Shown: positions 1 through 35,421 of the stretch, one piece after another
Layout of the letters: each line of letters opens with the position of its first letter
How positions within the stretch are numbered: the first letter of the stretch is position 1
Assembly: GCA_964632315.1 (NCBI GenBank)
Contig: CAZWEM010000049.1
Location: forward strand, 1-35,421
Reading direction: 5' to 3'
DNA from: an uncultured archaeon
GTDB lineage: Archaea > Asgardarchaeota > Lokiarchaeia > Sigyniarchaeales > SOKP01
Length of the DNA stretch: 35,421 bases
Program-made: the position numbers and the translations under genes
The notes under the pieces: generated by a model
Seen by the model: the letters and a program-made list of their open reading frames with translations, nothing else
Database searches by the model: none
What the model was told of the DNA's origin: nothing

Positions 1-1
1 T

Positions 2-331
2 TTCTTCATCTAGATAAATTATATTTGCACCTGTTCTTTCGCAAACTTCTTTATAACCATTTATACTAAAAACTATTCTTGTCATATTAGCTTGCGTTGA
101 ATTTTCCATTACACTTACTTTTGCTCCTTTGTTTTTTAAATAATTGATTACTGCTTCTACTACTTCTGGAGAGGTATAGCAATGTTTTTTAAAGTCTATT
201 CCATTTACTTTAATATAAACCTCCTTTGAACTTTTTAAAATGGGAGTTTCACTGTCTTCTAAATAAGAAAACATTTTGTTAACCGCTTTATCTATTGAAC
301 TTGAGGTATCAGTAATATATACTTTAGACAT
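2..331 (-). CDS. DUF362-family protein, N-terminal part (runs off window start)
   Basis: Not in ORF track. Manual translation from ATG at 331 is open to the window edge: MSKVYITDTSSSIDKAVNKMFSYL...KEVYIKVNGIDFKKHCYTSPEVVEAVINYLKNKGAKVSVMENSTQANMTRIVFSINGYKEVCERTGANIIYLDEE. The VxIKxN...TxPEVVEAV...GA pattern resembles DUF362. Confidence 0.7.
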   Translation of the reverse strand, partial: MSKVYITDTSSSIDKAVNKMFSYLEDSETPILKSSKEVYIKVNGIDFKKHCYTSPEVVEAVINYLKNKGAKVSVMENSTQANMTRIVFSINGYKEVCERTGANIIYLDEE

Positions 332-440
332 TTTTTATCACCAAATTTTGTTAAGAGATTTAAATAAAAAAAGATTGACCTTGAAATTGAAAATAATATC
401 TTAATCCTATAAGGGAGGCTTATAAAATATTTCAAAAAAA

Positions 441-476
441 TTTTTATACTTTGACATATGTCAGAACTTGAGTTAT
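441..476 (+). promoter_or_regulatory. Putative TATA box (TTTTTATA 441-448) followed by a palindromic operator TGACATATGTCA (452-463), probably the PadR autoregulatory site
   Basis: Perfect 12-bp palindrome directly downstream of a TATA-like box, ~35 nt before the padR start; overlapping imperfect repeat ATATGTCA-N5-TGAGTTAT. Confidence 0.5.
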
Positions 477-498
477 TATTAAAAATAAGGGGTATAAA

Positions 499-1062
499 GT
501 GGCTGAAAAATTTGCTGAGAAGTTTGAATCTTCTATGAAAAATGGCTTTATAGCGTCTCTTATTTTAATTGTTATTGAGAAAAATCCGTCTTATGGCTAT
601 AAAATCGCTAAGGAGATAGAAAAGAGAACTTTAGGGTTATGGGATATACCTTCTTCAACTATGTACACTGTTTTAAAAGATATGACTGAGAAACAATTAA
701 TAACATTCAGAGAAGAACAAGTTGAGGGGAGAAATAGGAAAGTCTATGAAACTACTTCAAAAGGCCAATCAACCTTGAGAATTATGTTGGAAAAGAAAAG
801 TTTGATCGAGAGTTCATTCGAAGCCTTAAGAACTGCGATGTTAGGAGAAGACAAAGTCGCTTTACCCGAAAATATGAGGAAACTACATCCTTTAAATCTT
901 ATATTAAAAAGATTGGATGAAAGATCAGAACGAGAACAGTTAGATTTCCTTAAAGTTCAGAGGTCAATAATAACTAGGAATATTGAAAGACATAAAGAAC
1001 AAGTTCAAAGAATAGATGAAAGAATTGAAGTTTTAAACAGAAAAATAGAAAGAATAGAATAA
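499..1062 (+). CDS. PadR-family transcriptional regulator
   Basis: YGYKIAKEI...STMYTVLKDM...GRNRKVYETTSKG winged-helix signature; C-terminal coiled coil; GTG start. Confidence 0.9.
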   Translation: MAEKFAEKFESSMKNGFIASLILIVIEKNPSYGYKIAKEIEKRTLGLWDIPSSTMYTVLKDMTEKQLITFREEQVEGRNRKVYETTSKGQSTLRIMLEKKSLIESSFEALRTAMLGEDKVALPENMRKLHPLNLILKRLDERSEREQLDFLKVQRSIITRNIERHKEQVQRIDERIEVLNRKIERIE

Positions 1063-1134
1063 AATTGAATAGTTTAATGTTTTTAAAAATAAATTCAATC
1101 CATTATGATAATCAAATTTAATAATTGAAAGAAA

Positions 1135-2916
1135 ATGAATTCGCTACAAATGATTATAAAATATTGGTTGAAAAGTAAGGGAATTTTTGCAAAAGCATTT
1201 ATTTTACAAGTTGTATCTACTATTTTCCAGCTAATAGTCCCTATTTACATCGGACAGATTGTAGGGCGCTTTGATCCAAATGCAAACAATCCAATTAGCA
1301 CGCCCGAATTGTTTTTAGACTATTTTATAATTATCATCCTTGGATTGGCAGTATTTCTTATCTTCCGCTATTCACGCATATTGGGCGCTAAAGTGTCGAC
1401 TAATGCTTTATATTATATCAGAAAGGATATTCATAATGCAATTAATCGTCAGTCATTTGCGTACTTTGACCAAATGGAAGCGGGTAACTTAGTAGCGCGA
1501 GCTACTTCAGATGTTGAACAAACAAGCATGATTTTTGGCTTTGGATTAGGGGTAGGACTCCAGGGCGTTATCCAATTATTCGGAGTTTTAATTGCAGTTT
1601 CCATTCTTAGAACACAAATGATTTGGATATTCGTAATTCTTATTCCTTCCTCACTTTTGATTTCATTAATAATTACAAAGAAACTTCGACCAATATATTA
1701 TGAAAGTCGGGAAGCCTTTGGAGAACTCACAAATACTATACGAGAAAATATTGTTGGATCACAAGTAGTTCGAATGTTCAGCATGCAAGAAAAAGAGTTT
1801 CAAAAATTCAGAGCTAATAATCAGAGATTTTATAATGCTAGTGTACGCTCCGTAAAAATCAACTCACTTTATATGCCCATCAATCTCATTTTGATTGGCT
1901 TGATGATCATCCTTACCCTTTTTATCGGGGGAAATTTAGTTATTCAAGGTATAATATCATTGGCAACTCTTGTCACTTTTCAATCCTACATTGGATTAAC
2001 GACTTTCCCACTTATAGTTCTCGGTCAAATCATGATTATGTATGTTCAAGCAGATGCTGCTTTACGTCGAGTACGAGAAGTAATAGAATCTGCTCCTGAA
2101 ATTGAAGAGAGATCTAATCCTATTAGTGCTAAAAATCTTAAAGGTGATATCGAATTTAATAATGTGTCTTTTGGGTATACGCCAAGTAATCGAGTACTCA
2201 AAAATTTAACATTTAAAGTACCTTCAGGAAAGAAAGTTGCTATCATTGGAACTACTGGCTCTGGGAAATCCACTATTATTAATTTGATTCCACGCTTTTA
2301 TGATGTGAGTGATGGTTCCATTAAGATTGACGATGTTGACGTCAGAGACTATAATATCTCAGAACTACGCGCGAATATAGCAATTGTATCCCAGGATACT
2401 TTTTTATTTAATAAAACAATAAAAGAAAACATAACATATGGTAAAGAAAACGCAAAAATGGAAGAAATTGTAGAAGCTGCAGAAAGTGCAAACATTCATG
2501 ATTTTATTACCAATTTACCGGATAGTTACCAATCAATGGTGGGAGAGCGGGGCACACGTCTTTCTGGTGGCCAAAAACAGCGCTTAAGTATAGCACGTGC
2601 AATTATTCTTAAACCTAAAATACTGATTTTTGATGATTCTACAAGTTCAGTTGATGTTGAGACTGAATTCAAGATTCAACAAGCTCTTGAGCGCATTATG
2701 AAAAATACAACAACTTTTATTATTACTCAAAGAATATCCACAATCCGTAATGCTGATGAGATTCTTATATTAGATAAAGGTAGGATTGTAGGATTAGGGA
2801 CTCATAACAATTTAATTAAAGAAAATGTACTATATCGACAGATATTTGAAACACTTTATCGGAAACAAAAGGAACTCATTGCAAAACCAATAGAAACTCT
2901 CGAAGGAGGCTTATAA
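1135..2916 (+). CDS. ABC exporter, fused permease/ATP-binding subunit (heterodimer subunit A)
   Basis: TM domain plus Walker A GTTGSGKS, signature LSGGQKQR, degenerate Walker B IFDD and Q in place of the switch His (ITQR), as in TM287-type subunits. Confidence 0.93.
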   Translation: MNSLQMIIKYWLKSKGIFAKAFILQVVSTIFQLIVPIYIGQIVGRFDPNANNPISTPELFLDYFIIIILGLAVFLIFRYSRILGAKVSTNALYYIRKDIHNAINRQSFAYFDQMEAGNLVARATSDVEQTSMIFGFGLGVGLQGVIQLFGVLIAVSILRTQMIWIFVILIPSSLLISLIITKKLRPIYYESREAFGELTNTIRENIVGSQVVRMFSMQEKEFQKFRANNQRFYNASVRSVKINSLYMPINLILIGLMIILTLFIGGNLVIQGIISLATLVTFQSYIGLTTFPLIVLGQIMIMYVQADAALRRVREVIESAPEIEERSNPISAKNLKGDIEFNNVSFGYTPSNRVLKNLTFKVPSGKKVAIIGTTGSGKSTIINLIPRFYDVSDGSIKIDDVDVRDYNISELRANIAIVSQDTFLFNKTIKENITYGKENAKMEEIVEAAESANIHDFITNLPDSYQSMVGERGTRLSGGQKQRLSIARAIILKPKILIFDDSTSSVDVETEFKIQQALERIMKNTTTFIITQRISTIRNADEILILDKGRIVGLGTHNNLIKENVLYRQIFETLYRKQKELIAKPIETLEGGL

Positions 2917-5682
2917 ATGAAAAAAAAAGTTGTCCCAGAAGATTTAAGTGTATCCGAAAAAGAGATTAATCCCGAAGAAAAGAAACGCCTCGAAGAAATC
3001 GAAAAACAAAGAGAATTAAGGCCAGTTGGTCCCCAAGTAGGTCGACATCGTGGCCCAATGAGATTTATGGGAGAAAAAGTCAAACTTGAACATCCAAGAC
3101 GAGTTTTATGGCGTTGGATTCTCGCATATCTTTTTAGGTATAAGAAGTTGTTTATTTTTTATGCTCTATTAATTGTAGCAGGATCAATTATCAATTCTAT
3201 TACGCCATTATTAACTAGGAATCTAATTGATATTGGAATTATCCCAAGAGATTCTCAGGTAATATTTAGCATTTCCATCCTTTATTTATTCTTATTGATA
3301 ATGATGGCCTTAGGAAATTATATTGGTTCCTATGGTTTGGGAAAGATAGGTCAAAATGTTGTTTTTTCAATGCGAAATGATGTTTTCGAGCGACTGCAAA
3401 AAATGTCTATGTCGTATTTCGATACCCATCCTTCAGGTGATGTGATCTCTCGAGCAACAAACGATATCGATCAAATGAATTTATTAGTTGGAGGACAATT
3501 AGTCCAGATCATTACTAGCATAATCAGTCTCGGATTAAACATTACGTTCATGTTTGTATTGAGTCCTTTCCTCGCTTTATTTGGGCTAGCAGTTTTCCCA
3601 GTTTTCTATTTTATGTCTAGATGGTTTAGAAATCGAGTAACTGGTGCTTTTAAAGAAACTCGAAGAAAGATTAGCAAGGTTACATCTTCGATACAAGAAA
3701 ATATTGCGGGAGCAAAGACCGTCCAAGCATTTGGTCAAGAAAAAAAAGCAAGAAGTGAATTTGATCAAGCAAATCAGGAGAATGCTGATGCCTCATTTAA
3801 AGCACGGAGGATTTTTGCTACATTCTTTCCGCTCATAAGATTCTTATCATCAATCATAACCGCGACTGTACTTGTAATTGGAGGTTATGTGATTTTACTT
3901 AATTTTTCACCCTTTGGGATAGCAATCACTGCAGGAATACTTACTGCATTCATTCAATATTTATCAGGCTTTTTTCAACCATTTATGAATCTTACTCAAA
4001 TTCAACAAGTTATTGAAAGTGCAATGGCTGCTGCAGATCGAATCTATGCAATCTTAGATGAAGAGGTGGATCTTCCTGACCCAGAACAACCTATAGAAAT
4101 AGAGAATCCGAATGGATTTATTGAATTCGAGAATGTAAGTTTTGGTTATAAATTCAACGGAAATCAAGTAGTTGAGGCAATACCTGGGGGATCCCTTATA
4201 AAACCATCAATATTGTATGAATCGAATGATTCTAGGGAGATTACGCCACAAAAACATTTAGAAACACATGTTAACTTTAATCCAATGAAGATGATGGAAA
4301 AGGTTCGAAAATTATTTTCAAATCTCCCAGTACAATATAAATCATTCTTCCGACAGAATTTTATGCAAATACCGCAAGAAATTAGACGAGAAATGATTAG
4401 GGATTTAATGAAAGCGAGTCCTGAAGAATTCCCCACCAAGATCGATGAGATCTTTTCCAAACATGGATATGCTATTCCTCAGACTCGATTTGCTAAAGAT
4501 CATCCTGAATTGATTACAAATTTTCCTCACACTCATAAAAGTTCAATGATGATTGAGAAGAAATCATTTGAATCTAATGAAAAAGTTGAAGATTCAATAA
4601 AAACTTCAGAGGAAACCCAAAAATCTGTAATAGAAGAAATTCCTCCTTTTTTTCAAGGTATTCTAAATAATCCTGAGGTAATTAATCGAATGATTCGGAA
4701 TTTAGAAATGACCCTTAAAGGGCAATCAAATATGACGAGGAACAGGGGAGGAGGGATGGGCGGTGAATCTGGAGAAATGATGGGGGGTGCTGGAGGAGTG
4801 GGTGGAAAAATGAATACTACGCAGCTTCTTCGGATGTTAGCTGTAATCCCTTTACCCAAAGAAATTTCCAAAGATTTTCCTGAAATTGTAAAGGAAGCTA
4901 TTGAAGAGGAACGAATTCTTATGGAACATGAAATGTCTATCGGATATGTTCTAAAGCATGTCGACTTAAAAATAGATGAGGGAAAAACAATTGCTATTGT
5001 TGGAAGGACTGGTGCGGGTAAAACTACTTTCATCAAATTAGTTTGCCGATTCTATGATGTAACAGATGGAAGGGTTTTAATTGATGGTGTGGACGTAAAG
5101 TCTTTAGATAAAAAAAGTCTTAGAAATTTGATAGGGCTTGTACCCCAAGACTCATTCTTATTCTCAGGTACTATAAGAGATAACCTACTATATGGTTATG
5201 AAGATGGAGTTTCAAATCCAAAAATGAAAGAAAAGATGGACGAGAAGATGATCGAAGTGTCAAAATTCTTAGGACTCCATAATTTCATAGAGACTCTCCC
5301 AAAAAAGTATGATACTAAGCTAAAGGAGAATGCATCGAATATTTCTATAGGACAACGTCAATTAATTGCATTTGCTCGGGCTTTGATCCAAAATCCAAGG
5401 ATATTAATCCTTGATGAGGCAACTTCCTCTGTAGATCCTTACACGGAGTCATTGATTCAAGACGCTCTCGATCGAGCAAGAGAAGGTCGAACCACAATCA
5501 TAATCGCGCATCGTTTATCTACAATTAAAAATGCTGATTGGATAGTGGTGCTCGATCAAGATAAAAAAGGTATTGTAGAACAAGGTACACATGAGCAGTT
5601 AATCGCAAGGGATAATGGTGCATATAAACATCTTCTCGACATGCAATATAAGGATGTTTCAGTTGAAAATATTGAATCATAA
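2917..5682 (+). CDS. ABC exporter, fused permease/ATP-binding subunit (heterodimer subunit B) with a large insertion in the NBD
   Basis: TM domain, Walker A GRTGAGKT, degenerate signature ISIGQRQ, Walker B ILDEATS, IAHRLST, as in TM288-type subunits. About 265 extra residues lie between FENVSFGY and VLKHVDL. Starts immediately after the subunit A stop. Confidence 0.92.
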   Translation: MKKKVVPEDLSVSEKEINPEEKKRLEEIEKQRELRPVGPQVGRHRGPMRFMGEKVKLEHPRRVLWRWILAYLFRYKKLFIFYALLIVAGSIINSITPLLTRNLIDIGIIPRDSQVIFSISILYLFLLIMMALGNYIGSYGLGKIGQNVVFSMRNDVFERLQKMSMSYFDTHPSGDVISRATNDIDQMNLLVGGQLVQIITSIISLGLNITFMFVLSPFLALFGLAVFPVFYFMSRWFRNRVTGAFKETRRKISKVTSSIQENIAGAKTVQAFGQEKKARSEFDQANQENADASFKARRIFATFFPLIRFLSSIITATVLVIGGYVILLNFSPFGIAITAGILTAFIQYLSGFFQPFMNLTQIQQVIESAMAAADRIYAILDEEVDLPDPEQPIEIENPNGFIEFENVSFGYKFNGNQVVEAIPGGSLIKPSILYESNDSREITPQKHLETHVNFNPMKMMEKVRKLFSNLPVQYKSFFRQNFMQIPQEIRREMIRDLMKASPEEFPTKIDEIFSKHGYAIPQTRFAKDHPELITNFPHTHKSSMMIEKKSFESNEKVEDSIKTSEETQKSVIEEIPPFFQGILNNPEVINRMIRNLEMTLKGQSNMTRNRGGGMGGESGEMMGGAGGVGGKMNTTQLLRMLAVIPLPKEISKDFPEIVKEAIEEERILMEHEMSIGYVLKHVDLKIDEGKTIAIVGRTGAGKTTFIKLVCRFYDVTDGRVLIDGVDVKSLDKKSLRNLIGLVPQDSFLFSGTIRDNLLYGYEDGVSNPKMKEKMDEKMIEVSKFLGLHNFIETLPKKYDTKLKENASNISIGQRQLIAFARALIQNPRILILDEATSSVDPYTESLIQDALDRAREGRTTIIIAHRLSTIKNADWIVVLDQDKKGIVEQGTHEQLIARDNGAYKHLLDMQYKDVSVENIES

Positions 5683-5776
5683 TAGTTTTTAATAACAGCA
5701 GCGATAAATTTATTAAAAAAATTCTTTATTAAGTCTTTCTTTTCTTCTAGTAGAATGATTTTGAGGGAAAAATAAT

Positions 5777-6532
5777 TTGGTTTTTTTCAATTATAAAGGT
5801 AACAAAATATTCTATGAAATTAAAAAAGCTGAGTCGAGAAATTTCTTGATTTTCATTCATGGTTCTGGAAGCAATTCTAACATATGGAGATACCAGTTTG
5901 ACATTAATAAAAATTATAATTTAATTGCCTTAGATTTACCTTCCCATGACAGATCTGACAAATTCGAAAGTCTCTCTTTAGAATTATATGTTGATGTATT
6001 GCAGAAATTGGCTGAATCGTTAAGTTACGAAAAGATGATCTTATGTGGTCATTCATTGGGAGGTGCTGTTATTCAGTCGTATTACTTTACTTATCCTAAT
6101 TTTGTCAATAAGCTGATATTAGTAGGGACTGGAGCTAAATTAAGAGTGAGTCCCATCATTTTAGATTCGTTAAAAACGAATTATGATAAATTTCTAAAAG
6201 ATTTACCCATTGGAGCATTTTCAAGGAAAACTCCACCTAATATAATCAATGAATATGTTAAAGAAACTTCAAAGATCGGTCCTGAAGTTACTTATCAAGA
6301 TTTTTCTATATGTGATAGGTTTGATACAATGAATTTAACCTCGACCATAAAAATTCCAATCATAATGATAACTGGTAAAGAAGATAAATTGACCCCCGTA
6401 AAATATGCTAATTATTTTAAGGAGAAAGTTATCAATAGTAAGCTTTACGTTATTGAAAAAGCGGGACATATGGTAATGATTGAGCAACCAGAGAAGTTTA
6501 ATGATATAATTAAAGATAATATTAATTCTTAA
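5777..6532 (+). CDS. Alpha/beta hydrolase
   Basis: FIHGSG, nucleophile elbow GHSLGG, G-x-x-D and AGH catalytic-triad motifs. Confidence 0.9.
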   Translation: MVFFNYKGNKIFYEIKKAESRNFLIFIHGSGSNSNIWRYQFDINKNYNLIALDLPSHDRSDKFESLSLELYVDVLQKLAESLSYEKMILCGHSLGGAVIQSYYFTYPNFVNKLILVGTGAKLRVSPIILDSLKTNYDKFLKDLPIGAFSRKTPPNIINEYVKETSKIGPEVTYQDFSICDRFDTMNLTSTIKIPIIMITGKEDKLTPVKYANYFKEKVINSKLYVIEKAGHMVMIEQPEKFNDIIKDNINS

Positions 6533-6547
6533 GTTCGTGATTGTTTA

Positions 6548-7339
6548 GTGCCTAGAGAATATATATATGGACCCTATCCTTCAAGAAGATTGGGTCTTTC
6601 ATTGGGAGTGAATGTATTGCCTAAAGAAAAAACGTGTACATTCGACTGTGTTTATTGTGAGATTGGTCAAACAGAGAAATTAGTGGATTCAGATTTTAGA
6701 CTCAAGCTACCTCCATCACCTAAATTTGAAAAAGAACTGAGGGACATTTTGAAATTTTTCCCTCATTTAGATTCAATTACTTTTGGATATAATGGGGAGC
6801 CCACTTTAAATGAAAATCTTATTGATTTTTATGATATTGCTTTGAAGGTAAGAGAGGATTTTCTGTGGAAAAAAAATCCACCCCTTATTACTCTTTTTAC
6901 AAATTCAACTACGCTAAATTCAAGAAAAGTAAGGAAAATTCTCACTAATTTTGATTTAGTTCTTGCAAAATTGGATGTAGCCACACAAGAAGATTATATA
7001 AGAACAAATCGACCACACCCTAACTTGCCCGAAATTAGTACAATTATAGAAAATCTTTCGGTTTTATCTAGAGAAATGGTTTCAAATTCTTTAACTCTTC
7101 AATGTCTAATTTATAACTCATATAGAGATGACTATATTTCAAACTGTAACGAAGAGAATATAAGAAATATGGGGATTGCGATAAATAAAATTAAACCTAA
7201 CGGGGTTCAAATCTATTCTCTAGGAAGAATTCCCTCAGAATATTTTGTCTATTCGATTGATGAGGTTAAGAAAAAACAAATTTCAACCATTTTTAAGGAA
7301 CTAATAAAAGACTCATCAATTGAGATAGCTTTTTATTGA
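6548..7339 (+). CDS. Radical SAM protein (COG0731-like)
   Basis: YGPYPSRRLGLSLG, CxxxCxxC (CTFDCVYC), GEPTL, KLDVA. Confidence 0.88.
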   Translation: MPREYIYGPYPSRRLGLSLGVNVLPKEKTCTFDCVYCEIGQTEKLVDSDFRLKLPPSPKFEKELRDILKFFPHLDSITFGYNGEPTLNENLIDFYDIALKVREDFLWKKNPPLITLFTNSTTLNSRKVRKILTNFDLVLAKLDVATQEDYIRTNRPHPNLPEISTIIENLSVLSREMVSNSLTLQCLIYNSYRDDYISNCNEENIRNMGIAINKIKPNGVQIYSLGRIPSEYFVYSIDEVKKKQISTIFKELIKDSSIEIAFY

Positions 7340-7443
7340 TTTATAAAGATGCAAAATCATTATTTATTTTTTTGAATAGTTAACTTGATTATTTTTAAAT
7401 GATATATATTATTTGTATTATTTATCATAGGGTGGTATTTTTC

Positions 7444-8451
7444 GTGAATAATAACAAATTTATCATTGGAGTAGACATTGGCGGAACAAGGATTCGCGTG
7501 GCATTAAGCAGAAGTGATCTTCTTGAAGGGAGTATTAAAATGAAAACCATTTCAACTCCCAAAGAAAATGAATATTCAATAATTAATTCTGTGATTTCTC
7601 TTATTCAAGAAATTTTGGACGAAGCAAACCTAAAAAGCGACCAAATAGTAGGAATAGGATTAGCTAGTGCTGGACCTATTGATATAGAAAAAGGTGAGGT
7701 ATTTAATAATGCTAATTTGGGGTTCAAAGTAGTCCCTTTAAAACAACCGCTGAAAGAAAGTTTTCCAGACGTCCCAATTTTCGTCGTTAACGATTGTAAC
7801 GCTGCTGTATTAGGTGTTCATTATTTTGAAGCTCAAGAGGATGAAAAAGAAAACTTGGCATATATCACAATATCGACTGGTATTGGAGGAGGGGTTATTT
7901 GCAATGGTCATCTATTACTTGGAAAAGATGGAAATGCTGTTGAAATTGGGCATGGTGCTTTGGAAGCTCGAAGCCCATATCAGTGTAATTGTGGTGCTTA
8001 TGGCTGCTGGGAAGTGTATAGCTCTGGTACGGGTGTTAAGAATAGAGCTTTAGAAAAAATTGACGAGATGAGTTCTTCTGCAAAAATCTTACTGTATATG
8101 GTTGATAATGATAAAACAAAGATAACGGCTAAAGAAATATTTCAAGCAGCTAAAGGAGCCGATAAATTCTCAAAAATCATTGTAGATCAAGCAAACTTCT
8201 ATTCAAAAATCGGAATTGGCTTGGTTAATAATCATTATGATTGTTCTGCGATCTATTTCGGTGGAGCAATGATGAATGATAAATCGATGATATTACCACC
8301 AATTATTAAACAATTTGAGGAAGATCCTATCCCATTCACGATTAATCGTCCTCCAAAATTAAAAGTAACCAAATTTTTGGACGAAATTGGCGTAAGAGGA
8401 GCATTAGTATTCATTAAATACAAATTAGAAGGAAATTCTTTGTTAGAATAA
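7444..8451 (+). CDS. ROK-family sugar kinase (glucokinase-like)
   Basis: IGVDIGGT, NDCNAA, STGIGGG, EIGH, CxCGxxGCWE zinc motif. GTG at 7444 preferred over 7399 because GGTGG lies just upstream. Confidence 0.9.
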   Translation: MNNNKFIIGVDIGGTRIRVALSRSDLLEGSIKMKTISTPKENEYSIINSVISLIQEILDEANLKSDQIVGIGLASAGPIDIEKGEVFNNANLGFKVVPLKQPLKESFPDVPIFVVNDCNAAVLGVHYFEAQEDEKENLAYITISTGIGGGVICNGHLLLGKDGNAVEIGHGALEARSPYQCNCGAYGCWEVYSSGTGVKNRALEKIDEMSSSAKILLYMVDNDKTKITAKEIFQAAKGADKFSKIIVDQANFYSKIGIGLVNNHYDCSAIYFGGAMMNDKSMILPPIIKQFEEDPIPFTINRPPKLKVTKFLDEIGVRGALVFIKYKLEGNSLLE

Positions 8452-8455
8452 AATC

Positions 8456-9874
8456 ATGGGAAACTTGATTTTCACTTTTAGTGGAATAAGGGGAATAGCA
8501 GGTAAAGATTTAAGTGAAGGGATAGTCGAGAAAATAGCCTTCTTATTTGGAGAACGTTTTGAAAAGGAAAAAAGAAAAGCTATTATTGGTAGAGATACAA
8601 GATCTAGCGGTTTAAATTTAGAGAAAGCTGTAATCTCAGGACTCTCATTAGCGGATTTCGAGATATATCGCACGGGGATATGCCCAACTCCCGTTTTGAT
8701 ATTTATGAAAAATAAATTAAATATTAATTTGGGAATAATGATCACTGGTTCTCATAATCCTCCTGATTGGAACGGCTTAAAACTAATTAAGGATGAGAAT
8801 TACTTAAATAACTTGGAACTAAAGGATCTTAAAAAAAAGTTAAATGAAACTCAAACACAATTTTTTCAAAGTCAAAAGGTTGAAAAGAATATTAAAGATG
8901 TTAACCCAATTCCTGATTACTTACAAAGTCTTTACAGTCACTTGAATTTAAAGAAAATTAAAAAAAAAAATAATTTAAAAGTGGTTATTGACACAGGTGC
9001 TGGAGCTGGGAAGGTTGTAACGCCAAAGATGCTTAGAGATTTAGGATGCCAAGTAAAAAGTATTAATGATGAACTATATGTAAATAATGTATTTCCACGA
9101 GGAATAGAACCTGTTGCTAAAAACTTACATGATTTAATAATGGAAGTATGGCAAGAAAAATATGATGTAGGATTTGCACATGACAGTGATGCTGATAGAC
9201 TCGCAATTATTGGTGAAAATGGGACATGTTATCCAGAAGATATTGGACTTGCGCTTATAATGGAATATATGCTTCAAAATGCTGATCACAAGTTCAAGGA
9301 TGTATTTTTTGTTACGAATTTAGCTTCTTCACTTATCTTTGACTTGATTGGAGAAAAATATGGGGCTAAAGTAATTAGAACACCAATAGGAGAATATTAC
9401 TTAATTAACGAAATACGCCATTTAACTAAAGACAATTCAAATTCTACTCTTGTTTTTGGTGGTGAAGGATCATGTGGTGGTGTGATGTATCCCCCGTTTA
9501 ACAATACTCGGGATGGGATCTTTGCTGTAGCAAAAATAGTAGAAATCTTAGCATTAACTGGAGAAAAAATGTCCGTATTAGTCTCAAAACTTCCCAGATA
9601 TTACACTTACAGAGAAATCATAAAATTAGATAATTATCAAGTAAAATCTATTATCGATAAGACAAGAGTAGAATTAGAGAATGAAGGAGAAAAGGTAGTT
9701 CAAATCAACCAAGATTTAAAATTTGGATCGAATAAGGAGTATTTCGTATTAATTCATCCTTCAAATACAGAACCTGTGATTCGCATCATAAGTGAGGCTA
9801 AGACAGAATCATTAGCTCGCGTATATTGTCAAACTACTGCAGAATTAATTAAATTAGTAATGTCGTACTTGTAA
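8456..9874 (+). CDS. Phosphohexomutase (PGM/PMM/GlmM family)
   Basis: SGIRG, GRDTR, catalytic TGSHNP, metal loop DSDADR, GGEGS, SNTEPVIRI. Confidence 0.92.
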   Translation: MGNLIFTFSGIRGIAGKDLSEGIVEKIAFLFGERFEKEKRKAIIGRDTRSSGLNLEKAVISGLSLADFEIYRTGICPTPVLIFMKNKLNINLGIMITGSHNPPDWNGLKLIKDENYLNNLELKDLKKKLNETQTQFFQSQKVEKNIKDVNPIPDYLQSLYSHLNLKKIKKKNNLKVVIDTGAGAGKVVTPKMLRDLGCQVKSINDELYVNNVFPRGIEPVAKNLHDLIMEVWQEKYDVGFAHDSDADRLAIIGENGTCYPEDIGLALIMEYMLQNADHKFKDVFFVTNLASSLIFDLIGEKYGAKVIRTPIGEYYLINEIRHLTKDNSNSTLVFGGEGSCGGVMYPPFNNTRDGIFAVAKIVEILALTGEKMSVLVSKLPRYYTYREIIKLDNYQVKSIIDKTRVELENEGEKVVQINQDLKFGSNKEYFVLIHPSNTEPVIRIISEAKTESLARVYCQTTAELIKLVMSYL

Positions 9875-9902
9875 TTTCAATGGTTTTTTGACTTTAATTT
9901 AG

Positions 9903-11732
9903 TTATATATTAATTTTCTGTTTAATTTGTTCTGCCAATTTACTACCAACAATTTCTGATAGCTCCTCTTTTGAAGCATTTTTAATTCCTTCAATACTTT
10001 TAAAATGATTTAACAAATGATTTCTTTTAACTGGACCGATTCCTTTGATATCATCGAGTATTGATCCATAATATCTAGTTTTTCTTTGCTTCTTATGTAA
10101 TCTTACAGCAAATCGATGCGCCTCATCCCGAATATTTTGAAAAAGTTTTAATGCTTCTGAATCAGCAGGAATTTGAAGAGGATCTTTCTTCTGTGGGACA
10201 AAGACTTCTTCTCTTTTTTTAGCTAAAGCGATAATTGGAATGTTAAGCTTTAATTTTTTTAATACAGAAACACCTATATTCAGTTGCCCTTTTCCGCCGT
10301 CTAAAATAATTAGATCGGGGAATTCTGAACCATTATCTGATAACTTTCTATATCTCCTCATCAATACTTCTCGCATCATTCCAACATCATCTGGACTCGA
10401 CTTTGATCTAATTTTATAATGCCTGTAATTATTTTTAGAGGGTTTTCCTTCTAAAAAGTATACCATTGACCCTGTAGCATCTTTTCCTTCAATATTAGAA
10501 ATATCAAACCCTTCAATCACATGTGGTTTTCTTGGTAATTTTAGCAATTGTTTTACTTCCTTTAAAGGTTCACTTACTAACTGCTCTTGATCATCTTTAA
10601 TTTTTTCCATAAGAATTTCTTGCTCAACAATCACTTTAGCATTTTTATTAGCAATTCTTAATAATCCTAATTCTTGATTATTTGGTAATCTAATTTGAAT
10701 ATTGGGATTATAATCTGATAATATTTGTCTAAAAAGATCCAAACCTTCATAAACATAAGGAATTACAATCGTATTTGGTAACTTTTTATTTGTATCTTGA
10801 TAAAACTGTTCCATTATAGCAGGAAACATCTCTTTTTTTTTAATCACTTTTTGTTTTAGTTCAATGTTGAAAGAGCTCTTGTTAATTATCCTCCCTTCTC
10901 GGATATGTATGATGACGATTGCAAAAAAGGTTTGATCATTATCAGAATAATAACCAATTATATCTTTATTTTCTTCAGTTTCAAGCAGTACGCTTTGGGA
11001 GGAAGTTGAACTTTCTATTGCCTGAAGTTTGTCTCTCCAAAAGGCAGCAGTTTCAAAATCTTGAGAATCCGCTGCTGATTTCATTTTAATGGAGATTTGA
11101 TCTTTTAACTCCTTAGTTTCACCCTTGAGAAATAATTCTATCTTTGTTACATTTTCAAGATATTCTTTTGGTGTTATTTTACTTATACAAGGCCCTGGAC
11201 ATAGATTGAGTTGATAATATAAACAAGGTCTTTTTTTACAGGAGATTGGCTTTTTGCATGAACAATATGGGAATATTTTTCTTAAATCCCTCAAGATTCT
11301 AATAATTTCTTTCTTATCTGTATAAGGACCAATGAAAGAAGTTTCGGGAGGATAATTTTCGGGATTACGGATGACCCTAATTCTTGGATATTTTTCTCCA
11401 TAAAAAATTGCGATCCAAGGATATGATTTCGAATCACGCATGAAAACATTAAATCGTGGATGAAGATTCTTGATTTGTATATTTTCTAATATATACGCTT
11501 CCTTTTCATTTTCTGTAACGAAAAATTCAATTGAATTTATCTCTTTTACCATTTCCTTTATTTTTTCTTCGTAAAAGGGATCATTGTAAGTTCTTTTTAG
11601 AAAATAAGATGAAACCCTCTTCTTAAGGTTGATAGCTTTACCTACGTATATAACTTTGCCTTCATTATTACGAAAAAGGTAAACTCCCGGTTCATTTGGT
11701 AAGCTTTTTCTTTGAAGTTCTAATTCATTCAT
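9903..11732 (-). CDS. uvrC: Excinuclease ABC subunit C
   Basis: GIY-YIG domain (PGVYLF...YVGKAINLKKRV), UVR domain, FDISN RNase H-like domain, DGGKGQ, RDEAHRFA, C-terminal HhH (IKGIGP). Confidence 0.96.
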   Translation of the reverse strand: MNELELQRKSLPNEPGVYLFRNNEGKVIYVGKAINLKKRVSSYFLKRTYNDPFYEEKIKEMVKEINSIEFFVTENEKEAYILENIQIKNLHPRFNVFMRDSKSYPWIAIFYGEKYPRIRVIRNPENYPPETSFIGPYTDKKEIIRILRDLRKIFPYCSCKKPISCKKRPCLYYQLNLCPGPCISKITPKEYLENVTKIELFLKGETKELKDQISIKMKSAADSQDFETAAFWRDKLQAIESSTSSQSVLLETEENKDIIGYYSDNDQTFFAIVIIHIREGRIINKSSFNIELKQKVIKKKEMFPAIMEQFYQDTNKKLPNTIVIPYVYEGLDLFRQILSDYNPNIQIRLPNNQELGLLRIANKNAKVIVEQEILMEKIKDDQEQLVSEPLKEVKQLLKLPRKPHVIEGFDISNIEGKDATGSMVYFLEGKPSKNNYRHYKIRSKSSPDDVGMMREVLMRRYRKLSDNGSEFPDLIILDGGKGQLNIGVSVLKKLKLNIPIIALAKKREEVFVPQKKDPLQIPADSEALKLFQNIRDEAHRFAVRLHKKQRKTRYYGSILDDIKGIGPVKRNHLLNHFKSIEGIKNASKEELSEIVGSKLAEQIKQKINI

Positions 11733-11814
11733 AGATGAACACTATCAACAAAGATTTATTTTTAAAAGGATTAATATTTATTTCTTATACGCAATTAATT
11801 TACATAGTACTTCA

Positions 11815-11994
11815 ATGACAAAAGTTAGAATATGCCCTAAATGTAGGGAACCACGATTAAAAAACATGATGAATGTTTCAGGTTGGTTAGCACCACCCTT
11901 ATTTGAATGTCTTAATTGTGGTTATGTGGGCCCTATATATTTAGAAGTTGATTCGGAGAATTTTGATTCAGAGTCAGATAATGAAAATAAATAA
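11815..11994 (+). CDS. Small zinc-ribbon protein (59 aa)
   Basis: Not in ORF track. MTKVRICPKCREPRLKNMMNVSGWLAPPLFECLNCGYVGPIYLEVDSENFDSESDNENK has two CxxC pairs, GW and CGYxG, and ends 22 nt before the next gene. Confidence 0.8.
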   Translation: MTKVRICPKCREPRLKNMMNVSGWLAPPLFECLNCGYVGPIYLEVDSENFDSESDNENK

Positions 11995-12016
11995 AACAAT
12001 TTAACAGGTAATCTTT

Positions 12017-12961
12017 ATGGAAAATCTTTTAAAAAATGCTGAAAAAATTAGATCATTAGAAATTCAAGGAGCAACTAATATTGCGACTCATGCTATAGAT
12101 TTCATCAGTCAATATGCTCAGGAATTAGAATGTAATGATATGGATTCTTTTATAAACAGAATGCTTGAAGCTAAAAAAATTTTAGAAAGCACCAGAGTTA
12201 CCGAACCAGCAATGCGAAATGGATTAAATTACATTATAAATAAACTCGATAAAGAAAGAGGATGTCTAGATATAAATGACATTTCATCCACAATCGAATC
12301 ATTAAAGAACGAATACAAAGAAATGCTAAAGAACGCAAAAAAGAAGATCGCTGAAATTGGAGCTAGGAGAATTCCAAATGTTGAAAAAGATAATGAATTC
12401 ATAATTATGACACATTGCCATAGTTCTGTAGTATCTGCAATTTTATTAGAAGCAAAAAGGCAAGGTAAAAATAATTTTAAGGTTATTAATACCGAAACCC
12501 AACCTAAACTGCAAGGGAGAAAGACAGCAAAAAAATTGCTTTCAGCTGAGATTGAAGTTATCCATATAGTCGATAGTGCAATGCGTTGGGCCGTAAATCA
12601 TTATGATGTTGATATTATCATAGTTGGAGCAGATTCTATAACATCAGAAGGAACAGTTTTGAATAAAATTGGTACTAGACTTTTAGCTCTTGTTGCTCAT
12701 GAAGAACATGTTCCATTTTATGTAGCTAGTCCCATATTGAAATATAATCCAGAAACTTCTTTTGGAATGTTAGAAGAAATTGAGATGAGAGACCCCACTG
12801 AAATATGGGATTTTCAACATGAACATTTATCAATTTTGAATCCCGCTTTTGAAACTGTTAGCAGGAGATATATAGATGGGTTAATAACAGAAGCTGGTAT
12901 CTTTGCAAGTAGTCATGTGCATAATTATTTTATTAAATTATACCCAGACTTAATAAGATAA
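12017..12961 (+). CDS. Ribose-1,5-bisphosphate isomerase (eIF-2B-like family)
   Basis: IRSLEIQGATNIA, TRVTEPAMRN, MTHCHSS, VGADSI, NKIGT, NPAFE; adjacent to form III RuBisCO. Confidence 0.88.
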   Translation: MENLLKNAEKIRSLEIQGATNIATHAIDFISQYAQELECNDMDSFINRMLEAKKILESTRVTEPAMRNGLNYIINKLDKERGCLDINDISSTIESLKNEYKEMLKNAKKKIAEIGARRIPNVEKDNEFIIMTHCHSSVVSAILLEAKRQGKNNFKVINTETQPKLQGRKTAKKLLSAEIEVIHIVDSAMRWAVNHYDVDIIIVGADSITSEGTVLNKIGTRLLALVAHEEHVPFYVASPILKYNPETSFGMLEEIEMRDPTEIWDFQHEHLSILNPAFETVSRRYIDGLITEAGIFASSHVHNYFIKLYPDLIR

Positions 12962-12964
12962 CAA

Positions 12965-14242
12965 TTAACTCCACTTTTCAAGTGCTTTAGCTAATTCCAT
13001 TTTATTTTTTGAATATTCTTTTAAACTAATTCCTTCTAAGCTTGCTTCAGTGGCTTCTCTAATTGCTTTAGCTCCTGCTAGGGTTCCGTTAGGATGCCCA
13101 TGACAACCTCCTCCGAACTGAAATACCATGTCTTTTCCAAGTAATTCAATCAATTCAGGGATGTGAAGTGGACTTAAACCTCCTGATGCTACGGGCAATA
13201 TAGGATTAATAGAGCCCCATTCTTGATCTAAAGTGGTGATATTGTTTCCCAAAATATTCTGCTCTGTAATATTTTTATTGATTTCTTGTACTTCTGCTCT
13301 ATCTCCCTCCATTTTTCCAATAATCGTCCCTGTGTGAAGTTGATCCATACCAATCAACCTCATCAATTTTGCCAGAACTAACATTGTTAGACCATGTTTT
13401 GGATTTCGAGTAAAAGCAGCATGCATGGCGCGATGAGCGTGAAGTACTAAGTTTTTATCTTCTACATAATCCCTTATCTCTTGGAGTGCTGAAAATCCCA
13501 CAGTTACAATGTCTATCATTATGTATTCACCTCCATTTTCCAATACAAAGTCTGCTCGAGATTTCATATCACTCAATTTAGCGGAAATATTTGGCATATA
13601 TATCTTTTTTTCTCCCACTTCTTCTTCAATTTTATCTCTTAATTGAAGTGTTTTTGAGACTCTTTTTTTGAAATGATTAAATTGCATATTTGTTAGATTT
13701 TCATCATCTTTGACTATATCAAGTCCTCCTAACCATGCTTGTCCGCATACTTCTGCATGTTTTTCTTCACTAAGACCAACTTTAGGTTTTACAATTGTTC
13801 CCAAAAAGGGACGATTTCTGACTTTAAGGAGTTTTCTTATTCCTTCAATTCCAAATTTAGGACCTTGATGTGCATTTAATATATCTTCAGGTAGATGGAT
13901 GTCTAACAATCTTAGGTTATCAATAACCTTCATTCCATAAATATTACCTGCAATTGCGCTTAAAATCTGAGGGATATTACCCGCTTCAAAAAGTTCTTCT
14001 GTATAAGCTATTTTTATGAGTTTTCTCTGTTTATCAATATGAAATACTGAAGGTTTAAGTCTTCTAGCTATGTCTTCCGACATCGTAGAAATTTCAGTCC
14101 ATGTCCCAATTGAGCTTTCTTTAGCAATTTCTTCAGATGCCTTTTCTAAATTATTGTTAGGCTCTTCAACATAATAAAGAACTACCAAATCTCTTTTATT
14201 TGGCATGTATGATAAATCAACATAATCGACCATAATATTCAC
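12965..14242 (-). CDS. rbcL: RuBisCO large subunit, archaeal form III
   Basis: ESSIGTW, GTIVKPKVGL, GGLDIVKDDE (carbamylated Lys motif), HAHRAMH, loop 6 GKMEG, SGG, GGGCHGHP. Confidence 0.95.
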   Translation of the reverse strand: MNIMVDYVDLSYMPNKRDLVVLYYVEEPNNNLEKASEEIAKESSIGTWTEISTMSEDIARRLKPSVFHIDKQRKLIKIAYTEELFEAGNIPQILSAIAGNIYGMKVIDNLRLLDIHLPEDILNAHQGPKFGIEGIRKLLKVRNRPFLGTIVKPKVGLSEEKHAEVCGQAWLGGLDIVKDDENLTNMQFNHFKKRVSKTLQLRDKIEEEVGEKKIYMPNISAKLSDMKSRADFVLENGGEYIMIDIVTVGFSALQEIRDYVEDKNLVLHAHRAMHAAFTRNPKHGLTMLVLAKLMRLIGMDQLHTGTIIGKMEGDRAEVQEINKNITEQNILGNNITTLDQEWGSINPILPVASGGLSPLHIPELIELLGKDMVFQFGGGCHGHPNGTLAGAKAIREATEASLEGISLKEYSKNKMELAKALEKWS

Positions 14243-14364
14243 AAACTCTCTTTTCTCTCTTTAATTATTGCAATAAAAACGAGTTAGCTTATATTTTTTA
14301 TTATCTACGATAAAAATAATAAAAAATTTATACAATCATCACTTTTCTAAAGTAAGTGATTATT

Positions 14365-14685
14365 ATGAGTAAAGCAGACGGAAAAAACTTAATTATTTAT
14401 CTTCGAGCTAGTGAAACAACGACCAAATGGAAAGAAGATTATACAAATGAGTTAACAAGATTAATCAGTGAGATGTTACCTTTAGTAAATGCCAATAGGA
14501 ATGGAAACAGAATAGAAATTGAAACACCAAACAAATTTTCGAAAAGAATTCTTAAACTTAGAATAAAGAAATTCCTGCATCAGAAAAAGTTAAAAGAAGA
14601 TTTTCGAGTTGTATCCTACAATACAGCTGAGAATGAAGGATATCAAGTTATTGAGAAAAAAATTATCGAGTTATCATACTACTAA
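14365..14685 (+). CDS. rpl22e: Ribosomal protein eL22 (L22e)
   Basis: IEIETPNKFSKRILKLRIKKFLHQKKLKEDFRVVS matches the eL22 pattern FSKRYLKYLTKKYLKK..LRDWLRVV. ATG at 14365 (GTG 14356 is an alternative). Confidence 0.85.
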   Translation: MSKADGKNLIIYLRASETTTKWKEDYTNELTRLISEMLPLVNANRNGNRIEIETPNKFSKRILKLRIKKFLHQKKLKEDFRVVSYNTAENEGYQVIEKKIIELSYY

Positions 14686-14725
14686 ACTTTTATAAATTTA
14701 TATCAAACTGTTTCTTATTTTAATT

Positions 14726-15688
14726 GTGTTTTCTAAACGAATCTCAATTAATAATTTGAATGAAGTTTTAATTTTTCTTAATTTAGCTAGTTTATTGGAG
14801 ATTTCAGGTTGGCCTAAGCCAGGAAATGTTCATCGTACTCACAACTTTCAAGACACCCGTTTTGAACATTTTTTAACTGGAATATCATCTATTCAACCAG
14901 CATTTATTGAATTTTGTTCTAAAATTTTTAATAAATATGATCCAGATGAGAATAATCTTGAAATTGTTAATATTGGAAATTTTTATTTGTCAGCAGCGAA
15001 GAAAATGATGATGTATCAAGCAGGGGGAAATGTTCTTTTAGGGCATATTCTAATTTTGGGGCCACTATCTGCAGCGATCTGTATTTGTTTAAAAAGAAAA
15101 GAATTCAGTTTTAACAATTTTAAATTGGTGTTAAGGGATTTAATCAATAAAGCAAGCGTTGAAGACACTATTTTACTTTATAAAGCAATAAAAAAGTGTA
15201 ATCCAGGAGGACTTGGTAGAATTTCAAAATATGATCTAAACGATGAAGATTCTCTAAAGGAAATTCGTAAGGATAAGATTAAACTGAAAGAGATTTTTGA
15301 AATATCGAAAGATTATGATTTGATTAGTTCTGAATATTCCACTGGATTTAATATCACCCTGACAGAAGCTCTTCCTTACTTCTTTGTTATCTACGAAAGA
15401 GAAAGAGATATTAACACTGCTTCAGTAAACACTTTTCTTAAAATTCTTTCCGATCATCCCGATACTTTGATTATTAGAAAAGTAGGAACGAAAAAAGCAA
15501 TCGAAGTATCAATAAAGGCAAAAGAAATAATTAAATATGGTGGAATTAGCTCTTCGAAGGGTCTAATGAAAACTAAAGAACTGGATAAGGAACTCCAAAA
15601 TGAAGGTGGAAAGTTAAATCCGGGTACTACAGCTGATCTCTTGGTAGGGGTTTTATTTTTAGCTTTAGTGTTTGGTTTAAGATTTTAA
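14726..15688 (+). CDS. citG: Triphosphoribosyl-dephospho-CoA synthase (CitG family)
   Basis: LEISGWPKPGNVHR, PGGLG, PDTLIIRK, NPGTTADL. Confidence 0.87.
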   Translation: MFSKRISINNLNEVLIFLNLASLLEISGWPKPGNVHRTHNFQDTRFEHFLTGISSIQPAFIEFCSKIFNKYDPDENNLEIVNIGNFYLSAAKKMMMYQAGGNVLLGHILILGPLSAAICICLKRKEFSFNNFKLVLRDLINKASVEDTILLYKAIKKCNPGGLGRISKYDLNDEDSLKEIRKDKIKLKEIFEISKDYDLISSEYSTGFNITLTEALPYFFVIYERERDINTASVNTFLKILSDHPDTLIIRKVGTKKAIEVSIKAKEIIKYGGISSSKGLMKTKELDKELQNEGGKLNPGTTADLLVGVLFLALVFGLRF

Positions 15689-15756
15689 TATAATCGAAAA
15701 ATTTTTCATTTTTCCTTCATTTAAATAAATTAAATAGAAATTTTTCAGGAAACATT

Positions 15757-16107
15757 ATGGAATTCTGTGATGAATGTGGAAATATCATGTTACCATCAAC
15801 TTTAGATGGTAAAAGGGTATTCAAATGTAAATGCGGGTATATCAAACCTTTTAACGAAGAAAGTTCAAATTCATACAAAATTAACACAAAAATCGAACAT
15901 TCTGTAAGAGAAGAGGTTACAAATCTCACTGATATAATGGAATGGAAAGAAAAAAATTTGAGAAGTTCAATCAAGGATTTTAAATGTTCCAGATGTGGTT
16001 ATAATAAAGCTCATCTTGAAACTCGTCAGACCAGAAGTGCTGATGAGGGAATGACACATTTTATTACATGTTTAAGATGTGGCAAAATGAGAAAAATAGG
16101 GAGTTAA
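15757..16107 (+). CDS. tfs: Transcription factor S (TFS / RpoM-like)
   Basis: N-terminal MEFCDECG zinc ribbon; C-terminal CSRC...QTRSADEG...CLRC with the acidic DE hairpin. Confidence 0.92.
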   Translation: MEFCDECGNIMLPSTLDGKRVFKCKCGYIKPFNEESSNSYKINTKIEHSVREEVTNLTDIMEWKEKNLRSSIKDFKCSRCGYNKAHLETRQTRSADEGMTHFITCLRCGKMRKIGS

Positions 16108-16409
16108 TCTGTCAGTAATTTAACAATATCATATTCTGTTATCGATTTGAATGTTGTCATCCTTACGCTTTTAACTTGATTTTTCAGTCCCGATATAATA
16201 TGAATCTGATCTAAATTGGATCTTAACTTCTTTTTTAATAACTTTAACAATTCAACATTAGCTTTATTTTTGCGAGGAACTGAGCATAATGAGATAGTTA
16301 TATAAGCATCTTCTAACATTGGTTTAAAAATATGCTGATTTTTTGAATTTGGCTTAATGTAAAGACTGATTATAAATTCATTTTCAGAGATTTTTTTAAT
16401 ATAATTCAT
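16104..16409 (-). CDS. DUF167 (YggU-like) protein
   Basis: IKPNSK...VPRKNKANVELLKLL...IISGLKNQVKSV. ATG at 16409 is more plausible than 16517, which would overlap the ferredoxin start. Confidence 0.82.
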   Translation of the reverse strand: MNYIKKISENEFIISLYIKPNSKNQHIFKPMLEDAYITISLCSVPRKNKANVELLKLLKKKLRSNLDQIHIISGLKNQVKSVRMTTFKSITEYDIVKLLTD

Positions 16410-16492
16410 ATACTCACAAGCATTCTTAAAAAAGTATAAATATTTTGCTTTGATCGGAAAATTAAAAATACTATTATTAATTAGGTTTAAAG

Positions 16493-16912
16493 TTGAAAGA
16501 GGAAAAATTATTTCCAATTAGTGCTAGTAAGAGTTTATGTGTACGATGCGAAAAATGCATGTATAGCTGCCCTAGTAAGGCCATTTTTTTTAAAGACTCA
16601 ATGCGTCATGTCAATTATGAAAAGTGCGAGGGATGTTTAAGGTGTGTAGAGGCTTGCGAACATGGAGCGATTGAGGTCATTTCTATAAAAGAGGGTAAAT
16701 TAAAAGGTTTTTATATTGATCAAAATAGATGTGTGCTTTGCTTGAAGTGTTTAGAACCAAATTTTTGCTTTCAAGATTTATTTAAACTCAAGGATCTTGA
16801 AAGTGATCAAAAACAAATCGAATTCAAAAACGAATTAATAGAAAATTGCTATAAATGTTTAAAATGTTTTAAAAACTGTCCCTTTAATGCTATTTTACCC
16901 CTAATCGAATAA
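16493..16912 (+). CDS. Polyferredoxin-like 4Fe-4S protein
   Basis: Four Cys clusters: CVRCEKCMYSCP, CEGCLRCVEACE, CVLCLKC....C, CYKCLKCFKNCP. Confidence 0.88.
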   Translation: MKEEKLFPISASKSLCVRCEKCMYSCPSKAIFFKDSMRHVNYEKCEGCLRCVEACEHGAIEVISIKEGKLKGFYIDQNRCVLCLKCLEPNFCFQDLFKLKDLESDQKQIEFKNELIENCYKCLKCFKNCPFNAILPLIE

Positions 16913-16919
16913 CTTCTTA

Positions 16920-18302
16920 CTAAAAGAAATTATCTACATTTTCTTTTAATTGATTGTAGGAGGGAATTGAAAGCCTAATTCCTCCCGCTAATTTATGGCC
17001 CCCTCCCATACCACCTAATGAATCCTTAATCTTTGAAATTACTTGATTAACTCCTACACCTTTATTGGATTTTAAGTATTGTCTTGAGCATCTTATACTT
17101 ATTTTCATCATTTGGGTTTTTTTTTCAAGCCCTCCAAGAAATAACATCTTATTAGGATCTAATAAATTATTAACGCTACAAAAACTTGCAGTGTCGGACC
17201 AATTACTTGGGGGAATCTTTCCATTCCCAGCGTCAATGAAAATGGCTTTTTCTGTTTCAAGGTGAGGTATGTCTTTGGATATTTTCTTAAGATTTTTTGA
17301 CAATGTTTTTATATAGTCATAATACATCTCTTTTGCATATCGGGTAATATTCCGTTGTTGAATGATTGATAGGGCAGAACTGATGTTTTTGAATGAAAGA
17401 ATATTTAGTAATAGAGCATGTTCAAAGGCAAAACTCAAAATCCCTTGTTTTTGAGGTAAGAGTGCGTAATGTCCTTTACTCGCATTGGTGAGAGACACTA
17501 TCTTTTCTATCTCTGAAGATTTCAATTCAATTACCTTTTTATTAGGAATGATGTTATTTTGTGTCAGAAATTCCTTAATTTTATCATCAGATTCTCCACT
17601 TAAATTTTTAACATGGGGCAAAATACTATATTTTAGCCCATTTTTAATAGTTTCATGCATTGACCCGAATAATATTAAACCTTCTCGATCGATTATTACC
17701 TCTTCATCCCTAATCTCTTCATAGATCTCTTTATTATAAGATTTAAGCATATCCATTGACCTCAGCGAATCTCCAGCTATACCAATAATAGTTAACCATC
17801 CATATTTAATAATTGATGGATCTATACTCTTAGCAAACATATAAGCTAAAGTTGAACCCGCGATATGGTCTAACCCATCAAAATTATAAATAGTTGGATT
17901 TACAAAGTAGAGATTTTCAGGAATTTTATCAAATTCACAATAATTTTCAACCTCATGATGGTCAAGAATGTAAAAATCCTCTTTTCTTTCTTTTATTATA
18001 GGTACTAGTTCTTCTAATGAAGAGCCCACATCAGTGAAAATTAATGCTCCCTTCTTTTCACTAGATTTTGGTAAAATTCCTTTTAAATAATTTGACCAAG
18101 AACTAGATCTATTATAAATAAAATAATCGTGTTCTAAATGGAGTTTATAGAGAACATTCTGAATTAATTTTAAACTACTAATTCCATCTGCATCGTTATG
18201 GGATATTATAATTGTTTTATTATAATTATGTGAATTATCAACAAATGAATCTATTGCATTATTGAGTTTTTCTAAAAATTTTTTATGATTCGGTTTTGTC
18301 AT
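16920..18302 (-). CDS. DHH/DHHA1 phosphoesterase, archaeal RecJ/GAN/Cdc45-like
   Basis: SHNDADG, TDVGS, LDHH, VNP, GIAGD, C-terminal GGGHKLAGG. Confidence 0.87.
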   Translation of the reverse strand: MTKPNHKKFLEKLNNAIDSFVDNSHNYNKTIIISHNDADGISSLKLIQNVLYKLHLEHDYFIYNRSSSWSNYLKGILPKSSEKKGALIFTDVGSSLEELVPIIKERKEDFYILDHHEVENYCEFDKIPENLYFVNPTIYNFDGLDHIAGSTLAYMFAKSIDPSIIKYGWLTIIGIAGDSLRSMDMLKSYNKEIYEEIRDEEVIIDREGLILFGSMHETIKNGLKYSILPHVKNLSGESDDKIKEFLTQNNIIPNKKVIELKSSEIEKIVSLTNASKGHYALLPQKQGILSFAFEHALLLNILSFKNISSALSIIQQRNITRYAKEMYYDYIKTLSKNLKKISKDIPHLETEKAIFIDAGNGKIPPSNWSDTASFCSVNNLLDPNKMLFLGGLEKKTQMMKISIRCSRQYLKSNKGVGVNQVISKIKDSLGGMGGGHKLAGGIRLSIPSYNQLKENVDNFF

Positions 18303-18556
18303 CTTTCACATCAATCAGAAACAAAATTCAAGAATAATTTTAGCTTATATTTATTTTCCTACTAAGATTTTTATAAGCCTTCCACTTATCTAATTTTTCC
18401 CATAAAGGGGATTTTAAACAAAATAAAAATAAATCTAATAAATATAAATATTCCTATAATATCGCGATTTTATAGAAAATTGATATGAAACTTAAAATCT
18501 AAGGAAAAATTAATTAATTTGATTAAATTTTTACTTTTAAGAATAATTCTTAAGGA

Positions 18557-20245
18557 ATGATAATGAGTAAAAACCCGATGAAATACTTTATAATCGGAAT
18601 TCTTTTAATCTCATTTGTTATTCCATATTTTGAGGTTAGTGTGAATGGTTCTAGAGGATCCAGCACAGAAATTCCACAATATCAATCATTTTCAAAAGAA
18701 GATTATACTTCTATATTAGAAGAAAAGTCTCAAGGATTAGGAAACATAACGCTTACAGACGTTGCGTTTAATGAAAAAGGTTTTTTTAACAATAGTCAAT
18801 TACACCCAGATCTTGAAGATGATTTGACCACAGGCTCTTTAAATATGACTTATATGAAAACTGATTATTTAGAAACTGTTTCTGTGGCTCAGTATGATAA
18901 TTTAGACTCTTCGATTCCAGAATCTAAAAAGATTAAAATACTATTGAACGAATCAGTGAGGATAGCATATAATCATTCTATAATAGGGTCGGAAGGTTAT
19001 TTAATATATGGATTGAGGCTTTCTCCAGTCACAATTAAAGAAATTTATGTTCAAAATCAATCCATCGATCCAATTATTAAATTATCTGAAGGGCAATATT
19101 CAATTGATAGTGCAAATTTCTTAAATTTCGATTATTATGATTATTTTCAAATCGATCAAAATAACTTTTCTATGTATATTCTTTATGAGTATAATCTTAA
19201 TATTGGACAATGGATTTTAGTACAAGATCCTGAAGAAGACTTTCTACTGAAACAACAGGAAGAGTCTTTTATTCCAACGTTTACATATAATTTCACTATA
19301 TCGGGAAGTGAGTATAATAAAACTCTCGGTGAAATTATTCCAGCGTATAATCTTAAGATGAACCTTGAATTAAATTTACCAGATAAAGATCAATTGTTAG
19401 GTCAATCTTTATGGATTAATGACCTTGAAATTGAAGATTTCTTGAATACGGATAATGTTGTTAACTTTTCATGCTATGCCGATTATAGTGAAGTTAAAGT
19501 ACAATTTAATGCCAATTTTACCATACAATTTCAAGATCCTGTAGATTATTCATGGGCTATAGACAGATTAGTCGATCTCAGCGATGTGAGAGAAAGGATC
19601 TATTTTCCTAAATTAATATCTGGTCCAGATCATATTTTCTTAGAAAACCTTTACATTTTCGAAAATACAATCACAATTGGCCAAGTAACGAGTAATAGTT
19701 CATTATTTGATCGACAGGTAAATGTATTTGATGCAAACGTCTCTATCATTCAAGAAGCACTCGAAAAAAGTTTAATTTTTACGAAAAATTCGATAAAGAA
19801 AAAAGGTTTAAGGGTGATCTTACCTTTTATCATAAAGGGAGAAACAGTTCCATTCACAATAAAGTACAAGGCTTCTAATGACCTAAGATTGATCATTACT
19901 GATGGAATACATATGCCGTTAACAGGGATGAAGATTGAATTATATTATTTTGAGAAACCATATGGTACATATATCTCTAATGAACTAGTTCAACCTATGG
20001 CTCCCGCATTTTCAGATCAAAACGGAGAAGTTTTAATAAAAAATGTCCCAAATGGAAATTATCATTTAAAGGTATTTCAAAACAACCAAGTATTGTTAGA
20101 AACAGAAGTATCTGCTTTAGAGGATGTAAATTATATAACCACTGATATATTTCATTTTCCAATTATCATTATGATATTTAGCATAATTTATGGTATGATC
20201 TTATTAATAGGATTGGTAATTTATTTAAAAAATCGAAGAAGTTAG
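18557..20245 (+). CDS. Secreted, C-terminally membrane-anchored hypothetical protein
   Basis: N-terminal hydrophobic signal, beta-rich body, carboxypeptidase-regulatory-like motif (SDQNGEV...VPNGNY), C-terminal TM helix followed by KNRRS. Confidence 0.75.
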   Translation: MIMSKNPMKYFIIGILLISFVIPYFEVSVNGSRGSSTEIPQYQSFSKEDYTSILEEKSQGLGNITLTDVAFNEKGFFNNSQLHPDLEDDLTTGSLNMTYMKTDYLETVSVAQYDNLDSSIPESKKIKILLNESVRIAYNHSIIGSEGYLIYGLRLSPVTIKEIYVQNQSIDPIIKLSEGQYSIDSANFLNFDYYDYFQIDQNNFSMYILYEYNLNIGQWILVQDPEEDFLLKQQEESFIPTFTYNFTISGSEYNKTLGEIIPAYNLKMNLELNLPDKDQLLGQSLWINDLEIEDFLNTDNVVNFSCYADYSEVKVQFNANFTIQFQDPVDYSWAIDRLVDLSDVRERIYFPKLISGPDHIFLENLYIFENTITIGQVTSNSSLFDRQVNVFDANVSIIQEALEKSLIFTKNSIKKKGLRVILPFIIKGETVPFTIKYKASNDLRLIITDGIHMPLTGMKIELYYFEKPYGTYISNELVQPMAPAFSDQNGEVLIKNVPNGNYHLKVFQNNQVLLETEVSALEDVNYITTDIFHFPIIIMIFSIIYGMILLIGLVIYLKNRRS

Positions 20246-20252
20246 CATAAAA

Positions 20253-20573
20253 TTGATTGTAATATTTGTCGATGATATGGAAAACTTTCTAAATTTTTTA
20301 GATCGCCGAATTATGAATGAAATTTTTTATGAATTTAGAGAAGTATCAATAGATCATTCCGAAAATTTTTCTATTGAAATTATTCTTCATTTTCTTGCTA
20401 AATCTGAAGGATGTTTAATGTTGTATGAAACTAAACAGCTAATTACAAAATCATCCACAAGTCAACTAGATAAGCTGGTAATAGAAGCCCTGCAAGAAAT
20501 CTTTAAAAATGTTGATAATGCAATAAACCTTGTAAAAGGAAAAATTAGAGAAATATTTTTATCTTATTCTTGA
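20253..20573 (+). CDS. Hypothetical protein
   Basis: 106-aa ORF with TTG start 7 nt after the previous stop; overlaps the aIF-2 gamma stop convergently. Confidence 0.6.
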   Translation: MIVIFVDDMENFLNFLDRRIMNEIFYEFREVSIDHSENFSIEIILHFLAKSEGCLMLYETKQLITKSSTSQLDKLVIEALQEIFKNVDNAINLVKGKIREIFLSYS

Positions 20574-22126
20574 ACGACTACTTCTCCATAACCAATTAAG
20601 CGATATCTTCTATTAATAATTCTTGAAATGGCAAAGATGAAATTTTCAGGTACACATATTGGAGGATTTAAAGAAAGAACATAAGTATTTTTGAGTATTT
20701 TCGTAACGATACCAGCAGCTTTTTCTGTACCTACAACTAATAACAATTTTTCATTATGTCTTAATTCATGAACCTTAATTTGGTCTTCTGATCCAATAAC
20801 TCGATCTAGCAAATTGACTTTTAACTCTACTTCTGAAATTATAGGAGGTAATGATTCAGGACGTCCTACTAGTTGTCCAATCAAATGGTCTCCTTTAGTG
20901 ATAGCGGGGTCTAGTTCTGTTCCTAATCCAATCAATCCACCCGGTCTTGCATTATCTAGTACATTGCTTCCTTGACTAATACTGACAATTTTTGATTTAA
21001 TAGGTTGATAATCATTTTTCAGACGCAATCCTGGACGAATTTCTATCTTCTCTCCAATTTTTATCGTTCCTTTTAAGACAGACCCTCCAATAACGCCTCC
21101 CTTTAAGTTTTCTATTACTGTACCAGGTCGGTTAATATCAAAAGAACGGGCGATTAAAAATTGAAAATCATCGTTTTCATCTAATTCGGGTGTGGGAATA
21201 ATTTCTTCGAATGCACGGACTACTAATTCGATGTTTGCCCCAAAGACAGCTGAAATTGGAATGATTGGAGCTTTTTCTGCAACAGTTCCTTTAACAAATT
21301 CTTTTATTTGCCGGTAATTTTCTTGAGCTTGTTCTTTTGACACTGCATCTATCTTATTTTGAATTATGATCAAATTTTCAATACCTGCGATGTTTAGAGC
21401 GGCCAAATGTTCCCTTGTTTGAGGCTGGGGACATTCCTCATCTGCAGCAACCAATAGACATGCTCCATTCATCAAGGATGCACCGCTTAACATTGTTGCC
21501 ATTAAAATTTCATGTCCTGGTGCATCTACGAAAGAAATATTTCTTTTAAACTCTAAGTTATCTCCACATTTTCCACATATATCTCTTGGTTTTCCCTTCT
21601 GTCTAGCTTTTTCAGCCATATAATATGTTAAATATTCATCGCAAGAAGGACAGTATAAAATTGAAGCATTTGAATAACCGAGCTTTATTGAAATCCCTCT
21701 TTCCTTTTCTTCCGAGTGCCTATCCGTCCAATCACCAGTCAGAGCTTTTACCAAGGTGGTTTTTCCATGATCAACATGTCCAACTAATCCAATATTGCAT
21801 TCTGCTTGTTTTTTAATCAATTCCTTAAGTTTTGATTTTTGACTAACTTTTGGTTTTTCTTCTTCACTACCACTAGAATCCGTCCTAATTTCGGTTTTTT
21901 GCTTACTGGAATCAACTTTTTTTGATCCTTTAAACTCATCTACAATCTTTTTAGCACTTTCTATGTACTTTTCTGCTGATGAGCTTCCAATTCCTTTTAT
22001 ATTAAGATCTAGTAATTCTTTTTTTGAAATTTCGGCTAATTTCTCTATTGTGTCAAATCCAGCATTTCTTAATCTTTCTGCAGTAGCTTTTCCTATGCCC
22101 GTAATATCTTCTAAATCTTTTGCCAT
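20564..22126 (-). CDS. eif2g: Translation initiation factor aIF-2 gamma with N-terminal HhH extension
   Basis: NIGLVGHVDHGKTT, RGISIKLGY, zinc knuckle CPSC...CGKC, DAPGHE, QTREH, NKID, RSFDINRPG, RLIGYG; ~106-aa N-terminal addition. Confidence 0.95.
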   Translation of the reverse strand: MAKDLEDITGIGKATAERLRNAGFDTIEKLAEISKKELLDLNIKGIGSSSAEKYIESAKKIVDEFKGSKKVDSSKQKTEIRTDSSGSEEEKPKVSQKSKLKELIKKQAECNIGLVGHVDHGKTTLVKALTGDWTDRHSEEKERGISIKLGYSNASILYCPSCDEYLTYYMAEKARQKGKPRDICGKCGDNLEFKRNISFVDAPGHEILMATMLSGASLMNGACLLVAADEECPQPQTREHLAALNIAGIENLIIIQNKIDAVSKEQAQENYRQIKEFVKGTVAEKAPIIPISAVFGANIELVVRAFEEIIPTPELDENDDFQFLIARSFDINRPGTVIENLKGGVIGGSVLKGTIKIGEKIEIRPGLRLKNDYQPIKSKIVSISQGSNVLDNARPGGLIGLGTELDPAITKGDHLIGQLVGRPESLPPIISEVELKVNLLDRVIGSEDQIKVHELRHNEKLLLVVGTEKAAGIVTKILKNTYVLSLNPPICVPENFIFAISRIINRRYRLIGYGEVVVQE

Positions 22127-22238
22127 GATCAATTAAAATTAATATATTTTTTACAAGAATCTTCTTATTTACTTAATCTTTAATGAAAAATATAGATTTA
22201 CTTTTTTTAGTTTTATTAAGTTAGGAAATGAAGAATCC

Positions 22239-22466
22239 TTATTTATTAATTTCTAAAGTAGTTATACCACCGGGCTTTTTCTCAAGTTCCTTATATGACA
22301 CTCTTAATAAACTATCAACATAAAAGGTAGAAATTTTTCCACAACTCTGAACATTATGAAAAATATATATTGGAGCAGGATATCTCGTTGGATTAATATC
22401 TTTAGCTTCAATCCTAAACACAATCCGCTGATTACAGTGTGGACAAGTATTAAATCGAAGAGGCAT
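22239..22466 (-). CDS. Small putative zinc-binding protein
   Basis: CPHC...YPAPIYIFH....C...FYVD; occupies its own intergenic slot. Confidence 0.6.
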   Translation of the reverse strand: MPLRFNTCPHCNQRIVFRIEAKDINPTRYPAPIYIFHNVQSCGKISTFYVDSLLRVSYKELEKKPGGITTLEINK

Positions 22467-22586
22467 GTCTTTTGTTTTGAATAATATATATTATTAATTA
22501 ATCACTTATTTTTAATTAGTTGTAATATTGATAAATATATTATTTCTTCTGCTAATAATTTTATATTAAAACACTTTATAATCTAA

Positions 22587-24758
22587 TTGATTTGGATGGT
22601 TAAGAAAAGATATATTCAAGTGGGGATGCTTCTATTTCTGATATCACCAATAATATTAACTTATTCTATTAACCTTCAAAATCAAGTTTTTACCCCGAAT
22701 GGGAAAGACCCTAATATAGCGCCCACTGAAGCGCAACTTAATATAGATTCATCAATGATTCCGATGTTTGATAATTCTTCACTTAATTCACTTTGGGAGA
22801 ATTCCAATATTGAAATGTTAATTATATCACCCGATAACTCTAATTTCATAAACGAATTGATACCTTTAGCCGATTGGAAAAATAGTAAAGGTGTAAAAAC
22901 CATAATACTTAGCAATTATTCTTCTTATCAAGGTAATGATGATGCAGAAAGAATTAGGCATATGATCAAGGATTATTACGAAAAGTATAAAATTCGGTGG
23001 GTCTTATTAGCTGGAGATACCGATATCATTCCTATCAGATACGTTTATAATCCAGATGTGGTAGTTGTAGGGGAAGGAGAATCAGAATATTCAAGTTGGG
23101 ACGATGTATACAAACCCACTGATTTTTATTATGCATCTCTTGGAGGAACATGGGATCAAGATGGAGATGGAATCTACGGAGAAAGCCCTGTTTATAATGC
23201 GAATGGAAAAGATGAGATTGATTGGACTCCCGAAGTTTATGTGGGCAGATTTCCTGCAAGCAATGCTATTGAACTTCAGATAATGGTGAATAAAACTTTG
23301 AAATATGAATCCAATCCGTACATGGGAACTTGGATGAACCGAATGCTTTTAGCTGGAGGAATTTCTTCATATTTTCCAGCTGAAGATGAAGCGCGATTAA
23401 CACAATTTATTTGGCAGAATTATACACTTGATAATATGCGTTTTACACACTTGGCGAGAAATACCTCCAGTTTTTATCTGGTAGATCCTCCATCGCCCAA
23501 TAATCTAAGCGTTTTGGATCAATCATCATTTACGAATGAATTTAATAAAGGATATTCAACCGTTATTATAGCAGGACATGCAGATCCAACGATTATCAAT
23601 GATGCGAGTGGCACGACTTTTTTTACGAACATGAATGCACTTAATACTGTCAATTATAACATGCCATCCTTATTTTATGCAGATGCGTGCACTACATCTT
23701 CCTATGATATGGGAGATAATAGTATAGGAGAACGAATGATTAAACGACAAGATGCTGGAGCGATAGGTTATATTGGAGGTTTACGCGTTACTTGGTATTT
23801 GGATAATGATACCAATCTGGAAAAACTCAATCGAGCTAATGCAAAGCTCTTTTGGCAACAATTTTTTGAAGAAAAAAAGTATCAACAAGGAAAAGCATTA
23901 TATGACTCGAAAGTGGCGTACATGAATAGTGACTATTTCACTCAGGAAACTTCTATTGAATATGAATGGCAGAGAAAAAACATCTTATCCTACAATCTCC
24001 TAGGTGATCCAGAGGTAGATATCTATACAGATAGTCCAATAAGGGCTTCTGATAGTTTTCCAAAAGATATTTACGGGGGACAGATTGTAAATTTTACAAT
24101 ATATGATATTAAAGATAATGTTGTGCCTTATGCTCGTGTGAATTTAATTTCAGCTGATGGAAAATATTTTACAGCATACGCAAATGAACAAGGAAATGTT
24201 ATATTTCGCATTCCTTCCATACCATATGAAAATTATAACATCACGATCACAGGACATAACCTTAAACCAACGTATTTTAATTGTACAACCCTTAAAGATA
24301 CTACAGTTCCAGAAATGATGAATTTGGAGCCAATTCCAACAAAATTAACTGTATTTGATAATGTTCGATTTAAAGTTGAAACAAGGGATAACCAATCTGG
24401 AATCGAAAGCGCGTTTATATTACTTTCAAATGACAATTTCAAGACCTACAGAATATATAGAGAAACTAATTCGATTCTTGAAAATGCTTCTAATTTTACT
24501 ATAAATATTGATAAATTGGATCCTGGAAATTATAGATATGCGGTGCTATTAAGAGATTATAGTAATAATACTAAATTATATTTTGAAACTTCATATCAAT
24601 TTAACATAGAGATACCAATTTCAATGATTATTCTTATAATAATTTCTATCGTTGTAGTTGGATTAGTTGGGCTGATCATTCTTAATCATTTTTTCAAATT
24701 TAGAACAAGAAAAAATAAATCAAGCTTGGATTATCCTTCAGAGAATTATACCATTTAA
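22587..24758 (+). CDS. Peptidase C25 (gingipain-family) cysteine protease, membrane-anchored
   Basis: WKNSKG, VLLAGD, TDFYYA, VGRFP, catalytic His (AGHA) and Cys (DACTTS), GAIGYIG, NLLGDP; N-terminal signal and C-terminal TM helix. Confidence 0.88.
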   Translation: MIWMVKKRYIQVGMLLFLISPIILTYSINLQNQVFTPNGKDPNIAPTEAQLNIDSSMIPMFDNSSLNSLWENSNIEMLIISPDNSNFINELIPLADWKNSKGVKTIILSNYSSYQGNDDAERIRHMIKDYYEKYKIRWVLLAGDTDIIPIRYVYNPDVVVVGEGESEYSSWDDVYKPTDFYYASLGGTWDQDGDGIYGESPVYNANGKDEIDWTPEVYVGRFPASNAIELQIMVNKTLKYESNPYMGTWMNRMLLAGGISSYFPAEDEARLTQFIWQNYTLDNMRFTHLARNTSSFYLVDPPSPNNLSVLDQSSFTNEFNKGYSTVIIAGHADPTIINDASGTTFFTNMNALNTVNYNMPSLFYADACTTSSYDMGDNSIGERMIKRQDAGAIGYIGGLRVTWYLDNDTNLEKLNRANAKLFWQQFFEEKKYQQGKALYDSKVAYMNSDYFTQETSIEYEWQRKNILSYNLLGDPEVDIYTDSPIRASDSFPKDIYGGQIVNFTIYDIKDNVVPYARVNLISADGKYFTAYANEQGNVIFRIPSIPYENYNITITGHNLKPTYFNCTTLKDTTVPEMMNLEPIPTKLTVFDNVRFKVETRDNQSGIESAFILLSNDNFKTYRIYRETNSILENASNFTINIDKLDPGNYRYAVLLRDYSNNTKLYFETSYQFNIEIPISMIILIIISIVVVGLVGLIILNHFFKFRTRKNKSSLDYPSENYTI

Positions 24759-24823
24759 ACTTAACGAAAGCCTATAATAAAATTTAATTACTAGTCCTCA
24801 CTATCTCTAATTACTCTTAACCA

Positions 24824-24848
24824 GATAAGGGAAGCATTTTATCATAAA
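24824..24848 (+). promoter_or_regulatory. Putative BRE/TATA promoter of the 5S rRNA precursor
   Basis: Purine-rich GATAAGGGAAG followed by TTTTATCATAAA (24837-24848), ~35-45 nt upstream of the precursor stem. Confidence 0.4.
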
Positions 24849-24883
24849 GTAGCCAATCTTATCAAAAGGTGAGAAATGGTGAT

Positions 24884-25076
24884 TTTAACCACAAAAATTC
24901 CAAGCATTTCGCATAGCGCCGGAACCATCCGAACCCGGAAGTTAAACTTGGTGACGTTGAAAACAGTACTGCAATTAAGATTTGTGGGAATTTTCAAACT
25001 GTAAGTTTGCTTACGGTCATGGTTTCCAAGGAAAATACCCGGTCTCGCTATTTATACGGAAGTTTTTGTGGTTAAA
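24884..25076 (+). repeat. Inverted repeat forming the precursor processing stem around the permuted 5S rRNA
   Basis: TTTAACCACAAAAATTCC (24884-24901) pairs with GGAAgTTTTTGTGGTTAAA (25058-25076): 18 bp with one bulged G. Inner helix ATAGCG (24913-24918) pairs with CGCTAT (25046-25051). Confidence 0.88.
24925..25044 (+). rRNA. rrf: Circularly permuted 5S rRNA gene (3' part 24925-25005, UUUG linker 25006-25009, 5' part 25010-25044)
   Basis: Hallmark CCGAACCCGGAAGTTAA, loop E CAGTA/GAA and helices IV-V come first; the usual 5' segment CTTACGGTCATG...TACCCGGTC follows. All five 5S helices can be paired by hand. Exact ends are inferred from the processing motif. Confidence 0.88.
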
Positions 25077-25084
25077 GCGCGATA

Positions 25085-25127
25085 ATTTTGTTTTATTTAG
25101 ATTTAAACTGTTTTGATAATTTTTTTA
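25085..25127 (+). terminator. T-rich tract, possible terminator of the 5S precursor
   Basis: ATTTTGTTTTATTT...TTTTTTT just downstream of the processing stem; weak evidence in an AT-rich genome. Confidence 0.3.
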
Positions 25128-25151
25128 AATTATCCATAATAATTGTAGATT

Positions 25152-25694
25152 ATGCTTGAAAAGTCGAAAGTGTACTTAATAGCGATAAAAAAGTATTGGA
25201 TTTTTATATTCGCTGTAATCGTAATAGCAATTTCTTTTGCTAATTTGCCAGTTGCCATATGGATCACTATTATTGCGATTATCGTGTATCTCGCAAGTTG
25301 GATCCCTTCGATTTTATTCTCACGTAATTTTAAAAAGTTCATGAAAGATTATAAGACTTTTGATGATATCACGCTATCCAAAAAAATCAGAAAGCCATTA
25401 AATAAAATTCAAGAACACATGTTCATTTTATCACAAAAGCAAACTAATAAAGATTGGGTTATAATCTATATCAATAAACATTATCAATTCTATAATGAGA
25501 GCATAATTAAGAAATATAAAGCACTTTATAATAAAGGTTTAGGAGAAAAAGAAATTCTAGAAAATTTTAATGATTCATACATTAAAACTCGACCTGAAGT
25601 AAAAGCTATAGAAGAAATTTTAATTAAGACGGATCGGATAGAGGAACGAAGCATTTCTGTTAAAGAATATAGAGATAAAAAACGATTTTCTTAA
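25152..25694 (+). CDS. Hypothetical membrane protein
   Basis: Two N-terminal hydrophobic helices followed by a basic soluble domain. Confidence 0.7.
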   Translation: MLEKSKVYLIAIKKYWIFIFAVIVIAISFANLPVAIWITIIAIIVYLASWIPSILFSRNFKKFMKDYKTFDDITLSKKIRKPLNKIQEHMFILSQKQTNKDWVIIYINKHYQFYNESIIKKYKALYNKGLGEKEILENFNDSYIKTRPEVKAIEEILIKTDRIEERSISVKEYRDKKRFS

Positions 25695-25695
25695 A

Positions 25696-27429
25696 TTAAT
25701 ATTTAATAACTGTCCCCTCTATTATAGATGGCTTTCCTTTTTCATCTCTTATTAAATGTGAATTAAGCTGTACTTTTATCCTTTCTCCTTTTGGAGTATT
25801 AATTTCAGCAATAAAATTTTGAACATAACCTAGTTTAGTCAAAGTCTCATAGTATTCATCTTGAATCTTTTCATCAATGAAAAATTGGGAGGCATTGGCC
25901 CCAACTAAAGAAATCTCTGGATCAATCCCTAAGATTTTATTGAAAGCTACATTATGTTTTAACAATTTTCCTTTATATTCTCCTTGATAAAATCCAACAT
26001 CCAACTCATTTAACATTCTTTTATAATTTTCTTCAGATTTCATTAATTCTAGGGTTCTTTCCTCTACTTTTTGCATTAGATTCTCGTTCATTTCCTTGAG
26101 TTTTATCTCTATCTCCTTTTTTTTAGTTATATCTCTCAATATCAATAAAGCTAATTCTGTATCTCCTTCATAATCAATAGCAGCAGGAGAAGAGGTAGCC
26201 CAACAGATTAGATCTTTTGCTTCTTCATCCATTAAATTCAATTCAGTCTCATGGATTAACCCATCTTCAAACGTTTTAAAAGCAATACAATTTTTACAAG
26301 GAGAATCTCGTTTAATGAAAACTTCAAAACATGTATTATCAGCCATATTCCTCCCAAATTTCGCTTGAGCTACATTATTCGTCCAAATTATGCTTAAATC
26401 TTTATCTACTAATGCAATAATTTCAGTAAGAGACGATAAAATTCCTGCTAAAAGTTGATTACTTCCTCTTAAGGTCTCCTGAGACCATTTACGTTCAAGT
26501 GCGTTTGAAATTATTTCAGAACAAGTTTGGATAATAGGTAAATCAGTTTTGTTCCAGTTTAATGTTTTATCAAGATTATCTAAACCAAGGAATCCTTTCA
26601 AATTATCCTTAATTATCAAGGGATAAATCAATAGGGAATTTATTTTTAAATAACTTAAAGTTAACCTCGTCTGATTTGCTTGTAGTGGAAGTTTTGAAAC
26701 ATCAGGAATAAAAACGTATCCCCTTGAAGCGTATTCTTCTTTACACCATGGAAAGATATCAGCACTTAAAGTACTAAATTGAACAAGTTCAACTTTATTA
26801 TTCTCTAAACATGGAACTTGTATAAAAAATTCTAAATTATCCTCATCATTGTATAGTAAAATGAATGCTCTAGTTGCTCCGTATAATTTCCCGATCTTTA
26901 TTAATGAGAAATAAAAAGCTTTATCAAATTCAATGTCACCAATAAATAAGGAAGAAATTGTTGAGATCATGCTCTCTATCTCTAACTTACGCTTTAAAAC
27001 ATATTCTTGTTCCTTTCTTTCTGTCATGTCCAGCAAAATTACTTGAACCATCTTTTGTCGTTTTAATTTAATCAAAGAGAGAAATACTACTATCCATATT
27101 GGACTTCTATCTTTTTTATAAATTTGAAATTCAATTGGTTTAAGATGTTTACCTCCTATTAATTTAGTAAAATATTCTCTAAAGATTGGAACCGACTCAG
27201 AAGGGTAAGCTGATATCTTTAAATAATTCTTCCCCAACAATTCTTCACGACTATAACCAAATAACTTTTCTGTGAGAGGGTTTATCTCAATTATTTCTCC
27301 CTCTTCACTTAGTATAACAATTGAAAAAGGAGATTCTTTAAATAACTGCTTATATTTCTCCTCTATAAGCTCTATTCTCTCCTTAAGCGATTGATGGTTA
27401 TTTTCGAAGGGTTGAAGATTGGAGTTCAT
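25696..27429 (-). CDS. Multi-sensor PAS-GAF-PAS-PAS protein with no recognisable output domain
   Basis: PAS (LFGYSREELLGKN...DMTERK), GAF (LLIYPL...GFLGLD), PAS (CFEVF...PCKNC...RDITKKK), coiled coil (VEERTLEL), final PAS; no H-box or HATPase. Confidence 0.82.
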   Translation of the reverse strand: MNSNLQPFENNHQSLKERIELIEEKYKQLFKESPFSIVILSEEGEIIEINPLTEKLFGYSREELLGKNYLKISAYPSESVPIFREYFTKLIGGKHLKPIEFQIYKKDRSPIWIVVFLSLIKLKRQKMVQVILLDMTERKEQEYVLKRKLEIESMISTISSLFIGDIEFDKAFYFSLIKIGKLYGATRAFILLYNDEDNLEFFIQVPCLENNKVELVQFSTLSADIFPWCKEEYASRGYVFIPDVSKLPLQANQTRLTLSYLKINSLLIYPLIIKDNLKGFLGLDNLDKTLNWNKTDLPIIQTCSEIISNALERKWSQETLRGSNQLLAGILSSLTEIIALVDKDLSIIWTNNVAQAKFGRNMADNTCFEVFIKRDSPCKNCIAFKTFEDGLIHETELNLMDEEAKDLICWATSSPAAIDYEGDTELALLILRDITKKKEIEIKLKEMNENLMQKVEERTLELMKSEENYKRMLNELDVGFYQGEYKGKLLKHNVAFNKILGIDPEISLVGANASQFFIDEKIQDEYYETLTKLGYVQNFIAEINTPKGERIKVQLNSHLIRDEKGKPSIIEGTVIKY

Positions 27430-27546
27430 TATCGCTAAAAATTATTGATATTTTTCTGAAACATTTATTAATTTGCGATAGGTATTTAAGAAGTTTTTGC
27501 AAGATCTAAAATGAAGTAAAAAAAAGAATAAAACTTAAAGACACAG

Positions 27547-27834
27547 TTAGATCTCAAGATCCCCGAAATTATAATACTTTCTAACTGGTTTTTTTACGTT
27601 CCAAACAGCCTTTAATCCCTTGGGAAATTGGACTAAATCTCCTTTTTTAATTTCGAGTTTTTCCCCCGTACTGGAATCCGTTACCTCAACTTCTCCTTCT
27701 AATATATAACAGGTCTCTGTTTCATCATATGACCAATCAAATATACTTTTTTCTTTTGTCCAGGTACCCCATGATTTAACTTTTAAATTTTGTAACTCTT
27801 CTTCTGTAGGCAATTTCTTCTTCATGATTTTCAC
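27547..27834 (-). CDS. Cupin (DUF861 / EutQ-like)
   Basis: WGTW...FDWSYDETETCYILEGEV...GDLVQFPKG..AVWNV..PVRKYY. Confidence 0.88.
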   Translation of the reverse strand: MKIMKKKLPTEEELQNLKVKSWGTWTKEKSIFDWSYDETETCYILEGEVEVTDSSTGEKLEIKKGDLVQFPKGLKAVWNVKKPVRKYYNFGDLEI

Positions 27835-28112
27835 TTAAACTCTAATATAATTAATCTTACACTTAATACTAAGAAAACTTTAAATATTAATTCTTTTAAG
27901 CTTCAAATAATTTTGGTCTTAATTCCTATAAAGACTTATAATTTAAATTTATTTAAATCAAAAATTAAAAAGAAATAGACTTTTTTCACTATTATAGGTG
28001 TTTATTTTTTTATTAGATGTAAGTAAATTGTAAAAAATACAATAAAATATAAACATAGAATATTATTAGATTTTTAAACATTTGATAAGTCTACTTAAAT
28101 CGGTGTCTACAC

Positions 28113-28634
28113 GTGCCCAAGAAGTTTATTTTAAAGATTTTGCTTGCCGGCGATGGTGGGGTCGGGAAAACTACTTTACTCCATAGATTCGTAGAGGGGA
28201 AGTTCAGTGCTGAGACTAAGATGACGATTGGCGTAGAATTTTTCTTAAAAGAAACACAAGTTGACGGACAACAATGTACTCTCCAATTATGGGATTTTGG
28301 TGGACAAGAACGGTTCAGATTTTTGCTCGAAAGTTATGTCCTCGGTGCTAAAGGGGCTTTATTACTATTTGATTTAACTCGACCGATGACCTTAGATAAC
28401 CTAGATCAATGGGTTGGAATCGTTCGCAAGAGCGATCCTAATTTACCTGTCATATTTTTAGGCACTAAGAATGATTTAACAGAAGAAATTATGATAAATG
28501 ACGAGTATGCCGAGATAATAAAAGATCAATTGAATCTAGTTGAATTTCTTAGAGTCTCCAGTAAAACAGGTGAAAATGTACAACAAGCGTTTGATCTCTT
28601 GTCAGAGACAATTTTAAGTCGTCAAAATTACTAA
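28113..28634 (+). CDS. Rab-like small GTPase (Ras superfamily)
   Basis: G1 GDGGVGKTT, TIGVEF, G3 WDFGGQERF, G4 GTKND, G5 SSK; no C-terminal Cys. Confidence 0.93.
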   Translation: MPKKFILKILLAGDGGVGKTTLLHRFVEGKFSAETKMTIGVEFFLKETQVDGQQCTLQLWDFGGQERFRFLLESYVLGAKGALLLFDLTRPMTLDNLDQWVGIVRKSDPNLPVIFLGTKNDLTEEIMINDEYAEIIKDQLNLVEFLRVSSKTGENVQQAFDLLSETILSRQNY

Positions 28635-28652
28635 TTTGGCTGATTTTTAAAA

Positions 28653-29090
28653 ATGATAGAAAATCTAATTATACTAGATTCAAATTTCATTCTATTACCC
28701 TTTCAGTTCAAAATTGACTACCTAAAAGAGATCCGGGAATATTTGGTTGGTAAAACCTCTTTCATAGTATATCAGCAAATAATGGATGAGCTAAAAGCTA
28801 AAGAAAATCGATTTCCAAATAAGACAAGGTTCAAGAGGGAATTAGATGCGGGATTAACTTATCTAAATCACAATAAAAATCTTTATACATTTATATTTGA
28901 TGATGAGAAAAAAGAACAGTCTGAAACGACAGATGATTTCTTAATTAGAAAATGCAAGTCACTGAAGAGTGAAGAATCTCGCGTGTATTTAGCTACAAAT
29001 GATAAAGAGCTACGGAAAAAGGCGATTGATATTAAAATCTTTTCAATTTTTATGCGTCAAAAAAAGTTTATTGATGTGGAAGGTTTTTAA
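28653..29090 (+). CDS. PIN-domain protein (Fcf1/Utp24-like)
   Basis: IILDSNFI, IMDEL, TDDFL, LATNDKELRKK acidic PIN motifs. Confidence 0.85.
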   Translation: MIENLIILDSNFILLPFQFKIDYLKEIREYLVGKTSFIVYQQIMDELKAKENRFPNKTRFKRELDAGLTYLNHNKNLYTFIFDDEKKEQSETTDDFLIRKCKSLKSEESRVYLATNDKELRKKAIDIKIFSIFMRQKKFIDVEGF

Positions 29091-29187
29091 AAGAAAACTT
29101 TTATGTTATTTACAACTTGATTAATTATTAGTTTAATAGAAATTGTAAATGTTCTTATTGTAGAAAAACTAGATTGGGGGTAGCTAT

Positions 29188-29721
29188 ATGCCAAAAGGTA
29201 AGGTCTTAAAGGTTGTAATAAGCGGAGATGGTGGTGTTGGTAAAACCACGCTATTACATCGATATATAGAAGGAAGATTTATTGTAGCTACTCAAATGAC
29301 AATAGGGGTTGAATTTTTCCTTAAACAGCTTGAAGTCGATGGAAAAAAGATACTGCTTCAAATATGGGATTTTGGAGGTCAGGAACGCTTTCGGTTTCTA
29401 TTAAAAAATTATGCGAGAGGAGCAAAAGGAGCACTTTTTTTATTCGACCTTACCAGGCCAATGTCATTAGAAAAAATTGAGGAATGGTTGGATATATGTA
29501 GGATTGACGATCCAAGTGTTCCAGTCTTGTTAATCGGATCAAAATTAGATATGGTTGAAGAAATGTTAATTAATGAATCTTACATAGAAGAAGTAAAAGA
29601 AAAATATAGTTTATTTGATTTTTTAAAAGTCTCGAGCAAAACGGGGGAAAATGTAGAATTAGCGTTTCAAAAGATTGGAGCTGAAATTGTAAGAAATATA
29701 GATTCACGTAACATATTATAA
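29188..29721 (+). CDS. Rab-like small GTPase (Ras superfamily), paralog 2
   Basis: GDGGVGKTT, TIGVEF, LQIWDFGGQERFR, YARGA, GSKLD, SSKTGENV; no C-terminal Cys. Confidence 0.93.
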   Translation: MPKGKVLKVVISGDGGVGKTTLLHRYIEGRFIVATQMTIGVEFFLKQLEVDGKKILLQIWDFGGQERFRFLLKNYARGAKGALFLFDLTRPMSLEKIEEWLDICRIDDPSVPVLLIGSKLDMVEEMLINESYIEEVKEKYSLFDFLKVSSKTGENVELAFQKIGAEIVRNIDSRNIL

Positions 29722-30900
29722 TCGATTCTTTAAAATTTGTATTAAATCTACTTTTTCTAAAACGACGGGGTTATTTTTTTGACTGGTAATTTCTGCGAGA
29801 TGGTCAATTTCTTCTTCTCTTATACCAAAATTAGCTAAGCGACTAAGTTTTAACTCATCAGTCCAATCATCTAGAATCTGGATTAAGGAATCTGCATTTT
29901 TTAATGTTTCGTTGGGTGAACATGGTCTTTCAGCTAAAATTTCTCCTATTTTGGCAAATTTTTTTAAACCAAGTATCCCATTCTTTCCATTTTCTTTAAG
30001 TTTCTCAATATTTATCCGTGTTGCTTCAGCTAGGAGTGTTCCACATACCACACCATGAGGGATTTTAAATTCACCTCCAATCGATGATGCAAAACCATGG
30101 ACTACCCCTAGTCCTGCATTTGCGAGAGTGATCCCTGAAATCAATGATCCGTAGGCCATCTTCGAACGCATATTAATATCTGAAGCTGAACCAAATGCAG
30201 CGGGAATTAAGGCATTTTTTACATGTTCCATTCCATCTATTGCTAATGCATCGGTTAAGGAACTTGAAGCAGTGGAAACATATGATTCTAAAAGCTGTGT
30301 AAATGCATCTAATCCACACGCAGCGGTGACTGATGATGGGCATGAAAGTGTTAATTCAGGATCGATAATTGCGATATTTGGAATTAAATTATCATGTCTT
30401 AACGATTTCTTAAATCCATTCGGACCTACCTTGCTAATTACAGCATTCTTAGTGGCTTCACTACCAGTACCAGAGGTAGTAGGAATTGCAATATATGGCA
30501 ATTTTTCACCATCGTGTACTTTATTCCCTAATCCTTCAAGGTATTCTTTTATTGAATCACTCTTTTTGATCATGGCTGATATTGCTTTTCCTGTATCAAT
30601 GACACTTCCTCCACCAATTCCGACAATTAAATCTAAATTTTGATGTTGAAATTCTTTAACAGCATCATCCACTATTTCAGGAGATGGTTCTCCACTTACA
30701 GCCAAATGGTATAAAGAAATACCCTGTTCATTACTTGTGGATTCAATTTTATCCCAAATTCCCGATTGTATTAATGAATGGGAACCGGTTATAATTAACA
30801 CGTTATTTCCAAATTTAGGCATGATCTGAAAGAGCTCTTTTAATTTTCCGGCTCCAAAGATGATTTTTGGTATTCGTGAAAAATTAAACGTTTGATTCAT
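29716..30900 (-). CDS. Iron-containing alcohol dehydrogenase
   Basis: GGGSVID, PTTSGTGSE, DAFTQLLE, GLGVVHG, PHGVVC. Confidence 0.92.
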   Translation of the reverse strand: MNQTFNFSRIPKIIFGAGKLKELFQIMPKFGNNVLIITGSHSLIQSGIWDKIESTSNEQGISLYHLAVSGEPSPEIVDDAVKEFQHQNLDLIVGIGGGSVIDTGKAISAMIKKSDSIKEYLEGLGNKVHDGEKLPYIAIPTTSGTGSEATKNAVISKVGPNGFKKSLRHDNLIPNIAIIDPELTLSCPSSVTAACGLDAFTQLLESYVSTASSSLTDALAIDGMEHVKNALIPAAFGSASDINMRSKMAYGSLISGITLANAGLGVVHGFASSIGGEFKIPHGVVCGTLLAEATRINIEKLKENGKNGILGLKKFAKIGEILAERPCSPNETLKNADSLIQILDDWTDELKLSRLANFGIREEEIDHLAEITSQKNNPVVLEKVDLIQILKNRL

Positions 30901-31009
30901 TTGAACTCAACTCGTTATTATTTATTCTATTATATTTCAAAATAAATTTTATTTCCTTTAAAATAATTTTAATGTATAGTTTACTTAAATTAATTTATCA
31001 ATAATTTTC

Positions 31010-31363
31010 ATGAGGTGTTTAATTATCAAACAAGTAAATGAAAATGATTTTACATACAGGAACGGAGATTCGGGAGTAAAGTATCTCATGAGGGGTCCTA
31101 GCATTGATTGGGGTGTAATACGTTTAAAGCCCGGTGAATCTATGGCGGATAAACCGCATGGTCATGTTGAAATCGATGAAACATTTTATTTTACCGAGGG
31201 AAAAGGACTCATGATTGTAGATGATAAGAAAATCGAAGCTCCTCAAGGAAGTGTATTTCTCATTGAACCGAAAGAAATGCATAACATCAAAAACAATTCA
31301 AAAAATGTTTTAAAGGTTATATTCATTAAAGGGAAATATAAACCCGAGGATAAAATAGAGTAG
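31010..31363 (+). CDS. Cupin-domain protein
   Basis: PHGHVEIDETFYF..G.G and EPKEMH metal-binding cupin motifs; start uncertain. Confidence 0.85.
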   Translation: MRCLIIKQVNENDFTYRNGDSGVKYLMRGPSIDWGVIRLKPGESMADKPHGHVEIDETFYFTEGKGLMIVDDKKIEAPQGSVFLIEPKEMHNIKNNSKNVLKVIFIKGKYKPEDKIE

Positions 31364-31386
31364 ATATTGCAGAGGGAGTAAAACAA

Positions 31387-31764
31387 ATGGCCAAAAAAAA
31401 ACCAAAAAAGGGTAAACAACAAATAGATCCGGAAACTCAATTTGCTGGGCGGATAAAGGTACCTAACCGAAAGATGGGAGAACAATTTGGAAGAGTAATT
31501 CAGATCTATGGAAATGATAGAATGGGTATATGGTGTGAGGATGGTAAGCATCGTACAGGAAGAATTCGAGGTAAAATTAAGAAAAGAGTATGGATTCGTC
31601 AAGGAGATTTAGTAATTGTAAATCCATGGGACTGGGAGACAGAAACCCAAGGAGACGAGGGAAAATGTGAAATAACATGGAGATATACTAAAGCAGAGAT
31701 TTCCTGGCTTGAGAGAAAGAATAAAATCCCCCAAATACTCGATATTAACAACATTCCCTTGTAA
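31387..31764 (+). CDS. eif1a: Translation initiation factor aIF-1A
   Basis: CEDGKHRTGRIRGKIKKRVWIRQGDLVIVNPW...ITWRY OB-fold signature. Confidence 0.95.
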   Translation: MAKKKPKKGKQQIDPETQFAGRIKVPNRKMGEQFGRVIQIYGNDRMGIWCEDGKHRTGRIRGKIKKRVWIRQGDLVIVNPWDWETETQGDEGKCEITWRYTKAEISWLERKNKIPQILDINNIPL

Positions 31765-31882
31765 GATATTTGTCCACTCTATAAAGCAAAATTTTAAAAT
31801 TTATGAATTCCTATTTTAAGTGTACTTCTTTTTAATAATAATTTTAAAAAAGGAGAATTCAAATAAGAAGAGGAGAAAAAGT

Positions 31883-32614
31883 ATGGTAGATCAAGAAGAC
31901 GATGTTGGAAATGAAGGAGTTGCTTTAGATATTGAAGATAAGGATGAGTTAACAACACTCTTCGCTGTTAGAACCACAATTAATCAAGAAAGCAACATAT
32001 TAAGGCAAATATTTTATCGTTTTAAGATCTTGGATGTGATTCCAGACATCCGAGCCATGTTGGTAAGCCCATTATTACCAGGTTACATTTTTTTTGAAGC
32101 TCCGCAGAAAAGGGATGTTCAAATAGCAGTTCAAGGAATTCCGCATATCAAGGGAAGAATAGTTCAGAATATAAAACTATCTGAGTTAAAACATGTATTA
32201 CTACCTAGAAGTGTGACTGAATATCTAGAAGAAGGAGATACCGTGGAAATCATTAGTGGAGTTTTTGAAGGATCGAGAGCTCTAGTGATACGGATGCCTC
32301 ATGATACATCAAGTAGTGAAGAGGTGGTGGTAAGATTATTACAAGAAGAAACTCCCATTACGATTAAAATTCATGGCGATTATTTGAAATTAGTAGAGAA
32401 AAAGACACATGAAAAAGAACCGATACCAGAAATCAAAGTAACTGCTGAAGAAGTAATGACAGATTTAGAAAAAGCCATTTCATTTGATGATGAATTTGAA
32501 GAATTCGAAGAAGAATATTCAGAAAAGGAAAAGGAAGAAAAGAAGGAAGTTTTATACGAGGAAGAAGAAGAATATGAAGACGATGATGAATGGGCAAAAT
32601 TTGATGGATTCTAA
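31883..32614 (+). CDS. spt5: Transcription elongation factor Spt5 (NusG family) with acidic extensions
   Basis: NGN domain (FAVRTTINQE...LPGYIFFEA) and KOW (GDTVEIISGVFEG); ATG at 31883 preceded by AGGAG. Confidence 0.88.
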   Translation: MVDQEDDVGNEGVALDIEDKDELTTLFAVRTTINQESNILRQIFYRFKILDVIPDIRAMLVSPLLPGYIFFEAPQKRDVQIAVQGIPHIKGRIVQNIKLSELKHVLLPRSVTEYLEEGDTVEIISGVFEGSRALVIRMPHDTSSSEEVVVRLLQEETPITIKIHGDYLKLVEKKTHEKEPIPEIKVTAEEVMTDLEKAISFDDEFEEFEEEYSEKEKEEKKEVLYEEEEEYEDDDEWAKFDGF

Positions 32615-32774
32615 AATAGATAACTCTCTCTAACCTCTTTTTTACAAATTTTTCAAACACAATTCTTCACATTTATTACTGCTTGTTTATGATTCAAGAG
32701 GATTTTTAAACATGTAATATCTTTAACATTGTATAAGAAGAAATAACTTTGAACCAATAAAGTAGCTTTATATA

Positions 32775-33521
32775 ATGATTAAAAATATTTTCATAATGAA
32801 ATCAACTGGCGAGCTCATTTTTTATAAAACTTATGAAGATATTTTTAATATTAAATTAACAAGCAGTTTTTTGAGCGCGATATTTTCTTTTGTTAAACAA
32901 ACTTTGAAAACGAAAGAATTATCTGAAATTGAAGTTGGTCCCTTTAGGTTCATTTTTGAAATTGAAAAGGCAAATTCAAGCGAGTTAATGTTCGCTCTTT
33001 TTAGTGATCGCACGGATAATCTCGTGGAATTAAGAAATCAGTTAAGAGAGATTAAAAGGGAATTCTTGAAAAAATTTGATTTACAAATACTTATCGAGGA
33101 TTTTGATGGAGAAATTTCAAAGTATCAAGAATTCGAACATGATGTAGATGAAATCATGGAAAAAAGTAAAAAATTAATTTCAGAAGATATTCAGAAAGAT
33201 CTTATTGAAGTTTTTCAGGAACTACATACTTTTTCTTCATTCGTAATTTCTTCTGCCTTATTGACCCAAACTGGAAGAGTAATTATCTCATATCTTAATG
33301 CAAATGTGCTTTCAGATATAATTAGACTCTTAGAAAGTAGATTTATCATCGGAAATTCTCAGATCAATGAATTAATTTCCCTAGAGGAATATGGTATTCT
33401 TTCACTGGTTGGTATAGATAATTTCATTTCTATCGTTCAATTTAAAAAAAATTGCCCATTTGAGACTGCGCTTATAATCTCAAAAAAATTTTCCAGTCGC
33501 TTAAAGCATTTAATTACCTAG
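32775..33521 (+). CDS. Longin-domain protein fused to a roadblock-like domain
   Basis: N-terminal IFIMKSTGELIFYK...LTSSFLSAIFSF longin pattern; C-terminal SSALLTQTGRVIIS roadblock-like pattern. Confidence 0.7.
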   Translation: MIKNIFIMKSTGELIFYKTYEDIFNIKLTSSFLSAIFSFVKQTLKTKELSEIEVGPFRFIFEIEKANSSELMFALFSDRTDNLVELRNQLREIKREFLKKFDLQILIEDFDGEISKYQEFEHDVDEIMEKSKKLISEDIQKDLIEVFQELHTFSSFVISSALLTQTGRVIISYLNANVLSDIIRLLESRFIIGNSQINELISLEEYGILSLVGIDNFISIVQFKKNCPFETALIISKKFSSRLKHLIT

Positions 33522-33761
33522 TTAGGATTGAAAAAAAATAACCCTTTTTTAACAATAACCATGTACCTTGAAGAACGAAAACTTCAACATAATTATTAAA
33601 AGAGTACATTATTTATCACATTTCAATAAAATTACATGTTTTTATGCATGACTTTTTTTAAATTCATTAATAAAGTATAACAAAATTAAAAAGTCAAATC
33701 ACATTTTTCTTAGTATAATTATTACTTGTGAAACACATAAAATTAAATTAGGGATAAGAAA

Positions 33762-35063
33762 ATGGAAGAAAAAAAGACCAAATTTATGGAACAAGCTATA
33801 AATGATGATATCCTCGAAAAATTAAGCTTGAAGAATCGCTACGCTTTTTTAAATACTAATTTGATGACCGTTCTTGAACCTAAAGATTTTAATTTCCTTA
33901 AAAAAGCGGAAAAGTTCTGTACTCGATATGAGAAAAAGAACAACATCACTCACGCCCCTGATGAAGAGTTTTATCACTGGATACCCGATTTTGGTAAAGA
34001 AGGCTTGATTTCAAGAGCTCACGCATATGAAGAAATAGACATGAACTATGAAGAACATGGATTAGCGATTGAATTAATGAGGTGCTTAGCACTTAGCTTT
34101 TTTGACCCCCAATTTTCAATGGCTGGTGGGGCAACTATTCTCGCAATTAATCCCGTTTTTTTTCACCACGAGAATATTCCCATTAGATTGGAGATCATGA
34201 AAAAATGGGTGACTGGTGAGTCTCCCGGAGCTATCTTAATTACCGAGCCCGAAAGAGGATCGGATGCCGTTCATCAATTAACGACCCTTAAAGAAGAATC
34301 AGATGGAAGTTACGTGTTTAATGGAGAAAAAATTTTCAATACTAATGCTCCAAAATCGCGATATGTTATAGCATATGGGACTGCTGAAGAGAATAACGGT
34401 AACATGATGGCTCAGGTATTAATCGACACCACATGGGACGGTTGGGAATGTAATAGAGTGTTCATACCATGGGTACCTAAAGTTCATATTGGACATGAAT
34501 ACCTTAAGGATCTTAGAGTTCCCAAGGAATATATTTTAGGTCCAATTGGGAAGGGGAGAGAACATTTGTTCGAGGGACTTGTTCCAGAAAGGATAGGGAT
34601 TTCACTTGATGCTATTTCACAGGCTTGGAACGCTTTAGCTCACGCTTCAATATATTCAAATTTAAGAAGACAATTTAATCAGGAAATTCTCAAATTCCAA
34701 GGCGTTGGATTCACTTTAACTGATATGTGGGCACGGGTTACGAATGTTACGCAAGGTTTGCTTAGATTTTGTGAAAAATATGATCAAATAGAAGAAAAAT
34801 TCGGTGGAGAGATACCTAAGAACATCAGCCAAGCAATGGTAGCCTCAGCATCCCAATACAAGTACCATACAACCGCTCTTTCAAAAGAAGTGTGCTATGA
34901 GTGTGCAAATTTAATGGGAGGTGCTGGTCTCTGTGATAACACATTAACACATGATTTATTAAATATTTCTCGCATCCAGGAGATTGTGGGCGGTTCTAGA
35001 CAGATACAGTTATATATTCTCTCAATGGCAATGCGCACTTTATACAAAATGAGCGGAATCTAG
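33762..35063 (+). CDS. Acyl-CoA dehydrogenase
   Basis: ITEPERGSD, NGEKIFNTN, RRQFNQEILKFQGV, MGGAG, IVGGSRQIQ. Confidence 0.9.
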   Translation: MEEKKTKFMEQAINDDILEKLSLKNRYAFLNTNLMTVLEPKDFNFLKKAEKFCTRYEKKNNITHAPDEEFYHWIPDFGKEGLISRAHAYEEIDMNYEEHGLAIELMRCLALSFFDPQFSMAGGATILAINPVFFHHENIPIRLEIMKKWVTGESPGAILITEPERGSDAVHQLTTLKEESDGSYVFNGEKIFNTNAPKSRYVIAYGTAEENNGNMMAQVLIDTTWDGWECNRVFIPWVPKVHIGHEYLKDLRVPKEYILGPIGKGREHLFEGLVPERIGISLDAISQAWNALAHASIYSNLRRQFNQEILKFQGVGFTLTDMWARVTNVTQGLLRFCEKYDQIEEKFGGEIPKNISQAMVASASQYKYHTTALSKEVCYECANLMGGAGLCDNTLTHDLLNISRIQEIVGGSRQIQLYILSMAMRTLYKMSGI

Positions 35064-35187
35064 AAATCAAGCATTTTCACTACACTTTTTTTTATTATTT
35101 TTATCTTTTTTGAAATTACATTTGTAGCATATACCTTTATAGTTCAAAAAATAAACAGAAAAAAGATATAATAATTTAAGGGAGCAA

Positions 35188-35421
35188 CTAAATCTCTAAA
35201 ATTTTATCCCATACTTTTCTTTCTTTATCGAATAATGAATTAGCGATTTTAATTTCATTTCCTAAAACAAGTGTTGATCTGTTTTTCTCTTCATAAGTAG
35301 GCCAATTTGGGATTCCATCATGATTTGGATTACCATCACGCGCAAATGAAAGCCAAGCATCCATCATTCTTTCACATAAATTTTCTGTATTGGAGGCATT
35401 TCCTACTAAAGCCTTCATCCC
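35188..35421 (-). CDS. Type B carboxylesterase, C-terminal fragment (runs off window end)
   Basis: MMDAWLSFARDGNPN....WPTY is the typical COesterase C-terminus; the frame is open to the window edge. Confidence 0.82.
   Translation of the reverse strand, partial: GMKALVGNASNTENLCERMMDAWLSFARDGNPNHDGIPNWPTYEEKNRSTLVLGNEIKIANSLFDKERKVWDKILEI

What the first reader, a model, noticed from the sequence alone, without database searches (positions are those of the whole stretch)
24925..25044. Circularly permuted 5S rRNA gene in an Asgard-like archaeon
Seen in sequence: the two parts of a 5S rRNA are encoded in reverse order. The 3' part (24925-25005, CCAUCCGAACCCGGAAGUUAAACUUGGUGACGUUGAAAACAGUACUGCAAUUAAGAUUUGUGGGAAUUUUCAAACUGUAAG) precedes the 5' part (25010-25044, CUUACGGUCAUGGUUUCCAAGGAAAAUACCCGGUC). 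Helix I (ACUGUAAG/CUUACGGU, 8 bp), which normally carries the free ends, is closed by a UUUG tetraloop. The other elements also pair: helix II (GUUUCCAAG/CUUGGUGAC), helix III (AC-CCGG/CCGG-AA-GU with the canonical AA bulge), helix V (UUGAAAA/UUUUCAA), loop E (CAGUA/GAA) and helix IV (CUGCAA/UUGUGG). The gene is opened in loop C. Established precedents are permuted tRNA genes (Cyanidioschyzon, Thermofilum), the permuted circular SRP RNA of Thermoproteus and permuted organellar 5S rRNAs. I know of no described permuted 5S gene in Asgard archaea but cannot search the literature. Inference: standard annotation would miss this gene or call it partial.
Basis: partly seen in the sequence, partly recalled or inferred. 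Interest (0 to 1): 0.96.

Follow-up and report, generated by a model that had tools for sequence, protein, structure and literature searches.

The report
Back-to-front 5S rRNA gene, ring product
This Lokiarchaeia-type Asgard archaeon, like nearly all of its family, encodes its only 5S ribosomal RNA with the back part first, between tRNA-splicing-type cut signals, and environmental RNA contains exactly the predicted cut-and-rejoined 120-base ring, which explains why gene finders report no 5S here.

Summary
Observation confirmed and interpretation supported. Window 24925-25044 holds a complete 5S rRNA in rotated order: loop C to the natural 3' end (24925-25005), a UUUG tetraloop closing helix I (25006-25009), then the natural 5' end to loop C (25010-25044). 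It is the only 5S-like locus in a 99.5%-complete genome.

[quoted passage not shown] Cutting there by the standard rule yields exactly 24925-25044.

RNA contigs from three metatranscriptome runs (two studies) carry the joint 25044->24925 as 150-nt cyclic contigs. The DNA run does not.

The permuted gene occurs in 118 of 131 genomes of the family. It has at least three break points (loop C, helix III, loop B), and all predict the same ring. Helices and BHB covary. Some relatives also carry about 30-nt BHB introns.

Not shown: whether the ring itself is the ribosomal 5S (I put this at about 0.6) or is re-opened.

This scan has already noted the same phenomenon in at least 93 other Asgard genomes. 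I found no published report of a permuted or circular archaeal 5S. The closest known case is the permuted, circularised SRP RNA of Thermoproteus.

The parts
24850..24870 (+). Conserved upstream element (TAGCC..CTTATnAAAnGGT), a probable archaeal BRE/TATA promoter about 25 nt ahead of the leader stem
   Evidence: The motif is conserved at the same distance in relatives. Its promoter function is inferred, not tested.
24884..24901 (+). 5' strand of the outer processing stem (pairs with 25058-25076)
   Evidence: RNAcofold of the two flanks gives an 18-bp stem. An equivalent stem is present in relatives.
24904..24912 (+). Small leader side hairpin (GC-AUUUC-GC)
   Evidence: Fold. Similar hairpins are seen in relatives' leaders.
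24913..24918 (+). BHB outer helix h, 5' strand AUAGCG (pairs with 25046-25051)
   Evidence: In 54 distinct contexts the first three h pairs are kept 54/52/53 times with several pair types, against 14/3/4 in a shifted register.
24919..24922 (+). BHB central 4-bp helix H, 5' strand CCGG. It is a leader 'decoy' copy that pairs with 25039-25042.
   Evidence: H is paired in 54/54, 54/54, 54/54 and 51/54 contexts, with C-G, U-A and U-G variation at position 2.
24923..24925 (+). 5' bulge AAC. The predicted cut after the second bulge base makes 24925 the first base of the excised RNA.
   Evidence: The position follows the standard BHB rule (established knowledge). It agrees with the RNA joint at 24925.
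24925..25005 (+). 5S rRNA 3' portion: loop C (3' part), helix III 3' strand, helix II 3' strand, helix V/loop E/helix IV, helix I 3' strand
   Evidence: RF00001 5'-truncated hit, model 35-120, 32 bits. Covariation.
25006..25009 (+). UUUG tetraloop joining the natural 3' and 5' ends (closes helix I)
   Evidence: The loop is always 4 nt in 44 intron-less relatives: UUCG 25, UUUG 6, UACG 5, UUAG 4, CUCG 2, others 2.
25010..25044 (+). 5S rRNA 5' portion: helix I 5' strand, loop A, helix II 5' strand, loop B, helix III 5' strand, first bases of loop C
   Evidence: HMM positions 3-31 match here. Covariation of helices I and II.
25039..25045 (+). BHB H 3' strand CCGG (25039-25042, which is also the helix III 5' strand) and 3' bulge UCU (25043-25045). 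The predicted cut falls after 25044.
   Evidence: The RNA joint leaves from 25044.
25046..25051 (+). BHB outer helix h, 3' strand CGCUAU
25058..25076 (+). 3' strand of the outer processing stem
25086..25098 (+). T-runs after the stem (TTTTGTTTTATTT), a probable archaeal terminator
   Evidence: Read from the sequence. The function is inferred.

Best explanation
The locus is the organism's single 5S rRNA gene, circularly permuted. I propose the following pathway.

1. A roughly 190-nt precursor (about 24884-25080) is transcribed.
2. Leader and trailer pair into an 18-bp stem that presents a bulge-helix-bulge motif: outer helix AUAGCG/CGCUAU, central 4-bp helix CCGG/CCGG, and 3-nt bulges AAC and UCU.
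3. The tRNA-splicing endonuclease cuts in both bulges. The genome has two EndA paralogues, probably forming an alpha-beta heterotetramer.
4. RtcB ligase joins 25044 to 24925. This rebuilds loop C (..GGUC|CCAUCC..) and gives a covalently closed 120-nt RNA with the complete 5S fold, in which helix I is capped by a tetraloop.

Shown here: the permutation, the BHB geometry and its covariation, the presence of the enzymes, and the exact joint in RNA.

Inferred: that EndA and RtcB do the work, and that the ring itself, not a re-opened form, sits in the ribosome (my estimate is about 0.6).
For: Sole 5S. This is the only 5S-like locus in a 99.5%-complete genome. The family has no linear 5S over the Rfam cut-off (0 of 34). 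The sister family has normal linear genes at 54-68 bits.

Fold. Covariation supports the 5S fold in permuted order. After rotation, the sequences align collinearly with linear 5S genes.

BHB. The motif is conserved in 54 distinct contexts with compensatory changes in h and H, and the register is exact.

Break points. Three different break points all predict the same circle: loop C in the window and 11 other loci, helix III after the AA bulge in 59 loci, and loop B in another family. The junction predicted in one type is the contiguous sequence in the other.

RNA. RNA contigs from three runs of two studies join 25044 to 24925 as 150-nt (120+30) cyclic contigs with 0 mismatches. The DNA run lacks this joint.

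Enzymes. RtcB (568 bits) and two EndA genes are present.

Precedents. An engineered 5S with helix I closed by a 4-nt connector functions in E. coli ribosomes (PMC7283268). A permuted SRP RNA is restored by the same pathway in Thermoproteus (PMC4731332).
Against: The inner helix of the BHB (h') is weak or absent, so the motif is relaxed (hBH-like). In the whole-precursor MFE fold, the trailer CCGG pairs with the internal helix III strand instead of the leader copy.

Contigs cannot show RNA ends, abundance or strand. A re-opened mature form is therefore not excluded, and a head-to-tail multimer would give the same contig.

I could not run Infernal scoring of the re-ordered sequence against RF00001.

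No enzymology and no ribosome data exist for this lineage.
Confidence: 0.87

Rival explanations
1. The ring is only a processing intermediate. It is re-opened, most plausibly in or next to the helix I tetraloop, so that the ribosome carries a conventional linear 5S. This is how permuted tRNAs and circular pre-16S rRNA are handled.
For: Permuted tRNA genes and archaeal pre-16S/23S rRNAs pass through circles that are re-linearised (abstracts of PMC10515664, and PMC12918454). Contigs cannot show ends, so a linear majority form is not excluded. An earlier check in this scan priced the 'ring is the ribosomal 5S' reading at 35/100 (e1-1162836).
Against: There is no spacer to trim. The native ends are joined by exactly 4 nt in all 44 intron-less loci, mostly stable UNCG-type loops, which looks like a retained structural cap. 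No nuclease or recognition motif for re-opening is evident. A 4-nt cap on helix I is tolerated by ribosomes (PMC7283268). The Thermoproteus SRP RNA stays circular (PMC4731332), and circular 23S has been reported within archaeal ribosomes (PMC12918454).
Confidence: 0.3
2. The RNA is cut but not ligated. A linear permuted 5S with its ends in loop C would work as it is, as in some organellar permuted 5S rRNAs.
For: Permuted linear 5S rRNAs exist in organelles (PMC4267664). Helices II and III could hold the two ends together.
Against: RNA contigs from two studies carry the covalent joint 25044->24925. The break point moves between loop C, helix III and loop B among relatives while the predicted joined sequence stays constant. 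That constancy is expected only if the ends are sealed.
Confidence: 0.03
3. The locus is an assembly artefact or a decaying pseudogene, and the real 5S gene was not assembled.
For: rRNA genes are often missing from metagenome-assembled genomes. This genome has 119 contigs and 8.6% contamination.
Against: The same order is found in 118 of 131 family genomes, including single-contig ones. Compensatory substitutions keep every helix. DNA contigs of another run tile the locus. The RNA is present in metatranscriptomes.
Confidence: 0.01

Closest known systems
Permuted, circularised SRP RNA of Thermoproteus tenax (Plagens et al. 2015, eLife, PMC4731332)
   Same: It is a universal structured RNA encoded in rotated order. 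Its termini lie at a BHB-type site cut by the tRNA-splicing endonuclease. Ligation restores the functional fold as a circle, and the canonical gene is 'missing' from annotation.
   Different: It is a different RNA (SRP, not ribosomal) in a few Thermoproteus species. The present case spans a whole family of more than 100 species-level genomes, has several break points, and carries extra BHB introns. For the SRP RNA, cleavage and protein binding were shown experimentally. Here only the RNA joint is seen.
Circularly permuted tRNA genes (Cyanidioschyzon merolae; Thermofilum pendens). Known to me from the literature and cited within PMC4267664.
   Same: The 3' half is encoded before the 5' half. 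A BHB-like motif lies at the precursor ends, and processing goes through a circular intermediate made by the splicing machinery.
   Different: The tRNA circles are re-opened at the acceptor stem by RNase P/tRNase Z, which removes an intervening spacer. In the 5S gene only a 4-nt loop joins the native ends.
Permuted organellar 5S rRNAs (Valach et al. 2014, NAR, PMC4267664)
   Same: A 5S rRNA whose gene order is circularly permuted and which standard models miss.
   Different: These are organelle genomes, and the abstract describes no BHB/EndA pathway or circular product. They are evolutionarily unrelated events.
Circular pre-16S/23S rRNAs, circular or permuted mature 23S in archaea (PMC7758197; PMC12918454; bioRxiv 10.64898/2026.03.23.713588)
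   Same: BHB in a processing stem, cleavage attributed to EndA, ligation to a circle, and in some lineages a circular or permuted RNA within the ribosome.
   Different: Those genes are collinear, and circularisation joins the natural ends. PMC12918454 states that circularisation applies to 16S and 23S 'but not 5S rRNAs'. In the 5S gene the order itself is rotated, so ligation is needed to rebuild loop C.
Engineered cp5S rRNA in E. coli (Huang et al. 2020, PMC7283268)
   Same: The native 5S ends are linked by a 4-nt connector and the molecule is opened in loop C or D. The resulting ribosomes are functional.
   Different: It is artificial, fused into 23S rRNA, and not circular.

Membership tests
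5S rRNA (Rfam RF00001) | Three-way junction with helices I-V in the standard topology | tested here: met
   31 pairs are 94% paired, against 35-45% in slid controls, and 11 pairs show compensatory change. RNAalifold gives the same fold. After rotation the sequences align collinearly with linear 5S genes and give a standard consensus fold.
5S rRNA (Rfam RF00001) | Conserved loop sequences (loop C CCAUCCGAAC, loop E AGUA/GAA, loop A CAUNG, GUUAAAC) | tested here: met
   Rfam alignment with high posterior probabilities. HMM alignment.
5S rRNA (Rfam RF00001) | Score at or above the gathering cut-off (38 bits) as a collinear sequence | tested here: not met
   The native locus scores 22.9 bits and the 3' part alone 32.0 bits. 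This failure is the expected consequence of the permutation. The re-ordered sequence could not be given to Infernal. The sequence-only HMM gives a full-length 42-bit hit after re-ordering.
5S rRNA (Rfam RF00001) | Is the cell's 5S: no other copy, and incorporated in the large subunit | tested here: inconclusive
   No other 5S-like hit at E<=10 in the 99.5%-complete genome. Ribosome incorporation is not testable here.
BHB-processed permuted RNA genes (Thermoproteus SRP RNA type) | Gene order rotated so that the functional fold needs the transcript ends to be joined | tested here: met
BHB-processed permuted RNA genes (Thermoproteus SRP RNA type) | Bulge-helix-bulge at the ends: 4-bp central helix, two 3-nt bulges on opposite strands, flanking helices | tested here: met
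   The central helix, both 3-nt bulges and the outer helix are present and covary in 54 contexts. The inner helix is weak, so this is a relaxed (hBH-like) form.
BHB-processed permuted RNA genes (Thermoproteus SRP RNA type) | Junction of the two ends present in RNA but not in DNA | tested here: met
   The joint 25044->24925 is seen in RNA contigs of X18, X19 and X20 (two studies) and not in DNA run X1.
BHB-processed permuted RNA genes (Thermoproteus SRP RNA type) | Splicing endonuclease and RNA ligase encoded | tested here: met
   RtcB at 568 bits. Two EndA paralogues share 31% identity, and one lacks the catalytic His region.
BHB-processed permuted RNA genes (Thermoproteus SRP RNA type) | Cleavage by EndA at the predicted sites; stable circular mature RNA that binds its proteins | not testable with these tools
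   Needs in vitro cleavage, RNase R/northern analysis, or ribosome structures.
Permuted tRNA-type maturation (circle re-opened) | Intervening spacer between the native ends that is removed to give linear mature ends | tested here: not met
   Only a 4-nt loop joins the native ends in all 44 intron-less loci. Whether it is cut cannot be seen in contigs.

The most novel reading that the evidence does not exclude
The covalently closed 120-nt ring is itself the 5S rRNA of the ribosome in this large Lokiarchaeial family, and by this scan's other notes in further Asgard lineages. It would be the first natural end-less 5S rRNA. Because a ring has no ends, the gene's break point is free to drift (loop C, helix III, loop B), and BHB mini-introns can come and go in loop C and the helix IV loop. 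5S maturation would then depend entirely on the tRNA-splicing machinery.
Probability: 0.55. Interest if true: 0.92.

Novelty: new variant of a known kind. Interest (0 to 1): 0.86.

Why it matters
5S rRNA is universal, and its gene is assumed to be trivial to find. Yet 5S genes 'could not be predicted' in closed Asgard genomes (PMC8813620). This locus gives the reason for a whole Lokiarchaeial family: the gene is rotated and must be cut and re-joined.

It extends splicing-endonuclease/RtcB 'moonlighting' from tRNA and SRP RNA to a ribosomal RNA. That contradicts the current statement that archaeal rRNA circularisation concerns 16S and 23S but not 5S (PMC12918454).

It raises the testable possibility of a circular 5S inside the ribosomes of the closest prokaryotic relatives of eukaryotes.

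Practically, annotation pipelines need a permuted 5S model. Completeness standards for metagenome-assembled genomes that ask for a 5S gene penalise these genomes wrongly.

Tried and rejected
Rfam on the 5' part alone (25008-25044) gave nothing. At 37 nt with no internal pairs it is uninformative.

I could not give the re-ordered sequence to Infernal/Rfam, because the tools take only window or locus references. I used a sequence HMM in its place.

The family-specific model R1 found nothing outside the family at phylum scale. The model is narrow (effective sequence number about 1) and the filters were strict, so this is not evidence about other Asgard lineages.

A generic script to find BHB introns gave many false positives in this AT-rich RNA and missed the loop C introns. 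I kept only the hand-checked examples.

RNA contigs do not cover the leader or trailer. At most it is a weak hint that contigs of two studies stop where the DNA run continues.

The linear 5S hit in one genus member (G015 C263, 51.9 bits) looks bacterial in sequence. That genome also has the permuted gene. I treat the linear hit as a probable contaminant contig, but I did not test it further.

I considered how break points shift between types A and B, for example through reverse transcription of partly processed RNA, or duplication and loss around the three CCGG elements. I could not test either idea.

Full report
**Observation**

Window 24925-25044 reads, in order:
- loop C (3' part), helix III 3' strand with the AA bulge, GUUAAAC, helix II 3' strand, helix V, loop E, helix IV and helix I 3' strand (24925-25005);
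- a UUUG tetraloop (25006-25009);
- helix I 5' strand, loop A, helix II 5' strand, loop B, helix III 5' strand and the first bases of loop C (25010-25044).

Rfam finds nothing at gathering thresholds in the whole window. With relaxed thresholds, RF00001 matches 24896-25007 at 22.9 bits. Model positions about 27-120 are well aligned and the 5' part is forced onto unrelated leader sequence. The 3' part alone is a clean 5'-truncated match: 32.0 bits, E 1.4e-5, model 35-120. The 37-nt 5' part alone is too short to score.

I built a profile HMM from nine linear 5S genes of the sister family. The re-ordered sequence gives one full-length hit (42.0 bits, HMM 4-114). The native order gives HMM 35-115 (29.0 bits) followed downstream by HMM 3-31.

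**Is it the real 5S?**

The assembly is 4.45 Mb in 119 contigs and 99.5% complete. It has no other RF00001 match at E<=10. Titles of the closest public relatives name Promethearchaeota (Lokiarchaeia-type Asgard) MAGs.

In the window's genus, 38 of 42 genomes have the homologous locus at 70-89% identity. None has a credible linear 5S. The one hit over the cut-off, on G015 C263, has a bacterial-looking sequence, and that genome also has the permuted gene.

A covariance model of the shared core in native (permuted) order (A1/R1) finds full-length matches of 75-120 bits in 118 of 131 genomes of the family. These span 11 of the 12 family genera sampled and include single-contig genomes. There is one further match in a second family (57.7 bits). 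The sister family, whose members have ordinary linear 5S genes (54-68 bits, some in tandem), gives essentially nothing.

At phylum scale, several Asgard families have normal 5S genes (for example 37/37 in one family). This family has 0 of 34 over the cut-off, and many other families have none.

**Structure**

On 21 distinct sequences, the 31 pairs of the 5S fold written in permuted order are 94% paired, against 35-45% when partners are slid. Eleven pairs in helices I, II, IV and V show changes on both sides, against 2-5 in the controls. RNAalifold, given no structure, predicts the same three-way junction with helix I as a hairpin.

After computational rotation, 36 distinct family sequences align collinearly with the linear 5S genes of the sister family. 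The consensus fold is the standard one.

**How the ends are made**

Leader and trailer form an 18-bp stem (24884-24901 with 25058-25076). Inside it are a 6-bp helix AUAGCG/CGCUAU, a 3-nt bulge UCU on the trailer strand, a 4-bp helix CCGG/CCGG, and the unpaired bases AAC on the leader strand. This is the geometry of an archaeal bulge-helix-bulge (BHB) motif, with the bulge 3' of the central helix on each strand and a weak inner helix.

Cutting after the second bulge base is the standard rule (established knowledge). It releases exactly 24925-25044, and joining the ends writes ..ACCCGGUC|CCAUCCGAAC.., a normal loop C.

Across 71 loci (54 distinct contexts):
- the central helix is paired in 54, 54, 54 and 51 cases, with C-G, U-A and U-G variation;
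- the first three pairs of the outer helix are paired in 54, 52 and 53 cases, with G-C, C-G, A-U, U-A and wobble types;
- in a register shifted by one base, the outer helix is paired in only 14, 3 and 4 cases.

The genome encodes RtcB (568 bits) and two diverged EndA paralogues (31% identity). One lacks the catalytic His region. This suggests the alpha-beta heterotetramer type, one of the two types reported to cut non-canonical motifs (abstract of PMC5829648).

**Break points differ, the product does not**

- The window and 11 other loci are broken in loop C (type A).
- 59 loci are broken after the AA bulge of helix III (type B). They start at GUUAAAC and end at ..GGUCCCAUCCGAACCCGGAA.
- The genome of the second family is broken in loop B. 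Its central helix is CCGA/UCGG with AAA bulges, and a 7-nt loop caps helix I.

In each type the BHB-predicted junction reproduces the sequence that is contiguous in the other types. Predicted products are 119-123 nt in the 44 intron-less loci. Both types occur within single genera.

The loop that joins the native ends is always 4 nt in the family: UUCG 25, UUUG 6, UACG 5, UUAG 4, CUCG 2, others 2.

**Direct RNA evidence**

Of the public runs that share words with the locus, I laid three metatranscriptomes and one DNA run. Two of the metatranscriptomes come from one marine-sediment study and one from a salt-marsh study.

All three RNA runs have contigs that cover 24925-25044 and then 'go back 120' from 25044 to 24925. 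In two runs the contig is 150 nt (120 + k-1) with no mismatch, which is the signature of a cyclic path. The third run also holds a variant with 11 differences and the same joint.

The DNA run tiles the locus and its flanks in native order and has no such joint.

The contigs are continuous both across the DNA-encoded helix I loop and across the joint that is not encoded in DNA. The RNA is therefore a 120-nt circle, or formally a head-to-tail multimer. Contigs cannot show ends or abundance, so they do not tell whether the ring is the final form.

**Mature form**

Points in favour of a ring as the mature form:
- there is no spacer to trim, only a conserved 4-nt cap that is mostly UNCG-type;
- the break points drift;
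- the Thermoproteus SRP RNA stays circular (PMC4731332);
- circular 23S occurs within archaeal ribosomes (PMC12918454);
- a 4-nt connector on helix I is tolerated by E. coli ribosomes (PMC7283268).

Points in favour of re-opening: permuted tRNAs and pre-16S circles are re-linearised. An earlier check in this scan priced the ring-in-ribosome claim at 35/100.

I put the ring as mature form at about 0.55-0.6.

**Extras in relatives**

About 19 family genomes give 131-134-nt matches to the 103-position model. In L017 and L018 the extra 30 nt sit in the helix IV loop inside a canonical hBHBh' motif: H CUGC/GCAG, bulges AAA and AAU, inner helix AGUGC/GCACU. Splicing it yields exactly the intron-less sequence of L039.

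Other loci carry a 30-nt insert in loop C (for example L055-L057 and L060), with H UCCG/CGGG, bulges AAA and AAC, and a 9-position inner helix with one mismatch (8 bp). Its removal restores CAUCCGAACCCAG. Two loci have both inserts (181 nt). I checked these by hand only.

**Novelty**

Full-text searches found no report of a permuted or circular 5S rRNA in archaea. A 2026 paper states that circularisation concerns 16S and 23S 'but not 5S rRNAs'. A 2022 paper notes that 5S genes could not be predicted in closed Heimdall genomes.

This scan has already noted the same phenomenon on other DNA: 117 notes in at least 93 genomes, including Lokiarchaeia-type ones with introns. All claims in this report rest on my own tests.

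The mechanism is that of the Thermoproteus SRP RNA and permuted tRNA genes. Its use for a ribosomal RNA, family-wide and with shifting break points, is a new variant of that kind.

Noticed in passing
L017:1519-1651 (-), L018:1519-1651 (-); also about 19 family genomes with 131-134-nt model hits: There is a 29-30-nt insert in the helix IV loop of the permuted 5S gene with a canonical hBHBh' motif. Predicted splicing restores exactly the intron-less sequence of a close relative. This is a probable 5S rRNA mini-intron.
   Followed up: partly
L055, L056, L057, L060, L173, L174, L165, L169, L205, L207 (loop C region); L035/L036 carry a variant with an 11-nt direct repeat: There is a 30-nt insert in loop C, the most conserved 5S loop, with H UCCG/CGGG and 3-nt bulges. 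Its removal restores CAUCCGAACCC. Two loci (L191, L198) carry both inserts, giving a 181-nt pre-ring.
   Followed up: partly
L012:1340-1620 (-) (genome G026, another family of the order): This is a third break point. The gene is opened in loop B, helix III is an intact hairpin at the 5' end, and helix I is capped by a 7-nt loop. The BHB has H CCGA/UCGG and AAA bulges.
   Followed up: partly
Family-wide: Break-point types A (loop C) and B (helix III) are mixed within single genera. The shift moves a 16-nt segment (CCAUCCGAACCCGGAA) from one end of the gene to the other, while the flanking GCG-CYGG-AA / CGC stays the same. How this happens is unexplained.
   Followed up: no
L013:1480-1620 (+) (genome G031) and genomes G027, G029, G033: A fourth family of the order has neither a standard nor an R1-type 5S. 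One odd 28.6-bit 5S-like stretch is unresolved.
   Followed up: no
Phylum-wide: Many Asgard families have no RF00001 hit over the cut-off, and some have only 25-35-bit hits even in closed genomes. Others have normal linear 5S genes (37/37 and 7/7). The 5S gene layout is therefore lineage-specific across the phylum.
   Followed up: partly
L011:1501-1623 (+) (G015 contig 263): The only linear 5S over the cut-off in the genus has a bacterial-looking sequence. The same genome also has the permuted gene, so this is a probable contaminant contig.
   Followed up: partly
G032:C1:1399892-1400758 (L004, L029): A closed genome of the sister family carries three tandem linear 5S copies about 375 nt apart. 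This contrasts with the single permuted gene of this family.
   Followed up: no
window 20564-22132 (-): The eIF2-gamma homologue has an N-terminal helix-hairpin-helix domain (HHH_5, residues 5-62). The full length is conserved in relatives.
   Followed up: no
window 22587-24758 (+), 28113-28634 (+): A peptidase C25 (gingipain-type) protein lies directly upstream of the 5S gene. A Ras-family small GTPase lies downstream, which is typical Asgard content.
   Followed up: no
G113:C109:5288-5383, G020:C51:21554-21594, G093:C211:1-82: A few family genomes have a second, weaker or partial match to the permuted 5S model. These may be degenerate copies or contig-end fragments.
   Followed up: no

What the first reader, a model, noticed from the sequence alone, without database searches (positions are those of the whole stretch)
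24884..25076. Processing stem with a bulge-helix-bulge/loop motif predicting a 120-nt circular 5S rRNA
Seen in sequence: an outer 18-bp stem (24884-24901/25058-25076), then a 6-bp helix (AUAGCG 24913-24918/CGCUAU 25046-25051), a 3-nt bulge UCU (25043-25045), a 4-bp central helix CCGG/CCGG (24919-24922/25039-25042) and unpaired AAC (24923-24925) on the opposite strand. Both bulges lie 3' of the central helix, which is the geometry the archaeal splicing endonuclease recognises; the inner helix is weak, so this is a relaxed BHL form. Established: EndA cuts after the second bulge nucleotide and RtcB ligates. Inference: cuts at AA|C (24924/24925) and UC|U (25044/25045), then ligation, give ...ACCCGGUC^CCAUCCGAACCCGG..., a well-formed loop C and a circle of exactly 120 nt. 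The mature 5S would be either a covalently closed circle or reopened at the UUUG loop.
Basis: partly seen in the sequence, partly recalled or inferred. Interest (0 to 1): 0.9.

Follow-up and report, generated by a model that had tools for sequence, protein, structure and literature searches.

The report
Splice stem around permuted 5S gene
This Loki-type Asgard archaeon writes its only detectable 5S ribosomal RNA gene back half first, inside a stem shaped like the cut signal of the tRNA-splicing enzyme, so cutting at two exact points and rejoining would rebuild a normal 5S as a 120-base ring; relatives support the cut points, but no RNA data were available to show the joining.

Summary
Observation confirmed base for base. 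24925-25044 is a circularly permuted 5S rRNA gene, the only 5S-like locus found in this Promethearchaeia (Loki) genome. All 87 family loci parsed are permuted and carry a 4-bp helix, 3-nt bulge and outer helix. Two breakpoints exist: loop C (31 loci, as here) and loop B (56). The predicted junction of each type is the sequence the other type encodes unbroken. Of 272 end pairs, the predicted one scores best against conventional 5S. The genome encodes an (αβ)2 EndA with the crenarchaeal loop, RtcB, uL5 and uL18. 21 loci carry 30-31 nt BHB-shaped inserts, and six relatives carry one in the aIF2γ P-loop, which implies splicing with ligation. Loop-B-type permutation recurs in other Asgard families; the sister family has ordinary genes. 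Odds: cut as predicted 0.92, ligated 0.85, ring is the ribosomal form about 0.55. No paper found. The scan noted permuted Asgard 5S before on other DNA. Closest precedent: Thermoproteus circular SRP RNA.

The parts
24816..24873 (+). Upstream hairpin, probably the 5' leader of the precursor (role unknown; a DNA palindrome is not excluded)
   Evidence: Folds at -11.9 kcal/mol; similar hairpins with different sequence in four relatives. Transcription not shown.
24884..24901 (+). Outer processing stem, 5' arm
   Evidence: median 23 distal stem pairs in the predicted folds of both types
24902..24912 (+). Side loop; a small hairpin in most loop-C-type relatives, degenerate here
24913..24918 (+). 5' strand of the 6-bp helix next to the bulge
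   Evidence: Pair probability 0.74-0.99; three adjacent pairs kept in all 31 loop-C loci
24919..24922 (+). Decoy CCGG: copy of the helix III 3' strand that forms the 4-bp central helix in the precursor
   Evidence: tracks its partner strand across relatives
24923..24925 (+). Unpaired AAC; predicted EndA cut between 24924 and 24925
   Evidence: cut position inferred from the established +2 rule
24925..25005 (+). 3' part of 5S rRNA encoded first: loop C, helix III 3' strand (24935-38), loop B, helix II 3' strand, helices IV-V, helix I 3' strand (24998-25005)
   Evidence: RF00001 partial hit 22.9 bits; folds
25006..25009 (+). UUUG tetraloop joining the native 3' and 5' ends of 5S (caps helix I)
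   Evidence: 4-nt loop across the 87 loci, UUCG in 46
25010..25044 (+). 5' part of 5S rRNA encoded second: helix I 5' strand, loop A, helix II 5' strand, loop B, helix III 5' strand (25039-42) and two loop C bases
25043..25045 (+). 3-nt bulge UCU; predicted EndA cut between 25044 and 25045
25046..25051 (+). 3' strand of the 6-bp helix
25058..25076 (+). Outer processing stem, 3' arm

Best explanation
The locus is a stand-alone, circularly permuted 5S rRNA gene whose flanks are an EndA processing signal. Steps: (1) a precursor with leader and trailer is transcribed (inferred); (2) leader and trailer pair, and the leader's decoy CCGG takes the place of the true helix III 3' strand, giving a 4-bp helix with a 3-nt bulge on one side and a loop on the other (structure supported by covariation); (3) the (αβ)2 EndA cuts at 24924/25 and 25044/45 (positions supported by comparison, reaction inferred); (4) the true helix III forms, holds the two ends together in loop C, and RtcB joins them (inferred); (5) the result is a 120-nt ring with normal 5S sequence and a UUUG cap on helix I. 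The 5S is in effect the excised intron that is kept. The confidence given is for steps 1-4. That the ring stays closed in the ribosome I put at about 0.55 overall.
For: Only 5S-like locus found in a 99.5% complete genome, which encodes uL5 and uL18. 87 of 87 parsed family loci are permuted with the same geometry; central helix 4/4 in 86; spliced length 119-123 nt, or 150-151 with an insert. Two breakpoints validate each other's junction. In loop-B loci, kept bulge positions are invariant in 56/56 while discarded ones vary. Best junction of 272. RNAalifold finds the motif unaided, with two-sided changes in all three outer pairs and one central pair. In-silico splicing raises the median score of the 87 loci from 28.9 to 50.7 bits and the model span from 56 to 105 positions. 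EndA α and β subunits and RtcB are present; the α subunit aligns without gaps to the solved EndA chains 3p1z_B and 3ajv_B across the crenarchaeal loop, and Asgard EndAs are reported to be (αβ)2 with that loop (PMC5829648). Six relatives have a 29-30 nt BHB-shaped insert in the aIF2γ P-loop that breaks the frame or adds a stop, so cut-and-ligate splicing is needed there. Precedent: T. tenax SRP RNA (PMC4731332).
Against: The motif is a relaxed form with no inner helix. In folding models it is usually not the favoured fold: median probability of the central helix 0.06 (loop C type) and 0.02 (loop B type), median 2.0-2.5 kcal/mol above the minimum. Exact sequence repair is also predicted by cleavage without ligation. 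The covarying sequences are relatives, so they are not independent.
Confidence: 0.85

Rival explanations
1. Ring is only an intermediate: after ligation a nuclease opens the UUUG loop, giving an ordinary linear 5S, as with permuted tRNAs.
For: Permuted tRNA precursors are cleaved and religated into the correct order (summarised in PMC4267664); P. furiosus 23S is circularised and re-linearised by excising helix 98 (PMC12918454). The window's cap is UUUG, not the very stable UUCG.
Against: There is no spacer to remove: the cap is 4 nt across the 87 loci, UUCG in 46, and short caps, often UUCG or UACG, recur in other Asgard families. E. coli lives on a 5S whose native ends are joined by a 4-nt connector (PMC7283268). 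T. tenax SRP RNA and many archaeal 23S rRNAs stay circular.
Confidence: 0.25
2. Cut but not joined: EndA trims the precursor and the ribosome uses a linear, permuted 5S with a nick in loop C.
For: Brown-algal mitochondrial 5S is permuted in the final product (PMC4267664). E. coli tolerates a 5S opened in loop C when tethered to 23S (construct CH84). Sequence repair does not by itself need ligation.
Against: RtcB is present in this genome and in 57 of 60 genomes searched. EndA ends are RtcB substrates (established). 21 loci also carry an intron-like insert and two carry two; without ligation these would give a 5S in several pieces.
Confidence: 0.1
3. The stem is an ordinary leader-trailer helix trimmed by other nucleases, or the locus is a rearranged pseudogene or assembly artefact.
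For: The motif is not the favoured fold in most loci. The genome bin has 8.6% contamination and 119 contigs.
Against: A permuted-5S model hits 114 of 127 family genomes, nearly always once, including single-contig genomes. 5S helices covary. The exact 3-nt bulge is kept at two different breakpoints.
Confidence: 0.04

Closest known systems
Permuted, circular SRP RNA of Thermoproteus tenax (Plagens et al. 2015, PMC4731332)
   Same: Universal non-coding RNA gene in rotated order; leader and trailer form a BHB motif; EndA cleavage; ligation restores a conserved loop; mature form circular.
   Different: Here the RNA is ribosomal; helix I is kept and capped rather than lost; the trait spans a whole family and more of the phylum; two breakpoints coexist; nothing here is shown on RNA.
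BHB processing stems of archaeal pre-16S and pre-23S rRNA, and circular 23S in ribosomes (PMC12918454)
   Same: rRNA excised from a long leader-trailer stem by EndA and circularised by RtcB.
   Different: Those genes are collinear and the junction lies outside the mature core. That paper states this route is not used for 5S. Here the junction is inside conserved loop C, so joining would build the functional sequence.
Permuted mitochondrial 5S rRNA of brown algae (Valach et al. 2014, PMC4267664)
   Same: 5S gene permuted, helix I closed by a hairpin, poorly found by the standard model.
   Different: That RNA stays linear with ends at the three-way junction and is permuted in the final product; no splicing signal is described. 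Here the break is in loop C or loop B and lies in a BHB-type motif.
Permuted tRNA genes (Cyanidioschyzon merolae, cited in PMC4267664; Thermofilum pendens, from my own knowledge)
   Same: 3' half before 5' half; BHB at the new ends; circular intermediate.
   Different: tRNA circles are reopened and a spacer is removed (own knowledge). Here the native ends are joined by only 4 nt.
Circular 5S forms in Halobacterium and Sulfolobus (PMC12558985)
   Same: Circular 5S molecules exist in archaea.
   Different: They come from collinear genes, have variable junctions and are read as degradation products; here a single precise junction is predicted.

Membership tests
5S rRNA (RF00001) | Reaches the Rfam gathering score as encoded | tested here: not met
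   22.9 bits against a cut-off of 38; expected for a rotated gene
5S rRNA (RF00001) | Conserved motifs and length once put in normal order | tested here: met
   120 nt; 49.6 bits over model positions 7-104 of a profile of 55 conventional 5S genes. RF00001 itself could not be run on the reordered sequence.
5S rRNA (RF00001) | Three-arm fold with covarying helices | tested here: met
5S rRNA (RF00001) | Present in the large subunit with uL5 and uL18 | not testable with these tools
   Both proteins are encoded; binding not tested
Canonical bulge-helix-bulge motif | 4-bp central helix with a 3-nt bulge on the 3' side, closed by an outer helix | tested here: met
Canonical bulge-helix-bulge motif | Second 3-nt bulge closed by an inner helix | tested here: not met
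   No pairing next to AAC; relaxed form only
Relaxed BHB/BHL substrate of (αβ)2 EndA | Host encodes a two-subunit EndA with the crenarchaeal specificity loop | tested here: met
   PMC5829648. Residues matching A. pernix K44 and F50 are present; their role is from my own knowledge.
Relaxed BHB/BHL substrate of (αβ)2 EndA | Cleavage after the second bulge nucleotide on both strands | not testable with these tools
   Indirect support from variation and junction score
Permuted RNA genes restored by EndA and ligation (Thermoproteus SRP type) | Rotated gene order, no collinear copy found | tested here: met
Permuted RNA genes restored by EndA and ligation (Thermoproteus SRP type) | Junction-spanning reads and circular mature RNA | not testable with these tools

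The most novel reading that the evidence does not exclude
In this Loki family, and probably in many Asgard lineages, the working 5S rRNA of the ribosome is a covalently closed ring of about 120 nt made by the tRNA-splicing enzymes from a permuted gene. The breakpoint can lie in loop B or loop C among close relatives, and short BHB introns come and go in the same gene.
Probability: 0.55. Interest if true: 0.9.

Novelty: new variant of a known kind. Interest (0 to 1): 0.8.

Why it matters
5S rRNA is treated as a linear RNA that archaea process without EndA (PMC12918454). A permuted gene that needs splicing to build loop C would make ribosome assembly depend on the tRNA-splicing enzymes, in the archaea closest to eukaryotes. 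It explains why 5S could not be predicted in closed Heimdallarchaeum genomes (PMC8813620): a 3.08 Mb single-contig genome of matching size carries a permuted copy. It gives a one-PCR test for an obligatory circular rRNA. The two interchangeable breakpoints and at least five insert sites offer a natural series for studying how permuted genes and BHB introns arise.

Tried and rejected
A ring-specific pattern (cap plus both junctions) found 0 metagenome contigs. A pattern spanning both junctions found 65 contigs, all conventional 5S genes of other organisms and none RNA-derived. Rfam at gathering threshold and ARAGORN found nothing in the window. Conventional 5S hits in two family genomes (G085, G015) look bacterial and sit beside a permuted copy in the same bin; I read them as contamination. 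Other cut registers (0, +1, +3) score lower, though +3 is close (47.9 against 49.6 bits). In one search I mislabelled helix III by one base; one search has the corrected values. My blind motif search failed or gave wrong top hits for about half of the distant or intron-bearing loci, so I count only the clear ones. The RtcB and 5S trees show the two types interleaved but cannot tell repeated switching from lateral exchange; one gene and a 120-nt RNA give weak deep support. Nine literature searches found no report of permuted Asgard 5S or archaeal 5S introns; subscription journals are mostly not covered. The window's own aIF2γ has no intron.

Full report
Observation. The segment 24925-25044 is 120 nt. 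The region folds better than 200 of 200 shuffles. Two limits apply. No inner helix stacks on the central helix, so this is a relaxed motif with one true bulge. The central helix (P 0.56) also competes with mature helix III (P about 0.42).

What lies inside. The 120 nt are a 5S rRNA gene in rotated order: the 3' part (24925-25005), a UUUG loop (25006-09) closing helix I, then the 5' part (25010-25044). RF00001 gives only a partial hit of 22.9 bits, and it is the only hit in the genome. Against a profile of 55 conventional 5S genes the genomic order scores 32.0 bits. The reordered form scores 49.6, the best of 272 start/end pairs, at exactly 24925/25044. uL5 and uL18 are encoded. The host is a Promethearchaeia (Loki) archaeon: a loop-C-type pattern matched 30 records in the GTDB species collection, titled as Asgard or uncultured archaea, several with contig lengths equal to those of family genomes.

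Relatives. A model of the permuted gene hits 114 of 127 genomes of the family. All 87 loci parsed are permuted. In 31 the break is in loop C, as here; in 56 it is 16 nt later, in loop B. All have a central helix (4/4 pairs in 86), a 3-nt bulge and an outer helix. Cutting after the second bulge base gives 119-123 nt, or 150-151 when an insert is present. The junction predicted for loop-C loci is what most loop-B loci encode unbroken, and the reverse. In loop-B loci the kept bulge positions are invariant (56/56), while the third base of the 3' bulge is U, A, G or C and the second base of the 5' bulge is A, C or U. That pattern fixes the +2 register there. RNAalifold predicts the motif unaided, and all three outer pairs and one central pair change on both sides; these sequences are kin, so the counts overstate independence. 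Folding energy alone does not favour the motif in most loci, so co-transcriptional folding or enzyme binding must be assumed.

Wider distribution. The sister family, which includes single-contig genomes of 4.4 and 6.0 Mb, has ordinary 5S genes; three other Asgard families also pass the Rfam cut-off. Clear loop-B-region permutations with a BHB-type motif occur in at least eight other families, shifted by one base either way. One is a 1.4 Mb genome and one a 3.08 Mb genome, which I take to be Odin and Heimdallarchaeum from size alone. The loop-C break is thus a minority form, probably derived. On an RtcB tree the two types alternate among sister genomes with high support, and rings 96-98% identical occur in either frame. 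Repeated switching or lateral exchange of the core could explain this. Because CCGG is self-complementary, one leader decoy can pair with either strand of helix III, which would make the switch cheap (inference).

Machinery. The genome encodes two EndA subunits and RtcB. The α subunit aligns without gaps to PDB chains 3p1z_B and 3ajv_B (A. pernix EndA, from my own knowledge) across the crenarchaeal loop; Asgard enzymes are reported as (αβ)2 with this loop, which is linked to relaxed substrates (PMC5829648). 21 of the 87 loci carry a 30-31 nt insert, 20 with a 4/4 central helix, and +2 removal restores the sequence of insert-free relatives; removal is inferred. Six relatives have a similar insert in the aIF2γ P-loop that destroys the reading frame unless cut out and ligated. 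This is the best indirect evidence that ligation works on such motifs in this genus.

Mechanism. The precursor folds with the decoy in place of helix III. EndA cuts both strands. True helix III then forms and brings the ends together in loop C, and RtcB seals them. Shown here: gene order, motif, conservation, register and enzyme genes. Inferred: transcription, cleavage and ligation. For the mature form, the cap is 4 nt across the 87 loci and UUCG in 46, there is no spacer to remove, and E. coli grows with a 4-nt connector at this place (PMC7283268). I put the closed ring at about 0.55, reopening at the cap at 0.25 and a nicked linear RNA at 0.10. No RNA data could be examined.

Comparison with what is known. 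It works like the permuted circular SRP RNA of Thermoproteus tenax (PMC4731332) and like BHB excision of pre-16S and pre-23S rRNA (PMC12918454). It differs from brown-algal mitochondrial 5S, which stays permuted and linear (PMC4267664), and from the variable 5S circles of Halobacterium and Sulfolobus (PMC12558985). I found no paper on permuted Asgard 5S; one states that 5S could not be predicted in its Asgard genomes (PMC8813620). The scan's earlier notes describe the same thing in other genomes. They are unchecked AI notes; I used them only as leads, and one later check priced the closed-ring claim at 35 in 100, lower than my estimate.

Verdict. A real feature, first reading supported, new variant of a known kind. 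Interest 0.8.

Noticed in passing
L006, L007, L024-L026, L028, L029, L031, L049, L051, L054, L072, L081, L087-L089, L092, L093, L095, L096, L098 (5S genes); L288, L289: 30-31 nt BHB-shaped inserts inside 5S rRNA genes at five or more sites (loop C twice, helix IV twice, helix I); two genomes carry two. No report of archaeal 5S introns was found.
   Followed up: partly
L315, L317-L320, L322 (aIF2γ genes of relatives); window 20564-22132 (-): A 29-30 nt BHB-shaped insert splits the P-loop codons of aIF2γ in six same-genus genomes; the window's copy is intact.
   Followed up: yes
window 20564-22132 (-): aIF2γ carries an N-terminal helix-hairpin-helix domain (aa 5-62) ahead of the G domain; the extension is shared by same-genus relatives.
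   Followed up: no
L087 (G132): The loop C insert contains a local copy of the helix III region, a hint that short duplications seed these inserts.
   Followed up: no
L006 versus L003: G006 (loop-B type) and G016 (loop-C type) share an identical upstream stretch and a 98% identical ring but have different leader and trailer cassettes, suggesting recent recombination.
   Followed up: partly
L005 (G032): This genome's 5S is closer to another genus (92.5% to G104) than to its RtcB sister (79.8%): lateral transfer or misbinning.
   Followed up: partly
L188, L189 (G225, G247): Conventional-order 5S genes in another Asgard family with an insert of about 30 nt after loop B; possibly introns.
   Followed up: no
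L331 (G041): A divergent permuted 5S in another family of the order seems to break at the tip of loop C, a third breakpoint.
   Followed up: partly
window 24783-24790 and 25085-25130: A TATA-like element upstream of the leader hairpin and T-rich runs after the stem may be promoter and terminator; inferred from sequence only.
   Followed up: no
window 22587-24758 (+) and 25152-25694 (+): A C25 (gingipain-like) peptidase gene upstream and a 180-aa gene without Pfam match downstream; similar neighbours were seen beside the 5S gene in several relatives.
   Followed up: no
window 28113-29721 (+): Two Ras-family small GTPase genes flank a PIN-domain gene.
   Followed up: no
whole genome G000: ARAGORN finds only 29 tRNA genes, many with introns, in a 99.5% complete genome; more may be hidden by introns at unusual positions.
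   Followed up: no
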